From a virus, in the IMG/VR virus record IMGVR_UViG_3300032294_002877, positions 64,001 through 128,000 of that record: 64,000 nucleotides of DNA; one strand, given 5' to 3'. Shown one piece after another: positions 1 through 64,000 of this stretch (its first letter is position 1; each line of letters starts with the position of its first letter). The notes beneath the pieces were generated by a model. The model ran no database searches. It saw only the letters and a list, made by a program, of their open reading frames with translations, and was not told the DNA's origin. A program made the translations under genes and the position numbers.

Positions 1-2
1 CT

Positions 3-857
3 ATCAAACAGTTTACTTGTTGCTTTTGCGATATGGATGCTGGTCGTGATGATCAGGGCAAGTATTTTAAGCCCAGCGTTGTAATGACCAAGAAGAAGCA
101 GTTCCTAAAGAAGATTAATGAATTTTCGGTAAAGCCTAGTTGGGTTATTGATACTCGTAATGGGTATCAGTGCTACTGGATTTTTGACGATGCTAGTCGC
201 AAGATTGTTGGTGGAAATAAAACATTTTGGAACGGTCTACAGAAGAAACTGGTAAATTACTTTGGTGGTGATCCAAGGGCTATCAAGCCGAATCAGATTT
301 ATCGTGTTCCTTATACTTGGTGGCGTAAAGGTTGGGAGGGCAAGGCTCCATACTTTACTAGTATTCTTCCCGGTAGCACTGGCGCTCCAATAAATGTTGC
401 TGATCTTAAAGCGGCACTTACTGGTCAACCAGCAACGCTACAGATCATTCCTGAAAAATGTAGTGATGAATGGTATAAGGGATATGCCAAGGCTTATAAG
501 CAGTCTGATATTACGGGCGTTCCAGTATCAGCAAATGTTGCTGCTGATATTCTGAATTCTATGCAGACATTAAATGCTAAAGCAAAAGCGTTTTGTAATT
601 ATGCCGGAGATGAAGATGACGATGTTGAGGTTGCTCACGGTGATCCGATGCCGGTGTATGCTGGTCGCGTGAGCGAACCGGAGTCGATCCCTGACGAGGA
701 TTTAAATCTTGACGGCCAGCAGACACGACTCTTAAAAACGGTGGTCGAGTTCCTAAACCAAGTGAGTACACCACTCTACTTTAGTAATAATCGATTCCTA
801 AGTAGTGCGGCCAAAGACTTGGCTAATCAGATCAGCGACAAGTTTTGCATAGGCTAA
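3..857 (+). CDS. RepB-like/AEP-superfamily DNA primase-polymerase domain protein, 5'-truncated by the window edge
   Basis: Frame is open from position 3 (IKQFTCCFCDMDAG). DxD motif (CDMD), PSWVIDTRNGYQCYW (motif II-like), RAIKPNQIYRVPYT. Confidence 0.6.
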   Translation: MKQFTCCFCDMDAGRDDQGKYFKPSVVMTKKKQFLKKINEFSVKPSWVIDTRNGYQCYWIFDDASRKIVGGNKTFWNGLQKKLVNYFGGDPRAIKPNQIYRVPYTWWRKGWEGKAPYFTSILPGSTGAPINVADLKAALTGQPATLQIIPEKCSDEWYKGYAKAYKQSDITGVPVSANVAADILNSMQTLNAKAKAFCNYAGDEDDDVEVAHGDPMPVYAGRVSEPESIPDEDLNLDGQQTRLLKTVVEFLNQVSTPLYFSNNRFLSSAAKDLANQISDKFCIG

Positions 858-1288
858 AGATGAATGATCCATATGACGATGAGCCATACAACGATTATGA
901 TGACTATGATGATAGTCACGACTATGATTACAGTCAGTCAGATTGGAAAAAGTTTTATTTCAAATTTGACATTAATCCATACGGATCATTATCAGATTGG
1001 TTCAAAAAAATGATGGAGGATTTGATAAACTATAAAACGCCAACTCTTCCAGAGGGTTTTTCTCCTGTTTCGTTTCCTGTGAATGATTTGTTTTCCCAAT
1101 ATACAGCGAGTGGGAGCAATCCCCTCCTGTATTTGGGGAACAATCATTACAATGAGCCGATATGGAAGAAGAAAGATTTTATCCAAGACAAACTAGGAAT
1201 AGCGTATGTTTTACATTTACAGAGTAATGCTGGGCATTTTATTAGTCAGCCGAGATATTATAAAGGGCTTTTTGACATACTTAATTAG
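845..1288 (+). CDS. hypothetical protein, D/Y-rich N-terminus
   Basis: 147-aa ORF overlapping the upstream gene; no recognisable motif. Confidence 0.6.
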   Translation: MHRLKMNDPYDDEPYNDYDDYDDSHDYDYSQSDWKKFYFKFDINPYGSLSDWFKKMMEDLINYKTPTLPEGFSPVSFPVNDLFSQYTASGSNPLLYLGNNHYNEPIWKKKDFIQDKLGIAYVLHLQSNAGHFISQPRYYKGLFDILN

Positions 1289-1290
1289 GT

Positions 1291-1734
1291 TTGTATATGA
1301 ATAAAGATAACTGGTATATAGTAGATGATATAGATGAATTTGTTTTATCCACAAGAAAATTGATCTACAACCATTTTGGCAAAGAAAAATCTAATCAGTC
1401 TAAATTTGATTCTCTTATGCTAACAGAGATTAATCCAGACGAACAAGAAGAATTTGATCAAGTCTTAACTCAAGAAGAATCTTTGCTAATAGCAAAAAAT
1501 ATTTTGAAAAAACAAACGCATAAAAAAAGCAATGAAGTAAGATATTTGGTTTCTGATAATCTCTACCGTGATATGGTAGAAAGTTTGAATGATCGTATGG
1601 TTAGTAATATATTGAATAGTTTAGTTAATAAGGGATACTTAGAAAGTGGATACGATGCCGAATCAAACGATTTCGTATTTTGGATAAAAGAAGACCAAGA
1701 TGAGCAAAATAAAGAAAAACCAGAAACCGATTGA
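1291..1734 (+). CDS. hypothetical protein
   Basis: 147-aa ORF in a tightly packed operon. Confidence 0.65.
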   Translation: MYMNKDNWYIVDDIDEFVLSTRKLIYNHFGKEKSNQSKFDSLMLTEINPDEQEEFDQVLTQEESLLIAKNILKKQTHKKSNEVRYLVSDNLYRDMVESLNDRMVSNILNSLVNKGYLESGYDAESNDFVFWIKEDQDEQNKEKPETD

Positions 1735-2059
1735 ATACGACATTCATCTAAAATATAAATGCAAAAACTGCTGTCAAGACCACTGGCTATCTTTTAACGA
1801 AGCATCTACAAAAAATTTCAAAATTGTTTGTTATTGTGGTAATGTTTTTGGAGTTAAAAGAGTAAGTAAATGCAAAATAATCTATACTAAATCAAACACA
1901 GTTAATAGTAAAATCATAAAATCATGCCTAAGTGTTTTATTAGGCTATGGCTATGATAAGGAGAGATCAGAACAAATCATTAGAGAAATATTATCGGCTT
2001 CACCAGAAATAAAACTTGCGGACTTAATAAAAAAATCTTTGGTAAAACTTGGAGAATAA
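1700..2059 (+). CDS. Zn-ribbon protein fused to a RuvA C-terminal (domain III)-like domain
   Basis: N-terminal CKNC...CYC. The C-terminus SCLSVLLGYGYDKERSEQIIREIL...LADLIKKSLVKL resembles RuvA domain III (AL..LGY...EA.......LI+.AL). Overlaps the ruvB start. Confidence 0.65.
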   Translation: MSKIKKNQKPIEYDIHLKYKCKNCCQDHWLSFNEASTKNFKIVCYCGNVFGVKRVSKCKIIYTKSNTVNSKIIKSCLSVLLGYGYDKERSEQIIREILSASPEIKLADLIKKSLVKLGE

Positions 2060-2975
2060 AATGGCAACGAATTTTCGACCCTCTTGCTTTAGCGATATAG
2101 TTGGACAAACAGAATCTATTAACAGACTCAAAATCATAACATACGGATGCAAAATGTCCGATGGTGTTATGCCACATATTCTAATTGATGGGCCTCCAGG
2201 TCTTGGTAAAACAACAATAGCAAGTGCTATTGCTAATGAGTTAAATGTTAATCTGTATACGATTAATGCTGCTAATATTAGAGCAATCAAAAATATTCTC
2301 CCATATATCATGGGTTTATCTCCACGATCAGTTTTATTTATAGATGAAATTCATAGACTACCAAAGATTGTCGAAGAATTTTTGTATCCCATCATGGAAG
2401 ATTTTGTATTAAATATTACTGTAAAAAATGAGGAAGATAAAGACGTTCCAGAAAAAATTGATATTCCTCAGTTTACTCTGGTAGGAGCAACAACAAGCGG
2501 TGGAACTTTAAGCCAGCCTTTCTATGATAGATTTACTATCAAAGAACATTTGAGTTTCTATAAAGACGAAGAATTAGCTAAACTTGCCCGGTTGAACGCA
2601 AATAGACTCGGACTAATTGTTTCTGACGAGGACTTATTAGAAATAGCAAGAAGAAGCAAAGGAACGCCACGAATTCTAAATGCCAGACTACAATGGTATA
2701 AAAATTTTACCGCCTATCATAGTGGTAAAACTATAACAGTAGAGGAGGTATTTAATAGTCAAGGCATCGACAAGGATGGTCTGGATAATTATGATAGATT
2801 ATATCTACAAATTTTACATAAAGCCAAGGGAAGTCCTCTTGGATTAAAGAGTATATCATCAATGACAGGTATAGCAATAGACACAATTGAAAACAGTATT
2901 GAGCCGTTTCTTTTGAGAAAAGGATTTGTTCAAAGGACACAAAAGGGAAGGATTATAGGTTCATATAAGATATGA
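2049..2975 (+). CDS. ruvB: Holliday junction branch migration ATPase RuvB
   Basis: FRP..F.DIVGQ, Walker A GPPGLGKTT, Walker B LFIDEIHRL, GATT, DRF, RSKGTPR, IEPFLLRKGFVQRTQKGR. Confidence 0.95.
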   Translation: MENKMATNFRPSCFSDIVGQTESINRLKIITYGCKMSDGVMPHILIDGPPGLGKTTIASAIANELNVNLYTINAANIRAIKNILPYIMGLSPRSVLFIDEIHRLPKIVEEFLYPIMEDFVLNITVKNEEDKDVPEKIDIPQFTLVGATTSGGTLSQPFYDRFTIKEHLSFYKDEELAKLARLNANRLGLIVSDEDLLEIARRSKGTPRILNARLQWYKNFTAYHSGKTITVEEVFNSQGIDKDGLDNYDRLYLQILHKAKGSPLGLKSISSMTGIAIDTIENSIEPFLLRKGFVQRTQKGRIIGSYKI

Positions 2976-3361
2976 AATACAAGACATGGATTGTTGCATT
3001 ATTTTTTATTTTTTGTACAACTATATCACTAGCAGACAATAAATTTCCTATTTTTGTTGATAGTTTGTTGGATGCTATTGTAGAATCAGAAAATTCTAAA
3101 AAAGATGTGCTGCTAATCTTTAGTGCTGACTGGTGTAAGTTTTGCAGAGTAATGAAGAAAGATATAGATAATAATATACGTGATTTAAACGGTATAATTA
3201 TTAGTTATGTGGATGTTGATAAAGATCCAGAACTAGCAAAAGAATTTAAAGTCAAACAGTTACCGGATTACATAATACTAAGGAATAAGATAGAGATAAA
3301 AAGAAAAGTAGGATACAAAAATTTTGAAACTTTTAAACGATGGTTAAAAGATAATGATTAA
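2972..3361 (+). CDS. thioredoxin-fold protein with signal peptide
   Basis: Hydrophobic N-terminus; FSADWCKFC CxxC motif. Confidence 0.85.
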   Translation: MKYKTWIVALFFIFCTTISLADNKFPIFVDSLLDAIVESENSKKDVLLIFSADWCKFCRVMKKDIDNNIRDLNGIIISYVDVDKDPELAKEFKVKQLPDYIILRNKIEIKRKVGYKNFETFKRWLKDND

Positions 3362-3659
3362 AGAATCAGTATTTATAGTTTTTTCTATATGTGTAATGGC
3401 ATTATTTTTTCTGGTAGGCTATACTCTAGGGAGAATGTCAGCAAACTATGGTGTATATGATGGTGATATTAAATCGTCAATAGTTGATAACAGTAAGAAA
3501 AAACAACAAAAGAACAATATAACAATTGACGACACTAAATATGTTGTTGATATTAAAACGGATGATATTGAGAAAAAGTATCATTCATTAGGAGATAAAA
3601 AAACATCAACAGACAACATCAGTAGTTCTGTAGATAAACTCAAAAACTTAAAGAGGTAA
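3354..3659 (+). CDS. single-pass membrane protein
   Basis: N-terminal TM helix (VFIVFSICVMALFFLVGYTLG), K-rich tail; directly upstream of the actin-like gene. Confidence 0.65.
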   Translation: MIKESVFIVFSICVMALFFLVGYTLGRMSANYGVYDGDIKSSIVDNSKKKQQKNNITIDDTKYVVDIKTDDIEKKYHSLGDKKTSTDNISSSVDKLKNLKR

Positions 3660-3664
3660 TAATT

Positions 3665-4669
3665 ATGGCAGGAAAAGGTTGTGACGTAGGCACTAGTTTT
3701 ATTGTTTTAGCAAAAGAAACACCTAATGGAATCGAATACAAAGATTTCCGTGATGCTTTTTATGTTATCAAGCCTACGACCCCAGTTTCTGTCAAGATGA
3801 TCGAAAAAGGATTAACAGGCAAAGTTTTTATCAAAGATACTGATGGATCATTTGTTCTTTTGGGCAAAGACGCTATAGAAAAAGCAGTGGAAAGAAACGA
3901 TAATGCTAAAAGACCAATGAAAAAAGGCGTTGTTTCCGCACAAGAAAAAGACGCAAAAAGAATATTAGCGTTTATTCTAAAAGAAGTTGCTGGCACAGCA
4001 TCAGAACCAAATGAGAAACTTATTTTTTGCGTACCAGCACAACCAGTAGATGTTGAAGATGATGATTTTGATATAGGCTATCATGAAGATGTATTAAAGT
4101 CTATATTCCAAGAATGTGGATATGATGCTAGAAGTATCAATGAAGCGGAAGCAATCTGTTATGCGGAACTGGAGGCTGAGGACTATACTGGAATTTCTGT
4201 ATCGGCAGGATCTGGTATGCAGAATGTCTGCGTTATGCTTAATGGTGAACCAACCGTAAAATTCAGCACCACTAAATCTGGAGATTTTATCGACAGAATG
4301 GCCGCTGTTGCAACAGGAGAAAAGGATACTGTAGTTCAAGCGGAGAAAGAGGGTGGTGAATTTGTTATTGGTCAACCTAATGATAATCCAGTATTAGCTG
4401 CCGTATCTGCATATTATGAAAGATTAATTGACTATACAACAAAACAATTAGCAGCATCATTAACAAATCATAAGTCTTTACCAAAATTTAAGCAACCATT
4501 AAGGATTGTGGTAGCCGGAGGAACATCATTAGCCAAAGGTTATGTTGAAATGTTTCATAAAAAATTATTAGAGAATAACTTCCCCTTACCTATTAAAGAA
4601 GTTGTTCATGCCGCTGATCCTTTACATGCGGTAGCAAAAGGCTGTTTAATAGCAGCTAAGATATTGTGA
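3665..4669 (+). CDS. actin-fold ATPase, volactin-like
   Basis: Phosphate-1 GCDVGTS, phosphate-2 SVSAGSGMQNV, adenosine VVAGGTS, C-terminal DPLHAVAKGCLIAA. RBS-like gaggt upstream. Confidence 0.85.
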   Translation: MAGKGCDVGTSFIVLAKETPNGIEYKDFRDAFYVIKPTTPVSVKMIEKGLTGKVFIKDTDGSFVLLGKDAIEKAVERNDNAKRPMKKGVVSAQEKDAKRILAFILKEVAGTASEPNEKLIFCVPAQPVDVEDDDFDIGYHEDVLKSIFQECGYDARSINEAEAICYAELEAEDYTGISVSAGSGMQNVCVMLNGEPTVKFSTTKSGDFIDRMAAVATGEKDTVVQAEKEGGEFVIGQPNDNPVLAAVSAYYERLIDYTTKQLAASLTNHKSLPKFKQPLRIVVAGGTSLAKGYVEMFHKKLLENNFPLPIKEVVHAADPLHAVAKGCLIAAKIL

Positions 4670-4980
4670 TGTTTGGCATATTTAAACTAAGATATGCCAC
4701 AAGATCGCCTAAATGGTCAAAAGTTAGAGAAAACCATCTGAAAGAAAATCCACGCTGTTGTGCGTGCGGTAAAAATAAGAAGCTAGAAGTTCATCATATA
4801 GTTCCTGTGCATATTGATTCTTCCAGGGAACTTGATCCTAGCAATCTAGTCACACTATGTGCAGATCCTTGTCATATAGTATTTGGCCATTTATTAGACT
4901 TTAAAAGTTGGAATATTGATGTTATAAAAGATTGTGAGGTGTATTATAATAGAGTAAAAAATAAACCCTTTAAAAAATAA
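4666..4980 (+). CDS. HNH endonuclease
   Basis: CCACG...LEVHHIVP...NLVTLCADPCH. Confidence 0.85.
   Translation: MMFGIFKLRYATRSPKWSKVRENHLKENPRCCACGKNKKLEVHHIVPVHIDSSRELDPSNLVTLCADPCHIVFGHLLDFKSWNIDVIKDCEVYYNRVKNKPFKK
4938..4955 (+). promoter_or_regulatory. GGTGTA-type putative phage promoter motif
   Basis: GGTGTATTATAATAGAGT, about 35 nt upstream of the trypsin-like gene; the motif recurs before other genes. Confidence 0.4.
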
Positions 4981-4988
4981 AAGGGATT

Positions 4989-5750
4989 TTGATGAGATAC
5001 ATTTTAATTCTTATTATAACATTTTTTTGTTCTACTATATCAGCTGGAACAATTGATCCGTCAACTCCTCAACAAAAGTATCTTGAGTACGGAAAAAAAT
5101 TCAGATGCATAGCCAGACTGTGCGGTAAAGATCGTGCTGGAACAACGTATTGCGCATCTGCCGTCGCTATTAAACCAAACTGGTTCCTGACAGCGGCTCA
5201 TGTCGTTAAAGATATTGAAACGTGTCATATTACCATAGAAAACAGAGAGAAAATATGTGTAGATAAAATATATTGTCATAATAAATTTGATGATAATATT
5301 TTTGGATATAATGATATTGCTTTGGGATATGTAGCTCAAGGCTTAGATCTAGATTTTTATCCAGAATTATATACAGACAAGGATGAGACTGGTAAGATAT
5401 GTTCAATGTCTGGTTATGGTTTAACCGGTACGTTTCTAACTGGATCAAAAGATTCTGATTCTAATCGCAGAGCCGGGTCGAATATTATCGACGGGATACA
5501 AAAACAATTATTGATTTGCACACCATCTAAAAGTCACCAGAACTCTACAGAGCTAGAATTTCTTATTGCTAGTGGAGATAGTGGTGGCGGTTTATTTATT
5601 GATTCAAAATTAGCCGGAATTAATTCTTGCGTAATAGCCGCTGATCGTAAACCAGACTCATCATATACCGATGAGAGCGGACACACAAGAGTTAGTGAAC
5701 ATACTGAATGGATTAAATCTATTATAAATAGTAACTCAAATGAGAAATAA
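4989..5750 (+). CDS. trypsin-like serine protease (S1), secreted
   Basis: Signal peptide; LTAAHVV, NDIALG, GDSGGG catalytic triad. Confidence 0.9.
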   Translation: MMRYILILIITFFCSTISAGTIDPSTPQQKYLEYGKKFRCIARLCGKDRAGTTYCASAVAIKPNWFLTAAHVVKDIETCHITIENREKICVDKIYCHNKFDDNIFGYNDIALGYVAQGLDLDFYPELYTDKDETGKICSMSGYGLTGTFLTGSKDSDSNRRAGSNIIDGIQKQLLICTPSKSHQNSTELEFLIASGDSGGGLFIDSKLAGINSCVIAADRKPDSSYTDESGHTRVSEHTEWIKSIINSNSNEK

Positions 5751-6675
5751 AGAATACAGCCTATTACCTTTTATTAGAGAAGATATTCACGGGTTATCCC
5801 CGGACGATGCTCAAATATTTGGTTGGGAAATAACAAAATTTGATATACCAAATTTATGGAAATATTCTACAGGCAAAAGTGTTAAGATAGCTGTGATAGA
5901 TACGGGATGCGATTTGGATCATCCAGATATTAAAAATAATATTATTCAAGGTAAGAACTTCATAGATAAAAATAAAGATCCGTATGACGATAATGGTCAT
6001 GGATCTCATTGTGCCGGAACAATTGCCGCGGAGAACAACGGGACGGGTATGGTTGGGGTCGCCCCTCAAGCAAAGATTATGCCTGTCAAAGTTTTGAATA
6101 GTGCTGGTCAGGGAGGTTTACAAAATATAGTCAATGGTATTATTTGGGCTGTTGATGCTGGGGCGGATATTCTTTCATTAAGTTTAGGTTCTACATCTCC
6201 AGCTATTCCTTTAGAAAATGCTATCAATTATGCTGCATCAAAAGGATGTATAGTATTTTGTGCTGCTGGAAATAATGGAGTAAATTCAGATATTACATAT
6301 CCAGCAAAATACGACCATACTATAGCCATAGGAGCCATAGACAAAAACCTAGAACGTACCCAGTTTACCTGTAGCGGTGAGACGCTTGATTTTCTAGCAC
6401 CAGGGCATGATATTTTAAGTTGTGTACCTGGAGGACATTACGCTTTAATGAGCGGAACCAGTATGAGTACTCCGTTTGCTGTAGGGTGTGCTGCTCTATT
6501 ATTAGACTATACTAGGCAAGTCAAATATTCAGCAATTAATGATATATTAAAAAATACAGAAGATTATATTAATATTTTTAGGAAGAAAAGCAAAAGCTTA
6601 AAAGATCCAAAATTTTCTGGACAGAAGAAGTACGAGGGGTATGGAATACTATACCCTTTTCTTGCTGGTAGATAG
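5740..6675 (+). CDS. subtilisin-like serine protease (S8)
   Basis: IAVIDTG, NGHGSHCAGTIAA, AAGN, SGTSMSTP. Confidence 0.95.
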   Translation: MRNKEYSLLPFIREDIHGLSPDDAQIFGWEITKFDIPNLWKYSTGKSVKIAVIDTGCDLDHPDIKNNIIQGKNFIDKNKDPYDDNGHGSHCAGTIAAENNGTGMVGVAPQAKIMPVKVLNSAGQGGLQNIVNGIIWAVDAGADILSLSLGSTSPAIPLENAINYAASKGCIVFCAAGNNGVNSDITYPAKYDHTIAIGAIDKNLERTQFTCSGETLDFLAPGHDILSCVPGGHYALMSGTSMSTPFAVGCAALLLDYTRQVKYSAINDILKNTEDYINIFRKKSKSLKDPKFSGQKKYEGYGILYPFLAGR

Positions 6676-7125
6676 TCAGGGCTTGTATACGTTATAAATA
6701 TTTTCTATTGCTTCTTTATCGTACTTACCGCTATATCTTAATCTGGCTTTTTCTTTCTTTTGCCATGCTTCTATATCTCTATAGTAGCTATTAATTTGGC
6801 GACCATTAAAGTAAGTTCTAATTTTTTTATTTTTATTATCCAGCTGCATAGAGTACGCTGTTTGATTATTAATATTTGCTTGAGATTCATTTAGTAAATA
6901 ATTACCTTGACTATTAATAAGTGCAGCTTCACCATTTAATAATCCTTGTTGTTGGGTTGATGCATAGTTATTATTGAATAAAATTCCTTGCAATGCCAGA
7001 TCGGCGGCCTGAAAATTATTTGGATATTGTGCCATAGAGATTTGACAATATAGTATAATTGCAATAGAAATAAAGTATTTTGTTAAGTGTTTCATTGAAA
7101 TCTCTTTTTTGTATGTGTCAACCAC
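6676..7125 (-). CDS. secreted Q/N-rich hypothetical protein
   Basis: Signal peptide; G.AALI.SQG.Y.L..SQA.INN.....LDN....I.TYF..RQIN pattern, recalled from planctomycete proteins. Confidence 0.6.
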   Translation of the reverse strand: MVDTYKKEISMKHLTKYFISIAIILYCQISMAQYPNNFQAADLALQGILFNNNYASTQQQGLLNGEAALINSQGNYLLNESQANINNQTAYSMQLDNKNKKIRTYFNGRQINSYYRDIEAWQKKEKARLRYSGKYDKEAIENIYNVYKP

Positions 7126-7166
7126 TCATAATAATAAACAGGCCAATTGAAAAAGCAACAAAAAAA

Positions 7167-7814
7167 TTATGCAAGTTTGATTAGAACTCCTAGTTCGTGG
7201 AAAATCTTAAACAATACGTATCTATCGCTATTAATATTTTGTTTGCTTATATAAGTTTCTACGGCTGCTTTTACACCAGGTAGATCTGGTCGTTCATAAT
7301 CATGAAATACAATACAGCCTCCCACAGATAGTCTTGGGTATACTAGAGATAAACTATCAAAAATACTATCATAGAAGTCTCCATCCAAAAAACCAAAAGA
7401 GATACTATCAGGGAGATCCTTGGGACCAATGTTGCTAAACCAACCTTTAGTAATAATTGGCGGAACCAAACCATTTTGTTCAAAATTAGCAATCAAAACA
7501 TCTTGTGTTGTCTTAAGTGTGCCAGATTTCCATCCTGTATTTTTTTCATAGTCACTCAATTCTGGGAGCCCCTCGAAAGAATCATAAACATATAATTTTT
7601 TATGAGATAATTTATTATCTAACATCATTCTGAGATATTTAGACGATTCCCCAACAAAACAACCAAACTCAACAACATCTCCTAGTATATTATTATTAAT
7701 AGTATTTTCTAATAACGATATGAGCATTCTAATTTGATCTTTAGATATGATACTTGCATCAATGCATTGATTAGGTCTTCGTAGTAAAAGATTAGCGGTT
7801 TGAAAGTTTATCAT
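7167..7814 (-). CDS. TylF/MycF-family sugar O-methyltransferase
   Basis: GDVVEFGCFVG, YDSFEGLP, KGWF, LDGDFYDS, FHDY. ATG at 7814 preferred over 7844. Confidence 0.9.
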   Translation of the reverse strand: MINFQTANLLLRRPNQCIDASIISKDQIRMLISLLENTINNNILGDVVEFGCFVGESSKYLRMMLDNKLSHKKLYVYDSFEGLPELSDYEKNTGWKSGTLKTTQDVLIANFEQNGLVPPIITKGWFSNIGPKDLPDSISFGFLDGDFYDSIFDSLSLVYPRLSVGGCIVFHDYERPDLPGVKAAVETYISKQNINSDRYVLFKIFHELGVLIKLA

Positions 7815-7815
7815 A

Positions 7816-8448
7816 TTATTCCTTAATAAAAGATCCCCACGCAACAGAGACCATTTCTTCGTGCATGAAGGGTTTAAGATTATATTTGTCTATAGATAGT
7901 TGTATATCTGAGTCTTTGATTTCGTGCCAATTCCATACTTTGCCCTTCATTGTGGTATTAAAATATTCTGTTGTTGGAGCATAGTCATGTGTCATGATTA
8001 TATCGTCTTTTTTAAGGTATTGTGATAGTATATTGAACTCACAAACTTTGCACCCTCCATCACATAGAACTATCGCTCTGCCATCAAGACCAATAAAATC
8101 AGATACTGAACTATCTATAAGTCTAGTATATGATTCATTAAAAATATTTTGTACTTTTACATCTATAGTATCCGATACCATCTCTTTATACCAAGATCTC
8201 TCAGAAATATCGTAAGATAAAATTTTGGTATTCAGATTATAGTTTCTACAAGCATAATCCAGAAAATTTGTAAATCCACCTAGAGCTGTACCTATTTCTA
8301 AAATTCTATTAGGTTTAGTTGTATGTATAAAATCCCAAAAAATACCGTATGCATGATGAGATTGTTGTGCAGAGTGATTTCTCCATGCTGACAAACCATC
8401 ATTGTTTTCTAAGTCTATTTTTCTAGTAATGTCACTATTAATACTCAT
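7816..8448 (-). CDS. class I SAM-dependent methyltransferase
   Basis: ILEIGTALGGFT, VLCDGG, MTHDY. Confidence 0.75.
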   Translation of the reverse strand: MSINSDITRKIDLENNDGLSAWRNHSAQQSHHAYGIFWDFIHTTKPNRILEIGTALGGFTNFLDYACRNYNLNTKILSYDISERSWYKEMVSDTIDVKVQNIFNESYTRLIDSSVSDFIGLDGRAIVLCDGGCKVCEFNILSQYLKKDDIIMTHDYAPTTEYFNTTMKGKVWNWHEIKDSDIQLSIDKYNLKPFMHEEMVSVAWGSFIKE

Positions 8449-9152
8449 TAGAACCTCACATGTAGACGGCCTGATATATCATTAAATTCAAAACAGCTAG
8501 ATAATGATCTTAATTCTTGCCAAGAAAAAGTCATGCCAGCATCTATAACGCTCATGCCAATCTCGACGCCCTCAGCAAAAGTCCAAAGATTATTGTCTAT
8601 GCAAAATTGATTTCTATTTTTCCACGCTTCAACAAATACAGATAATTTATTGGTATTCTTAAGTATAAAAAATTGCTCATTACACACATGAGCGTTGTCA
8701 TATTTTGATGTTTCATTTAAATTATAGGGAATAATTTTATGTTTCCAAAAACATGACCACTCATCATTTTTTCCTGTTCCTATAAGATGAGGTCTTTCGA
8801 AATAAAAATCTAATGTATTGTTATCAAAAAACATATCTAGTTTGCTATAATTGTATCTTTCATGTATCCTCCAGTCAGCATCTGTATATATAATATACTC
8901 AAAATTATAATTTAGTGCTTTTTCTATAGCTTGGTATTTTAGATTATAGTTAAAGCCATTTCCAACTCTGGTAATAGTGTCGGCATCTACAGGAATTATA
9001 GTAGTATTACTAGGCACATCTAAATGAATAAGATCAGATATTATTATTCTGTGAACATCTATGTCTTTTGTTAGAAGCTCATGACTAAACTTCAAAGCGC
9101 GATCAAGATAATCTGTTCCTATCGCTAAAGTAGTATATATATATTTTTTCAT
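8448..9152 (-). CDS. putative glycosyltransferase (GT-A-like)
   Basis: IIYTDAD DxD motif; glycosylation-island context. Confidence 0.55.
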   Translation of the reverse strand: MKKYIYTTLAIGTDYLDRALKFSHELLTKDIDVHRIIISDLIHLDVPSNTTIIPVDADTITRVGNGFNYNLKYQAIEKALNYNFEYIIYTDADWRIHERYNYSKLDMFFDNNTLDFYFERPHLIGTGKNDEWSCFWKHKIIPYNLNETSKYDNAHVCNEQFFILKNTNKLSVFVEAWKNRNQFCIDNNLWTFAEGVEIGMSVIDAGMTFSWQELRSLSSCFEFNDISGRLHVRF

Positions 9153-9820
9153 AGATTTAAATCATTAAGAAAAGCTAGAGATTTTTGACATAACGGATTA
9201 TCATTTTCGTCTAGTTGTATACCTATAAAAAAAGATTTATTGTCCCTAGGAATATAATTACTAGAATTGTATTCACATCTATAAATATTAGGAGATATAT
9301 AATAATTATACACAAAGCTATTAAGCATCTCTTGGTCTTTACCCCAACCCGTATCGTTTTCAGATATAAACTTGATAAAAAACTCTTCAAAAACATTCCC
9401 AATGTTTCTCATGCCAATTAAACCCCCAGGAACCTGAGAGTGCCACGGATGGTCTCTGATAATAAAAAAGTTACTATCTGAATCTATCCAATTATCTATA
9501 TAAGTTTTTTCTCTGCTAGTCAGACGAGAATCGAGATCCCTTGCTATGCATGGAGTATTATTAAAAAAAGATAAATATCTCCAAAACATTCGGGCATTGA
9601 ATAATTTTTCTCCTAATCCAAATGAATCTGGATCAACAACCGAAACATTTCTATATGTTTTTAATTTTTTAATTGTCTCATAAGACGTTACTTTATCATT
9701 GGTATAAATGGTAACAGTCCAGTCAGGCATGATTTCGGATGCTATCTGTGCATTTTTATATGCTCCTACAACATATTTAGGATCATCTCCATAAAGACAA
9801 AAAGATATAGTTTTATTCAT
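9149..9820 (-). CDS. glycan-biosynthesis protein (GT-like)
   Basis: ISFCLYGDDPKY..GAYKN, MFWRY, IARDLDSR, IIRDHPWH, W.KDQ. Confidence 0.6.
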   Translation of the reverse strand: MNKTISFCLYGDDPKYVVGAYKNAQIASEIMPDWTVTIYTNDKVTSYETIKKLKTYRNVSVVDPDSFGLGEKLFNARMFWRYLSFFNNTPCIARDLDSRLTSREKTYIDNWIDSDSNFFIIRDHPWHSQVPGGLIGMRNIGNVFEEFFIKFISENDTGWGKDQEMLNSFVYNYYISPNIYRCEYNSSNYIPRDNKSFFIGIQLDENDNPLCQKSLAFLNDLNL

Positions 9821-9821
9821 A

Positions 9822-10823
9822 TTATTTTTCTTCTATAATTTTTTCTAAAAAGTTTAACAGATATTCTTCATCGAAATATATTGGCAGTTTGTTATCTATA
9901 AAGAATGGTTCGCCAAGCATTTTTACCATTTTAGTTTTATCATTTATTAATTCGTCTAAATAAGAAAAAACATCCTCTAGACTTTGAAATTTATGACAAT
10001 TAACAAAACTGTCAGGATTGAATCCTTCATTTTCTATAAATCTATTGCCCCAGAAAATAGGAATCGTATTCGCAGCAAATGCGTGTATTATTTTTTCCTG
10101 AGTAAGATGATCAGTATCTGTATACTGAAAAGCAATATTAAAAAAACAGTCTTCAAAAAATTTAATTTTATCTCTATATACTAGTCCATCTATTTTCCCT
10201 ATATAGTTTGGATTTGAGTAATTATGATATTGACTCGTATTAAGAGTTTCTTCTGGTGAAACTGTATTTTTGAATGCTCCACTAGCTTTAATCCAGTATT
10301 TTTTTTCTATGATATCACAAAGTTTTTTTCTATCTTCATTAAAACTATTCTGGACTATACTACAAAAATATTTTTTGGTATAGAAAATTTGTCTTGCGTC
10401 TCTTTTTTGTGTTAACCAGCCGAATTTATTTTCAAACAATCCCCCTTCATTATGAAGAACGTATGCATCCAATACATACGTTGGAAATCTAAGATATCTG
10501 TCATGTTCTATGTGTTCATATCCAAGAACATAATTATTCTCTCCACGAGTCAAATGACTATGATATCCGGGATTAGCTTCTCCGCTAATGAATATCTTTT
10601 TTACATTACTGGAATAATCGCCTATTCCTCGTATCTTTTTTTTAGTAAAATAATCTATTTCATTTTCTATGTAAAATAAATTACTATATATAACTATATC
10701 AGGATTTTCGCTATCTATTACAACTTCGTATTTTAGATTCAAGATTTCAATAAAATAATTAATCCAAGAAAAATTTCCAACATTATGAAAATTAGATCTA
10801 GATATTTTAAGTAATTTCTTCAT
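9822..10823 (-). CDS. alpha-1,3-fucosyltransferase-like (GT10)
   Basis: IFISGE, LRFP, FNIAFQ.......TQEKI.HAF.ANTIPIFWG, FNPDSFVN. Confidence 0.8.
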   Translation of the reverse strand: MKKLLKISRSNFHNVGNFSWINYFIEILNLKYEVVIDSENPDIVIYSNLFYIENEIDYFTKKKIRGIGDYSSNVKKIFISGEANPGYHSHLTRGENNYVLGYEHIEHDRYLRFPTYVLDAYVLHNEGGLFENKFGWLTQKRDARQIFYTKKYFCSIVQNSFNEDRKKLCDIIEKKYWIKASGAFKNTVSPEETLNTSQYHNYSNPNYIGKIDGLVYRDKIKFFEDCFFNIAFQYTDTDHLTQEKIIHAFAANTIPIFWGNRFIENEGFNPDSFVNCHKFQSLEDVFSYLDELINDKTKMVKMLGEPFFIDNKLPIYFDEEYLLNFLEKIIEEK

Positions 10824-10827
10824 TGGT

Positions 10828-11430
10828 CTATTGCTTTAGAAAAATCCCTGTAACCAAACCACTTTCAGACCAACGATTATCTTCGATACATTCTAATGTT
10901 TTAAAATTATTTTTTGTAAATATGTCTGCAAGATTTTGACTATTGAAATAATTTACATGAGCAGGATCATTGTAGCATTTTTCGTAAGGTACGCACACTA
11001 TAATATGTCCACCGCTCTTAAGACTGACATAAAATTTTTGTAAGATATAATCCAAATCTTCTGGATATATATGCTCTAACGTATGAAATGTATAGATTGT
11101 ATCAAAATAGTTATCAAAATTTTCATTCAAAAAATTGCCAGATAAAAATTTGACTTTATCTATTTTAAGTTTCTCTTTAGTTTCGATAGCTAGTGATATT
11201 GAATTCTCATTTATATCATAACCTATAACTGAATCAATTGAGCCAATTTCGCTAAGTAAAAAAGTGCAGGCGCCATGATTACAGCCAAAATCTAGGACAT
11301 GCCCTTTCGCTATGTCTGAATAATGTCTCATAATTTGGCCATTAGGATGATCTCTCCATTTATCTGGAATAGGATCTCTTGTTATGTACTGTTCTTTTTC
11401 TTTATATTTTATTATGTCTATATTCGTCAT
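10828..11430 (-). CDS. class I SAM-dependent methyltransferase
   Basis: VLDFGCNHG, FDTIYTFHTLEHI. Confidence 0.85.
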   Translation of the reverse strand: MTNIDIIKYKEKEQYITRDPIPDKWRDHPNGQIMRHYSDIAKGHVLDFGCNHGACTFLLSEIGSIDSVIGYDINENSISLAIETKEKLKIDKVKFLSGNFLNENFDNYFDTIYTFHTLEHIYPEDLDYILQKFYVSLKSGGHIIVCVPYEKCYNDPAHVNYFNSQNLADIFTKNNFKTLECIEDNRWSESGLVTGIFLKQ

Positions 11431-12701
11431 AGGTTTCCTGTTATCCTTTCACACCAACCTTTGCTCTTGCTGAAAGGCCAAACGACCCAATATTTTGGTT
11501 TAACGGCAGTTGGGAATTCTCTCCAAACTTTACAATAATTATCCGGATCATGTTTCATACTATTTATTTCGTTTATATCAGCATCTTTTCGATACAGAGT
11601 ATTATCATTCTCATCATGGAAAGCAACTACCCAAAATTCGTAATCATTTTCTGGAACTTGACTATACTGAATATCTATGCAGTGCTTAAAGATACTAGAA
11701 AAACTACTCATCCAATCTTCTTCGCTATTAAACACATAGGGGTTGGGTGGGTATTGTTTATCTAAAGTATATTGCTGAACAGCTCTTTTAGAAAAAAGAA
11801 TTCCAGCATATTTTTCATAATCTCTTAAAGATCTTTCGGTGCCAAATCCATATATTCCATCGTGGCCCTCTTGTTTTTCTCCATCCATTCCAAAAAGTTT
11901 TCTGTTAGTTAAGTGAGAGGTATTGTTTTTTTCTCCCCATTTAGGATCATCATCCCATTGTTTTGTTCGTCCTTTTCTTGTATATTCATGCCATATAAGA
12001 GCCTTATGAGGATGAAATAGATCATAGCCATAAGTAAATGCTCTGACCCCAACACTGATCTCCTCGCCATGGAAATAGTAATTAGGATTATGCTGGACTT
12101 CTTTGCTAAATTGTCCAAGAGTGAAACAGAAGTGAGCCGAATAAAATCTTGCCGGGACCGGAGAGTCTAATGATTCATGATTAGGTATAGTTTCCGGTAG
12201 AAAGAAAACAGCACCCTCTGGAATAAATCTATCAAAAACCATCCTCCAAGGTTCCCTCGCTCTGCCAGCCGGATCGTTGTTGGGATCAAAAGACGATACG
12301 TACCCTGTAAGTAGGGGTTTTTTGTACCCTTTGGTCTGTAAACTCTCTATCATCTCAATAAATTCAGTATCCCAATTTTTAGCAAATCTCATATGGGAAT
12401 CTATTTGCATAGTATATTTTTCATCTTTATATAATTGCTGAACTTGATGCCGAGCCCAACACACACCTTTAGATTCTTTATATGGGATATTTAATATTCT
12501 GAATCTGTTATCCTGTTCATATTTATCTAGATTATCAAATTTATCTTCAGGATGATATTGTCTTGCTATCCCAAAAACAAGATTTTCTGGATTAGAAGCA
12601 TTATTTAATGCATCTTCAATAGTCAGAACTAATTGAGGATCCCTATAAGAAGCTATTTGTATAAAAATAGTATCAGTTTTCTTTTCTTGCGTTTGATTCA
12701 T
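11427..12701 (-). CDS. Skp1-type GlcNAc transferase family (GT60-like)
   Basis: IFIQIASYRDP, SKGVCWAR, MQIDSHMRF..NWD, YFHGEEI..R.FT.GYD. Confidence 0.85.
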   Translation of the reverse strand: MNQTQEKKTDTIFIQIASYRDPQLVLTIEDALNNASNPENLVFGIARQYHPEDKFDNLDKYEQDNRFRILNIPYKESKGVCWARHQVQQLYKDEKYTMQIDSHMRFAKNWDTEFIEMIESLQTKGYKKPLLTGYVSSFDPNNDPAGRAREPWRMVFDRFIPEGAVFFLPETIPNHESLDSPVPARFYSAHFCFTLGQFSKEVQHNPNYYFHGEEISVGVRAFTYGYDLFHPHKALIWHEYTRKGRTKQWDDDPKWGEKNNTSHLTNRKLFGMDGEKQEGHDGIYGFGTERSLRDYEKYAGILFSKRAVQQYTLDKQYPPNPYVFNSEEDWMSSFSSIFKHCIDIQYSQVPENDYEFWVVAFHDENDNTLYRKDADINEINSMKHDPDNYCKVWREFPTAVKPKYWVVWPFSKSKGWCERITGNL

Positions 12702-14322
12702 AAAAGTGAACTCTGTTGTGAAAGATTGGACTAGCTAATAATATTGCCGAAGAAACCTTCTTATCTCTTGTTAAAGAATATATGTGACTCATCCATGTTT
12801 GTTCAAACGGATAGGCCCATGTTGTATCAAGGAATAACTTTTGATTACCCTTCTGACCTATAATATGAGGCCAATTACAATAGTAAATTTCTCCATCAAC
12901 ATACGGGTTTCCGTTTATCGTTTTTATGTTATTAAATACTGTGTTTGGTTTGCTATTTATGTTACCAAAATATTCTATCTTTTTGTCGTGTGGTAAATTA
13001 TGCCAACTCCATTGTTCTCCGTTATGACCATAAAATTCACTAAATGAAAATTTTAGAAAATCATAATCTTCTTTATCCATAATTTTTATTAGAGTATCGA
13101 ATAAATTATTTACTTTTCTTTTGAATCCGAAACCACAAGTTTCATCTATTTCCATTCTTAGTAACATATCGTCTTCAAAAAACATCATATACTGGGATTG
13201 GCTATCTCTAAAGTGTTCTGCGGCTCTTTGTCTTGCTCTGCATATTCCTAAGTTTCCTTCACGTATTTCTTCTACAAAATCGTATTTTCCTATTATCTCT
13301 TCGTAGGCAGGAAACAGTTCTTCTTCAGTTGTGTTGTTTATTAGTATCTTTTTGGTATTATTGAGGAATTTTTGATCATATTTTTCAAATGAATCAAGTA
13401 CCATCTGTAATTGTTCAGGCGAATTAAATGCATTTATATATAGAAGAATATCTTCATTTTTGTGAATAGAATCTTTTCTTTTGATTTGTAATTGTGTCTT
13501 TTCTGTTTTTACATTTTCAAAAAACGTATTAATAAGACCATCACTATTGATCATTTCGTGTTGAAAAATATCTGGTTTTAGATATGTCATCAACGTAAAA
13601 ATACTTTCCTCAGTACCCATAAATCCTTGATTAAGAGTATCATTTAATAATGAATAGTATAGATCGTTTGCCGAAGATATGTAGTCTTTATGGCCACCGA
13701 AGAACCCTCCTCTAGCCACTCTATTGACATTCATATCACATATGTTGTTCATCTTATTAATATCGAAACCGTGTATTTCGCTATTTGTTTCGTAAGGGAA
13801 ACATACAAACAAGAATTTTTTTACAAATTTCTCTATTTTGTCTACAACATTATCACTACTAAAGTATCCGGTATGAACAGTATTACTTATTCCTCCGTCT
13901 AGCCAAAAGTAGTAGTCAGAATCAAATGGGTTGTATAGTTTAGCGTTATGCAAGAGAAACATTTTACTCATAACCATAGGATTATACCATTCCATGGTTG
14001 CTTGAGTACTATCTCTAAGCCACCCAGCTTGAGCCAGCCACGCTTCATTCTGTCTTATTGCTTGTATTTTATCGAAAAATGGAAAAAATCCACCAGAAAA
14101 ATCCTCTTTTCTATGAGGATAAACTACTGTATTGGATCTATCTCGTACCTTCCAAACCATATCTTCTAGAGATGGATCTATAAATATAGCAAGATTGATA
14201 TTTTTAACAGATAATAGGTCGTTAAACTTTGATATATAGTGGTCAAAACCCCTAGACCAACCTTGTGAAAGATCGCCCCTACCTAGATCCCATATACCTG
14301 TGACAATAGTAGTGGAGCGCAT
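12673..14322 (-). CDS. HtrL/YibB-like domain fused to a GT-A-like domain
   Basis: TTIVTGIWDLGR, KMFLLHNA...NPF.SDYYFWLDGG, GGFFGG, GTEESI; C-terminal FFEDD motif. Confidence 0.7.
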   Translation of the reverse strand: MRSTTIVTGIWDLGRGDLSQGWSRGFDHYISKFNDLLSVKNINLAIFIDPSLEDMVWKVRDRSNTVVYPHRKEDFSGGFFPFFDKIQAIRQNEAWLAQAGWLRDSTQATMEWYNPMVMSKMFLLHNAKLYNPFDSDYYFWLDGGISNTVHTGYFSSDNVVDKIEKFVKKFLFVCFPYETNSEIHGFDINKMNNICDMNVNRVARGGFFGGHKDYISSANDLYYSLLNDTLNQGFMGTEESIFTLMTYLKPDIFQHEMINSDGLINTFFENVKTEKTQLQIKRKDSIHKNEDILLYINAFNSPEQLQMVLDSFEKYDQKFLNNTKKILINNTTEEELFPAYEEIIGKYDFVEEIREGNLGICRARQRAAEHFRDSQSQYMMFFEDDMLLRMEIDETCGFGFKRKVNNLFDTLIKIMDKEDYDFLKFSFSEFYGHNGEQWSWHNLPHDKKIEYFGNINSKPNTVFNNIKTINGNPYVDGEIYYCNWPHIIGQKGNQKLFLDTTWAYPFEQTWMSHIYSLTRDKKVSSAILLASPIFHNRVHFYESNARKEN

Positions 14323-14367
14323 AAAGACTAATTATTACCTAAGTAGTATATCTACCCGACCTGCATA

Positions 14368-14396
14368 ATCTTATGCTCAAAATGATGTTATGTCAA
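14368..14396 (-). promoter_or_regulatory. sigma70-type promoter (leftward)
   Basis: On the minus strand TTGACA-17 nt-TAAGAT, upstream of the minus-strand glycosylation arm. Confidence 0.7.
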
Positions 14397-14429
14397 GAAA
14401 AAAGATTTTTAGACTTCGCATCATGTGTC

Positions 14430-14458
14430 TTGACACAATCGAATCATCAGGTTATCAT
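14430..14458 (+). promoter_or_regulatory. sigma70-type promoter (rightward)
   Basis: TTGACA-17 nt-TATCAT; forms a divergent pair with the leftward promoter. Confidence 0.75.
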
Positions 14459-14502
14459 ATGGTTGTAAGTTTTAAGTTTACCGTTGATACTTTTTTCAGA
14501 AA

Positions 14503-14709
14503 ATGAACAAAAACAAAGACGATTTTAGTGATAGAAAGGACTTTCGTAGGAAAAACCTTAAAAACAAATCCTTGGATAAAAGGGATAAGTTTGAAGACGA
14601 TGCCTATATCCCAAAAGCTCGAAAAGAAATAAAAAAGAAAGTACAAGATATGCGAGCTGAAGAAATTTGGGAAGACTGGGAAGACTGGGAAGATCACTAC
14701 AATAAATAA
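14503..14709 (+). CDS. small highly charged hypothetical protein
   Basis: 68 aa, K/D/E-rich; first gene after the promoter. Confidence 0.55.
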   Translation: MNKNKDDFSDRKDFRRKNLKNKSLDKRDKFEDDAYIPKARKEIKKKVQDMRAEEIWEDWEDWEDHYNK

Positions 14710-14721
14710 AAGAATATCCAG

Positions 14722-14967
14722 ATGACTAAATACATTGAAGAACTCAATAATGGAGATTCTTTTACCATAGATTCTATTATCTACATTCTTACCACAGACT
14801 TTAAAAGATCTGGAGAAAGATCCGCCGTATCGACTAAAGATGGGCGTTGTAGGTGGTTTGGTCCAAGTCAGATAGTTAATACTTGCCAACTATATAGTAT
14901 GGATAAAGACAATAACATAATACCTATCAAGATATCAGAGAAACCAAATGCTTTTAATCAAACTTAA
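14722..14967 (+). CDS. hypothetical protein
   Basis: 81-aa ORF in operon. Confidence 0.55.
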   Translation: MTKYIEELNNGDSFTIDSIIYILTTDFKRSGERSAVSTKDGRCRWFGPSQIVNTCQLYSMDKDNNIIPIKISEKPNAFNQT

Positions 14968-15199
14968 AGTATTTTTGCGGTCTTTATTTTTCCATATCTA
15001 TTCTGGATTTCCAAAATCTACGAAAGAAGAAATACTCTACAGATTTTCTATATGTAAATTATGCACTAGATATAACGCTATTAAATCAGAATGCATGGAA
15101 TGTGGATGTAATCTTAGCGAAAAAAAAATATTTTTAAACAAATTAGCTTGGGCAGACCAAGAGTGTCCTATAGGTAAATGGCCCAAAATCAAAAGGTGA
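14948..15199 (+). CDS. small Cys-rich (Zn-binding) protein
   Basis: CKLC...CMECGC...CPIGKW. Confidence 0.65.
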   Translation: MLLIKLKVFLRSLFFHIYSGFPKSTKEEILYRFSICKLCTRYNAIKSECMECGCNLSEKKIFLNKLAWADQECPIGKWPKIKR

Positions 15200-15202
15200 A
15201 CT

Positions 15203-15760
15203 ATGAAACCTAGAATGGCTGAGAAATATTCAAATATTATTTATACCAATCAAGATATATTTCATAATGCGACTCAAAGAATACTTGGAGGTAATAATGG
15301 AGCTACTGTCTTTATTCCTCATGTATGTAATAATCTAGATATGTTCGGAGCCGGATTTGCTGCTCAAGTTGCGGACAGATACCCTTCTGTAAAAGCCGAT
15401 TACCATATGTTGGGTAGGAATTTTCTAAAAAATAATTTCGGATACGCCCAAATACTTAAAGTTAATGAAGATTCTAAATATAAACATAAGCTATATATAG
15501 TAAATATGATAGCACAAAATGGCATAAAAAATATCACCAACCCAAGACCTCTGCACTACCCTGCTCTGGTTAGAAGCATGACTCAGATAGCACAATTCAT
15601 AAGCGCCAACACAGGATTCCTAAACAAAACAGAAAATGTAGAAATACATGCTCCAAAATTTGGTAGTGGATTAGCTGGAGGAAATTGGAATTTTATACAT
15701 GACCTCATTGTTGATACTTGGGGCAAATTTTTTGTAACAATCTATAACTACAAGAAATAA
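15203..15760 (+). CDS. Macro-domain (ADP-ribose processing) protein
   Basis: HVCNN...FGAGFA, IVNMIAQ, IHAPKFGSGLAGGNW. Confidence 0.85.
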   Translation: MKPRMAEKYSNIIYTNQDIFHNATQRILGGNNGATVFIPHVCNNLDMFGAGFAAQVADRYPSVKADYHMLGRNFLKNNFGYAQILKVNEDSKYKHKLYIVNMIAQNGIKNITNPRPLHYPALVRSMTQIAQFISANTGFLNKTENVEIHAPKFGSGLAGGNWNFIHDLIVDTWGKFFVTIYNYKK

Positions 15761-15762
15761 TA

Positions 15763-16611
15763 ATGGATAAAATATCTACGATAGGACTATTCAGAGACTC
15801 TTCTACAAATATCAAGAATACCCTTGATTCATTAGATGATCTTAAAAAAATATGTTTACCAAGTTTTTATTTTTATGAGAATGATTCCGTTGATGATACA
15901 AAAAACATTATTAAACAATGGATATCTGATCATGACGGTGACTTGTTATCAGAAAATCTAGGAGCACCAAAATATGGCTCTGTAATAGACATTAACAGAT
16001 TTGTATTCTTGTCCTATTATAGAAATAAAGCTAGAGATCTAATAAAAAATACAGAATCTGAATTTACTATTTTATTTGACACTGATATTCTTTTTGATAA
16101 TAATCATATAAACCTATTACTTACAGCAATCAAGAGTTTAGATTGTGCTATGGTAGTATCGAATACAAGACAAGATATACCAGATTTAATGCTAGATGAA
16201 ACACCAGATAGTTTTTATGATGTACTACCGATTAGAGATCTCTATAATAATAGCGGATTATATTTCACAGACTGTCCGTTAGTATTGGATGCGGACAGAG
16301 AAAAATGGCAAGCTAAAGTCCCAGTTAAAATAAATGCAGGTTTTAGTGGATTAGCAATAATAAAAACAGAGATATTAAAAAAATGTAAATGGTCTACATC
16401 CGGTTTAGTGGAGCATATAAATTTTTGTTCAGAGGTCCTTGAGTATAATGATATATATATAATACCAGAATCTAAACCGAGAGTAATATTAGACATCAAG
16501 ACACTACCTATTCATAGGTTTAAAGAGTCAGCGATACAACAGAAACAAATATATCAAAATATTAATATGATATATAATACATCGATATCAAAACATATTA
16601 ACATACAATGA
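15763..16611 (+). CDS. putative glycosyltransferase (GT-A)
   Basis: YFYENDS.D.T, YRNKA, LFDTDI, AGFSGLAI, VEH..FC. Confidence 0.65.
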   Translation: MDKISTIGLFRDSSTNIKNTLDSLDDLKKICLPSFYFYENDSVDDTKNIIKQWISDHDGDLLSENLGAPKYGSVIDINRFVFLSYYRNKARDLIKNTESEFTILFDTDILFDNNHINLLLTAIKSLDCAMVVSNTRQDIPDLMLDETPDSFYDVLPIRDLYNNSGLYFTDCPLVLDADREKWQAKVPVKINAGFSGLAIIKTEILKKCKWSTSGLVEHINFCSEVLEYNDIYIIPESKPRVILDIKTLPIHRFKESAIQQKQIYQNINMIYNTSISKHINIQ

Positions 16612-17570
16612 ATAAATACATTAAAAATATTATAGATGATCAGTTCTCAGTATACGAGAAACCCCAAAACTATAGTATAGATGATATTATGCTTGAGGAT
16701 GATGATATATTATTACAATATGCAGATAATAATATTAACTTAAACGCAAAAGACAATTTGAGCCCAGGATGTAAGTATAGATTAGAACTATTACTGCCTT
16801 ATATTCATAATTATATAACAAATAGAAATATTAAGAAATTTGATCTTCTAATAGGCTTGGGAGATTTGATTAGAAAAGAACACAATATACCATCAATATG
16901 TTTTTCAAAAAATAAAACAATAAATAGCATACTAATTCCAAATATAGATTTTTTCACCGGAGCAATACACCAGTTCTTCACCACTGTACAAAAAACAGAT
17001 ATACCCTACACTCTCAAGCTTAAGAATTCTATATTTATAGGATCATCAACAGGACCATTTAAGAACAATACACGAGCACTGTTCTGTGATATGTGTCTCG
17101 GTTCAGATAGACACAAAGCATATATTCATAACTTATGTCAAAACGACAGAGAAGAATGGATCAAAGAGTATCCGAATATTGAGAAATCTATTGTTGAAGG
17201 TATTGGTATATGGGATCAAATTAAGAGTAAAGTTGTAGTAAATATCGACGGCAATACTGCATGTTGGAGCAGACTGTATTGGCAGATGTTGTCCAACTCT
17301 ATCCCTGTATATATTAATAAAATCGATACTGATATTCAGTTTTTTGACTACATAGATAATAGTAGTACCTACGTATCTTGTTCTTTATCAGACTCTATTA
17401 AAACTATCAATTCTATTTTAGATTTATCTGACAATAATAAACAAATCACAGAGATGAATCAGGCAGGTAAAGAATATGTAACAAATTGCTTCGCCCCCTA
17501 TATGCAAAATCCAGTAGAATTTCTGAAAACTACTATTACAGAAATTTTGGATAGATTACTACTAAATTGA
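16608..17570 (+). CDS. GT90-like glycosyltransferase
   Basis: IFIGSSTG, K.VVNIDGNTACWSRL. Confidence 0.7.
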   Translation: MNKYIKNIIDDQFSVYEKPQNYSIDDIMLEDDDILLQYADNNINLNAKDNLSPGCKYRLELLLPYIHNYITNRNIKKFDLLIGLGDLIRKEHNIPSICFSKNKTINSILIPNIDFFTGAIHQFFTTVQKTDIPYTLKLKNSIFIGSSTGPFKNNTRALFCDMCLGSDRHKAYIHNLCQNDREEWIKEYPNIEKSIVEGIGIWDQIKSKVVVNIDGNTACWSRLYWQMLSNSIPVYINKIDTDIQFFDYIDNSSTYVSCSLSDSIKTINSILDLSDNNKQITEMNQAGKEYVTNCFAPYMQNPVEFLKTTITEILDRLLLN

Positions 17571-17571
17571 T

Positions 17572-18210
17572 ATGAAAATCGCTCTGATATACTCTGGTCT
17601 GCCATCTTTTGATCAAGAGATATTTGATAATCATTACAAATATATCATCAAGCCATATAATCCTGATATTTTTATAAGCACGTATGAATCAGAAAAGATA
17701 TCTGATATACATAATACATATAAGCCTAAATCTATTCATATAGAAGACTACAGCCTTATAGAACCATATTTAGAAAAATTATCATCTTTTATATTAAATG
17801 TTTGTCATGAAACCAAAGTAGTGAATAGCTTATCTATGTTCTATAAAATACATAGAGGTTTCTGTTTAATTGATAACTCATATGATATTATTATTAGAAA
17901 TAGATTCGATATTAAATTTGATAAACAGCTTGAGATAGAACAAAATGCTTCTCTTAATGTTCCTTTTGGCGGCGATCACAGGGGAGGACTAATGGATATG
18001 TTTGCTTATGGAAACTATGAAAATATGTCGGTTTATAGTAATCTAGTATTGTTTATAGCTAGTTATTTGCGTTATCATAATGCTGTATTTCACCCAGAGT
18101 CTCTTTTAAGAGGTCATTGTAAAATAAATAATATTGATATCAAGAGATTTGATTTTAATATTTATTTAAGAGGTATGTGTTTCAACGATACGGCTCCAAC
18201 ATACTATTAA
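17572..18210 (+). CDS. glycan-biosynthesis protein (GT-like)
   Basis: MKIALIYSG, SMFYKI, YDIIIRNRFD, D.FAYG, PESLL. Confidence 0.6.
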   Translation: MKIALIYSGLPSFDQEIFDNHYKYIIKPYNPDIFISTYESEKISDIHNTYKPKSIHIEDYSLIEPYLEKLSSFILNVCHETKVVNSLSMFYKIHRGFCLIDNSYDIIIRNRFDIKFDKQLEIEQNASLNVPFGGDHRGGLMDMFAYGNYENMSVYSNLVLFIASYLRYHNAVFHPESLLRGHCKINNIDIKRFDFNIYLRGMCFNDTAPTYY

Positions 18211-18214
18211 TACA

Positions 18215-19585
18215 ATGATTAAACTAATTATTTTCGATATGGATGGAGTATTGGTCGATATCAAAAATATGCATTTTGATACTCTAAATGAAGCATTACG
18301 TAATTATGACCCAAAATTTTCTATATCTTATGAAGAGCATATAGCAAAATATGATGGGTTGAAAACTAAAGACAAATTACATATACTAACAGCAGAAAAA
18401 AATCTACCACCGCAGTCCTATGACACAATATGGAAAGATAAACAAAAAGCAACGATCAAATACGTTAGAACTCTAAAACAAAACACCATAATATACAGCA
18501 CCCTCAAAACCCTAAAAGAACAAGGTTATATTCTGGCAGTTGCATCAAACTCCATAAGAGATACTGTCAAACATGTTTTAGTATCAACAGGATACATAGA
18601 TCATATCGATTTCTTCTATTCTAATGACGATGTTGCACGGTCTAAGCCAGATACAGAAATATATCTAAAATGTATGATTAGAGCCGGAATTGCTCCCAAA
18701 GAAACCGTTATTTTAGAAGATTCTCCAGTAGGTATTCATGGAGCAGAGATGAGCGGAGCCCATGTTATTCAAATTAAAAATACATCAGATATTAATAATA
18801 ATTTAATTAGTAGGATTAATAATATGCATATAAAAACAACAGGATCTAAATGGAATGACCCAAAACTAAATATTGTCGTACCTATGGCCGGAGCAGGGTC
18901 AAGATTTGAACAAGCCGGGTATACATTTCCTAAACCTCTTATTGAGGTTCATGGCCAGCCTATGATCAAAACAATAGTCGATAATCTGAATATTGATGCA
19001 AATTATATTTTTATAGTTCAAAAACAGCATTATGAAAAATATAATCTTCAATATTTAATGAATATGATCACGCCGAACTGTAAAATCATACAGGTTGATG
19101 GCGTTACTGAAGGAGCTGCGTGTACAGTTTTATTGGCTAAAGATCTAATAGACAACGATTCACCATTGCTTTTAGCAAACTCAGATCAGTTTGTAGAGTG
19201 GAATAGTTATGATTTCATGTACTACTGCTCTAATTCTACAACAGATGGATGTATATTAACATTTAAATCCATTCACCCAAAATGGTCATATGCAAAACTA
19301 GATAATAACGGATTAGTAACAGAGGTAGCAGAAAAAAAACCAATATCAGATATCGCTACTGTCGGCATATATTTTTGGAAACACGGTTCAGATTTTGTAA
19401 AATATGCGAATCGTATGATAGAAAAAGATATTAGAGTTAATAATGAATTTTATGTATGCCCAGTATACAACCAAGCTATTCAGGATAATAAAAAGATTAA
19501 TACATATAATATCTCAAATATGTGGGGACTCGGAACTCCAGAGGATTTAAACAAATTCGTAGAAAACTACGAGGGAGATATATGA
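18215..19585 (+). CDS. HAD phosphatase fused to a sugar-phosphate nucleotidyltransferase
   Basis: DMDGVLVD, KPD, ILEDS in the N-terminal half; IVVPMAGAGSRF..AGYTFPKPLI, LANSDQ, GLGTPEDL in the C-terminal half. Confidence 0.85.
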   Translation: MIKLIIFDMDGVLVDIKNMHFDTLNEALRNYDPKFSISYEEHIAKYDGLKTKDKLHILTAEKNLPPQSYDTIWKDKQKATIKYVRTLKQNTIIYSTLKTLKEQGYILAVASNSIRDTVKHVLVSTGYIDHIDFFYSNDDVARSKPDTEIYLKCMIRAGIAPKETVILEDSPVGIHGAEMSGAHVIQIKNTSDINNNLISRINNMHIKTTGSKWNDPKLNIVVPMAGAGSRFEQAGYTFPKPLIEVHGQPMIKTIVDNLNIDANYIFIVQKQHYEKYNLQYLMNMITPNCKIIQVDGVTEGAACTVLLAKDLIDNDSPLLLANSDQFVEWNSYDFMYYCSNSTTDGCILTFKSIHPKWSYAKLDNNGLVTEVAEKKPISDIATVGIYFWKHGSDFVKYANRMIEKDIRVNNEFYVCPVYNQAIQDNKKINTYNISNMWGLGTPEDLNKFVENYEGDI

Positions 19586-20361
19586 GAATAGCATTTTGCA
19601 TATCTGGACACTTAAGAGATTATAAAAGTCTTACAGATAATTTTTTTGAATTCAAAACTTTTTGTGAAAAATTTGGAACAGTAGACACATTTATTGCTAC
19701 ATGGGATAAGATAAGTACAAAATATTCGTGGTCAGCAGCGCATAATTTAACACTACATAAGAATACAGAAACTAAAGTTAGATATCAAGACATATCTGAT
19801 CACTATAAAACAAAAGATGTAATAATTTTTGATGATGAATTCTATTCTTCTGACAGAAGTCCATTAAAATATCAGCATTTTACAAAACATCAATACAATT
19901 GGGATCACAGAGGTATTAGCAATAATGTCATACACTCTACGCGTATGTTTTTTTTAATCCATCAAGCTAATGTACTGAAATTAAATAAAGAATATTCTAA
20001 CAATATAAAATACGATTTGGTTATACGATTAAGACCAGATATGCTGTTTCATAAACATCTTTATGAATCTATAGACTTTAATAAAATACTACATACTAAT
20101 AAAATTTTTATTGTTCCACACTCAATGCCTCATAAAAATCACATCTCTTATTGCGACAGATTCATCATAGGATCTTCTAATCTTATGGACAAATTATCCT
20201 CAACTATGTATAATTTATCAATACCATTTAATAGAAATATTTTCGGAGATCCAGAAGATGTTCTCTTTCATGCTATACATAATATAATAGATCAAGACAA
20301 AATAGAATTTATGCAACCAATTGAAAACATTATATCAGAAAATAGTAATTTTTTAAGATAG
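19582..20361 (+). CDS. glycan-biosynthesis protein (GT-like)
   Basis: MRIAFCISGHLR, YDLVIRLRPD, DRF.IG; paralogous pattern to 17572 and 39118. GAGGGAG RBS before ATG 19582. Confidence 0.6.
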   Translation: MRIAFCISGHLRDYKSLTDNFFEFKTFCEKFGTVDTFIATWDKISTKYSWSAAHNLTLHKNTETKVRYQDISDHYKTKDVIIFDDEFYSSDRSPLKYQHFTKHQYNWDHRGISNNVIHSTRMFFLIHQANVLKLNKEYSNNIKYDLVIRLRPDMLFHKHLYESIDFNKILHTNKIFIVPHSMPHKNHISYCDRFIIGSSNLMDKLSSTMYNLSIPFNRNIFGDPEDVLFHAIHNIIDQDKIEFMQPIENIISENSNFLR

Positions 20362-20375
20362 AGAGCAAGAATAAT

Positions 20376-21008
20376 ATGATTATTATATTTGATGTAGGAG
20401 CTAATTTTGGTACCTTTTCTCTAGACATAACGAGAGAAAACCCAGATATTCTATGTTTTGCTTTTGAGCCTACCCCTTATCTGATAGATCATTTAAAAAA
20501 ACAAAGTCAAGAATTTTCTGATAGATATATTGTGTGTCCATATGCTGTTTCGAATTATGTAAGAAAGGCCCAATTTCATGTTAGTGGGAATGCTGATTGG
20601 GGATGTAGTTCTTTACTACTATTTAATACGAATTTGAAAGAAACATGGCCAGAGAGAAACGACTTTAACGTTACGGATAATATTGAAGTTGATGTTATTA
20701 CAATTGAATATTTTTTAGATAATATATACACTGGAAATATTTCTAAAATAGATTTCTTCCATTGTGATACACAAGGATCTGATCTGAATGTTCTTAAAGG
20801 TACCGGAAGATATATAAAACTAATAAAATCAGGTGAAGTTGAAGCCGCTAATAAACCAGATATTTTATATAAAAACCAAAATACTAAAGAAGATACTATT
20901 AATTTTTTAATAGATAATGGATTTTATATAAAATCCATTCTTCCTAATGATATGCATCAAAACGAAGTCAATATAGAATTTCTTAAAATTAATCATGAAT
21001 ATTTATAA
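20376..21008 (+). CDS. FkbM-family methyltransferase
   Basis: FDVGANFG, AFEP, IDFFHCDTQGSD. Confidence 0.85.
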   Translation: MIIIFDVGANFGTFSLDITRENPDILCFAFEPTPYLIDHLKKQSQEFSDRYIVCPYAVSNYVRKAQFHVSGNADWGCSSLLLFNTNLKETWPERNDFNVTDNIEVDVITIEYFLDNIYTGNISKIDFFHCDTQGSDLNVLKGTGRYIKLIKSGEVEAANKPDILYKNQNTKEDTINFLIDNGFYIKSILPNDMHQNEVNIEFLKINHEYL

Positions 21009-21315
21009 AGAACAAAACTTAATTAAAGGATGGTTTGTTGGTAGCTTTAGTCCAACTGCTTACTCTACAGATAATTGTGAAGTAGCTATTAAAAGATATA
21101 AAAGAGGAGAATGTGAAAGTAAACACCATCATAAGATAGCAACGGAGATCACATTTATCATAGATGGAAAAGTTAAAATGAATGATAAAATACTAAATAA
21201 AGGCGATATTATAGTCATTTTACCAAACGAATCCACAGATTTCTTGGCAATGGAAGACACAATTACTTCTGTGGTCAAAGTTCCGTGCGTAGCAAATGAT
21301 AAATATGAAAATTGA
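20995..21315 (+). CDS. cupin-domain protein
   Basis: KGWFVGSF.P, HHHKIATEIT.I..G, L.KGDI. Confidence 0.75.
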   Translation: MNIYKEQNLIKGWFVGSFSPTAYSTDNCEVAIKRYKRGECESKHHHKIATEITFIIDGKVKMNDKILNKGDIIVILPNESTDFLAMEDTITSVVKVPCVANDKYEN

Positions 21316-21321
21316 CAGCAG

Positions 21322-22116
21322 ATGATAGACCTGTACTGCATAACATATAATAACAATAGGATACTAAACGATTGGTTCTGCCAATCGTTATTAGAATCAG
21401 ATTATCCTAGAGACACTACTTCTATATTTGTTATAGACAATCATTCATCGGCTAAGATAGAATACACATACAGACACTTAAATATTAAAATTATAGAAAA
21501 TTCTTTAAGACCTAACTTTTCTACTGGTCATTTAAGTAGAAATTGGAATCAGTGTATCATTAACGGTTTTGAAAATCTTAATAGCCCAGCATGCGATGCG
21601 GTAGTATGCTGTCAAAACGATACGATACTACAGAAAGATTGGTACTATAGAATGTTGTATCTAAATAATAATCTAGATTTTTATTCCTTTGGTGCTGGAG
21701 ATCAACTACAAGTATTCAATACTAGAGCTATCAAAAAAGTTGGATTGTACGATGAAAGATTTTGCTCAATAGCATACCAAGAAGCGGACTATTTTTTGAG
21801 ATCTGTATTGTACAATACAGAAAAAACTAGTATTAATGACTATTATCATAAGAGAGTTCATAATCCTATAAAACCAGAAATTTGTATGATACAACCTTCA
21901 GAAATAGGATGTGAAAGAGACCCTCATCTACATAATATGGATCATCATAAACTATGTCTTAATCTTTTTCACAAGAAATGGCGAATTAATCCACATAATT
22001 GGAATCATGATAATATAAAAAATCTATCTCCTCAAATAGACTCTTTTATATATTATCCATATTTTGAAAAAGATATTGATAAAGACTCTTTAGTCAAACA
22101 AAAATATTTATTATGA
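21322..22116 (+). CDS. putative glycosyltransferase (GT2-like)
   Basis: VIDNHS, LSRNWNQ.I, CQND, VGLYDERF....QEADY. Confidence 0.65.
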   Translation: MIDLYCITYNNNRILNDWFCQSLLESDYPRDTTSIFVIDNHSSAKIEYTYRHLNIKIIENSLRPNFSTGHLSRNWNQCIINGFENLNSPACDAVVCCQNDTILQKDWYYRMLYLNNNLDFYSFGAGDQLQVFNTRAIKKVGLYDERFCSIAYQEADYFLRSVLYNTEKTSINDYYHKRVHNPIKPEICMIQPSEIGCERDPHLHNMDHHKLCLNLFHKKWRINPHNWNHDNIKNLSPQIDSFIYYPYFEKDIDKDSLVKQKYLL

Positions 22117-22553
22117 TTTTTATTTCGCATAGAGCTAATTTATACGGCAAAGATCCCACACGAGAAAATCGTATTACTTCAGTTAATGAATGTCTGAATC
22201 TTGGTCTACATGTGGAAATAGATGTATGGTTTCATAATGGATCTTTTTGGCTCGGTCATGATAAACCAGAATCTATTATAGATGAAAAATTTTTAGAGAA
22301 TAAAAAACTATGGTGCCATGCAAAAAATTCTGCAGCGTTGTTTCGTATGTTAGATAACGCTAAAATACATTGTTTCTGGCACGACACAGATAAGCATACC
22401 ATCACATCAAATGGTTTTATATGGAGTTTCCCAAATTGCCCAACCAACGAAAAAAGTATTTGTGTACTACCAGAAAAATATAACACTGTTATTGAAAACT
22501 GTTACGGTATATGTAGCGACTACATTCATAATTACATAAGCCAATATGGTTAA
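22113..22553 (+). CDS. glycerophosphodiester phosphodiesterase-like protein
   Basis: ISHRAN..G....REN, VEIDVW, LGHD, LWCHAKN. Confidence 0.75.
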   Translation: MIFISHRANLYGKDPTRENRITSVNECLNLGLHVEIDVWFHNGSFWLGHDKPESIIDEKFLENKKLWCHAKNSAALFRMLDNAKIHCFWHDTDKHTITSNGFIWSFPNCPTNEKSICVLPEKYNTVIENCYGICSDYIHNYISQYG

Positions 22554-22563
22554 CAATAGGTAT

Positions 22564-22592
22564 TTGACCGCACGGTCCCGGTATCTTATAAT
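22564..22592 (+). promoter_or_regulatory. sigma70-type promoter
   Basis: TTGACC-17 nt-TATAAT. Confidence 0.75.
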
Positions 22593-22619
22593 ATGTAAGG
22601 AACTGGTAGCCTGCACACT

Positions 22620-22778
22620 ATGAACAATACTCTACTGCTATTTTTGGCTTTATCAATATTGGGTGGTATTGCTCACGGTCTTCTTAGAACGGTTGAAGTG
22701 AGACATAATCCATCAACCGGAATAAAACCATCTAAGAATCTATTTTCTTTTATTTTTATGGACACCAACAGATACTAA
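22620..22778 (+). CDS. small membrane protein (52 aa, not in the ORF track)
   Basis: MNNTLLLFLALSILGGIAHGLL...; follows the promoter; its stop overlaps the next ATG. Confidence 0.5.
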   Translation: MNNTLLLFLALSILGGIAHGLLRTVEVRHNPSTGIKPSKNLFSFIFMDTNRY

Positions 22779-23308
22779 TGAACAGACTTAAAAACCAAAG
22801 AGTCTATTTAGCCGGTGCTATGGATAGGGTTGCGGACAGAGGAACAACATGGAGAGATAATATAACTCCTTTTCTAGAAAATTTAGGGGTTGTGGTCTTC
22901 AATCCTATAAAAAAACCAACAGATATAGGTCTGGAAGATAATGAAAGTCACAACGTCAAAACAAAGTTAAAAGCCCAACATAGATACGATGAATTATCGT
23001 CTATGATGAAAACTATACGTGGCGTAGATCTTAGATTGGTAGATATTAGTGATTTTCTTGTGGTAAATTTAGACCTAGATGTTCATCCTTGTGGAACATA
23101 TGAAGAAATCTTTGATGCTAATAGATCTAAGAAGCCAATACTCATACACGTTGAGCAAGGCAAACACTCAACTCCTGACTGGCTTTTTGGAACAATCCCT
23201 CATCAAATGTTTTTTTCTAATTGGGATGATATCAAAAGCTATCTATTGCATATCAATCAAGATGAAAACATTACAACATTCAATAGATGGCGTTTTTTCA
23301 ACATGTGA
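22778..23308 (+). CDS. nucleoside 2-deoxyribosyltransferase-like (NDT/Rcl-type N-glycosidase)
   Basis: VYLAGAMD, WR, VFNP, DL..VDISD, GTYEE, KP. Confidence 0.75.
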   Translation: MNRLKNQRVYLAGAMDRVADRGTTWRDNITPFLENLGVVVFNPIKKPTDIGLEDNESHNVKTKLKAQHRYDELSSMMKTIRGVDLRLVDISDFLVVNLDLDVHPCGTYEEIFDANRSKKPILIHVEQGKHSTPDWLFGTIPHQMFFSNWDDIKSYLLHINQDENITTFNRWRFFNM

Positions 23309-23311
23309 TTT

Positions 23312-23515
23312 ATGCCCAAATACTATGTGGTATCAGGACAGATAAAATTTATTATTGATGCAAAAGACGAACTTACAGCTATTTTAGCAACAGTATCTCA
23401 TTATAGAGGCAAAGGATTGCTATTTGGCCCACAAATATGCATTAATCAAAAAGGATTTACAGCACAAAAAAGCAAACAAAAATGTTATGATACAGATAAA
23501 TTTCTAGGAATGTAA
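23312..23515 (+). CDS. hypothetical protein
   Basis: 67-aa ORF in operon. Confidence 0.5.
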   Translation: MPKYYVVSGQIKFIIDAKDELTAILATVSHYRGKGLLFGPQICINQKGFTAQKSKQKCYDTDKFLGM

Positions 23516-23516
23516 T

Positions 23517-24650
23517 ATGCAAAAAATAATTAATGATACAAAGTTGGATTTTGACGATGTACTTATAGTACCTCAAAGATCTACTCTTACTAGTAGATCA
23601 GAAATTAAACTCGATAGAACATTCAGATTCTATCATTCTCCCAGAGAATGGACAGGCATACCGATAATGTGTGCTAATATGAGTTTTTCTTCTTTCGACA
23701 TGGCTAAAAACTTATCAAAATATAAGATTATTACTTGCTTACATAAATATCATAGTGTTAATGAGTTAATAGAATATTTTACTAATTATCCACAAAATAT
23801 AGATTATACTTTTATTTCAATAGGATATAAAAAAACAGACCTTAATCATTTATTAGAATTTAAAAATAAAACAGGAATACAGCCGAATATCTGTATAGAC
23901 GTACCGAATGGTCATATGGATGTTTTTGTAAAATACTGTAAGAAAGTTAGGGATAGCTTTCCGGACTCTATTATCATAGCCGGTAATGTTACCAATACAT
24001 CGTCAACACAAGAATTGTTAATTTATGGAGGTGTCGATATTGTAAAAGTTGGTATAGGTGGTGGTAGAATGTGTACTACAAGATTTGTTACCGGATGTGG
24101 AATACCACAACTATCATGCTGCTTAGATAATTCCTATATCTCTCATGGACTACAAAACGGTTCCAAAAAATTAGGATTGATATGCTCAGATGGTGGACAT
24201 AAAACAGTCGGGGATGTTTGCAAAGCTCTTTGTGCTGGTTCAGATTTTGTAATGCTCGGTAGTTATTTTGCCGGTACTGACCCTTGCGTTGGAGAATGGC
24301 AATACGAAACAGAATATAGTCAAGAAACCAACTTAGACTACTGGGAAACGCAAAATTTGAACACAACAATAAACAGAAAAAAGACTAAGTTTACATATTA
24401 TGGAATGAGTACACATAAAGCACAAGAAATATTCGAAGATCATATTAAAGATTATAGAGCATCAGAAGGAACTGTCATCACCATACCATACAAAGGACCT
24501 GTAGAAAATGTTGTACAGGAATTGCTTGGCGGTATCAGATCCGCTTGTTGTTATATAGGGGCCTACCATATAAAGCATATGGCTAAATGTAGTCAATTTT
24601 GCAGAGTTAATCACATACATTCAAATAAAAATCCCGAGCTCGGTGTTTAA
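23517..24650 (+). CDS. guaC: GMP reductase (IMPDH/GMPR family)
   Basis: KLDFDDVLIVP.RS.L.SR, CIDVPNG, AGNV, VKVGIGGGRMCTTR, SDGG, FVMLG, YRASEG, GGIRSAC.Y.GA. Confidence 0.88.
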   Translation: MQKIINDTKLDFDDVLIVPQRSTLTSRSEIKLDRTFRFYHSPREWTGIPIMCANMSFSSFDMAKNLSKYKIITCLHKYHSVNELIEYFTNYPQNIDYTFISIGYKKTDLNHLLEFKNKTGIQPNICIDVPNGHMDVFVKYCKKVRDSFPDSIIIAGNVTNTSSTQELLIYGGVDIVKVGIGGGRMCTTRFVTGCGIPQLSCCLDNSYISHGLQNGSKKLGLICSDGGHKTVGDVCKALCAGSDFVMLGSYFAGTDPCVGEWQYETEYSQETNLDYWETQNLNTTINRKKTKFTYYGMSTHKAQEIFEDHIKDYRASEGTVITIPYKGPVENVVQELLGGIRSACCYIGAYHIKHMAKCSQFCRVNHIHSNKNPELGV

Positions 24651-25709
24651 ATGAAAATATCCTTATCCGCTCCTATAAACGATACAGGTTATGGTATAGC
24701 CTCTCTGAATATTATAAGGGAGCTAGCAAATCTAGATTATGATATATCTTATTTTGCTTTAGGACAACCGTCTGTTCATAATAGTCAAGACTATGATTTG
24801 ATTAAAAAAATATTGCACAATCAAGATAATTTTGATGTATATGCTCCATATCTTAAAATATGGCATCAGTTTGATCTGGCTCAGAGAATAGGACGAGGTA
24901 AGTATTGTGCGTTCCCTTTTTTCGAACTAGATATTTTTAATAAAAGAGAAAAACTTCACCTATCTGTACCAGATGAAATCATAGTATGTTCGGATTGGGC
25001 GAAACGTATAGTGATTGAAAATGGTATAAAGAATCCGGTTAATGTGGTACCACTAGGTGTGAATAGACTGATTTTTAATGACATGGTTAAAAAACAAAGG
25101 AATGATGATAAGTATGTTTTTATTAATATAGGTAAATGGGAAATTCGCAAAGGACACGATATACTTATAGATATTTTCCATAGAGCTTTTCCTGATAACA
25201 ATAATGTCGAACTTTGGATATTAGCACCAGAACATAATAATTCATATTCTAATGAAGAAGAATTAGAGAGATGGCATAAAAAATATTCTGGCGATAGGAT
25301 AAAACTTTTTAACGGACTACCAACCCATGAAGATGTAGCAAGGCTTATAGCAGAAGCTGATTGTGGTATTTTTCCATCTAGAGCAGAGGGTTGGAATTTG
25401 GAACTACTAGAGACTATGAGTATGGGTAAACCTGTTATAACAACAAATTATTCAGCACACACAGAATTCTGTAATCAAGATAATGCTTATCTTGTAGATA
25501 TTGCTTCTGTTGAACCGGCATATGATGGCAAAGCTTTTTATAAACAGGGCAATTGGGCAAAAATATCTGGTCCTGAGATTGACAAATTTACAGAATATAT
25601 GAAATATGTTGTCAAAAATAACATTAGAAATAATCCTAATGGTATTATAACGGCTAAACAATATAGTTGGAAAAATTCAGCCACAATACTTTCTGGGTGT
25701 ATTAAATAA
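24651..25709 (+). CDS. GT4-family glycosyltransferase
   Basis: GYG, PLGV, NIGKWEIRKG.D, FPSRAEGWNL.LLE.M.MGKPVITT. Confidence 0.85.
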   Translation: MKISLSAPINDTGYGIASLNIIRELANLDYDISYFALGQPSVHNSQDYDLIKKILHNQDNFDVYAPYLKIWHQFDLAQRIGRGKYCAFPFFELDIFNKREKLHLSVPDEIIVCSDWAKRIVIENGIKNPVNVVPLGVNRLIFNDMVKKQRNDDKYVFINIGKWEIRKGHDILIDIFHRAFPDNNNVELWILAPEHNNSYSNEEELERWHKKYSGDRIKLFNGLPTHEDVARLIAEADCGIFPSRAEGWNLELLETMSMGKPVITTNYSAHTEFCNQDNAYLVDIASVEPAYDGKAFYKQGNWAKISGPEIDKFTEYMKYVVKNNIRNNPNGIITAKQYSWKNSATILSGCIK

Positions 25710-25710
25710 T
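25695..25710 (+). promoter_or_regulatory. GGTGTA-type putative phage promoter motif
   Basis: GGGTGTATTAAATAAT followed by the RBS AGGAGA and ATG 25730. Confidence 0.45.
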
Positions 25711-25729
25711 AACCAGGAGATAATATATT

Positions 25730-26275
25730 ATGCCTATTCCATCGCCAAACGGTAACGAAAAAAAAGATAAGTTTGTCTCTCGTTGTATGAGTGATGAGAT
25801 TATGAAAAAAGACTACCCAGACACAAAACAAAGGGTAGCAATATGTTTGGGGCAAACAAAAAAAGATAAATCTACACTTATGGAAGAAATAGATGATAAT
25901 ATTATGGCCTCAAACAGCAATTGGGATGATGAATGGAATGAATTTATATGGGATATAGATTCGCCTAAAAATATCTATGATGAAAATGAAATGATTATAG
26001 CATCAGACAAACCCAAAGACAAAAAAGTAACACTTAACAAACCATTCAGAACTCCTGGCGGTCCTAAAAAATTTAGTGTGTATGTAAAAAATGATAAGGG
26101 TAATGTTGTCAAAGTTAATTTTGGCGATCCTAATATGGAGATCAAAAGAGACGATCCAGAAAGAAGAAAATCATATAGAGCAAGACATAACTGTGATAAC
26201 CCAGGACCAAAATGGAAAGCAAATTATTGGTCATGTAAAATGTGGTCAAAAACAAATGTTTCAGATTTAACCTAA
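25730..26275 (+). CDS. phage hypothetical protein (possibly virion-associated)
   Basis: MPIP.P...E....F.SRCM N-terminus; basic C-terminal KVNFGDPNMEIKRD...RARHNC...YWSC, a pattern typical of large phages. Confidence 0.6.
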   Translation: MPIPSPNGNEKKDKFVSRCMSDEIMKKDYPDTKQRVAICLGQTKKDKSTLMEEIDDNIMASNSNWDDEWNEFIWDIDSPKNIYDENEMIIASDKPKDKKVTLNKPFRTPGGPKKFSVYVKNDKGNVVKVNFGDPNMEIKRDDPERRKSYRARHNCDNPGPKWKANYWSCKMWSKTNVSDLT

Positions 26276-26299
26276 TTCAATAAAGAAATAACGGAGAAA

Positions 26300-26845
26300 T
26301 TGATCATGAGCGATAAAAAAAATATTGAAGAATTATTAGTTGAACAAGAATCACAAACCAAAGCTCAAGAGGTAGAGGGTTATAGCTCGCAAACCGTTAT
26401 TGATTTATTAAAACAGTCTCTTAATATTCATTGGCAACAAACCACAGTATTATCCGCACAGGCTGTTCATTTAGAAAGATGGGGATATAAAAAACTTGCA
26501 GAAACCATTAAAGTAGATGCAGAAGAGGAGCATAAACATGCCATGATTAATTTGCAACGTCTAGAATTTTTTGATGCAGATTATCAACCACTGCTAGTAA
26601 ATCCACCAGCATGGACAAGACATGATATGCTAGCTATGATTCAATACAATCTAAATTCTGTTAGAGAAGCATCTCAAACAGAAAGAGCAACAGTTGTTGC
26701 TGCTAGAGCAGTTGGAGACGAAATGACAGCAAATATGATGATTCCTCTTCTACAAGGTAGCGAAGACGGAATCACGCTATATGAGGGCTATTTAAAACTT
26801 ATAGAACAAATGGGTCTGGATAATTTCTTGAGCATTCAGGCCTAA
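26300..26845 (+). CDS. bacterioferritin-like protein with degenerate ferroxidase centre
   Basis: Near-gapless match to Bfr (WG.K.L, EEHKHA, R..F, D...MM, LIEQMGLDNFL) but most ferroxidase ligands are substituted. Confidence 0.8.
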   Translation: MIMSDKKNIEELLVEQESQTKAQEVEGYSSQTVIDLLKQSLNIHWQQTTVLSAQAVHLERWGYKKLAETIKVDAEEEHKHAMINLQRLEFFDADYQPLLVNPPAWTRHDMLAMIQYNLNSVREASQTERATVVAARAVGDEMTANMMIPLLQGSEDGITLYEGYLKLIEQMGLDNFLSIQA

Positions 26846-26846
26846 A

Positions 26847-27512
26847 ATGGGTTCCTACAAAAAAATACTTAATGATATTTCGTATTATTTGACATCTAAA
26901 GATATAGATAATATCAAATATGAAGAATTTCTCATCGAGTATCCTGTACCGAATATTGTTAAATTTAACTGGCATGATATACTCCCATCTCCTTATAGAA
27001 ATTCCAGTAATAAGACAATCAGAGAACTGGAGTTGCTAGAACAAAAAACGAACAGTAGATCTACCGAAGACGTAGAAATGCTATTGCTAATTGATGCGTC
27101 TCCAGAATATTATATCAATCAAATTATAGACAAATATAGATTAAACTCACATTTTGAGGCAATGAGAGAATTTTACAATATTATTAAGCCAATATTATTA
27201 AATCTCAAATATAAATTTAATAGACCAAGACCTTATCAATTAGCCAAAATTTATGGCTATGATATAAAGATTGTCAATACTCTAACGCATCACACACCGG
27301 CTTATCCGTCTGGACATACGGTGTATACAGCATTATATAGTAATATTTTATCATATTATTATCCCGAATATGCGACTCTTTTCGATCAAGCAATAGACAA
27401 AACAGCGTATGCTAGGGTTCTCCAAGGAGTTCACTATCCATCCGATAATCAAGCCTCAATTAAATTAACTAAATTTTTATTCGATAACCTATACCCGATG
27501 GTGCTAACATGA
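26847..27512 (+). CDS. PAP2/vanadium-haloperoxidase-superfamily phosphatase
   Basis: K...RPRPYQ, PAYPSGH, R...GVHYPSD. Confidence 0.85.
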   Translation: MGSYKKILNDISYYLTSKDIDNIKYEEFLIEYPVPNIVKFNWHDILPSPYRNSSNKTIRELELLEQKTNSRSTEDVEMLLLIDASPEYYINQIIDKYRLNSHFEAMREFYNIIKPILLNLKYKFNRPRPYQLAKIYGYDIKIVNTLTHHTPAYPSGHTVYTALYSNILSYYYPEYATLFDQAIDKTAYARVLQGVHYPSDNQASIKLTKFLFDNLYPMVLT

Positions 27513-28021
27513 CAGATAGAATCTATGAAATACTTAATGACATATCAGAAGCTGCTCAAAAAGCAACAAAAGAAAAATTAGAGACTTCAAACACTAAAGC
27601 AGAAATTGGAGATTTCACACAAATAGAACAATCTGAGGTTGAGACTCCAGAAATGGAACTGATGGAATATAAAAATGATTTCTATCAGATGAGCTTGGGT
27701 GCTATTAAGTCAATAGCGGTTCACGCTCAAGCCATCCTCGACGCCGTAGAAAGCGATTCTGTAAAAGAAGGCTTGACCGAGAGCTGGCTACAGGGTAAAA
27801 TCGCCATAACAGAAGATTACATGCTCACCATTCACAATTTCCTAATGTTCGGAGAGGCAGAAGCCGATATCAATGAGGCAGAAGCGAAAAAAAATCTTCC
27901 AGGACTTTGGGAAAACATAAGGAAGAAAAAAGAAAAGATGGGGAAAAAATATAAACCAGCAAAACCAGGAGATAAAGATAGACCAGATCCTGAAACATGG
28001 AAAAAACTGACAAAAGACTAA
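27509..28021 (+). CDS. phage hypothetical protein
   Basis: Acidic N-terminus; basic C-terminal GLWENIRKKK...KPGDKDRP. Confidence 0.6.
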   Translation: MTDRIYEILNDISEAAQKATKEKLETSNTKAEIGDFTQIEQSEVETPEMELMEYKNDFYQMSLGAIKSIAVHAQAILDAVESDSVKEGLTESWLQGKIAITEDYMLTIHNFLMFGEAEADINEAEAKKNLPGLWENIRKKKEKMGKKYKPAKPGDKDRPDPETWKKLTKD

Positions 28022-28061
28022 TTCGGAAATTTTTAAGAAACTAATCAAAGGATATTTACTA

Positions 28062-28646
28062 ATGGAAAAACAGTTTGATTCTCTGTCTACATATATTTCT
28101 TTAGCCAAAAAGACCATATCAAAATTTGCTCCAAAGTTTTATAATGGTCTCTCAATAGAGATGCTTAAAAATGAAGAAGCTATCTCGGATGTTGCTACTG
28201 CATTGATGTATGCTGATTGGAGATTTGACGATCAAAGAACGGGAAAAACAGGCAAACAGAAAACACTATATTCGTACAGAAATCAATGTGCAATATGGGC
28301 TATCAAGACATACGTAACGAATAAGTATAAAAAGAAAAAGAACTACAGTATAGACTACGATAATGAAAATGATCAATCAATGAACTCTATGATTGCTGAC
28401 GAATCTCAGAAATCGCCGTTGGATATTCTTATAGATTCAGAGAATGCAGAAATTCTATCTACAGGAATAGAGTGTTTATTAGATAATAACTTATTATCCT
28501 CAAAACAAAAACAACAAATTAGGATGTACTATTTTGAGGAAAAAACTTTGTCAGCGATAGGAAAAGAGTTTGGTGTCTCTAGGGAGGCTGTAAGACAAAA
28601 TATTAAAAGAGGCTTAGATATTATTAAATCCCATGATCACAGCTAA
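28062..28646 (+). CDS. phage RNA polymerase sigma factor (sigma70-like)
   Basis: Region-4 HTH LSSKQKQQIRMYYFEEKTLSAIGKEFGVSREAVRQ; region-2-like YSYRNQCAIWAI. Confidence 0.8.
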   Translation: MEKQFDSLSTYISLAKKTISKFAPKFYNGLSIEMLKNEEAISDVATALMYADWRFDDQRTGKTGKQKTLYSYRNQCAIWAIKTYVTNKYKKKKNYSIDYDNENDQSMNSMIADESQKSPLDILIDSENAEILSTGIECLLDNNLLSSKQKQQIRMYYFEEKTLSAIGKEFGVSREAVRQNIKRGLDIIKSHDHS

Positions 28647-28980
28647 AATAAAAATCTATATACTGATTTTTAATAAAGTTACACTCAAGCACGACATAGT
28701 ATCTTTAGATAAAGACATATTAAGTATTCCATCAATAGATATATGCGAAGGAATGAATTTGCATAATTCTTTGTGTCAAGTTTTTGAATCTTACATAGAC
28801 TTATCATCTATGTATATGAGATATAAACTTTATGATGTGTCGATAAATAACCAAGAATTACATATATCATATCTAATAATGCTACCATTTGGATCAAGAA
28901 TCAAAAATTGTTTTTTAATACCATCATCAGCGACACAAACTAATAATGAAAATATTAAACAAATTCTTCAGCTTCTTTAA
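28633..28980 (+). CDS. hypothetical protein
   Basis: 115-aa ORF in operon. Confidence 0.55.
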   Translation: MITAKIKIYILIFNKVTLKHDIVSLDKDILSIPSIDICEGMNLHNSLCQVFESYIDLSSMYMRYKLYDVSINNQELHISYLIMLPFGSRIKNCFLIPSSATQTNNENIKQILQLL

Positions 28981-29383
28981 AAAGCCTCATGAAGAGACAA
29001 TGAATTTAGAAGACGAACAGTATGTTGGTGTGCTGTCTTTTAAAATTACGAACAAAAAAAATATAGATATCAATTGCTCATTACCAGATTTAAAAAATCA
29101 ATCAATTATAGACGTAGAAAACTTAGCCAAAATTTATGCAGAATTTTTATTCTATATCAATGAAGGTTTTTTAAAAGACGACATAATAGGAATCTTACAA
29201 AAAGATATCGATTCTGGTTATTACAAACAAGATGACGATAAAGCCAAAGCAACACTTTTTATAGACAATTTATTATTTAACTGGGCAATGGCTCATATAG
29301 AAAATAGAAAAAAAATAACCAAATCAGAAAAAAGTCATCAACCTATGATTAAACCTTCTTCGGTTTTCAATATATCCAGATAG
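28946..29383 (+). CDS. hypothetical protein
   Basis: 145-aa ORF in operon. Confidence 0.55.
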   Translation: MKILNKFFSFFKKPHEETMNLEDEQYVGVLSFKITNKKNIDINCSLPDLKNQSIIDVENLAKIYAEFLFYINEGFLKDDIIGILQKDIDSGYYKQDDDKAKATLFIDNLLFNWAMAHIENRKKITKSEKSHQPMIKPSSVFNISR

Positions 29384-29446
29384 ATATTTGCTTTTTTGGT
29401 TTTGTATATTACTATACATAAGCAATATACAGAGCAAAACTATACA

Positions 29447-29887
29447 ATGAATGACAACTCTGATAAAAATATTATAGTCTGGCAGAAATGGGTGGATCCT
29501 TTTGGGGAAGAGGAGTTGTCTGAATTGCTGTCCTCTACAGACCAGTCTAATGAAAACGATGAAGAAATAAGCCAAGATTATATAGACGAAGATAATGATA
29601 AACAAAAAAATATTATTAGTAGAAAAAACATAAAAGTCATTGCAACACCAATGGGTATAATTCCTATAACGGAGAATACAGCAAGCGGTAAAATTTTTAA
29701 TTTTTGGATAGGCCATACAAATTTCAGTATAACTAAAAAAATAGCATCTATAATAGAAGAAATCTCTGGAGTAGAATCATTAGATGTTTTTACTAGGTAT
29801 AGATTTAGAATTGGTGTTGGTAAAGCTTTTAGTGATTCATCCGTAATGAGAAATATCAATGAAGAAATCTACTCGTATCTGGAATAA
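29447..29887 (+). CDS. hypothetical protein
   Basis: ATG 29447 preferred; WQKWVDP and TRYRFRIGVGK motifs of unknown family. Confidence 0.6.
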   Translation: MNDNSDKNIIVWQKWVDPFGEEELSELLSSTDQSNENDEEISQDYIDEDNDKQKNIISRKNIKVIATPMGIIPITENTASGKIFNFWIGHTNFSITKKIASIIEEISGVESLDVFTRYRFRIGVGKAFSDSSVMRNINEEIYSYLE

Positions 29888-29889
29888 AC

Positions 29890-30570
29890 ATGACACCATC
29901 GATTAACAATAATGATTCAGATATATCCAATATTCATCTATATAATATAGATATAGAAAATAGAGAGATATACCTACACGCACCATTTGATAATATAGAA
30001 GAAAGTAATCTTGACTATAGATCTGCTGTTATTTTTGAAAAAAATCTTAGACATCTAAATCTATTATCTCTTGAACCGATATTAGTTCATATGCATATTC
30101 CCGGAGGAGATTGGCAAGACTGTTTAGGTATGTATGATGCTATTAAATTATCAAAAGCTAGTGTTATAATTATCGCATATGCCAGAGCAGAATCTTGTAG
30201 TAGCGTTTTATTACAGGCTGCTGATCTTAGAATTTTGATGCCAAATACTAATGTATTGATTCATTATGGGTCTTTTACTTTAGATGGCGAACACAGTAAA
30301 GCGGCAGCGAGCAGTATAGAATGGAACGAGAGAGAGTGCGACAAGATGGTGGATATCTTCACAGACAGGTGTATAAATAGTAGTATATATAAAGAAAAAA
30401 ACTGGAAGAGAATGATGGCAAAAAAACATATTACATCACAATTAGCTAATAAATGCGATTGGATTTTAACAGCTGATGAAGCTGTTCATTATGGTTTTGC
30501 TGATGGTATTCTTGGTAGCAAAAAATTTCCTAATATAGACTATTTAAAAACTTATATTAAAAGAAAATAA
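29890..30570 (+). CDS. clpP: ClpP-like serine protease
   Basis: PGGD, AES(C)SS catalytic Ser, LIHYG His, DWILTADEAVHYGFADGI Asp. Confidence 0.8.
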   Translation: MTPSINNNDSDISNIHLYNIDIENREIYLHAPFDNIEESNLDYRSAVIFEKNLRHLNLLSLEPILVHMHIPGGDWQDCLGMYDAIKLSKASVIIIAYARAESCSSVLLQAADLRILMPNTNVLIHYGSFTLDGEHSKAAASSIEWNERECDKMVDIFTDRCINSSIYKEKNWKRMMAKKHITSQLANKCDWILTADEAVHYGFADGILGSKKFPNIDYLKTYIKRK

Positions 30571-31229
30571 TGCGCATAGAATACGCCTGCTATGACTATA
30601 GCTTAATAGAAGAAGAAGTCAAAGACAATATAGAACAAGCTATAAAGATGGGCATTACAAATATAGCCCTATATCAATACAGCATTCCTTCCATAAAGTC
30701 TCTATTAGCTAATACAGAGAAACAAATATCGATATCTTGCCCAATCGATTACCCTTATGGTCTTTCTGATTTTAAAAGCCGTAATTTTATGGTTACCCAG
30801 GCGGCAAAACTGGATGTGTCTGTTATTGATTTAGTTATACCGGCCAAATGCGTGACCAATAGAAAATATGATAAAATTCGGGACGACATAAAAAGCAATT
30901 TAGAAATATGTCAAGAAAATAATATAGAGCTAAGATACATATTAGAGTATAGAGTATTTAATCATGAAATTTTAGCCAAAATATGTCAAATACTGAAAAC
31001 AATGGGTGTTAATAGCGTTATCCCGTCTACCGGTCAAATGATAGACGATATTAATGATAATATCATAGCGGCTAAATATTTAAATACCAAATCTGGTATA
31101 AGTACAATAATTAATGGGAATGTTTGGAATAAAACCCAGGCTGAAAATATCAAGCATTCTGGAGTTGAGTCAATAAGACTACACAAATTGTCAAGTATTG
31201 ATTTTTTTATCAAAAATAACAAATCCTAA
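30570..31229 (+). CDS. DeoC-like TIM-barrel protein lacking catalytic lysines
   Basis: IDYPYG, IDLVI, LRYILE, IPSTG align with DeoC motifs FPLG, EIDMV, KVIIE, KTSTG. Confidence 0.7.
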   Translation: MRIEYACYDYSLIEEEVKDNIEQAIKMGITNIALYQYSIPSIKSLLANTEKQISISCPIDYPYGLSDFKSRNFMVTQAAKLDVSVIDLVIPAKCVTNRKYDKIRDDIKSNLEICQENNIELRYILEYRVFNHEILAKICQILKTMGVNSVIPSTGQMIDDINDNIIAAKYLNTKSGISTIINGNVWNKTQAENIKHSGVESIRLHKLSSIDFFIKNNKS

Positions 31230-31236
31230 ACTATTT

Positions 31237-31252
31237 GGGGTATAAATATAGT
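31237..31252 (+). promoter_or_regulatory. putative phage late promoter
   Basis: GGGGTATAAATATAGT contains the T4-late-like TATAAATA; RBS AGGAGA and ATG 31288 follow. Confidence 0.5.
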
Positions 31253-31287
31253 GATTTCGCACACCCCTAATTTTGTAGGAGAAAACA

Positions 31288-31821
31288 ATGTCTATAGTAC
31301 AAGTCGATGGTTCCAGTGTTGTAGGTGGCTATTACGAAGGCGGATCCACAAAAAATAGTGGCGGTGTAGCAGTAAATGCTGGGCTATCTACCACTCTAGT
31401 TAACGAGCCAGTCAGCTCGCCCGATGTGGGAGTATTTGCTTCTGTTGTTGTTGACGGAACAGATACAGACGCCTCTCTGCTTGCTGGTGTTTTTGCTTAT
31501 AGTAACCAAAAACCAGTAGCAAAAAGAGTAACATCTTCATTAGCCACAATCAGCAACAAAGTATTAAGATCCGGCGCTGCTGTACCAAGTTTACAAACAG
31601 ATATTAATAAATTAGAATCTATTATCACCAATAAATTCTCAACATCTTTTAGAGCTGGTAATTTTAATTTATATACTGGCAAGTACAGTAGCGTGACTAC
31701 AGCAACAGATTCGTTTGGTAACGATACAGAGGCTCGCGTAACAAGAAGTGCTCCTGGTAGATTGGCATATCTCATTGGTAAATCCCCAGTAACTGTTGGT
31801 TACAAATCCAAAACAGGTTGA
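31288..31821 (+). CDS. hypothetical protein, possibly virion structural
   Basis: G/S/T/V-rich composition; strong RBS; own promoter and terminator. Confidence 0.6.
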   Translation: MSIVQVDGSSVVGGYYEGGSTKNSGGVAVNAGLSTTLVNEPVSSPDVGVFASVVVDGTDTDASLLAGVFAYSNQKPVAKRVTSSLATISNKVLRSGAAVPSLQTDINKLESIITNKFSTSFRAGNFNLYTGKYSSVTTATDSFGNDTEARVTRSAPGRLAYLIGKSPVTVGYKSKTG

Positions 31822-31849
31822 GTATTATACAAAAAACCAAAATACTAAG

Positions 31850-31881
31850 AGCCAATGATGCATAATGTATCGTTGGCTTTT
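31850..31881 (+). terminator. rho-independent terminator-like hairpin
   Basis: AGCCAATGATGC-ATAAT-GTATCGTTGGCT-TTT: 12-bp stem with 2 G.U pairs and a short T tail. Confidence 0.65.
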
Positions 31882-31909
31882 AGCATATATATATATGTAA
31901 GGAGAAATT

Positions 31910-32227
31910 ATGAACGAAACCATCATCCATTTCTGGGAAAATATTGCAACAACTAGCGTAGGCATAATTGTTACAATGTTAGGATTTTGGATTACTATTG
32001 GCAAAAATATGGCAACTAAAGCCGAAGTTCTTTCTATGATAGAGACTCAATCTCCATATGTTCATGATCGTCAATTTATTATGGAAAGACTCAATAGTGG
32101 AAAAGAAAGCCAAGCCGCTTTTGCAATGGCTTTGCAAAGAAATACAGAAGTAATGAATGAGCTAAAAATTCAAATAGCAACCCTTGGTAAAACATTAGAA
32201 GCGCTTGAAGATAGAATAGAAAGATAA
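31910..32227 (+). CDS. membrane protein with C-terminal coiled coil (holin-like architecture)
   Basis: N-terminal TM helix; heptad C-terminus; AAGGAG RBS. Confidence 0.55.
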   Translation: MNETIIHFWENIATTSVGIIVTMLGFWITIGKNMATKAEVLSMIETQSPYVHDRQFIMERLNSGKESQAAFAMALQRNTEVMNELKIQIATLGKTLEALEDRIER

Positions 32228-32276
32228 TATGGTGTATTTTCCTAATGAGCTTTAAACTACATATCGGAGCCATACA

Positions 32277-32498
32277 ATGCCAAGACCATTTACAGATATT
32301 GCCTTAATTAAAAACGATCAACCTATTAAAAATCAAACAACAGTTTGCACAACCTCAAATACTGGAGCATATCAAACCTACGACAGATATGTTAGAAACA
32401 CACCAGATATCACAGAAATATCAGCTAAATACGGATATAGATTCTATAATGGACTATTAGTTCGTTTAGCTGACGATCAAATAGTAGTAGGTGGTTGA
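32277..32498 (+). CDS. hypothetical protein
   Basis: 73-aa ORF preceded by GGTGTA motif at 32231. Confidence 0.55.
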   Translation: MPRPFTDIALIKNDQPIKNQTTVCTTSNTGAYQTYDRYVRNTPDITEISAKYGYRFYNGLLVRLADDQIVVGG

Positions 32499-32863
32499 CA
32501 ATGCCAATCAAACCCGGCTATAGAACCAGCGAATTCTGGTTTACACTAGTTAGCTTTATTTTTAGTGGGCTCTATTTAACTGGAGTACTAAACGACACAG
32601 CACAAAAGGATGAACTAATATCATCTGTTTCTCATGCTGTTGAAAGTGTTATTTTAATTAGTGGACAAGCTGCTATTCTGTATAGATATATTAAGGGAAG
32701 GAACGAAGTCAAAAAAATAGTTGAAACTGAGATATTAGAACAAGTTAAAGAGGAGACCAGCAATGACGATAACATCAAAAGAGTTAATACTCGAACAAGC
32801 CGAAAAAACAACGGCTCAAATAAAAGAGTCAGTAAAAAATCTAAAAAAAATAGCACTAAGTGA
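32495..32863 (+). CDS. two-TM membrane protein, holin-like
   Basis: KPGYRTSEFW followed by two hydrophobic segments and a basic tail. Confidence 0.55.
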   Translation: MTMPIKPGYRTSEFWFTLVSFIFSGLYLTGVLNDTAQKDELISSVSHAVESVILISGQAAILYRYIKGRNEVKKIVETEILEQVKEETSNDDNIKRVNTRTSRKNNGSNKRVSKKSKKNSTK

Positions 32864-33152
32864 AGCTTGGAAAATTTTACAGCTTGTAGTAGCTGGTGTT
32901 GTACAAGTAATAGAAGCTATAGCTACTGATTTAGATGGTAAAGATAAAAAAGCTATCGCTCTAGAATTTATAGAAAGATTTTATGATACTACGTTCATTA
33001 TGGTTGATATTCCCTTTGTTCCTAGTATCGTTGAACCTATTATACATAGGTATATTAAAAGTATTCTGATGGTTATGGTTTCATCCTCAATAGATGCTAC
33101 CGTAACAATTTTCAGACAAACTGGGGTTTTTCTCAAGAAAGGTACGGTATAA
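32763..33152 (+). CDS. hypothetical protein
   Basis: 129 aa; G.DKK.IA motif; hydrophobic segments. Confidence 0.55.
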   Translation: MTITSKELILEQAEKTTAQIKESVKNLKKIALSEAWKILQLVVAGVVQVIEAIATDLDGKDKKAIALEFIERFYDTTFIMVDIPFVPSIVEPIIHRYIKSILMVMVSSSIDATVTIFRQTGVFLKKGTV

Positions 33153-33156
33153 GAAT

Positions 33157-33513
33157 ATGTTAGACTATGCACAAAAATTTGAGGATTTTGCAGGAGCTGT
33201 CAGGCCAATGGATTTGGCGCTATATGCTGGTGTTGGTTTAATTCTATTTGTTTTATTTAAGGATAAACTATCACCAGTTCAGACGATGATATTACAGGTT
33301 ATCAATAAAGCAAAGGCTCTTCTTGGCGGTGTTGTACCAAAAACATCTGCTGCTGTTAAGGCCAATGATGATGTGTTTTTTCAATTAGTAACATCGTGGA
33401 AGCAAACACGAGACTTAGCTGAAAAAAGCGGTTGTGTAGAAGCAGTTAAAGTTGCTGATCAAATGTTTCCTTTATTAAGTCCAAATACGTGCGGAAAGGT
33501 ATCAAATGAATAA
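33157..33513 (+). CDS. membrane protein
   Basis: TM segment LALYAGVGLILFVLF. Confidence 0.6.
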   Translation: MLDYAQKFEDFAGAVRPMDLALYAGVGLILFVLFKDKLSPVQTMILQVINKAKALLGGVVPKTSAAVKANDDVFFQLVTSWKQTRDLAEKSGCVEAVKVADQMFPLLSPNTCGKVSNE

Positions 33514-34006
33514 TAAAAAATCTTTATTATTAGTTCTAGGACTTGTTCTTGTTGGTGTTGGATTTTTTGGTTCTAGAATGGAACGACCAGTAATTAATAA
33601 ACCGAATGTGGTAGATACTATTGTTGTCATTACTCCACCAGCAGATAAAGCGCTACTGGAAGCCTGCTCAGGAGTAGTAGAAGCTCTCAAACAAGGAGAT
33701 GCTTCAAGGGTTGCTGACGGACGAAGATTATCTTCTTTATACATGGATCTTGCCACTCTTGTCGAATTAGATAGAGATCAGGAAGTTATTAAAAATACAG
33801 AAGAAATTCGTCAAGCTAATAGTCTTAGTGGAGTTATGTTAAAAATGAATATCAAAGATAAATATTCAGGATTAGCAGAAGCTGCCAATAATGTTATGGT
33901 TACTGGGATTGGAGATGATGCTGTTCCTTTAGATGAAACGCTAAGAGCAAAGGCTGCTGAAACTTTTAGAGCATTAGCATGGGCTTGTAATGAAGGAGCC
34001 AAATAA
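33506..34006 (+). CDS. secreted/membrane-anchored helical protein
   Basis: Signal/TM N-terminus; two Cys. Confidence 0.6.
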   Translation: MNNKKSLLLVLGLVLVGVGFFGSRMERPVINKPNVVDTIVVITPPADKALLEACSGVVEALKQGDASRVADGRRLSSLYMDLATLVELDRDQEVIKNTEEIRQANSLSGVMLKMNIKDKYSGLAEAANNVMVTGIGDDAVPLDETLRAKAAETFRALAWACNEGAK

Positions 34007-34932
34007 TGGCAAGATTATCTCCAGATGACTTATATAACGAATATAAAAAAGGACTACAAGGATGTCTTTGGGAGCAACACGTATTTGACGAATTATTAGA
34101 AAGCAGCAAATACGCTTACTTTGCTGATGGGGCACAAAAAATAAAAAACAGCGGCAAAGGGAAATTAAGTACTCCATACAAAAGCGTATTAAAATTTGAT
34201 AAGAATCCATATAATGAGAGACAAACTACCGGAGACTGTGTTAGTCATTCTACAAGAAACGCGGTGGATGTAAGCAGAGCGGTAGAAATTGATATCAATA
34301 GAGATAAAGAATCCTGGATAGCAAGAGGCGCAACAGAGGCTATTTATGGTGCCAGGGGTCATGGTGGACAAGGAATGAGTTGTTCAAGAGCTGCTACCTT
34401 TGTTAGTCAAAGTGGTGGTGTTCTTGTTAGAAAAGTATATAAAGGTATTGCTGATTTTACCAAATACAATGGTTCTCTAGGTGCCGGCTGGGGCAGCAGA
34501 GGATTACCTGATCCTGTAATAGATATAGCTAATGATCATCAAATACGAACAGTTAGTCTTGTTAGAACAGTAGAAGAAGCCAGAGATGCTTTAGCTAATG
34601 GTTATGGAATATCGGTATGTTCTAATTATGGTTTTAGTAATAAACGAGATAGCAAGGGATTTGCAAGAGTAAGCGGTAATTGGGCGCATGCGATGGCTTG
34701 GATAGCGTGTGATGATACTGGTGATGAACCAGCATTTTTGGTGCAAAATAGTTGGGGTAAATGGAATGATGGAGGCCATCCCGAATGGGGTCCTATTCCA
34801 GATGGCAGCTTTTTGATCAAAGCAGAAGTTGCTGCTGGCATGCTATCCGGAAATGGTTCGTATGCTTTTAGCAATTTTGACGGTTTTCCTGTACAAAAAC
34901 TTCCAGACTATGGGTTTAAAAAATACCTATGA
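34006..34932 (+). CDS. papain-like cysteine peptidase (C1-like)
   Basis: Q.TGDCVSH (Gln/Cys), WAHAMAW (His), QNSWG (Asn). Confidence 0.85.
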   Translation: MARLSPDDLYNEYKKGLQGCLWEQHVFDELLESSKYAYFADGAQKIKNSGKGKLSTPYKSVLKFDKNPYNERQTTGDCVSHSTRNAVDVSRAVEIDINRDKESWIARGATEAIYGARGHGGQGMSCSRAATFVSQSGGVLVRKVYKGIADFTKYNGSLGAGWGSRGLPDPVIDIANDHQIRTVSLVRTVEEARDALANGYGISVCSNYGFSNKRDSKGFARVSGNWAHAMAWIACDDTGDEPAFLVQNSWGKWNDGGHPEWGPIPDGSFLIKAEVAAGMLSGNGSYAFSNFDGFPVQKLPDYGFKKYL

Positions 34933-35081
34933 AACTAATAGATAAAATAGCGCTTAACAGATTGCTCAGTATTATTAGTTCTTTTATACTAAGTTTAGTC
35001 AAGATTTTTGCGAATCGGCCTGATACGCAACCAAAACCTAAACGTAAAAGAATATTACCGTGGAGATCAGATCATGAATAA
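34929..35081 (+). CDS. small hypothetical protein (50 aa, not in the ORF track)
   Basis: MKLIDKIALNRLLSIISSFILSLVKIF...; ATGA overlap with the upstream gene; overlaps the next start. Confidence 0.5.
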   Translation: MKLIDKIALNRLLSIISSFILSLVKIFANRPDTQPKPKRKRILPWRSDHE

Positions 35082-35388
35082 ATTATTATGTTTATGTTTA
35101 TTCGGGGCTGTACTATTAAACAGCACTAGTCAGTCGTATACCGGATCCACCACAGCCTCCGTGGTACTGTCGGGTGGTATAGTAGCGGCCCAACACGTTA
35201 ATAATGAAAAGAAATATAAAAGAAAAGATTGTCCTGTATGCAAAGGTAAAGGGTGGTATATTAGTGGTGATAATATCACAAAAGTGCCTTGCGGATATTG
35301 TGAACCCGATAAACAGCAACCACAAACAGCAACAGCGGATCCAAATTGCACAGATGATAAATGTAAAACTATAATTATTAGGAGATGA
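35074..35388 (+). CDS. secreted protein with DnaJ-type Zn finger
   Basis: Signal peptide from ATG 35074; CPVCKGKG...CGYC. Confidence 0.6.
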   Translation: MNKLLCLCLFGAVLLNSTSQSYTGSTTASVVLSGGIVAAQHVNNEKKYKRKDCPVCKGKGWYISGDNITKVPCGYCEPDKQQPQTATADPNCTDDKCKTIIIRR

Positions 35389-36257
35389 TCATGAAATACG
35401 GTTTATGGATAATAGTATTTTTCTTCTGCATGTTCTCATCGAAAGGCATGGCTGCCGAAGTTAGTGAATATCTCCAAGATATTAGTGTTACGATTAAAAC
35501 AACTAAAGGAGAAGGTAGTGGTGTTGTTTTTACGAGAGAAATCAAGACAGAAGATGGGAATAAAAAAATTAATTTTGTTTGGACGGCTGCTCATGTCTTG
35601 GAGAGTATACGTAATGTTAAAACCGTATTAGATACCGATGGTCATCTAAAAAAAGTAGTAGAATTTCAAGATGCAGAAGTTATAAAAAAGTTAGTTGAAA
35701 ATGGTAGAACGGTTGGTCAATTGGCTATGGATGCTAAAGTTATCAAATATAGCGATGCTAAAGACGGAGAAGATCTAGCTTTACTAATGATTCGTAAGTT
35801 TGACTTTATACAATCATCAGCCAAATTTTTAGAAGACAAAGATAACAAAGGAGTAGCATTAGGAACACAATTATACCATGTAGGATCATTACTCGGATCA
35901 GAAGGAAGTAATAGCATGACTACAGGCATAATGAGCCAAGTTGGCCGAACAATAAGTTTAAATGGAGGAGCAAAGGTATTATTTGATCAAACCACTGTCA
36001 CAGCATTTCCTGGGAGTAGTGGAGGTGGTGTATTTCTAACCAGCGGAGAATATGTTGGTATGCTGGTTCGTGGTGCTGGAGAGACCTTTAATCTGATTGT
36101 TCCCATGAGAAGAATCAGCAAATGGTCTAAAGCAGAAAAAATTGATTGGGCATTAAACCAATCAGTAGATGCTCCAACACTAGAAGAAATTGAAAAATTA
36201 CCGGTAGAAAAGTTAGGCAAGATAGAAACTCCATCAACAGGTTTAATCATCCCATGA
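35385..36257 (+). CDS. trypsin-like serine protease (S1/HtrA-like), secreted
   Basis: Signal peptide; WTAAHV, EDLALL, PGSSGGG. Confidence 0.88.
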   Translation: MIMKYGLWIIVFFFCMFSSKGMAAEVSEYLQDISVTIKTTKGEGSGVVFTREIKTEDGNKKINFVWTAAHVLESIRNVKTVLDTDGHLKKVVEFQDAEVIKKLVENGRTVGQLAMDAKVIKYSDAKDGEDLALLMIRKFDFIQSSAKFLEDKDNKGVALGTQLYHVGSLLGSEGSNSMTTGIMSQVGRTISLNGGAKVLFDQTTVTAFPGSSGGGVFLTSGEYVGMLVRGAGETFNLIVPMRRISKWSKAEKIDWALNQSVDAPTLEEIEKLPVEKLGKIETPSTGLIIP

Positions 36258-36658
36258 GCATAAAAAAAGAAGGTAGCGAAAAATTAAAATCTATAGCTCA
36301 AAAAGTTATTAATAATGCTGGTCTTCAAGAAGATAGTAATTTTGGTAGTGTTATAATAATATTAACAATTATTAGTATAATACTAACAGCAATAAGAGTT
36401 CTACAAGAATGTAATAAAAATAAACTTATTGGAGCATCCAGCGAACAGAAATGTGAATTATACGGATCTCAGATAAAAGAATTTAGTTCTCGTAGAGGAT
36501 GGTTTACCAGAATGAGAATCAAAAAGATTATCAGAAGAGAACTTAAAAAAGAAGATTATGAGAAATATGGTTTAAAATTAACAGAAGCTATTCTGAATAT
36601 AGGAGAAACTCTCAAGGATGATGAAATTAAAACTTTAGTGGAGGCAGCAAATGTTTAA
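36254..36658 (+). CDS. membrane protein
   Basis: TM segment VIIILTIISIILTAI. Confidence 0.6.
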   Translation: MSIKKEGSEKLKSIAQKVINNAGLQEDSNFGSVIIILTIISIILTAIRVLQECNKNKLIGASSEQKCELYGSQIKEFSSRRGWFTRMRIKKIIRRELKKEDYEKYGLKLTEAILNIGETLKDDEIKTLVEAANV

Positions 36659-36899
36659 TATTTTAGTATGGTGTGTTTATGGATTATTTGTTGGATCAAT
36701 AGCCAAAAGCATAGTACCGGGTGAAGAAAACTTCAATTTTGTAAAAACCGTAGCGTTAGGTGTGGCTGGCTCATATATGGGAGGTGCCATATTATATCTA
36801 TTAGGGCAGTATGATGGTCTCAGTCCCGCCGGTATACTAATGGGCATAGCAGGTGCTGTGATCAGCCTTGTACTCTATAATAAACTTACAGAAAAATAA
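36651..36899 (+). CDS. GlsB/YeaQ/YmgE-family (transglycosylase-associated) membrane protein
   Basis: W...GL.VG.IAK.I.PG......T..LGVAGS..GG....G.GA...L.LY. Confidence 0.8.
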   Translation: MFNILVWCVYGLFVGSIAKSIVPGEENFNFVKTVALGVAGSYMGGAILYLLGQYDGLSPAGILMGIAGAVISLVLYNKLTEK

Positions 36900-37806
36900 A
36901 ATAGCAGTATGTTTATATCTATATCATACTGACTTATGGCAAGAGTTTAAACGTCTACTGTTCCCTATTAGGGACGATATAACTTTATATTTGGCCTTAT
37001 CTAAAGAGCACCAATTTCCTGAATTGGAGACTAATGAATTTAGTTGTAAAATCAGCTATCACGATAATTATGGTGCGGATGTAGCGCCATTTTTACATCA
37101 ATTATCTGTTATTGATGAACCATATTTTGTTAAATTGCATTCTAAGAAAAGCTTTTGGGGGTTTAAATTCCATATAAATTGGAGGCATCTAATATTAAAC
37201 GATCTATTGGGATCTATAGAAATTTTTCAATCCAATATAGAATCGCTTAATAGCCCTAGAATAGGAGCAATATGCGGTAAGCCATTACTCATGAAAAACA
37301 GAGAATTGAAAAATAGAGAGAAAATTAAAGAACTATGTAGTCTGATCAATATGGATTATAATATTGTTAAGAATTCCTATTTTATGGCCGGAAATATGTT
37401 TATTGGAAAAACTGATTTGTATAGACAGACATTTATTTCTTATATGGCGCAGTTGGACGAGATATTGCAGCAAGAGCAGGGTAAGATCAGTGATACTTTT
37501 TATGGAACATATACCCATTCAATCGAAAGATTATTCGGATATATCATAGAATATAATAAATTAAATTTTGCTAATCCCAAACATAAATACATTAAAATTT
37601 TAAATACAAAAGCACCAAATAAAAAATATTTTCATATGATTACAACGTTCGATAACCACTGTTATTTACTTGAAGACGCTAATGTTTATGGTAAGATTAT
37701 TGACATAAATAGCGATACCTCCTTGATTGAATGGACCCATATGAATACTATAGTAGGTCAACGGTATAAAATAATTTCTCCAGAATATATAACCAAAATA
37801 CAATGA
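36868..37806 (+). CDS. rhamnan synthesis protein F (RgpF)-like
   Basis: KIAVCLYLYH.DLW, N.GADV.PF, KLHSKKS, WR......LG, F.AG.MF, H.IERLFG. Start codon uncertain. Confidence 0.75.
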   Translation: MYSIINLQKNKIAVCLYLYHTDLWQEFKRLLFPIRDDITLYLALSKEHQFPELETNEFSCKISYHDNYGADVAPFLHQLSVIDEPYFVKLHSKKSFWGFKFHINWRHLILNDLLGSIEIFQSNIESLNSPRIGAICGKPLLMKNRELKNREKIKELCSLINMDYNIVKNSYFMAGNMFIGKTDLYRQTFISYMAQLDEILQQEQGKISDTFYGTYTHSIERLFGYIIEYNKLNFANPKHKYIKILNTKAPNKKYFHMITTFDNHCYLLEDANVYGKIIDINSDTSLIEWTHMNTIVGQRYKIISPEYITKIQ

Positions 37807-38786
37807 AAAAAATACTTGTAACAGGCGCTGCCGGATTTCTAGGATCCCATCTAATAGAAGAAATCCTTATCAATACAGATTGGGAAATCATTGCTTTATG
37901 TAGACTAACATTTGTTGGAGACCTAACCAGAATAGTTAATAGTTTGCATGTTAATCAACATAAAGATAGAATTAAATTGGTATATCATGATTTACGCTTT
38001 GAGATTCCTCCTCATACCAAAGAAGAGATCGGAGAGGTTGATTATATCGCACATGTGGCAGCAAATAGCCATGTTGACAGATCAATACAATATCCAAAGC
38101 AGTTTTTTGAAGATAATGTTATGGGAACAGTTAATTTATTAGAATGGTACAGATCCTGCTCTCCAAAAGCATTATTTATAAACTATCTTACAGATGAAGT
38201 TTTTGGACCGGCGCCAGAAAACTACGACTTTAAGGAAGACGATAGATGGAGACCAAGTAATCCGTACAGCGCAAGCAAGTGTGGTCAAGGAGCTGCTGGT
38301 ATAAGTTATTATAATACCTATCGTTTACCCATAATAACAACATATACGATGAATCTCTTTGGAGAAAGACAACATCCAGAAAAATTAGTAGCAAAAAGCA
38401 TATCTAATATTTTACATAATAAGGTTATCAAGATACATGCAAAACTAGATGAGTCTGGGAACGTTGAATATGTTGGACAAAGACACTGGCTACACGCCAG
38501 AAATGCTGCTAGCGCTACACTATTCCTATTCAATTATGGAAAACCAGGCGAACACTATAATGTTGTTGGAGACGTAGAATTACACAACGACGATCTGGTT
38601 AAAAAAATAGCATCATTGATGAACAAAGAAGCCAGAATAGAGTATGTTGATTTTAGTCACGCTAGACCAGGACACGATAGGAGATATAGTTTAGATGGCT
38701 CCAGACTGAAAGACATGGGATGGAAACCTCCTGTAGATTTTAATACGTCTCTTCAACGAACCATTAATTGGATAGTAAGTCAATAA
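37803..38786 (+). CDS. rmlB: dTDP-glucose 4,6-dehydratase
   Basis: VTGAAGFLG, AANSHVDRSI, TDEVFG, PSNPYSASK, RPGHDRRY. Confidence 0.88.
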   Translation: MKKILVTGAAGFLGSHLIEEILINTDWEIIALCRLTFVGDLTRIVNSLHVNQHKDRIKLVYHDLRFEIPPHTKEEIGEVDYIAHVAANSHVDRSIQYPKQFFEDNVMGTVNLLEWYRSCSPKALFINYLTDEVFGPAPENYDFKEDDRWRPSNPYSASKCGQGAAGISYYNTYRLPIITTYTMNLFGERQHPEKLVAKSISNILHNKVIKIHAKLDESGNVEYVGQRHWLHARNAASATLFLFNYGKPGEHYNVVGDVELHNDDLVKKIASLMNKEARIEYVDFSHARPGHDRRYSLDGSRLKDMGWKPPVDFNTSLQRTINWIVSQ

Positions 38787-38788
38787 AT

Positions 38789-39121
38789 ATGAATAATCAG
38801 AATAAAAAATTAAAGCCATGGGAAATTATTGCTTTACAGGGAATGGAGCTAGCATTTGATAGTAAAGGCTCTGTACTTAAGGACTTGAGTAATGACAATA
38901 AACAAAAGGCTATAGAATTGTTATATCGTAGTATAGAGTTAAAAGCGGACTTGTGTTGGCCATATATTAAACTTGCGGATCTAATAGATAACCATAAAGA
39001 AAAAATAAAACTATATTTTAAAGCCTATCTGATTGAAGATAATATCTTTTCTATTAAGTTTCTATTTAAGCAAATACTACAAGATCATCCGCATATTCTA
39101 GATAACTATCTATTATCATGA
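38789..39121 (+). CDS. TPR-like helical protein
   Basis: KAIELLYRSIELKAD..WPYIKLA. Confidence 0.5.
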   Translation: MNNQNKKLKPWEIIALQGMELAFDSKGSVLKDLSNDNKQKAIELLYRSIELKADLCWPYIKLADLIDNHKEKIKLYFKAYLIEDNIFSIKFLFKQILQDHPHILDNYLLS

Positions 39122-39822
39122 ATATAGCAATTTGTTTTTTTGGACAAGTTAAAAATTTTTCGGTTGATTTATACAACAATTATATTAGCAATATTTATGA
39201 TAAAGTACAAGTTTTTTCTCATGATTATTTTTTAATAACATGGAATAATAAGCATATAGATAACCCAAGAAACCGAGAGAACATCGATATAGACTATACT
39301 TCTATCTTGCCATTTTTCAACTTTGTAAAGACTAATATTTTGGATATAGATTCTGATTGCACTAAAACGATAGACGCATATAGTGATTTGTTAGTATCCA
39401 AATATGGAGGATCATGGGGAGAAAATAGTATTCTTAGCACAAGGTTCGGCTTAAGACAACCGTACTCTCTGCAAATTATGAAACAAGAATTCGAACAGTA
39501 TCCAATAAAATACGATAAGTATATTCTACTAAGACCAGACTTATGGTTCAATAGCCCTCTGCCCACAGACTGTTTAAACAAAAATTATGATCTGTGTATT
39601 CCTGATTTCGATTCTTATGGAGGATATAACGATAGATTTGCCGTAACCTCATACAACGGTATGCTCGCTTATTGTAATAGATATAGAGCTATGTTATCTG
39701 AATCTAAAAAATATCATAGCGAGAATTTCTTAAAAGAATATACAGATAAGCAAAATATTAATATCAAAAAAATAGATAATTTTACATTCCAAAGAGTTCG
39801 ATCAGGCCACAATACACAATGA
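39118..39822 (+). CDS. glycan-biosynthesis protein (GT-like)
   Basis: MNIAICFFGQ, YDKYILLRPD, YNDRFA, SE.FL. Confidence 0.6.
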   Translation: MNIAICFFGQVKNFSVDLYNNYISNIYDKVQVFSHDYFLITWNNKHIDNPRNRENIDIDYTSILPFFNFVKTNILDIDSDCTKTIDAYSDLLVSKYGGSWGENSILSTRFGLRQPYSLQIMKQEFEQYPIKYDKYILLRPDLWFNSPLPTDCLNKNYDLCIPDFDSYGGYNDRFAVTSYNGMLAYCNRYRAMLSESKKYHSENFLKEYTDKQNINIKKIDNFTFQRVRSGHNTQ

Positions 39823-40301
39823 CTATTAATACCACTCATATAAAAGATTGTATCTATACCATACCAAACTTATTTACCGATAATCGTGGTATTTTCTCAG
39901 AAATCTTTAAAAGCTCCAAACTCACAGGATTTATACCAAAACAGTTAAATTACAGCTATTCGCATTTTGGTGTTTTTAGAGGTATACACAGAACACCATA
40001 CGCTAAACTAGTAACGTGTGTTAGTGGAGCTGTATATGATATATGTGTAGATTTAAGAGAAGAAAGTCTAACATATGGCGAATACTTCGGCTTAGAACTC
40101 AATTCTGATAAATTGAATTCTTTATATATACCTCCGTATTGTGGTCATGGATTTTTGGCCTTAAAAAATAGCGTGCTGGTGTATGCTCAAGAAGACGAGT
40201 ATATGCCAGACAAAGACGAGGCCCACTGCTACAAAAATTTTGGTATACAACTACCTTTTGATCCAAAAATAATTTCTCAAAAAGACATCTCTCAGTGCTA
40301 A
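39819..40301 (+). CDS. rmlC: dTDP-4-dehydrorhamnose 3,5-epimerase
   Basis: F.DNRG.F.E, GVFRGIH, KLV.CVSG..YD..VDLR..S.TYG, LYIPPYCGHGF. Confidence 0.9.
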   Translation: MTINTTHIKDCIYTIPNLFTDNRGIFSEIFKSSKLTGFIPKQLNYSYSHFGVFRGIHRTPYAKLVTCVSGAVYDICVDLREESLTYGEYFGLELNSDKLNSLYIPPYCGHGFLALKNSVLVYAQEDEYMPDKDEAHCYKNFGIQLPFDPKIISQKDISQC

Positions 40302-40317
40302 TATAAGGACTAATGAT

Positions 40318-40839
40318 ATGGCCCATAAAGAACAAAAAGATTATCTAATATCAATTAAAGAAAAATTTTTAGATAAATTTAATAACTGTTCTGTCTTAGA
40401 TATAGGATCGTTAGACATTAACGGAAATAATAGATATCTATTCACCGATTATTCCTATATTGGTATAGATATAGGTTCTGGTAAAAACGTAGATGTAGTA
40501 TGCCCAGGACATCTATATAAACCAAATCAAAAATTTGATATAGTTATTAGCACAGAATGTTTTGAGCATGATGAGCATTATCGTGAAACAATAATAAACG
40601 CTATAGATCTTACAAAATCTGGAGGAATGTTTATTTTTTCGTGTGCTACCACAGGCAGACCCGAACACGGAACAAAAAAATCTTCCCCATCATCCAGTCC
40701 TTTTACTAACGAATACTATAAAAATCTAACAGAAACTGACATTCGTGATATTCTAATTATAGAAGATGTATTCTCTATATATGAATTTTCTGTCAATAAT
40801 AAACATAAAGATCTTTATTTCTATGGCATCAAAAAATAA
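40318..40839 (+). CDS. class I SAM-dependent methyltransferase
   Basis: VLDIGSLDING, FDIVISTECFEH. Confidence 0.85.
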   Translation: MAHKEQKDYLISIKEKFLDKFNNCSVLDIGSLDINGNNRYLFTDYSYIGIDIGSGKNVDVVCPGHLYKPNQKFDIVISTECFEHDEHYRETIINAIDLTKSGGMFIFSCATTGRPEHGTKKSSPSSSPFTNEYYKNLTETDIRDILIIEDVFSIYEFSVNNKHKDLYFYGIKK

Positions 40840-41488
40840 TACGTCTAATATTTTAGTTGCGATTGTAAACTATAATTTTAGTGACAATGCGGATTTCTTA
40901 AAAAAAAAATTCCAAAATAAATTTCCTACTATTATTATAGATTCTTCGTCTAAAACACATCCCAATGGTGTTGATTTTATCATAGAGAACCAATATTATA
41001 CAGGTCAATGGAATTGTGCGGTCAATAAAGCTATTGATAATGGGTATGATTGGCTATTTTTCATTGCCTCAGATCTGACTTTTATTATTGATCAAGATAT
41101 AGATATAATTATTAAAGATATTATTGCTAATAATAGTATAGGTATTTATACGCCGTCTGTTGACAAAGAATCAAGATGCTCATTTACAGATTTATTTAAT
41201 CAAAACACCAATAATATAAGGTATACAAATTTAGTAGAAGGTTTTTGTTTTTTAGCGAGAACACAGATTCTGAAACATATGTACCCTGTAAATTATTCAC
41301 AAAATAAGTACGGCTGGTGTCTAGACACAACGATGTGCGATATATGTACAAAAAAGAGATATAAAATAGTAGTAGATGATAGAATAGTAATACATCATCC
41401 ACAATCACTAACGTCTATTGATAGAAATTTAGCAAGTATTCAGTGTAATGAGTATAGAGGATTGTTTGCTGGTAAAACATATGAATAG
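40823..41488 (+). CDS. putative glycosyltransferase (GT2-like)
   Basis: VAIVNYN, WN, FIASD, GW.LD, V.D...IHH. Confidence 0.6.
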   Translation: MASKNNTSNILVAIVNYNFSDNADFLKKKFQNKFPTIIIDSSSKTHPNGVDFIIENQYYTGQWNCAVNKAIDNGYDWLFFIASDLTFIIDQDIDIIIKDIIANNSIGIYTPSVDKESRCSFTDLFNQNTNNIRYTNLVEGFCFLARTQILKHMYPVNYSQNKYGWCLDTTMCDICTKKRYKIVVDDRIVIHHPQSLTSIDRNLASIQCNEYRGLFAGKTYE

Positions 41489-42413
41489 TGACAAAAAATA
41501 TTACGTTATTAAAGGGAATTGTGGATTTAATGATTTTTTATGTACATTTTTGCGATCATGTCAAGATATTGAATATATTCAAAAGCTAGGGATTGATTTA
41601 TGGCCAGTAATACAATGGGAACAAGTAGATTCAAATTTTTGGAAGATTTTTAATATATCAGATAGAATTTTGAACACAGGCCTACTTCATGACGAAGCTA
41701 TTGAGTACAATAAGTGCATACAGTCCGTTGCTGGTAGCGAAGCTATAAATTTCGATACTATAGCTAGTTCAAATAGACAATGGGATTATATTATTCGTCA
41801 TAATATTGGCGGGGCATTTAATCTACACAATTTATTTTTTCAGTATCTGTGTTTGACCAATACATTCAGAGACTATCTTAGAGAAAAATATATTCGTATC
41901 AAAAACAATGATGGATATATAGCTATTCATTATAGAATATCTGATTATTTTATAAAATACTATAAAAACGATATTGTTAATAATAATGAGTTATTTAGTC
42001 GTAAATATACAGATTATATAAATAAATGTTGTGATTATATAAATAATAAAGCAAAAAATAATAAGATATTACTATGTACAGATAATCTAGATATTATTCT
42101 TAGATGTGTTGATAACATAAAAATATTCAGCTTTAGCTTTTCTAAAACACTCATATTAGATAAGGGTATAGACGCCAATAGTTTTGATCAATTTCATGGG
42201 ATACATATCAATAAATATTATGAATCCTTCAATATCTCTAGTTATGATCTATATCTGAATACTTATTTAGATTATTTCTTAATGGTATTATCTGACGAGT
42301 TAATTGTATCAGATTTGGGCCAGTTCAGTAAAAGCGCTGCTAAATTAAAGAATTTCTTAAAATTAGAATATGGCAATGATTATGCTCAAAAAATATTTGA
42401 GAAAACTATATGA
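41481..42413 (+). CDS. O-fucosyltransferase-like (NodZ/GT23-type fold)
   Basis: G.CGFND, YIAIHYR.SD, ILLCTD, D.F....S, S.FS. Confidence 0.6.
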   Translation: MNSDKKYYVIKGNCGFNDFLCTFLRSCQDIEYIQKLGIDLWPVIQWEQVDSNFWKIFNISDRILNTGLLHDEAIEYNKCIQSVAGSEAINFDTIASSNRQWDYIIRHNIGGAFNLHNLFFQYLCLTNTFRDYLREKYIRIKNNDGYIAIHYRISDYFIKYYKNDIVNNNELFSRKYTDYINKCCDYINNKAKNNKILLCTDNLDIILRCVDNIKIFSFSFSKTLILDKGIDANSFDQFHGIHINKYYESFNISSYDLYLNTYLDYFLMVLSDELIVSDLGQFSKSAAKLKNFLKLEYGNDYAQKIFEKTI

Positions 42414-43279
42414 AATTACAAAGACCAGGATACACAGAAACAGATTTATTATTTTGTCACTATCTCAAGAATATAGGGATTTATGACAGTATTGTTAAAG
42501 ATACTGAAGAAAATTTTGTATTATGGTTATATAGTACAGCCGGATGGTACGATAATTCATTACCATATAGTGGTCCAAAGTTTTTTCATAAATACAAAGA
42601 TAGATCAGAAGTTTCAAGAGTATTATTAAATAGTGATGTTTATAAATTTTGGATAGATAAATACTATCATAGCGTTACAAATGCTGATTTTATAATTCCA
42701 TTATGTCATAAAAGCAATTTTAAAGATCATTATGAAAATCATTTCCACAACTTTATAGATTCTCTAATGCCTAAAAATAAAGTAAATACTCAATTTGATA
42801 ATTTTTGGTGTGTTTACAGAAACATATATCCTATTATTGAAAACAAAAAACTATTAGTCGTAAGTAGTTTTGCTAAGCTAATTGACGATCAATATACGTC
42901 TAATAATATATACAAAATATATTCTAGCTTTCCACAAATACAACAACTTATCACCTATAGGTTTCCATACACATTTTTTAATAGAGGTCCAGACCAAAAT
43001 AGTATAGAAACTTTACATAAAATCTATAATGATATCAAACAATATGATTTTGATGTATTATTAATTGGCGCCGGATGCTACGGATGTATATTAACAGATA
43101 TGGTAAACGATTTAGGAAAAACAGGAATAACGATTGGTCATCATATAAGTGATTTTTTCGGTATCAATCCACTTAAAAAGAATGAGTATTGGATATACAA
43201 CATTCCAGACGAATATATACCAGAAGGATACGAACACATAGACCACGGCAAATACTGGAAACCAACGGATGCTAAATGA
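42410..43279 (+). CDS. hypothetical glycan-related protein
   Basis: Island context; K+LLVVSSF, FDV.LIGAG.YG, G..I.IG motifs. Confidence 0.5.
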   Translation: MKLQRPGYTETDLLFCHYLKNIGIYDSIVKDTEENFVLWLYSTAGWYDNSLPYSGPKFFHKYKDRSEVSRVLLNSDVYKFWIDKYYHSVTNADFIIPLCHKSNFKDHYENHFHNFIDSLMPKNKVNTQFDNFWCVYRNIYPIIENKKLLVVSSFAKLIDDQYTSNNIYKIYSSFPQIQQLITYRFPYTFFNRGPDQNSIETLHKIYNDIKQYDFDVLLIGAGCYGCILTDMVNDLGKTGITIGHHISDFFGINPLKKNEYWIYNIPDEYIPEGYEHIDHGKYWKPTDAK

Positions 43280-44309
43280 ATCTTTAGATTTTTTCTTATC
43301 TAGATACTCAAGTGAAAATAAAAATACTGATTATATATCCGAGGAAACCCTTGGTGATCTACTAGTTAAACACAATTTAAAAAATAAGTATCCGCCGGAC
43401 TTTGCAATTTTTACTATAAATACAGACCTTAATGTTATCTGTACTAATAGAGATAAGATCAGACTAGACACCAGAATAATTCTATATGAAAATTATTTTA
43501 AAAAGTTACTTATAAAGTATGGTATTAGCATACATAAAAGCATTACATTTTTAATTGATCTGAGCGATGGTTGTCAGAATAGAGACTTTTTATTTGATAT
43601 AGACAAGATTTGTTTAGCTCCAAGTATACCTAACAGAAAAGAGTTGGGCTCTTTACCAATATCAGATCCTCATTATCTTCACCCTAACTATCGTAAATAT
43701 TACGATAAATCTGTTGAATTGAGTAAATTGACATGGAAAGAAAAAAATAATAAATTCCTATACAGAGGAACCGTAAGACCCACATTAAGACCAGATATAA
43801 GAGAAGGATCTAGTTGGATAACACCAAGACTAGACTTTTGTAAAAAATATTGTGACAACCAATACCTAGATATAGGTTTTCCTCCACCAAATACAACAGA
43901 GGTATGGCAAAAAGACTATATACCATACTTTAAAGAAAAATTATCCAGAGAGCAGATGTCTTCATATAAATATAACATTATTATTTCTGGTATAGGAGGT
44001 AATTTTGACGCATTTATTTGGTTGATTCTTAGCAACACAACCTTACTCAGAATGTGCGATAAAGAACAAGATCATTCGTTGGCTCCGGATTATCCATATT
44101 GGCTTTTATGGTTTGACTCTTTGTGTAAACCTTATGAGCACTATGTTCCATTTAATATTGATAATTTTGATACCATTATTACTTGGTGCTTGAATAACGA
44201 AAGCGTATGTGAAAAAATCGCTAATAATGCGCAAAAATTATACGATACTATTATAGACAAATGGGATGATTACAATATTTCTGTGATTAAATTTTTAATA
44301 GATCTATGA
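43269..44309 (+). CDS. GT90-like glycosyltransferase
   Basis: W.EK....YRG, YKY.I...G, L.PYEHYVP, EKIA.NA. Confidence 0.75.
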   Translation: MLNESLDFFLSRYSSENKNTDYISEETLGDLLVKHNLKNKYPPDFAIFTINTDLNVICTNRDKIRLDTRIILYENYFKKLLIKYGISIHKSITFLIDLSDGCQNRDFLFDIDKICLAPSIPNRKELGSLPISDPHYLHPNYRKYYDKSVELSKLTWKEKNNKFLYRGTVRPTLRPDIREGSSWITPRLDFCKKYCDNQYLDIGFPPPNTTEVWQKDYIPYFKEKLSREQMSSYKYNIIISGIGGNFDAFIWLILSNTTLLRMCDKEQDHSLAPDYPYWLLWFDSLCKPYEHYVPFNIDNFDTIITWCLNNESVCEKIANNAQKLYDTIIDKWDDYNISVIKFLIDL

Positions 44310-44316
44310 GACATAA

Positions 44317-45144
44317 ATGCATAATATTTGTATAATAAGAAATACTTTTAATGACAGAAGCTCATTCTTGAAGCTATCACTAGAGTACCAGCAAAGCGCT
44401 ATTCAGCCAACACATGCTTTTCCTACTTTTATCTTTTTGGATCCACACCCAGAATACGGTCTATCCAAATCCTACAATGATGAGTATATAAATAAATTTC
44501 CAAAAATAGTTTTTGAAAATTATAAAAACAGAATGAGTTGGTATTTAGCAACAAAATATATGTTTGATAATTACCAATTTGATTATATATTATCTATAGA
44601 AGATGATGTTTTGATTAGTAAAGACTACCTATTAATGTGTGAACAAGTAGTTAAAGATGATATACTCAATAAAAAAGAAAACGCACTATATTTTCACATA
44701 GGAGCATGGGAAGAACCTACTGGAGACCCCAATAAGATAGTATATTCAGGAGCATCTAGTAGATCTATTTTAATCAATAGGAATAAGTTTTCGGTTATAC
44801 AAGACCACATGCTTGGCAACACTGAACATAATCCAAAAATAGGAAATGACGCTATGATAACACAGATACTAAAATCTCATAATATGAGAACCATAGCGCC
44901 TAAATGTAATAGACATGCTCATATAGGAATATATGGTTGGAGCAGCAACGGTGTTCATGCAGATAATAGGGGCAAGAGTAGCGTTTTTGATAACGGAATT
45001 TCTGACAACGAATTGTATCTGATACTAAAACGAAGCTGTTTGCACAAAAATAAATTACTTGAACTAAATCAACAAAAAAATCCCCAATATTTTTGGGACT
45101 TTAATCCCGATATCAATTTTACACAACTGGTTTATCAACTATGA
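44317..45144 (+). CDS. putative glycosyltransferase (GT-A)
   Basis: SIEDDV, P..NR..HIG..G. Confidence 0.55.
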   Translation: MHNICIIRNTFNDRSSFLKLSLEYQQSAIQPTHAFPTFIFLDPHPEYGLSKSYNDEYINKFPKIVFENYKNRMSWYLATKYMFDNYQFDYILSIEDDVLISKDYLLMCEQVVKDDILNKKENALYFHIGAWEEPTGDPNKIVYSGASSRSILINRNKFSVIQDHMLGNTEHNPKIGNDAMITQILKSHNMRTIAPKCNRHAHIGIYGWSSNGVHADNRGKSSVFDNGISDNELYLILKRSCLHKNKLLELNQQKNPQYFWDFNPDINFTQLVYQL

Positions 45145-47273
45145 AATGGAGATCGTCGGAATACTCTGTAGCGCTATTCAAACAATTAGAGTTTTTGTTA
45201 CCAGAAGATTTTGATTACCAGACATATATAGACCTACACCCTGATCTTATAGCGGCAGAAATAGATAATGAACAAAAAGCCAAAGAACATTATTTATTTT
45301 TTGGAAGAAAAGAGGGTAGAGCCTATAAAATATTATCCTATGAGTATTCGGTAGATGATACCGATTCATATGAGATATGGAACAATGACAACAATAATAT
45401 TATGGTGTTCTCCCCTACTGCACCAGATTACGATTGTAGCAGTGGAGGGAATAGGCTGTATGAGTTATTAAAAATACTCAAATTACTACAATATAATGTT
45501 TATTTTTTTTGTAATACTATTATTGATTTAAAATATAAAAAAGCAGTAAAAGATTTGGGTATAAATATTTATTATCCCAATATCGATGACGGTATTTATA
45601 TGGATAAATATATAGAGGACTTAAAAGTATCTAATGTTTATTTTGACAATGTTATATTTTGTTGGTATGATATAGGCAATCAGTATATAGATATAGTGAA
45701 ACAATACTATCCAAATATCAAAATTATAGCGGACAGTGTTGACGTACACTGGATACGAGAGCAAAGAGGAAAAGATAATGGAGAATTATCTATATCTCAA
45801 ATGTCTCTTGACCACAGGCAAAATATTGAGATGCAGGTTTATAGAAAATCTAATGTGGTCTTGGCTATAACATCAGAAGATAAACGACACATAGAACAAG
45901 AACTAGGAGATAAAATAAATACTAAAATTTTAAGTAATATTCATCATAAGCAATTTGGACCGTTAGGACCAAACATATTTTTTATAGGTAATTATAATCA
46001 TTATCCGAATATACAAGGAGCAATAGAATCTATAAAAATTTTTGATGTTTTTAGTCGTTCTCAAACCTATTTCAATCTTAAGCAAAAACCTAAACTATTA
46101 ATAGTCGGACCAAATATAGATAACAGAGTGTTGTCTCATATACATACAGACAATATAGAAGTGTGTGGTAAAATAGAAGATCTAGAATCTTTATACTCCC
46201 AAAGCTGTTTATGTTTGAGTCCACTTTACTGGGGAGCGGGAATCAAGGGTAAAATTTGCGATAGCGCCATGAGAGGTATTCCAATTTTAACCACGCCTAT
46301 TGGGAATGAAGGAATTAACTTTATTAACAATCAACATGCTATGATTGGTAATACAACAGAGGATATGGTGGAACATATGATTAATTTTTTCAGCATGTCA
46401 TACGAACAAAAAATAGAGCTTGGAAGAAGAGGACAAGAATATATTGAAAACATAGTAGGTTTAAAAGCGGCTGTTGAAACTATTCAATCTGTTCTTGAAG
46501 AAAAACATATTGTAATAAGCATAGTCGCTTATAGTCAGACAGAAAAACTATATAGGTGTCTTGAGACAATATTCGACAAAGCAAAATATTCGAACTTTAC
46601 TGTTGTTGTCACAGATAATAGCTCGGATAGTACGATATACGAAACAATAAAACCGTTTGCTATTAGACATAATTTCATATACAAAAAGAATGTGTCCAAT
46701 AGATACTTCATAGAGCCTAATAACGATGTTATGTTCGATCCTAAGTATCTCAATTCTGACGTTGTTTTGGTCAATGATGATATAGAAATTTTATCTGATG
46801 GATGGCTGAATTATTTGTATTCCTCCGCATATTCGGAACCAAAAATAGGAGCAGTGGGTGGCAAAACTCTATATCCCAACTATACAATAGCAGAAGCTGG
46901 TGCTGAATTGTATTCAGATGGTACTGGTAAGAACTTGTATAGACATTATCCTAACGATGAGCCATTGGCAAATATCAGAAAAAGTGTAGGTTATTGTTCA
47001 GGGTGTCTGTTGTATTTGAAAAGGTCCGTCATAGACGAAATAGGAGTATTTGATACAGATTTAGAAAAAATGTATTATGAAGATAGCGAATGGCAATATA
47101 GAGCTCATACAAAAGGATTCAAAACAATCTATGAACCAAGATGTGTCGCTATACATCACGAGGGATCGTCTAGTGGTACGGATATCAATAAGGGAACTAA
47201 AAAATATCAAGCTATCAATCAAAAAATATTTGTAAAGAAGTACAAAAATCTCAACATCGAGCAATATAACTAG
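45141..47273 (+). CDS. multidomain glycosyltransferase (short N-terminal motif + GT4-like + GT2)
   Basis: FDYQTY..LHPDL...HY..FG..EGR; P..D.SSGG.R, F.G.Y.H.PN, AGIKGK; VTDNSS, LVNDD, YYEDSEW, IHHEG.S. Confidence 0.8.
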   Translation: MKWRSSEYSVALFKQLEFLLPEDFDYQTYIDLHPDLIAAEIDNEQKAKEHYLFFGRKEGRAYKILSYEYSVDDTDSYEIWNNDNNNIMVFSPTAPDYDCSSGGNRLYELLKILKLLQYNVYFFCNTIIDLKYKKAVKDLGINIYYPNIDDGIYMDKYIEDLKVSNVYFDNVIFCWYDIGNQYIDIVKQYYPNIKIIADSVDVHWIREQRGKDNGELSISQMSLDHRQNIEMQVYRKSNVVLAITSEDKRHIEQELGDKINTKILSNIHHKQFGPLGPNIFFIGNYNHYPNIQGAIESIKIFDVFSRSQTYFNLKQKPKLLIVGPNIDNRVLSHIHTDNIEVCGKIEDLESLYSQSCLCLSPLYWGAGIKGKICDSAMRGIPILTTPIGNEGINFINNQHAMIGNTTEDMVEHMINFFSMSYEQKIELGRRGQEYIENIVGLKAAVETIQSVLEEKHIVISIVAYSQTEKLYRCLETIFDKAKYSNFTVVVTDNSSDSTIYETIKPFAIRHNFIYKKNVSNRYFIEPNNDVMFDPKYLNSDVVLVNDDIEILSDGWLNYLYSSAYSEPKIGAVGGKTLYPNYTIAEAGAELYSDGTGKNLYRHYPNDEPLANIRKSVGYCSGCLLYLKRSVIDEIGVFDTDLEKMYYEDSEWQYRAHTKGFKTIYEPRCVAIHHEGSSSGTDINKGTKKYQAINQKIFVKKYKNLNIEQYN

Positions 47274-47276
47274 ATC

Positions 47277-47304
47277 TTGACAGAAAGTTCCTGCTGGCTA
47301 CAAT
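47277..47304 (+). promoter_or_regulatory. sigma70-type promoter
   Basis: TTGACA-16 nt-TACAAT; GGAGA RBS before ATG 47330. Confidence 0.7.
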
Positions 47305-47329
47305 ATATGATCAAGAGCCGGAGAGAACA

Positions 47330-47797
47330 ATGAGACCTTCATGGATTGATTATTTTTTGGGATTAGCGAAAGTTATTTCTAAACGTAGCCATGATGTTCA
47401 TACGCAACACGGTTGTGTGATTACTGATCAAAATAATAGAATTTTAGGTGTAGGCTACAATGGCTTTCCTCGCGGGTTAGACGACACTAATCTGCCCACG
47501 ACGCGACCAGAAAAATATAAATGGATGGTACATTCTGAAAGAAACGCATTAGCAAATTGTGTTGTTAGACCAGACGATGGAATAGCATATGTTACTGGTC
47601 AATGTTGTAATGATTGTGTTATAGCGTTGTGGCAGGAAGGAATAAAGACAATATATATGATTGATGGTCACGGAACCCACCTATTCGATATCGAGGAACA
47701 AAAAGTGTTCGATACTTTTGTTAAAATGAGTCAAATAAAAATCAATAAAGTAGATCCTGATCTTTCTTGGTTGAACGATGTGTGTGGTGTAATATGA
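47330..47797 (+). CDS. dCMP deaminase (ComEB-like)
   Basis: RP.W..YF, GYNG.PRG, HSERNA, C..C. Confidence 0.88.
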   Translation: MRPSWIDYFLGLAKVISKRSHDVHTQHGCVITDQNNRILGVGYNGFPRGLDDTNLPTTRPEKYKWMVHSERNALANCVVRPDDGIAYVTGQCCNDCVIALWQEGIKTIYMIDGHGTHLFDIEEQKVFDTFVKMSQIKINKVDPDLSWLNDVCGVI

Positions 47798-47946
47798 GTA
47801 TACTATTTTACGGTTTAGTTTTTTATTACTATTACCAATTTTTTACTAATCCATCATTCAATATCTGTGGTCCTGAATTTGTTGGTTTAGTAATTGTTGG
47901 AATAATAGCCAACTTAAGAAAAAGGGTTAACAATGATATTCGATGA
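47794..47946 (+). CDS. small membrane protein (50 aa, not in the ORF track)
   Basis: MSILFYGLVFYYYYQFF...LVIVGIIANL; fills the gap; ATGA overlap with the upstream gene. Confidence 0.45.
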   Translation: MSILFYGLVFYYYYQFFTNPSFNICGPEFVGLVIVGIIANLRKRVNNDIR

Positions 47947-48904
47947 GCAAATAACCAGGAAACCAGACAATTATCCTTGGACTCAAGATTTTATAGAAGC
48001 TATGCATAATGGCTTTTGGACCCACAGAGAATTTAATTTTAGTAGCGATGTTCAAGACTTTAGAGTCAAACTAAATGAACAAGAGAAACAAATTATTGTC
48101 CGTGCTCTGTCTACAATAGGACAACTCGAAATATCTGTTAAAAAGTTTTGGGCAAAATTAGGTGATAATCTTCCACACCCATCGATAAACGACATGGGAT
48201 ATGTTATGGCTAATGTCGAAGTAATACACGGAGATGCCTACGAACGCCTGCTAGAAGTATTGGGTATAGACGATAGTTTTGATGAGATTCTTAAGTTAGA
48301 TATTATAAAGGGTAGAGTAAATTATTTACGTAAACATTTGCATAAATTTCATGATAACAATAGGAAACAGTTTATATATTCTTTAATTCTTTTTACTTTG
48401 TTTGTAGAGAACATAGCCTTATTTTCTCAGTTCTATACAATCAGTTGGTTTGGCCGATATAAAAACGTATTGAAAGACACCAATAAACAGGTCGAGTATA
48501 CATCGAGAGAAGAAAATCTACACGCAATGATAGGCATAAAAGTTATCAATACAATTAAAGAAGAGTACCCTGAGTTGTTTGACGAAGAACTTAAAAAACG
48601 CATAGAGCACGAAGCAGGAGAAGCTATAAAGTATGAATGCCAGATCATAGAGTGGATAGTCAATGGATACAAACATGACAAATTAAATTCCAATTTACTC
48701 AAAGAGTTCATAAAGAACAGAATGAACGAATCTCTTGTACAAATAGGCTACGAGCCGATATTCGAAGTTGATCAAGATGTCATAGCTAATACAGTCTGGT
48801 TTGATGAACAAGTACTAGGTAATAATATGACCGATTTCTTTCATAGCCGACCAGTCGAATATGCCAAATGTTCTCAAAGTTTTGATGCTGAAGACTTGTT
48901 CTAA
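47933..48904 (+). CDS. nrdB: class I ribonucleotide reductase beta subunit
   Basis: FW...E, E..H..AY, LFVE...LFSQF, REE.LH. Confidence 0.93.
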   Translation: MIFDEQITRKPDNYPWTQDFIEAMHNGFWTHREFNFSSDVQDFRVKLNEQEKQIIVRALSTIGQLEISVKKFWAKLGDNLPHPSINDMGYVMANVEVIHGDAYERLLEVLGIDDSFDEILKLDIIKGRVNYLRKHLHKFHDNNRKQFIYSLILFTLFVENIALFSQFYTISWFGRYKNVLKDTNKQVEYTSREENLHAMIGIKVINTIKEEYPELFDEELKKRIEHEAGEAIKYECQIIEWIVNGYKHDKLNSNLLKEFIKNRMNESLVQIGYEPIFEVDQDVIANTVWFDEQVLGNNMTDFFHSRPVEYAKCSQSFDAEDLF

Positions 48905-48920
48905 AACTAGAAAATAGGAT

Positions 48921-50573
48921 ATGAGTAATAAAAAATACTATTGGCTCAACAATCATAGCAGACTCTTTCTCGAAAGAGGATATCTAAAAGAGGGTCTGAC
49001 TCCAGAGCAGAGAATAAAAGATATAGCCAAGAACGCAGAAACAATACTTAATCAACCAGGATTTGCTGATAAGTTTGAAGACTATATGGCTAGAGGATTC
49101 TATAGTCTGGCGACACCGGTATGGAATAATTTTGGTAATGAAAGAGGTCTTCCTGTTTCGTGTTTTAATTCTCATGTAGACGATCAAATGGTAGATATAC
49201 TACATAAAGTAGCAGAAGTTGGCATGATGAGTAAATTGGGAGGAGGAACTAGTGGCTACTTCGGTGATCTAAGAGAAAGAGGTTCTAAAATCAGTGTTGG
49301 CGGAGAAAGTAGCGGACCTGTTCATTTTATGGAATTATTTGATAAAGTAGCCGATGTTGTTAGCCAAGGTTCTGCTAGGAGAGGCTCTTTTGCTGCTTAT
49401 CTTCCGATTGAACATAAAGACATTGAAGAGTTTCTACAGATTAGAAGCGAAGGGCATCCAATCCAAAATATGAGTATCGGAGTAACGATATCTGATGAGT
49501 GGATGAAGACAATGATATCTGGAGATAAAGATAAAAGAAAAATATGGGCAAAGATTATTCAAAAGAGATTTGAAACAGGTTACCCATATATAATGTTCAC
49601 AGATAATGTAAATAATAATTCTCCATCTGTATACAAGGATAAAAATATCAAAGTGAATTCATCCAATCTTTGTTCAGAGATAACATTACAATCAGATAAT
49701 GACAATTCATTTGTATGTGTATTATCTAGTTTAAATCTATTGCATTGGGACGAAATAATCGATACAGATGCTGTAGAAACCATGATTTATTTTCTCGATG
49801 CTGTCAATGAAGAATTTATAAGAAAAAGCAAAGGTATTAAATTCATGGAAACAGCCCATAATTTTGCTAAAAATCAGAGAGCGCTAGGTATGGGTGTTTT
49901 AGGGTGGCATTCTTTATTGCAGTCAAAAATGATAGGTTTTGAAAGTATGCAAGCCAAAATGCTCAACTCCTCTATCTGGAAAACAATCAGAGAAAGAGCA
50001 GATAAAGCAACACAACAACTAGCAGACATATACGGAGAACCAGATTTGCTGAAGGGCTATGGCAGAAGAAATGTGACGACGCTTGCTGTAGCACCAACCA
50101 CATCCAGCAGTTTTATTCTTGGTCAAGTAAGCCCGTCGATAGAGCCTCTAAATTCTAATTATTTTGTTAAGAAACTAGCCAAAGGAAGTTTCACATACAA
50201 AAATCCTTATCTAAAAAAGTTGCTCAAAGAAAAACATCAGGACAATGATGAAATATGGAAGGGTATATTAGTTAGAGGAGGATCGGTTCAACATCTAGAA
50301 TTTCTATCAAAAGAAGAAAAGGATGTATTCAAAACATTTGGAGAAATCAGTCAAAAAGAAATTATTATTCAAAATATACAAAGACAAAAATTTGTAGACC
50401 AGTCAATATCATTAAATCTTATGATACCGCCTAATTCTCCGGCTAAAGAGGTAAGCGAATTACTTATATACGGATGGGAACATGGTATAAAAACATTCTA
50501 TTATCAAAGATCCTCCAACCCAGCACAAGAATTGGCTCGTAGCATATTAACCTGTACATCTTGCGAGGCATAA
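48921..50573 (+). CDS. nrdA: class I ribonucleotide reductase alpha subunit (no ATP cone)
   Basis: ATP.W.N.G, SCF, GGGT, SNLCSEI, R.LG.GV.G, AVAPTTSSS, QK.VDQSIS.N, KT.YY, C-terminal CTSC. Confidence 0.93.
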   Translation: MSNKKYYWLNNHSRLFLERGYLKEGLTPEQRIKDIAKNAETILNQPGFADKFEDYMARGFYSLATPVWNNFGNERGLPVSCFNSHVDDQMVDILHKVAEVGMMSKLGGGTSGYFGDLRERGSKISVGGESSGPVHFMELFDKVADVVSQGSARRGSFAAYLPIEHKDIEEFLQIRSEGHPIQNMSIGVTISDEWMKTMISGDKDKRKIWAKIIQKRFETGYPYIMFTDNVNNNSPSVYKDKNIKVNSSNLCSEITLQSDNDNSFVCVLSSLNLLHWDEIIDTDAVETMIYFLDAVNEEFIRKSKGIKFMETAHNFAKNQRALGMGVLGWHSLLQSKMIGFESMQAKMLNSSIWKTIRERADKATQQLADIYGEPDLLKGYGRRNVTTLAVAPTTSSSFILGQVSPSIEPLNSNYFVKKLAKGSFTYKNPYLKKLLKEKHQDNDEIWKGILVRGGSVQHLEFLSKEEKDVFKTFGEISQKEIIIQNIQRQKFVDQSISLNLMIPPNSPAKEVSELLIYGWEHGIKTFYYQRSSNPAQELARSILTCTSCEA

Positions 50574-50576
50574 CTA

Positions 50577-51008
50577 ATGTTAGTAAAAGTTAAAAAAGTT
50601 CATTCGGAAGCGAAACTACCTGTTAGAAACAATATTACAGATGCTGGCGCGGACTTGTGTTCTGTTGAAAATTTATCAATACCACCACAATCTAGAGCTT
50701 TGGTAAGCACCGGAATATCTATACAACTCCCGTCAGAAAATGTCTATGGTCGCATAGCACCGCGATCAGGACTAGCTTTTAAAAATGGTATAGATGTCCT
50801 GGCTGGCGTTATTGATAATGGATACACAGGCACCATCGGGGTGGTTCTGATCAACACAGATAAAGAAAAATCTTTCGACATCAAAATTGGTGATAGAATA
50901 GCACAGCTTATTATAGAAACCTATCATCAGTGTGTTTTTAGCGAAACAGATAATCTTGAAGAAACCTCAAGATCAGATAAAGGTTTCGGATCTAGCGGAA
51001 TAAAGTAA
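50577..51008 (+). CDS. dut: dUTPase
   Basis: AGADL, PRSG, GVIDNGYTG, RIAQL, R.DKGFGSSG. Confidence 0.95.
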   Translation: MLVKVKKVHSEAKLPVRNNITDAGADLCSVENLSIPPQSRALVSTGISIQLPSENVYGRIAPRSGLAFKNGIDVLAGVIDNGYTGTIGVVLINTDKEKSFDIKIGDRIAQLIIETYHQCVFSETDNLEETSRSDKGFGSSGIK

Positions 51009-51021
51009 AAATGCTATAGTC

Positions 51022-51035
51022 GGTGTATATTAAAG
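51022..51035 (+). promoter_or_regulatory. GGTGTA-type putative phage promoter motif
   Basis: GGTGTATATTAAAG in the intergenic gap upstream of phoH. Confidence 0.45.
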
Positions 51036-51073
51036 CATAATTGGTTATACACTCCCTATAGTCGAGGTGCAAC

Positions 51074-51805
51074 TTGAGAAAAAACAACAAAGGCTCAAAG
51101 AAAAAATCTAAGGTTATAGATCTCACAAATCAGATAGAAAATAATAGTTTAGCATCTAAAAATTCTCTTAAACCACGAACCTCCAATCAATCCGAATATA
51201 TTAGAACCATATCTGAAAATACTATTACCTTTTGTCAGGGAGTTGCCGGCTCTGGTAAAACGCATTGTGCAGTAGGCTTGGCTTTAGAGTATCTTTTAGC
51301 GTCTAAAGTCAAAAAAATTATCATAACTCGACCTGTTGTAGAAGCGGGAGAGAAGATAGGTTATTTGCCCGGAGATGCTAATACAAAATTGTTCCCATAT
51401 CTATTGCCGATAGAAGATGAAATCAATTATTTTATTGGCCCAGCTCATAACGCCTCGTTAAAACTAAATAATAAAATAGAAATAGTTCCATTGGGTTTTA
51501 TGCGTGGACGTAATTTTCATGAAAGTTTTATCATAGCTGATGAGTGTCAGAATGCTAGCTATGATCAGCTTAAAATGTTATTAACAAGAATCGGCAGAAA
51601 TAGCAAAATGGTTCTTACTGGCGATGTGCAGCAGTCAGATCTGCCAAGACATTTACAGGGTGGCTTCTACACACTATCATCTATACTAGAAGGTGTTGAA
51701 GGGGTTGGTATTTCTAAACTACAGGATGTTGATATAGTTAGAAATCCTATTATAGGTAAAATTCTAGGACGTTTAGACTCTTACGAAAATGAAAGCAAAA
51801 AATAG
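51074..51805 (+). CDS. phoH: PhoH-family ATPase
   Basis: GVAGSGKT, TRP.VEAGE.IGYLPG, MRGRNF, DECQN, LTRIG, GD..QSD. Confidence 0.93.
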   Translation: MRKNNKGSKKKSKVIDLTNQIENNSLASKNSLKPRTSNQSEYIRTISENTITFCQGVAGSGKTHCAVGLALEYLLASKVKKIIITRPVVEAGEKIGYLPGDANTKLFPYLLPIEDEINYFIGPAHNASLKLNNKIEIVPLGFMRGRNFHESFIIADECQNASYDQLKMLLTRIGRNSKMVLTGDVQQSDLPRHLQGGFYTLSSILEGVEGVGISKLQDVDIVRNPIIGKILGRLDSYENESKK

Positions 51806-52367
51806 TAAATGTCTGATATTGAACTCGGACTATACCCCATTATCTGTAATTGATTGGCAGAAAGCATTGATATGGTATATCAAATATCAATATCACTCCG
51901 AGATTGGTATAGAAATAATAGATTTCTATAAAGATGATTTTATAAATGGCGTGAATAAGAAATACCCAATTCCAGCAGTTATAAAGACAACAAAATACTT
52001 TAGACTGAACAATAAAAGAGTAAATTTTTCACGTAAAAATCTATTTATAAGAGATGGTTATACTTGTCAGTATTGTGGACAAAAACCAGATATAAAATAT
52101 CTAACATATGATCATGTAATACCAAAGTCTTTATGGAGTCACGATAAAGGATCCCCAACAACATGGACAAATATTGTAACTGCTTGTGTTTCGTGCAATC
52201 GTAAAAAAGGTAATAAAACACCAAAACAAGCTATGATGAAATTACATACATTACCAATAGCTCCTAATAAAAGCGCAAAGTACTTGCCCATAACAGATTT
52301 TCTTCTTACTATAAGATCTGATATTCCTGACGAGTGGAAATTTTATTTACCAGAATCCTATTTTTAA
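51789..52367 (+). CDS. HNH endonuclease
   Basis: L.LNSDY.PL, RDGYTCQYCG, T.DHVIP, WTNIVTAC..CN..KG. Confidence 0.88.
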   Translation: MKAKNSKCLILNSDYTPLSVIDWQKALIWYIKYQYHSEIGIEIIDFYKDDFINGVNKKYPIPAVIKTTKYFRLNNKRVNFSRKNLFIRDGYTCQYCGQKPDIKYLTYDHVIPKSLWSHDKGSPTTWTNIVTACVSCNRKKGNKTPKQAMMKLHTLPIAPNKSAKYLPITDFLLTIRSDIPDEWKFYLPESYF

Positions 52368-52368
52368 T

Positions 52369-52716
52369 ATGCCTACATATTCTTATACTTGCGATTCATG
52401 TCATAGCGATTTTGAATTATTCTTCTATATCAAGGACTACACGGAAAATCCAGAATGTATATCTTGTGGTAGCAGCAAAACGTCTAGATGTATCACTAAA
52501 GACGCTATAACACTAAATGCTTCAGTTAAAAAATCTGATAGCGAGCTGAAAACAATCGGAGATTTAGCAAACAGAAATAGAGATAAAATGAGCGAGGACC
52601 AAAAGATTAATCTATATAATAAGCACAATGACTATAAAGACAAAACTCCTCAAAAAGAACTACCAAAAGGAATGACTAGAATGAAAAAACCAGGAGTAAA
52701 GAACAAATGGACATGA
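52369..52716 (+). CDS. FmdB-family Zn-ribbon protein
   Basis: MPTYSYTCDSC...FE...CISCGS. Confidence 0.75.
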   Translation: MPTYSYTCDSCHSDFELFFYIKDYTENPECISCGSSKTSRCITKDAITLNASVKKSDSELKTIGDLANRNRDKMSEDQKINLYNKHNDYKDKTPQKELPKGMTRMKKPGVKNKWT

Positions 52717-53063
52717 ATGACATAAATCCAGATTTTAGTAAAATGGATGATGAGACACTTAAAAATTTCCTAAAAGATCATTACTCTTCCCAAGACTATG
52801 CACAAAATCTCAGTGACGAACCAGAAAAATTATCATTATCCCCATACGAAATAGTTTTTAATGTCACGGCTAATGTTTTACAAGAAAATGAGAAAGGAGA
52901 AAAATTACGATCAAAACACATCTCTACTAAATTCTATCACATTCCCGTTCCTGTGGACGGCGACTATAATGTATTTATGGAATCTTTTTTTAAGTTTCTG
53001 GAAGAAAATCTAGCATCCGCAGCTAATAAGGCGTACGAAGAGAACAACCCCTATAAGAAATAA
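52707..53063 (+). CDS. hypothetical protein
   Basis: 118-aa ORF in operon. Confidence 0.55.
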   Translation: MDMNDINPDFSKMDDETLKNFLKDHYSSQDYAQNLSDEPEKLSLSPYEIVFNVTANVLQENEKGEKLRSKHISTKFYHIPVPVDGDYNVFMESFFKFLEENLASAANKAYEENNPYKK

Positions 53064-53068
53064 ATCAT

Positions 53069-53446
53069 ATGGAAAACTTTATTCATCAGCATAGCAAACC
53101 TAAAAACCAAAAAAACTTAAATGAATATTATTGCATGATAGGTGAGGAAGATTTTCTTGATAAAGAGAACTATCCTAGATGCAAAGACGAAGCATCAAAA
53201 AATATTTGTGCAAAAAAAGTTATCAGAACAGACGGTACTGCTAGATATAGTATCAAAACATCAGAAGATAGAAAACTTTTGAATCCTTGGTCTATATTTG
53301 ACCCTAAGGATAAAAAATTCTTAGATTCTATATCTAGAAACCAAGATCCATTTATAGACGTTAATTACAATGTTTTTGGATTATATATCAAGTTCTTAAA
53401 AACAAAAAATGTAGCGTACCTTAACAATGCAGAAAGAGAGATGTGA
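53069..53446 (+). CDS. hypothetical protein
   Basis: 125-aa ORF in operon. Confidence 0.6.
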   Translation: MENFIHQHSKPKNQKNLNEYYCMIGEEDFLDKENYPRCKDEASKNICAKKVIRTDGTARYSIKTSEDRKLLNPWSIFDPKDKKFLDSISRNQDPFIDVNYNVFGLYIKFLKTKNVAYLNNAEREM

Positions 53447-53449
53447 TAC

Positions 53450-53788
53450 ATGGCTAGATTAAACAAAACGCAAATATATGCAATTCAATGGCTTAATAGT
53501 CAAAATAAAAGTCCCGATCAAATAGCTGACGAACTCACACTATCTGTTGAACAAGTTACAAAAACAATAGAGAAACATTCAACTAGCAAAACAGATGATG
53601 ATGCTATCAAAACAGGTAAATCGCCAGTTAGTAGGTCTCATAATTTAATGATAACAGAAACAGCCAATAAGGGCACAAAAAATGTTGCGATCATGACAAA
53701 AGAAGCATCTCAGCTTAATGATGAACTAAAGAATAAGGCAGCAAATCACCCACTAACAGAGAAAGCTATTTTTAGGCCAAGGCAATAA
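53450..53788 (+). CDS. HTH-domain protein
   Basis: SPDQIADELTLSVEQV. Confidence 0.6.
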   Translation: MARLNKTQIYAIQWLNSQNKSPDQIADELTLSVEQVTKTIEKHSTSKTDDDAIKTGKSPVSRSHNLMITETANKGTKNVAIMTKEASQLNDELKNKAANHPLTEKAIFRPRQ

Positions 53789-54223
53789 ATGTTACAAGAT
53801 CCTAACAAGTATATTTCTAAATACTCTAATGGGAAAGAAGTATCCGCTGCTCAATATATAACAGAACTGATATGTGAAAATAAAGCCAGATTACAAAAAA
53901 TGGATTTACACTTTAGATTTTGGACTAATAAAACATGGTCTAAATTCTATAGAGATCAGATAGCAACATCTAATAAGCTGCTGAAAAAATATGAGCCAAA
54001 AGCTATTATAGCAGCATTACGGGATCAGGAGGCCTCAAAAATATACTCTTTGCGGGCTCCTCATCTGATCGCTATTATAGACAAACACAAGGAAATACTT
54101 GACCAACAAAACAAAGATTTCACATTATCCGTTGATAGAAAAGAGCAAAAATCTTTTAGGACGGAATCTCAAAAAAAATCAGGCATACTATCAAGACTAA
54201 AGGATATAGATAATGACAATTAA
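53789..54223 (+). CDS. hypothetical protein
   Basis: 144-aa ORF directly upstream of recA. Confidence 0.6.
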   Translation: MLQDPNKYISKYSNGKEVSAAQYITELICENKARLQKMDLHFRFWTNKTWSKFYRDQIATSNKLLKKYEPKAIIAALRDQEASKIYSLRAPHLIAIIDKHKEILDQQNKDFTLSVDRKEQKSFRTESQKKSGILSRLKDIDNDN

Positions 54224-55229
54224 AGAAGATATAACTAAAAATTTTGGCGATAATATTGTTTTAACCGGTAATGCAATAGTAGACAAAAAAGTTCTCACTA
54301 TACCTGTTAGTCCATCTCTAGATATTATTCTTAATGGAGGGATACCAGAAGGTAGTTTCGTTATATTAACTGGACAGCCAAAAAGCGGAAAAACTACAAC
54401 ATCACTAGATTTTGCTGCTAATGCTCAAAAATTAGAATATGCACACGGCTCCTTCAAAGACGGTAGACAGGTATACTATCTAAATATTGAAGGTAGATTG
54501 AAAAAGAGAGATCTTGAGGGCATACCAGGACTTGATCTAACAAGATTTCATGTGATAGGAAGTCAACAAGGTAAAATTCTACACGCAGAAGAATACCTAC
54601 AGATAGGCGAAAAAATCATTAATGAGGTTCCAGGATCGGTTGTTATTATAGACTCATATTCTGCGCTATGCACAGAAGCTGAGATCACTAGCGATATGGA
54701 TAAAATGCAAAGAGCAGATGGAGCAAAATTACTAGCTAAATTCTGTAGGAAAGTAGCAAATGTTATACCCGTAAATCAAAATATTGTAATAGGTATTACT
54801 CATTTAATGGGTAACCCAACAGGCTATGGGGCTGAATTTAAAGAAAAGAGCGGTCAGGCTATAGCGTATCAGACAGATATTAAATTACGAGTAAAAACTT
54901 TCAAGCCTTGGACTTTGAGTGCAGATAATACTCAGATAGGACAAGAAATAGAGTGGCAAGTAATATGTTCGGCATTAGGCCCTCCTGGAGGTACTATTAC
55001 GTCTTATCTCAGATATGGCCAAGGCATAGATAAATATATGGAAGCCATATCGTTGGCCTCTGACCTCGGTTTAATTCAAAAGGGTGGAGCATGGTATACT
55101 CTTGTTAATACAAAGGATAAGCCAAAGTTTCAGGGTACAGAGAAGATACGAGCATTTTTATTGGAAAACCCAAGCGAATATGAGAATTTAGTCGTAAGTA
55201 TTAAACAAACTATGGGAATTAAATGCTGA
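54213..55229 (+). CDS. recA: RecA/UvsX-like recombinase
   Basis: SPSLD..L.GGIP.G, GQPKSGKTT, IIDS..AL, SG.AI.Y. Confidence 0.88.
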   Translation: MTIKEDITKNFGDNIVLTGNAIVDKKVLTIPVSPSLDIILNGGIPEGSFVILTGQPKSGKTTTSLDFAANAQKLEYAHGSFKDGRQVYYLNIEGRLKKRDLEGIPGLDLTRFHVIGSQQGKILHAEEYLQIGEKIINEVPGSVVIIDSYSALCTEAEITSDMDKMQRADGAKLLAKFCRKVANVIPVNQNIVIGITHLMGNPTGYGAEFKEKSGQAIAYQTDIKLRVKTFKPWTLSADNTQIGQEIEWQVICSALGPPGGTITSYLRYGQGIDKYMEAISLASDLGLIQKGGAWYTLVNTKDKPKFQGTEKIRAFLLENPSEYENLVVSIKQTMGIKC

Positions 55230-55645
55230 TTAAAGATCTGGATAACTTAGGACATACTTGGCATATTACAGGACATATATCCAAAGGACGGCTGACGAAT
55301 AAGTCTAGCTTGCATTTGGCCGCCCGAGAGGTTATAGTATCGGTGTTCCCAACGCTACAAGTTCTTGAGGAAGTAACAATACCTCTCAGGAGGTCTGAGA
55401 CTTTATATCTAGACTTCTATCTGCCTTTAAAAAAGATGTGCATAGAAGTGCATGGAGAGCAGCATTATAAGTTCACACCATACTATCACAACAATATGTT
55501 GGCATTTTTAAAATCTCAAAAAAGAGATAGAGAAAAAGAGGAGTGGTGTTCTATAAATTCAATTTCATATATAGTATTCCCTTATGATGAAACTCCAGAA
55601 CAATGGAAACAAAGGATAATGAGCGATGACACAAAAAACAACTAA
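55223..55645 (+). CDS. DUF559/Vsr-like PD-(D/E)XK endonuclease
   Basis: EE..IP, LDFYLP, IEVHGEQHY, KRD.EK. Confidence 0.7.
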   Translation: MLIKDLDNLGHTWHITGHISKGRLTNKSSLHLAAREVIVSVFPTLQVLEEVTIPLRRSETLYLDFYLPLKKMCIEVHGEQHYKFTPYYHNNMLAFLKSQKRDREKEEWCSINSISYIVFPYDETPEQWKQRIMSDDTKNN

Positions 55646-56120
55646 AGAAGAAATACAATATTGGGATAATATATTAGATGAATATGAGACATCATTAGGT
55701 CTCAGCAAATATTCCGATACACATAGTTTTACTGAGCAGGAACTCAATGAATATTTTTCAATGAATAGAGACGCTATAGAAAAACTTAATCCTGAAGATT
55801 GTGCTCAAATAGCATATAGACTTGCTCAGTATGCATTTTTCTTACAAAGGACCATCAACAGAGAAATAGCCAGATATAACTGGGCGGATGAAAGCATCAA
55901 GGAAGTAATCGCTCCAGAGATCAACAACTATAAAGGATATGGATATATTGAAAAATCCTATCAAGCAATTAAACAAAACGATAGAGCGTCCGGACTCAAT
56001 AGTATAAGAAAATACGCCAAACAAAGAATTGACAGACTATCATATCTGGCTAACAATATTAAAAATCTATCAGACGTCATCATGTCTGTACAAAAGAATA
56101 AGGTGAAACATGGATCTTAA
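55626..56120 (+). CDS. helical protein, possible UvsY-like recombination mediator
   Basis: All-alpha, coiled-coil character and position between recA and the helicase; the UvsY label is contextual only. Confidence 0.35.
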   Translation: MTQKTTKEEIQYWDNILDEYETSLGLSKYSDTHSFTEQELNEYFSMNRDAIEKLNPEDCAQIAYRLAQYAFFLQRTINREIARYNWADESIKEVIAPEINNYKGYGYIEKSYQAIKQNDRASGLNSIRKYAKQRIDRLSYLANNIKNLSDVIMSVQKNKVKHGS

Positions 56121-56517
56121 TGATATGTCCAAAAATCCAGAACAGATTAAGCAGTTAATATCTCTTTTACAGCAACTATTACCACAAGAATCAGATAACC
56201 AAGCTGATGAGTCAGATTCAAAATCTGAGACACAAGATAGTGGTTATAGCGATGTTATGAGAACTAAAGGTCAAAAATCACGGAAAAATCAACACAACAA
56301 TAAGTTCTTAAGTATGAGAGAAAAGGATATGCATAAAGAAGACACGAAAGTGGATAAGCTATTATGTAAAAATAATCCTGTTTCTAGAAGTAGGGAATTT
56401 TCTTTGGTTAAAGTTACATGTCGTGTATGCGGTAAAACAGAAGAAATAAATCCTGTCTTACTGTTTGATAGTCCTAATAGATACAAATGCAACAATTGCT
56501 CAACAACTTCAGGGTGA
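56110..56517 (+). CDS. hypothetical protein with C-terminal Zn ribbon
   Basis: CRVCG...CNNC. Confidence 0.6.
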   Translation: MDLNDMSKNPEQIKQLISLLQQLLPQESDNQADESDSKSETQDSGYSDVMRTKGQKSRKNQHNNKFLSMREKDMHKEDTKVDKLLCKNNPVSRSREFSLVKVTCRVCGKTEEINPVLLFDSPNRYKCNNCSTTSG

Positions 56518-56524
56518 TTATTTT

Positions 56525-57994
56525 ATGATTTTGTGTGACCCGTCAGCTGAACGTGCTGTTCTCAGTGGGATCTTTCATTATGGAGAACAAGTATATTTAG
56601 ATATAGCCGATCTTGTCAAAGAGTCTACTTTTACTATTGATAGCAATCAATATATATTTAAATGCCTAAAAACTATTTGCGAAACCACACAACCCAAATC
56701 GGCAATAGATATAGCATCTATCTACTCGGTTGCTCAGGACCTTGGTTTGTCGCATGTATTTAATCAAAAAGAAGAGGTTCAGCACCTAAAAGCAGTCAAA
56801 GACTTTCCTGTTAATATAGAAAATATACGAAAATTTGCAGCCAAAATTAAAAAATTGGAAATAGCCAGATCTTTACATAAAGAGATGGAAGTTATACAAG
56901 AAAAGCTTTTGGATGTTAACGGATCAGAGTCTGTTACAGCTATCATGAGCATAGCAGAAGATTCCATATTCAACTTTGCCACAAATATTTCTGGCGACAG
57001 CGATGAATCTCCAAGCCAAATCGGTTTAGGAATAGAAGAATATATACAGTTTTTACAAGAAAATACTATTGATCAGGTTGGTATTCCAACAGGATTTCCT
57101 GTATATGATCAAGCTATTGGCGGAGGTTTACGTAAAGGCACAATTAATGTTATAGGGGCAAGACCAAAAGTTGGAAAGACATTATTATCAGACAATATAG
57201 GATTTCATATCTCAAATAAGCTTAAAATTCCTGTCTTGAATATGGATACAGAAATGAGCAAAGAAGATCATATTCATAGAATTATAGCAATGAACACAGA
57301 GATAGAAGTAAATAAGATAGAGACCGGTAAATTTTCAGATTCTCCAAGCAATATAACAAAAATCAAAGATACAGTAGCAGAATTAAAGCAAACACCATTA
57401 TATCATAAAGTCATAGCCGGTAAGCCGTTTGACGAACAGCTAGCGATAATGAAAAGATGGCTCATCAAAGAAGTTGGTCTTAACGAAGATGGCACAGCGA
57501 AGGATTGCGTAATAATCTATGATTATCTAAAGCTTATGGATAGTACAGGAATATCTCAAGACATGAAAGAATATCAAGTATTGGGCTTTATGATGACGGC
57601 ACTTCACAACTTCGCTGTCAAATATAAAGTTCCTATACTAGCATTTATCCAATTAAATAGAGATGGTATTACCAAAGAAAGTACCGATTCTGCTAGTGGA
57701 TCCGATAGAATTATATGGTTGTGTAGTAATTTTAGTATTTTCAAACGAAAAAGCGATGAAGAAATAGCCGAAGATGGTGGTAAGTCTGGAAACAGAAAAT
57801 TAATACCGATTATCTCAAGACACGGTGGAGGTCTGGACGATAACGACTATATTAATTGTCACATGAAGGGTTGGTGTGCTAAGATTACAGAAGGACAGAC
57901 CAAACTGGAAATAATGAACAATAACAAAACTGAACAAGATGGATTTATAGTTGATGAAAACAATAATGAAGAACAAGTCATACCTTTCGTATAA
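56525..57994 (+). CDS. dnaB: replicative DNA helicase DnaB
   Basis: D.SAERAVL, IPTGF...D..IGGG, GARPKVGKT, DTEM, IYDYL, IQLNR, SGSD.I. Confidence 0.92.
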   Translation: MILCDPSAERAVLSGIFHYGEQVYLDIADLVKESTFTIDSNQYIFKCLKTICETTQPKSAIDIASIYSVAQDLGLSHVFNQKEEVQHLKAVKDFPVNIENIRKFAAKIKKLEIARSLHKEMEVIQEKLLDVNGSESVTAIMSIAEDSIFNFATNISGDSDESPSQIGLGIEEYIQFLQENTIDQVGIPTGFPVYDQAIGGGLRKGTINVIGARPKVGKTLLSDNIGFHISNKLKIPVLNMDTEMSKEDHIHRIIAMNTEIEVNKIETGKFSDSPSNITKIKDTVAELKQTPLYHKVIAGKPFDEQLAIMKRWLIKEVGLNEDGTAKDCVIIYDYLKLMDSTGISQDMKEYQVLGFMMTALHNFAVKYKVPILAFIQLNRDGITKESTDSASGSDRIIWLCSNFSIFKRKSDEEIAEDGGKSGNRKLIPIISRHGGGLDDNDYINCHMKGWCAKITEGQTKLEIMNNNKTEQDGFIVDENNNEEQVIPFV

Positions 57995-59111
57995 TCAATT
58001 TCAACTAAAACATTTATCGGATGTTTTATGCGACGATATAACGAATTTATTAGAAGCTCTTGGTGTCGATTTGTATAAAGATTTTGGTAAAATGATAGCT
58101 ATGAGCTGTCCAGTTCATGGAGGAGACAATGAGTCGGCATTTAACTTATATCATCAAGGAGAACACTATAGAGGCAATTGGAAATGCAGAACACATAAAT
58201 GTGAAGAAACATTTAAGGGTTCTATTATAGGATTTATTAGAGGCTGTATATCTCATAGCAAATACGGATGGCAAAAACCCGGAGATGAAATGTGTTCTTT
58301 CCAGGAGGCCCTCCAGTTTGCAACAGATTTTACTAAACAAGATCTAAAATCTATTAAAATTTCCAAAAAAGCAAAAGAAAAGAACAGCTTTATTAACTCC
58401 GTTAGATATATCAAGAATACCAATAGTAGTATACTCAATAAGGTTAATAGGTCTTTTATACGGCAGAATTTATCAATTCCGTCGGAATACTTTGTATCAA
58501 GAGGATTTTCTTCAGAGATTCTACAAAAATACGATATTGGTGAATGTACGAACCCAGATAAAGAAATGTATAATAGAGCGGTAGCGCCGATATACGACAA
58601 CGATCACAAGTATATGATAGGGTGTACTGGTAGGAGTATATTTGAAAAATGTGAAAATTGTAAAGGTTTTCATGAGGTATCAGTAGTTTGTCCATCAAAG
58701 GAAGAAGCCTGGAAATACTCGAAATGGAAACATAGCTATAAATTCAAAAGCGAAGAACATCTATATAATTTCTGGTTTGCTAAAGATTCCATAAAAGAAT
58801 CATCTACAGTTATATTAGTAGAAAGTCCGGGAAATGTATGGAGACTAGAAGAGGCCGGTATCCATAATTCTGTGGCTATTTTTGGATCATCACTAAGCGA
58901 TAGACAGAAAATGATACTGGATACCTCAGGAGCAATGACTATATTTACATTAATGGATAATGATGACGCCGGAATAAAAGCAGAAAACCAGATTATAAAT
59001 AAATGTGAAAAAACCTATAACATAAAGAAGATCCCCTTTAATTATCCAGATATTGGGTCGATGACAATAGCGCAAATACAACAGGAAATCTCACCACTAC
59101 TAATAGGATAA
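57951..59111 (+). CDS. dnaG: DnaG-type DNA primase
   Basis: CPVH.GDN...WKCRTHKC Zn finger; R.V.PI, G.TGR, KWK; Toprim VES...MDND.AG. Confidence 0.8.
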   Translation: MMKTIMKNKSYLSYNQFQLKHLSDVLCDDITNLLEALGVDLYKDFGKMIAMSCPVHGGDNESAFNLYHQGEHYRGNWKCRTHKCEETFKGSIIGFIRGCISHSKYGWQKPGDEMCSFQEALQFATDFTKQDLKSIKISKKAKEKNSFINSVRYIKNTNSSILNKVNRSFIRQNLSIPSEYFVSRGFSSEILQKYDIGECTNPDKEMYNRAVAPIYDNDHKYMIGCTGRSIFEKCENCKGFHEVSVVCPSKEEAWKYSKWKHSYKFKSEEHLYNFWFAKDSIKESSTVILVESPGNVWRLEEAGIHNSVAIFGSSLSDRQKMILDTSGAMTIFTLMDNDDAGIKAENQIINKCEKTYNIKKIPFNYPDIGSMTIAQIQQEISPLLIG

Positions 59112-59114
59112 ATA

Positions 59115-59897
59115 ATGCTAATTTTAGGAATATCAGGAAAGAAACAATCCGGTAAAACAACATCCGGTAACTTTATTTTATCTGTGTTTATGACTAATTT
59201 AAATATTAGCAAAAAAATACATATAGACAATGATGGACAAATAGTTATCTCCGATCTTTTCGGAAATGAACAGTATGCTGGGGTATTCGATCTTGCTAAG
59301 AATATCAACAGTACAGACTATCTTATACAAAAAGCAATAGATACACTAAATCCACATGTTAAACTATATAGCTTTGCAGATCCGCTCAAACAAAACATAT
59401 GTATGGATATGCTAGGATTATCATATAATCAATGTTATGGTACTGATGAAGATAAAAACACATTAACATCAATACGGTGGGAAAACATACCAGGATATAA
59501 TACATCTTCTAAATACGGATCGCATGATCCTAGCGGATTCATGACCGCGAGACAAGTAATGGAAATCGTTGGTACTAATATTTTCAGATCAATGAAAAAA
59601 GACGTATGGGTCAACGCAACACTAAATAAAATTGCCAAGGAAAAACCTAAACTAGCGATTATTACAGATTGTAGATTTCCTGACGAAATCACAGCTATAA
59701 AAAATCAAAACGGAAAAACAATAAGACTAACAAGATCAAAGTTTATTTCTGATCACGAAAGCGAATTAGTGCTAGATAAAGATAGATACGATTGGTCTAA
59801 TTTTGATTTTATTGTCGAAAACAGCGAAACAAGTATATATGATCAATGTATCGAGTTACAAAACATTTTAACACAATTATCTAAAGCGACATCATGA
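59115..59897 (+). CDS. deoxynucleoside monophosphate kinase
   Basis: GISGKKQSGKT, SFADPLK, AR..M...GT, ITDCRFPDE, H.SE. Confidence 0.85.
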   Translation: MLILGISGKKQSGKTTSGNFILSVFMTNLNISKKIHIDNDGQIVISDLFGNEQYAGVFDLAKNINSTDYLIQKAIDTLNPHVKLYSFADPLKQNICMDMLGLSYNQCYGTDEDKNTLTSIRWENIPGYNTSSKYGSHDPSGFMTARQVMEIVGTNIFRSMKKDVWVNATLNKIAKEKPKLAIITDCRFPDEITAIKNQNGKTIRLTRSKFISDHESELVLDKDRYDWSNFDFIVENSETSIYDQCIELQNILTQLSKATS

Positions 59898-60937
59898 TAG
59901 TAACATATTTTCGTAGTTCTTCGTATAATACCCATTCTATGTGTGAGCAGCAGTACTTTGCTGAATACGTCTTGGGGTGGCGAGGTCTTTCCGGACAAAA
60001 GGCCGATAAAGGCACTATTGTGCATAAAGTTTTAGAGATTTTAGCCGTGATAAAAAAGGCTCTTCAAGATAAAATTACTAATGTAGAAGATGATATTATT
60101 GGTAAAATAGACTGTAATAAATATGATTTAGATAATATTATTAAGTCTGTATATAAGTATTATTCAGAAGCGAACGCTCATCATAAGTGGTCTCAGAAAG
60201 ACTACAAAGATTGCCATGCATGGGTCTATAAGGCTATAGAATTTAATAATGGGATGTTTGATCCAAGGAATCGGAACATATTGTGCCCAGAGCAACATTT
60301 TGATATAGAGATCAAAAAACCCTGGTCTGCGTATTCTTACGACACAGATGAGGGGAAATTAGAAGGATATTTAGCCATTAAGGGCACAATAGATTTAATC
60401 ACACTATTAGATTCAAATACCATAGAAATTATTGACTGGAAAACCGGTAGAAGACTGGATTGGGCAACCGGTCAAGAAAAAACACAAGAGAAACTGGAAA
60501 ATGACCCTCAACTAAGAATATATCACTATGCTATCAGTCATCTTTATCCCGAAATAGACCATATCATATTTTCTATCTATTTTATTAATGATGGTGGTCC
60601 GTTCTCTATTTGTTTTGATAAATCTGATTTGCAAAAAACAGAAGATATGCTACGCAGAAAATTTGAGATTGTCAAAAACACTAAGCGTCCCAAACTTAAT
60701 AAAAGTTGGATGTGCAATAAATTATGTCATTTTGGTAAAACAACATTTGAAAACACTGCGATTCAGCCACAAATAGAATATAGAGATAATCAAATTTGTA
60801 AGACCGGATCTGTAATGACTAAATGCGAACAAATAAAACACGATATGGACTTGCACGGCATGGATGCTGTGGTAAACTTATACAAAAATCCTGGTCACTC
60901 GTTTGGTAAATACAAAGCACCCGGAAGCACAGAATGA
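59894..60937 (+). CDS. Cas4/RecB-like PD-(D/E)XK exonuclease
   Basis: SS......C, KGT..H, GTIDL, IIDWKTG, PQL..Y, C-terminal Cys cluster (C...C...C). Confidence 0.85.
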   Translation: MIVTYFRSSSYNTHSMCEQQYFAEYVLGWRGLSGQKADKGTIVHKVLEILAVIKKALQDKITNVEDDIIGKIDCNKYDLDNIIKSVYKYYSEANAHHKWSQKDYKDCHAWVYKAIEFNNGMFDPRNRNILCPEQHFDIEIKKPWSAYSYDTDEGKLEGYLAIKGTIDLITLLDSNTIEIIDWKTGRRLDWATGQEKTQEKLENDPQLRIYHYAISHLYPEIDHIIFSIYFINDGGPFSICFDKSDLQKTEDMLRRKFEIVKNTKRPKLNKSWMCNKLCHFGKTTFENTAIQPQIEYRDNQICKTGSVMTKCEQIKHDMDLHGMDAVVNLYKNPGHSFGKYKAPGSTE

Positions 60938-60964
60938 CCCCCTATTTAAAGGAGACAGACTGAG

Positions 60965-61009
60965 ATGGACGTGAATAAAAGGTATGTGCCTTTACACGTC
61001 CATTCCTAG
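60965..61009 (+). CDS. dnaE: dnaE N-terminal segment MDVNKRYVPLHVHS*, ending in TAG
   Basis: GGAGA RBS 9 nt upstream of ATG 60965; encodes the first half of the PHP motif (LHVHS). Continues as HYSLLDG only after skipping 11 nt. Confidence 0.85.
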   Translation: MDVNKRYVPLHVHS

Positions 61010-61017
61010 GTGAATCT

Positions 61018-62859
61018 CATTATTCACTTTTGGATGGACTTTCAAAACCCTCGCAGATAGCAGAAAGATGCGTCAATATTGGCGTAAACTCCTGCGCACT
61101 TACTGATCATGGAACCATATCGGGATGTGTTCAATTCTATCAAGAATTAAAAGCTAAAAAGATTAAGCCTATTCTTGGTTGTGAGCTATATTTATGTCAT
61201 CAAAATGCCACAATAAAGACTAAGGACAATTCATCCCTAAGTCATTTCATAGTTTTGGCTAAAAATTTTGCCGGTTGGAAAACACTGATCAAGATAGTAT
61301 CTGAAGCCAATAAACCAAATAAATTTTATCATAAGCCAAGATTAAGTATGGCTGAGTTAGCAGAATATTTAGACGGTAATATTATTGGGTTCTGTGGACA
61401 TCTAGGATCATATTTGTCCAATATAATAGAAAATAAAGACGGGTCTGAATCAAAGAAGTTGGGTATAGATTTTATCTCACAGATGAATGATATTTTTGGT
61501 AAAGGCAATTTCTTTTTAGAGTCTCAGCTAATGGACCAACAGCACAATCCTGCTCAAGTACAACTAACAGAATACATAAGAAACTTAGGTAGTGCGACAA
61601 ATACAAAAGTAATATGCACTCCCGATGCTCATTATTGTGAGAAAAGCGATGCTGTTGATCAGCGCATACTCCTATGCAACAATCTAAAGACTACTCTTGT
61701 TAATATAAATAAGAGATTATTAGATAATGAAGATGTTCCGATGTCGTGTTTTTTCAGATCGGACAACTATCATATTTTATCGCCAGAAGAGATGATAGAT
61801 ATTCATACAGAGGAAGAAATAGATAATACAAATTATCTTAACTCATTATGCGAAGAATACTCCATTCTTAGCAAACCATTACTTCCTCCCTTCTCTTGCC
61901 CAGACGGATACGATCCAGATGAGTATCTTAGGGAACTGTGTCGCAAAGGCTGGAGAGAAAAAATATCTAGTGTTATTGCTGAAAATGAGCAACAAGAATA
62001 TCTTGATAGAATCAAATACGAACTAGAAATTTTACAGGGTGCCGGGCTTAGTAGTTATTTTTTGATTGTTCAGGATATAGTCGAGTATGTTCGTCAACAA
62101 AATTGGCTTCCGGGTGTCGGTAGAGGTAGTGCTGCCGGATGTCTGGTGTCATATTTAATCGGAATTACTAATATTGATCCAATCAAGTATAACCTTCTAT
62201 TTGAAAGATTCTATAATGTTGGAAGAAATTCAGCTGATAGAATCTCAATGCCAGATATCGATGTTGACGTTCCGATCAACAAACGAGAGCTGATCATAGA
62301 ATACATAAAAAATAAATATGGTCAAGAAAAAGTATCTCAGATGATAACATATAATACTATGAAGGGTCGCGGTGCTCTAAAAGAAGTTCTACGAGTATAT
62401 GATAATATAACTTTTGAAGAGATGAATAAAATAACCAAAAATATACCTGATGAGGCTAAAATAGCGGACGAATTACAAGAGATGAAAGAAGATACTGGCG
62501 AATCCTCGATCATACGCTGGGCATTAGAAAATAATGTTGACAAACTCAAAGAGTGGTGCTATATTAATACTGATGGCACCCTGGCTGGGCCGTTGTCAAA
62601 AAGGTTTGAGCAGGCTATTCGTTTAGAGGGAACTAAATCTAATCAATCCAAACATGCGGCTGGAGTTGTGATATCTAGTCAAGAATTATCGAGTGTTTGT
62701 CCGATGGTTTATGATAGCAAAAATGATCAAGCAATAGCTGGTATGGAGATGCAAGATTTAGAAGCGATTGGTGTAATCAAGTTCGATATTTTAGGTATCG
62801 CTTTATTAGACAAAATGATGAACATATCAGACGTACTAAAAAATGGAGACTCTTTATGA
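61018..62859 (+). CDS. dnaE: DNA polymerase III alpha, N-terminal gene (PHP + palm)
   Basis: HYSLLDG, ALTDHG, KPILGCE, DAHY, YFLIV, GRGSAAGCLVSYL.GIT.IDP, MPDIDVD, HAAGVVI, KFDILG. Confidence 0.93.
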   Translation, partial: HYSLLDGLSKPSQIAERCVNIGVNSCALTDHGTISGCVQFYQELKAKKIKPILGCELYLCHQNATIKTKDNSSLSHFIVLAKNFAGWKTLIKIVSEANKPNKFYHKPRLSMAELAEYLDGNIIGFCGHLGSYLSNIIENKDGSESKKLGIDFISQMNDIFGKGNFFLESQLMDQQHNPAQVQLTEYIRNLGSATNTKVICTPDAHYCEKSDAVDQRILLCNNLKTTLVNINKRLLDNEDVPMSCFFRSDNYHILSPEEMIDIHTEEEIDNTNYLNSLCEEYSILSKPLLPPFSCPDGYDPDEYLRELCRKGWREKISSVIAENEQQEYLDRIKYELEILQGAGLSSYFLIVQDIVEYVRQQNWLPGVGRGSAAGCLVSYLIGITNIDPIKYNLLFERFYNVGRNSADRISMPDIDVDVPINKRELIIEYIKNKYGQEKVSQMITYNTMKGRGALKEVLRVYDNITFEEMNKITKNIPDEAKIADELQEMKEDTGESSIIRWALENNVDKLKEWCYINTDGTLAGPLSKRFEQAIRLEGTKSNQSKHAAGVVISSQELSSVCPMVYDSKNDQAIAGMEMQDLEAIGVIKFDILGIALLDKMMNISDVLKNGDSL

Positions 62860-63035
62860 TTAAAACATTTGCAGAATTACCGGTTGGTGCTAGATTTTCG
62901 GTAGATAATATTGAATATATAAAAACAGAAACAATCAGAGTTAGCTGCTGTCAAAGCATAAATGCTGAACAAGTAGCCAATGCGTCAGTTAAGAACTTTT
63001 TTGCAGACGATAAAGCGGTAAATATTAATGCCTAA
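62856..63035 (+). CDS. small hypothetical protein (59 aa, not in the ORF track)
   Basis: MIKTFAELPVGARFSV...VSCC..INA; overlaps both neighbours. Confidence 0.6.
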   Translation: MIKTFAELPVGARFSVDNIEYIKTETIRVSCCQSINAEQVANASVKNFFADDKAVNINA

Positions 63036-63723
63036 TTTCCAAAAAATTTGTGTCTTTGATCTGGAAACGGACGGATCGAATCCAGACAAGTGTAGTCCTG
63101 TACAAATAGCGGCTGTGATGGTTGATCCATTGTCTTTGGATATTGTTCCAAATTCAGAATTCAATATTAATCTCAAACCAGAAGCTATTGAGGACAATCC
63201 TGAATATGCATATGCAGATAGCGATGTGTTAGACTTTCATGCTAAAGTTAGGGGATCTTCTAAGCAGGAGATTTTGAACGAATGGAAAGGATATCAGAAA
63301 CAGGATCTAGGATGGAAATTATTTGTTTCGTATCTAGAGATGTATCATATCAGATCCGATAAAAAATCTTGTTTTACGGCTCCTATTGCTGGTGGATTTA
63401 ATATAAATAGGTTTGATCTAAGAATTATAGATAGGCTTAGCGTGAAATATAATAATCTAAATAAAGAAGGTAGAAGCTCCTTATTCTATCCTAGAGATGT
63501 TATAGATGTAATGAATATGTTATTTTATTGGTTTGAAGGCAATAATGAGCTCAAGAACTACACACTAGATAATCTTAGAGATTACTTAGGATTAAGCAAA
63601 GAAGGGGCTCATGACGCATTGAAGGACGTCAAAGATACGGCCCAGATACTTGTAAGGTTTCTAAAGTTACACAGAAATTTATCCAAGAAAGTAAAATTTA
63701 AGGGATCGTTTGTTAATGTCTGA
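63028..63723 (+). CDS. DEDDh 3'-5' exonuclease (DnaQ/epsilon-like)
   Basis: VFDLETDG, FN..RFD, AHDALKD. Confidence 0.88.
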   Translation: MPNFQKICVFDLETDGSNPDKCSPVQIAAVMVDPLSLDIVPNSEFNINLKPEAIEDNPEYAYADSDVLDFHAKVRGSSKQEILNEWKGYQKQDLGWKLFVSYLEMYHIRSDKKSCFTAPIAGGFNINRFDLRIIDRLSVKYNNLNKEGRSSLFYPRDVIDVMNMLFYWFEGNNELKNYTLDNLRDYLGLSKEGAHDALKDVKDTAQILVRFLKLHRNLSKKVKFKGSFVNV

Positions 63724-64000
63724 ATACTTTGTTTTTGACTGCGGATGCAAATTCCGTGTTTTGGATAACAGCGGAGAATTTCCTCTGATAGATTTTTCTC
63801 CAAAATTAGAGAATATTAATTTATCATGTTCTAGAACCTGGGATCTGATTAGTTCTGGAAATACTAAGGGTTGTTTTCAGTTAGAGTCTAGATTAGGACA
63901 AATGATGGCTAAAAAATTAAAGCCAGAGAATATAGAACAACTCTCGGCCTTAATTGCTGTGCTCAGACCAGGAACATTGGAGGCCATACGAGACGGTAAA
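63716..64000 (+). CDS. dnaE: DNA polymerase III alpha, second gene (fingers region), 3'-truncated by the window edge
   Basis: Not in the ORF track. Manual translation from ATG 63716: MSEYFVFDCGCKF...WDLISSGNTKGCFQLES.LG...KKLKPENIEQLSALIAVLRPG. Confidence 0.88.
   Translation, partial: MSEYFVFDCGCKFRVLDNSGEFPLIDFSPKLENINLSCSRTWDLISSGNTKGCFQLESRLGQMMAKKLKPENIEQLSALIAVLRPGTLEAIRDGK

Follow-up and report, generated by a model that had tools for sequence, protein, structure and literature searches.

Genes are very rarely read by ribosome hopping, and to our knowledge efficient programmed bypassing has been studied in a single bacterial or phage example, gene 60 of phage T4. The gene 60 bypass is located within a MobA HNH homing-endonuclease element (bioRxiv 10.1101/2022.08.31.505936; bioRxiv 10.1101/2024.12.09.627546). 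This cassette was still described as unique in 2022, and exit-side pairing has been proposed as the forward driver of its hop. In mitochondria of the yeast Magnusiomyces capitatus, "byp" elements of 27 to 55 nt reportedly occur by the dozen per genome and in many genes (work attributed to Lang et al. 2014 and Nosek et al. 2015). Hopping of tRNAs over stop codons in Escherichia coli reporters, said to have been followed by Weiss, Gesteland and Atkins from 1987 onward and by Herr et al. 2004, is reportedly unprogrammed and reaches about 1% or less.

Here, we describe a break in the dnaE gene of an uncultured phage, found in a 64,000-nucleotide stretch of its DNA (the window). The genome is 180 kb with a CheckV completeness of 100%, and as dnaE was the sole replicative polymerase gene detected in it, DnaE has to be made. 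The gene is broken after codon 14 by 11 nt that begin with a stop codon. From comparison with related loci, the break is best explained by a short programmed translational bypass (ribosome hop), to which we assign a rough probability of 55%. No paper describing this dnaE device was found in the literature.

The dnaE device resembles T4 gene 60 in having matched take-off and landing codons, a stop directly after the take-off codon, a stem-loop that starts at the stop codon, pairing that can form behind the ribosome, and a location in an essential gene of DNA metabolism. It differs from gene 60 in the length of the gap (9 to 12 nt rather than 50, or 20 in one clade), in the codons used (Ser UCY to UCN rather than Gly GGA), and in the position of the landing site inside the loop of the take-off hairpin. 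In dnaE, the putative hop follows a stretch of only 14 codons, and no dedicated nascent-peptide signal was seen. The 5' hairpin is strongly conserved in the dnaE device, whereas gene 60 clades show no such conservation. The device sits in dnaE rather than in a topoisomerase gene, and dnaE is not split into two large open reading frames (ORFs) at the site. No sequence homology to gene 60 is expected, and T4 gene 60/MobA would have an independent counterpart in the dnaE device. Likeness to the "byp" elements lies in the short untranslated insert within a coding sequence, the matched take-off and landing codons, the gap hairpin, the many natural variants, and the mobile-element-like spread. However, "byp" elements are read by mitochondrial ribosomes, whereas the dnaE device is confined to one position in one phage gene and is associated with an HNH cassette. 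As in the E. coli reporters, the proposed hop covers a few nucleotides and leads from a stop-adjacent codon to a cognate or near-cognate one close by. Hopping in the reporters can need no more than minimal re-pairing, and this could also cover variants of the device with ACT or GCT at the landing position. Unlike the reporters, the dnaE site has a dedicated, covarying RNA structure and lies in a gene that needs expression.

Organization of the interrupted dnaE gene

All features described here are on the plus strand. The leader ORF (positions 60965 to 61009) consists of an ATG at 60965, 14 codons in total, and a TAG, and encodes MDVNKRYVPLHVHS. It is preceded by a Shine-Dalgarno (SD) region, AAAGGAGA (60948 to 60955), with GGAG at 60951 to 60954; an AGGAG-like block 9 to 10 nt upstream of the ATG was kept in most of 43 aligned haplotypes. 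This peptide matches the strand that opens the PHP domain of DnaE and includes the HxH metal motif. The last sense codon of the leader, TCC (Ser; 61004 to 61006), is the putative take-off codon and lies directly 5' of the TAG. The 11 nt missing from the predicted protein (61007 to 61017) comprise the TAG (61007 to 61009), GTGAA (61010 to 61014), and the putative landing codon TCT (61015 to 61017), and are followed by CAT TAT TCA CTT TTG GAT GGA in the dnaE frame. This layout, with a ribosome-binding site ahead of the ATG, had been set out in an initial annotation made from the letters alone, and every letter was as described.

The N-terminal part of DnaE, comprising the PHP domain and polymerase core, is encoded at 61018 to 62859 (Pfam PHP, 2.6e−28; DNA_pol3_alpha, 3.5e−74). 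Although dnaE resumes at CAT 61018, an annotatable ORF begins only at TTG 61030. Going upstream, the dnaE frame, which is −1/+2 relative to that of the leader, is open only to 60979, and between there and TTG 61030 it holds no ATG, GTG, TTG, CTG or ATH codon. Residue 1 of the annotatable ORF falls at position 11 of the Pfam PHP profile; thus, the first 10 profile positions are absent from the ORF. Skipping 61007 to 61017, as the initial annotation had proposed, restores the PHP motif present in more than 50 uninterrupted relatives, and the canonical H-x-H ... D spacing of the domain is achieved only with these nucleotides skipped. Among GenBank phages, no DNA match to the window and no annotated close relative were found, and protein matches did not exceed 33% identity. 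The phage genome encodes 11 tRNAs, none of which reads UCN, and hence no hopping tRNA supplied by the phage is apparent. No σ70-like promoter (plus strand) and no terminator were identified near the element.

Recurrence and variation of the break in relatives

DNA pattern searches identified the same break in ~55 independent contigs representing ~40 haplotypes, and it is therefore not an assembly error. Among loci recovered by protein similarity alone, it was likewise seen in 13 of 38 and in 13 of 80. A looser, gapped DNA pattern returned mostly chance matches among the matches listed. On a 95-row DnaE tree, the distribution of the break was patchy and at odds with the tree of the host gene, with at least 15 switches between interrupted and uninterrupted states.

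The stop and gap together span 9, 10, 11, or 12 nt among relatives, so that all three frames occur and the mechanism must be independent of frame. Every haplotype, even if recovered by protein search only, has TAG or TAA immediately 3' of the Ser codon. The take-off codon was TCT or TCC in 38/38 interrupted haplotypes, compared with TCY in 32 of the 57 uninterrupted contexts, where the same position was occupied by TCT (n = 31), TCG (n = 10), AGY (n = 8), TCA (n = 7), or TCC (n = 1). In the 21 distinct tree rows without an in-frame start codon 3' of the stop (window included), the landing triplet was always TCN, and it was not a Ser codon in 17 of the 23 rows having an ATG or in-frame GTG; these 17 carry ACT, GCT, GCC, or TTT at the junction. 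TCC combined with TCA was seen only in a variant that also carries an in-frame GTG. The link between landing codon and start codon comprises one to three phylogenetically independent contrasts, all in the same direction (p 0.25 to 1), and the raw table is suggestive of a Ser landing codon kept only where a start codon is absent. For the 17 rows with non-Ser triplets, another route or a near-cognate landing would be needed, and one mechanism may thus not cover the whole family. Two candidate restart codons were considered and set aside. The GTG after the stop is not a universal restart codon, as L342/L343 lack it and the 10- and 11-nt classes have it in another frame; nor is the ATG after the gap an evolved start, since Met is native at this position in 10/57 uninterrupted genes, which cluster with the ATG-type interrupted ones.

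Several sister loci bear directly on how the two frames could be joined. L062 (11 nt) and L071 (12 nt) are sisters that differ by one base within the gap, and TCA-CAT is kept in both. In L067/L335 (10 nt), a TGA in the dnaE frame lies immediately 5' of the landing TCT, and no frameshift can therefore join the leader and dnaE frames. L342/L343 (10 nt) have TCA at the junction, and upstream of LLDG their dnaE frame contains no GTG, ATG, or TTG. A gap-less locus, L377, is sister (100*) to L062/L071 and carries the leader and HFSLLDG in one ORF. It encodes exactly the fusion predicted from the interrupted loci and has lost both hairpins. L377 aligns without indels to residues 6 to 21 of Taq Pol III alpha (2HPI), and aligned through it the leader peptide matches residues 6 to 13. 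The initial annotation had placed take-off and landing at these Ser codons, and frame-independent recoding there is favored by the 9- to 12-nt gaps, the Ser landing triplets, L067, and L377.

Leader residues 2 to 6 are variable and mirror the partner codons in hairpin 1. The remainder, Y-x-P-L-H-V/C-H-S, was kept across haplotypes with synonymous Pro, Leu, and Tyr codons; this conserved Y-x-PLHVHS is the native PHP motif and is found in uninterrupted genes too. Synonymous variation extends to Ser codons, in one case breaking a pair of hairpin 2. These patterns indicate that both flanks of the gap are under selection at the amino acid level.

RNA structures around the break

Hairpin 1 (60965 to 61003) has an outer stem pairing 60965 to 60973 with 60995 to 61003 and an inner stem pairing 60978 to 60983 with 60988 to 60993. 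The outer stem includes the leader start codon and ends, on its 3' side, at position −1 of the take-off codon. Its folding energy was −17.2 kcal/mol in the window (z, −5.6), with a mean of −17.5 kcal/mol over 38 haplotypes. The outer stem was 96.9% paired, 4 of the 9 pairs being altered on both sides, and contained 10 G-U pairs, which place the structure in the sense-strand RNA.

Hairpin 2 (61008 to 61029) is formed by arms at 61008 to 61015 and 61022 to 61029 around a loop at 61016 to 61021. The 5' arm holds the last two bases of the stop codon, the landing site is in the loop, and the 3' arm falls in the Tyr-Ser-Leu codons. In the window it comprises seven Watson-Crick pairs and one G-U (−7.2 kcal/mol alone). 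Among relatives the stem was 94% paired with compensatory changes (one pair is GC in 14 and AU in 6), and in L342/L343 it is rebuilt with other letters via synonymous Ser and Leu codons. Both hairpins had been noted in the initial annotation and are real: they covary, with G-U pairs, and are absent from uninterrupted genes, in which no such RNA structure was detected (z, +1.7 and +0.4). The arrangement is also beyond chance, as its architecture recurs with covariation in ~40 haplotypes. In the start-less rows, the Ser-stop-gap-Ser order is conserved (TCN in 21/21), and the two stems are 94 and 96.9% paired among relatives.

Two other sequence features described in the initial annotation fared less well. 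The SD-like AGGTGA is present in the gap, but relatives have TAAGTG or TAGAGAA; this element is therefore not conserved, unlike in T4 gene 60. Likewise, the duplicated GTGAAT with its potential for alternative pairing is found in the window, but its second copy covaries with nothing.

An extended form of hairpin 2 (60998 to 61039), overlooked in the initial annotation, is conserved. Its outer helix pairs 60998 to 61005 with 61032 to 61039, enclosing hairpin 2, and was 96% paired across relatives. The extended hairpin had an energy of −20.1 kcal/mol in the window (z, −6.8) and a mean of −18.6 kcal/mol across haplotypes. Excess third-position conservation (0.92 versus 0.48) stops exactly at the 3' end of the extended helix. 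As both use the sequence GUCCAU, hairpin 1 and extended hairpin 2 are mutually exclusive, and their energies were similar in almost all haplotypes.

An HNH endonuclease cassette in relatives

In five relatives (L043, L054, L064, L077, and L091), an ORF for an HNH endonuclease overlaps the start of the leader, and L241 carries a truncated copy. This ORF was unmatched by Pfam and was recognized by PHROGs and tblastn, with phrog_3322 at about 1e−22 and phrog_374 ("HNH endonuclease") at about 1e−17. It ends 10 to 14 nt inside the leader, out of frame with the new N terminus, much as in MobA, where the out-of-frame overlap is 8 to 32 nt. In these cassette-bearing relatives, the stretch matching 60948 to 60955 of the window is the 3' end of the HNH ORF. 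The association with an HNH cassette had been overlooked in the initial annotation.

No HNH homologue was found in the genome of the window, where only a 27-nt spacer follows a PD-(D/E)XK gene. We infer that this phage has lost the nuclease gene, which would add a further likeness to MobA, the retention of the gap after loss of the nuclease. Gap-less loci with cassette-type flanks were not found; the only match was an unrelated PHP gene, L389.

Alternative explanations

Four other readings of the locus were weighed. In the first, the 14-residue peptide is freed at the TAG and translation restarts downstream, at TTG 61030 in the window and at an ATG or in-frame GTG in sisters. The reinitiated DnaE, without its first PHP strand, would be functional alone or complemented by the free peptide, and the hairpins would enforce translational coupling. 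Coupling by termination-reinitiation, with ribosome sliding after termination, is described in polycistronic phage mRNAs (PMC11194080), and here too a possible restart lies within ~10 nt of the stop, in a hairpin that only the upstream ribosome opens. Many sisters have an ATG directly after the gap, in the loop of hairpin 2, or an in-frame GTG, often without a Ser landing triplet. TTG 61030 is near-invariant in interrupted loci, and T4-type phages provide examples of genes divided by HNH insertions into two functional parts. For sisters with an ATG or in-frame GTG, coupling is plausible, and they may reinitiate in place of hopping. As an account of the device itself, however, reinitiation appears unlikely. 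The window has no start codon at the point of resumption, as is the case before LLDG in 20 other distinct tree rows, and the flanks of its gap encode one continuous protein motif. TTG is replaced by CTG in L100/L004, L055, and L342, 61030 has no SD at a workable spacing, and hairpin 2 sequesters the SD-like bases. Codons 5' of 61030 (His-Tyr-Ser-Leu) evolve synonymously and are thus translated, while the post-gap ATG represents the native Met of the lineages that carry it. In addition, the strand that would be lost contributes the HxH metal ligands to the PHP barrel core, as judged from the alignment and established structures.

A −1 frameshift at U-UCC-UAG was judged improbable. The P-site tRNA-Ser would slip to UUC, and the product would gain LGES between HVHS and HYSLLDG. 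The −1 frame is indeed open across the gap in the window and the other 11-nt variants, and anticodon GGA on UUC could hold two Watson-Crick pairs and one G-U; this partial re-pairing, confined to the 11-nt class, counts against the bypass. The T preceding the Ser codon is invariant, but its pairing with the start-codon A accounts for this. An X-XXY-YYZ slippery site is absent, the slip could not serve the 9-, 10-, and 12-nt variants, which share every other feature, and it is impossible in L067. Furthermore, the would-be inserted residues change nonsynonymously, tracking their hairpin 2 partners, and extra residues at the junction are seen in neither uninterrupted relatives nor solved DnaE structures. 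The strict TCN before the resuming codon would also be left unexplained.

It seems more doubtful still that the leader ORF is regulatory, the two exclusive hairpins forming an RNA switch that tunes the amount of an N-terminally truncated, PHP-inactive DnaE, with the resemblance of the leader to the PHP domain being a leftover. Hairpin 1 sequesters the leader start codon and extended hairpin 2, of similar energy, frees it, as a switch would require, and some DnaE proteins have a PHP domain devoid of catalytic activity. A leftover would decay, whereas the leader peptide was kept at the amino acid level despite numerous synonymous changes and 15 or more gains or losses, and the gap-less sister L377 drops the hairpins yet keeps the peptide fused.

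Excision of 9 to 12 nt from the mRNA with rejoining of the ends, guided by extended hairpin 2, would explain every variant, non-Ser triplets included, in one frame-independent step and would suit the strong conserved helix that brackets the gap, but this micro-intron, raised as the alternative in the initial annotation, is the least probable reading, as we know of no bacterial or phage mechanism that removes ~10 nt from an mRNA and of no self-splicing intron nearly as small as 11 nt, Rfam gave no match at an E value of ≤1 over 60700 to 61300, the cut sites would be asymmetric (stem base and loop), and the stop directly after Ser, the TCN found only without a start codon, and the end of hairpin 1 at take-off would remain unexplained.

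A model for the proposed translational bypass in dnaE

Under the favored translational bypass, ribosomes would initiate at ATG 60965, synthesize MDVNKRYVPLHVHS, and pause with peptidyl-tRNA-Ser on UCC (61004 to 61006) and UAG in the A site. The tRNA would then release UCC, the mRNA would slide by 11 nt, and the same tRNA would re-pair with UCU (61015 to 61017), a single tRNA-Ser with anticodon GGA being able to read both codons. Decoding would restart at CAU 61018 to give a single DnaE chain with an intact PHP motif and the expected junction peptide YVPLHVHSHYSLLDGLSK. Since the take-off codon abuts the 3' arm of hairpin 1, this arm could re-zip with the start-codon arm only after an advance of ~9 to 11 nt; re-zipping behind the ribosome could thus provide the drive, with exit-side pairing acting as a ratchet. 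In hairpin 2, the stop codon would be held in the stem and the landing codon in the loop. The device could be what is left of a mobile HNH-endonuclease cassette by which the 5' end of dnaE was replaced.

The hop, its efficiency, and its driving force are inferred from the sequences of the window and its relatives, and some features count against a bypass. The nascent chain before the hop would have only 14 residues, and since the variable N-terminal half of the leader is dictated by hairpin 1, it seems to offer nothing equivalent to the nascent-peptide signal of gene 60. Termination is not weak in UAA-G and UAG-G contexts, and hop efficiency could therefore be low.

It stands at about even odds that the device represents a second, independent phage bypass family, namely a minimal 9- to 12-nt Ser-to-Ser hop after 14 codons, driven mainly by a re-zipping hairpin and carried by an HNH cassette into a polymerase gene, with sisters that appear to have moved to an ATG or GTG restart, forming a continuum from hop to split gene. 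The whole device is ~75 nt with 14 codons upstream, and ~40 natural variants sample gap length, codon identity, and stem sequence. This makes it a compact system in which forward sliding could be tested, with exit-side pairing set against a nascent-peptide signal. Gene callers will annotate such polymerases as N-terminally truncated and will overlook the PHP metal site. If the bypass is true, homing endonucleases would have recruited ribosome hopping more than once, hiding their scars in essential genes.

Interruption of dnaE and its recurrence in related phages

At the 5′ end of dnaE, a GGAG Shine-Dalgarno (SD) sequence (60951-54) precedes a leader ORF of 14 codons, MDVNKRYVPLHVHS, which starts at the ATG at 60965 and ends with the Ser codon TCC (take-off codon, 61004-06). 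A TAG stop (61007-09), GTGAA and a TCT triplet (landing codon, 61015-17) follow, all on the + strand, and CAT TAT TCA CTT TTG GAT GGA after the TCT leads into the long dnaE ORF. The initial annotation had described these elements as a candidate ribosomal bypass, and each letter matches the window sequence. Relative to the leader, dnaE lies in the −1/+2 frame, which is open upstream only to 60979 and in the window contains no possible start codon before TTG 61030. Residue 1 of the annotatable ORF corresponds to position 11 of the Pfam PHP profile; the strand bearing the HxH metal motif is therefore missing from it. The window covers positions 64001-128000 of the IMG/VR source record. The phage genome (source record 180,460 bp, complete by CheckV) carries a single dnaE, and polymerases of family A or B were not found in it, so dnaE must be expressed.

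Two genes lie upstream: 59115-59897 encodes a dNMP kinase-like P-loop protein, and 59894-60937 a PD-(D/E)XK nuclease. In uninterrupted relatives the nuclease stop overlaps the dnaE start as ATGA; in the window, a 27-nt spacer with a cassette-derived SD separates the nuclease from the leader. Within 61030-64000, dnaE is split again: the N part (PHP and polymerase core) ends at 62859 and is followed by a 59-residue ORF (62856-63035), a 231-residue RNase_T/DnaQ-like exonuclease gene (63028-63723) and a separate ORF for the finger domain, restarting at 63710. The uninterrupted locus L002 (2956-7312) has the identical four-ORF layout, making this a group-wide trait of these phages that does not depend on the 5′ gap.

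No close relative was found among GenBank phages. When the downstream ORF was used as a protein query, 13 of 38 IMG/VR loci (64 to 77% identity) shared the break, as did 13 of 80 in a second protein search that ignored the gap sequence. After DNA-pattern searches, approximately 55 contigs with approximately 40 distinct haplotypes were identified among the matches listed. When relatives were aligned at the dnaE 5′ end, they were not all uninterrupted; the break recurred, with matched structure, in approximately 40 haplotypes. The common order is an SD, a 13- to 14-codon leader ending in Y-x-P-L-H-V/C-H-S, TCT/TCC, TAA/TAG, 6 to 9 bases and (H/M/E/D)(Y/F/S)SLLDG. With 9, 10, 11 or 12 nt for the stop and gap combined, the variants sample all three frame relations. 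As structured variation recurring in independent metagenomes cannot be explained by assembly error, the break is real. At least 15 switches between the interrupted and uninterrupted states occur among the 95 rows of the DnaE tree, where genes of both kinds are intermixed.

RNA hairpins flanking the gap

Hairpin 1 (60965-61003) pairs the start-codon region with the H-V-H codons, folding at −17.2 kcal/mol (z −5.6) in the window and at a mean of −17.5 kcal/mol across 38 haplotypes. Pairing in the outer stem is 96.9%; both sides have changed in four of nine pairs, and one pair occurs as GC (23), AU (16) or GU (4). The divergent loci L111, L120 and L125 have an H-C-H motif, and their stem is therefore made of very different letters. 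Hairpin 2 (61008-61029) begins with the second stop-codon base. Its loop contains the resumption point and its 3′ arm is formed by the Y-S-L codons; pairing across haplotypes is 94%, with compensatory changes. L342/L343, from an unbiased protein search, lack GTG altogether, and their hairpin 2 is rebuilt as UAGAGAAU/AUUCUCUA via synonymous Ser and Leu codons. The two stem-loops proposed around the gap were confirmed in the window, with covariation across haplotypes. Because G-U pairs are abundant, the structure is assigned to sense-strand RNA rather than DNA.

With an outer helix (60998-61005 with 61032-39; 96% paired across haplotypes), hairpin 2 reaches −20.1 kcal/mol (z −6.8); this helix excludes hairpin 1, since GUCCAU is used by both. 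Predicted energies of the two folds are similar in almost every haplotype. Within 60965-61039 of the window, hairpin 1 sequesters the leader start codon; extended hairpin 2 frees it and buries the take-off and stop codons. Such mutually exclusive, near-equal-energy predicted folds suggest that leader translation is under a two-state switch. In interrupted loci, the excess of nucleotide conservation stops exactly at the 3′ end of the outer helix: third-position identity is 0.92, versus 0.48 in uninterrupted loci, and falls to 0.43 beyond the helix. No structure was found at the matching site of uninterrupted relatives (z +1.7, +0.4), and cassette-type flanks lacking the gap were never found among the relatives searched.

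Reading of the gap

A ribosomal hop across the gap is the favored reading, at a probability of roughly 0.55 as judged from sequence comparison. Several lines of evidence favor a frame-independent event, with resumption at the triplet directly before the H/M codon. The close sisters L062 and L071 have gaps of 11 and 12 nt, with TCA-CAT in both. L067/L335 have a 10-nt gap with a dnaE-frame TGA immediately 5′ of TCT, and the +1 path meets this TGA too, so no frameshift can join their ORFs. L342/L343 contain no dnaE-frame ATG, GTG or TTG before LLDG.

On the 95-row tree, the junction triplet is TCN in all 21 interrupted rows without an in-frame start, in keeping with the proposed Ser-stop-gap-Ser conservation, and ACT, GCT, GCC or TTT in 17 of 23 rows with ATG or an in-frame GTG. 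Phylogenetically independent contrasts are too few for this association to reach significance, and retention of the landing Ser where an in-frame start is absent is therefore graded suggestive. The take-off codon is TCT or TCC in 38/38 interrupted haplotypes; of the 57 uninterrupted contexts at the same position, 25 have TCG, TCA or AGY and one has TCC.

Termination followed by reinitiation is unlikely as a general account. It may well act in variants with ATG or an in-frame GTG, but the window has no start codon at the resumption point and in those lineages the post-gap ATG encodes the native Met. Synonymous changes in leader Pro, Leu and Tyr codons and post-gap Tyr and Ser codons, one Ser change disrupting a hairpin 2 pair, indicate that both sides are translated and that the dnaE frame is used from the junction on. 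This argues against a start at TTG 61030, the equivalent of which is CTG in L100, L055 and L342. A −1 frameshift, less probable again, is compatible with the 11-nt class but fits no other, lacks a slippery site and leaves TCN at the junction unexplained.

That the leader is purely regulatory and the polymerase truncated is improbable, being contradicted by the conserved leader amino acids and by L377, the sister (100*) of L062/L071. At 1447-1510, L377 is gap-less, with a GTG start and a single ORF, VSIERNYVPLHVHSHFSLLDG, in which a leader-type N terminus is fused directly to HFSLLDG. No indel was needed to align it to Pol III alpha of Thermus aquaticus (2HPI), and it is the natural equivalent of the predicted hop product. 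Both hairpins have decayed (−14.3 versus −29.2 kcal/mol), which shows that the hairpins serve the gap rather than general dnaE regulation. RNA excision of the gap, the least probable route, would serve all variants, but we know of no mechanism for it and there was no Rfam match.

For the hop, a tRNA with anticodon GGA reads both UCC and UCU under established wobble rules. We infer that release, slide and zipping would run as follows. Peptidyl-tRNA-Ser (GGA) would leave UCC with UAG in the A site, the mRNA would slide 11 nt, the tRNA would re-pair with UCU, and decoding would restart at CAU. During take-off the 3′ arm of hairpin 1 would lie at −9 to −1, hence inside the ribosome, and could zip with the waiting 5′ arm only after an advance of ∼9 to 11 nt, which coincides with the observed gap range. 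In T4 gene 60, exit-side pairing is currently proposed to drive unidirectional forward bypassing. Two clusters of tRNA genes, eleven in all, lie outside the window at 17645-46765 (genome G000:C1), and none falls within it; the phage's sole tRNA-Ser (anticodon ACT) reads AGY, and none of the eleven reads UCN.

Comparison with T4 gene 60 and association with HNH endonucleases

By analogy, the dnaE device appears to work like T4 gene 60, yet outside that family. It lies in a different gene, uses a different take-off/landing codon, and has a gap one fifth the length of that in gene 60, with no visible nascent-peptide signal. Its 5′ hairpin is strongly conserved, and its landing site lies inside the loop of the take-off hairpin. 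The SD-like element initially read as a signal in the gap is present in the window but not conserved across relatives, a further difference from gene 60. No published description of the dnaE gap was found in the literature searched, and a 2022 survey termed the gene 60 cassette unique (bioRxiv 10.1101/2022.08.31.505936).

In L043, L054, L064, L077 and L091, the last 10 to 14 nt of an ORF of ∼240 residues overlap the leader out of frame; a truncated copy occurs in L241. PHROGs identified the ORF as an endonuclease (∼1e−22) or HNH endonuclease (∼1e−17), and its GenBank relatives are annotated as HNH endonucleases. The leader SD sits within the last codons of this ORF and persists in nuclease-less loci, including the window, whose genome has no homologue of the ORF. 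A second, paralogous HNH ORF, 35 to 44% identical to the leader-overlapping one, lies between the dNMP kinase and PD-(D/E)XK nuclease genes in L004 (1284-1817), L009 (1111-1803) and L069 (3323-3844), and is absent from the window. In the divergent L125 (12-nt gap), the ORF overlapping the leader start (1446-2180, − strand) is a DNA methyltransferase (phrog_67, 3e−45), not HNH.

In MobA/gene 60, the HNH ORF overlaps the new N terminus by 8 to 32 nt, and bypassing is kept after nuclease loss (bioRxiv 10.1101/2022.08.31.505936; bioRxiv 10.1101/2024.12.09.627546). The HNH overlap, the nuclease-less loci and the patchy distribution on the tree match this picture, by analogy, for the dnaE device.
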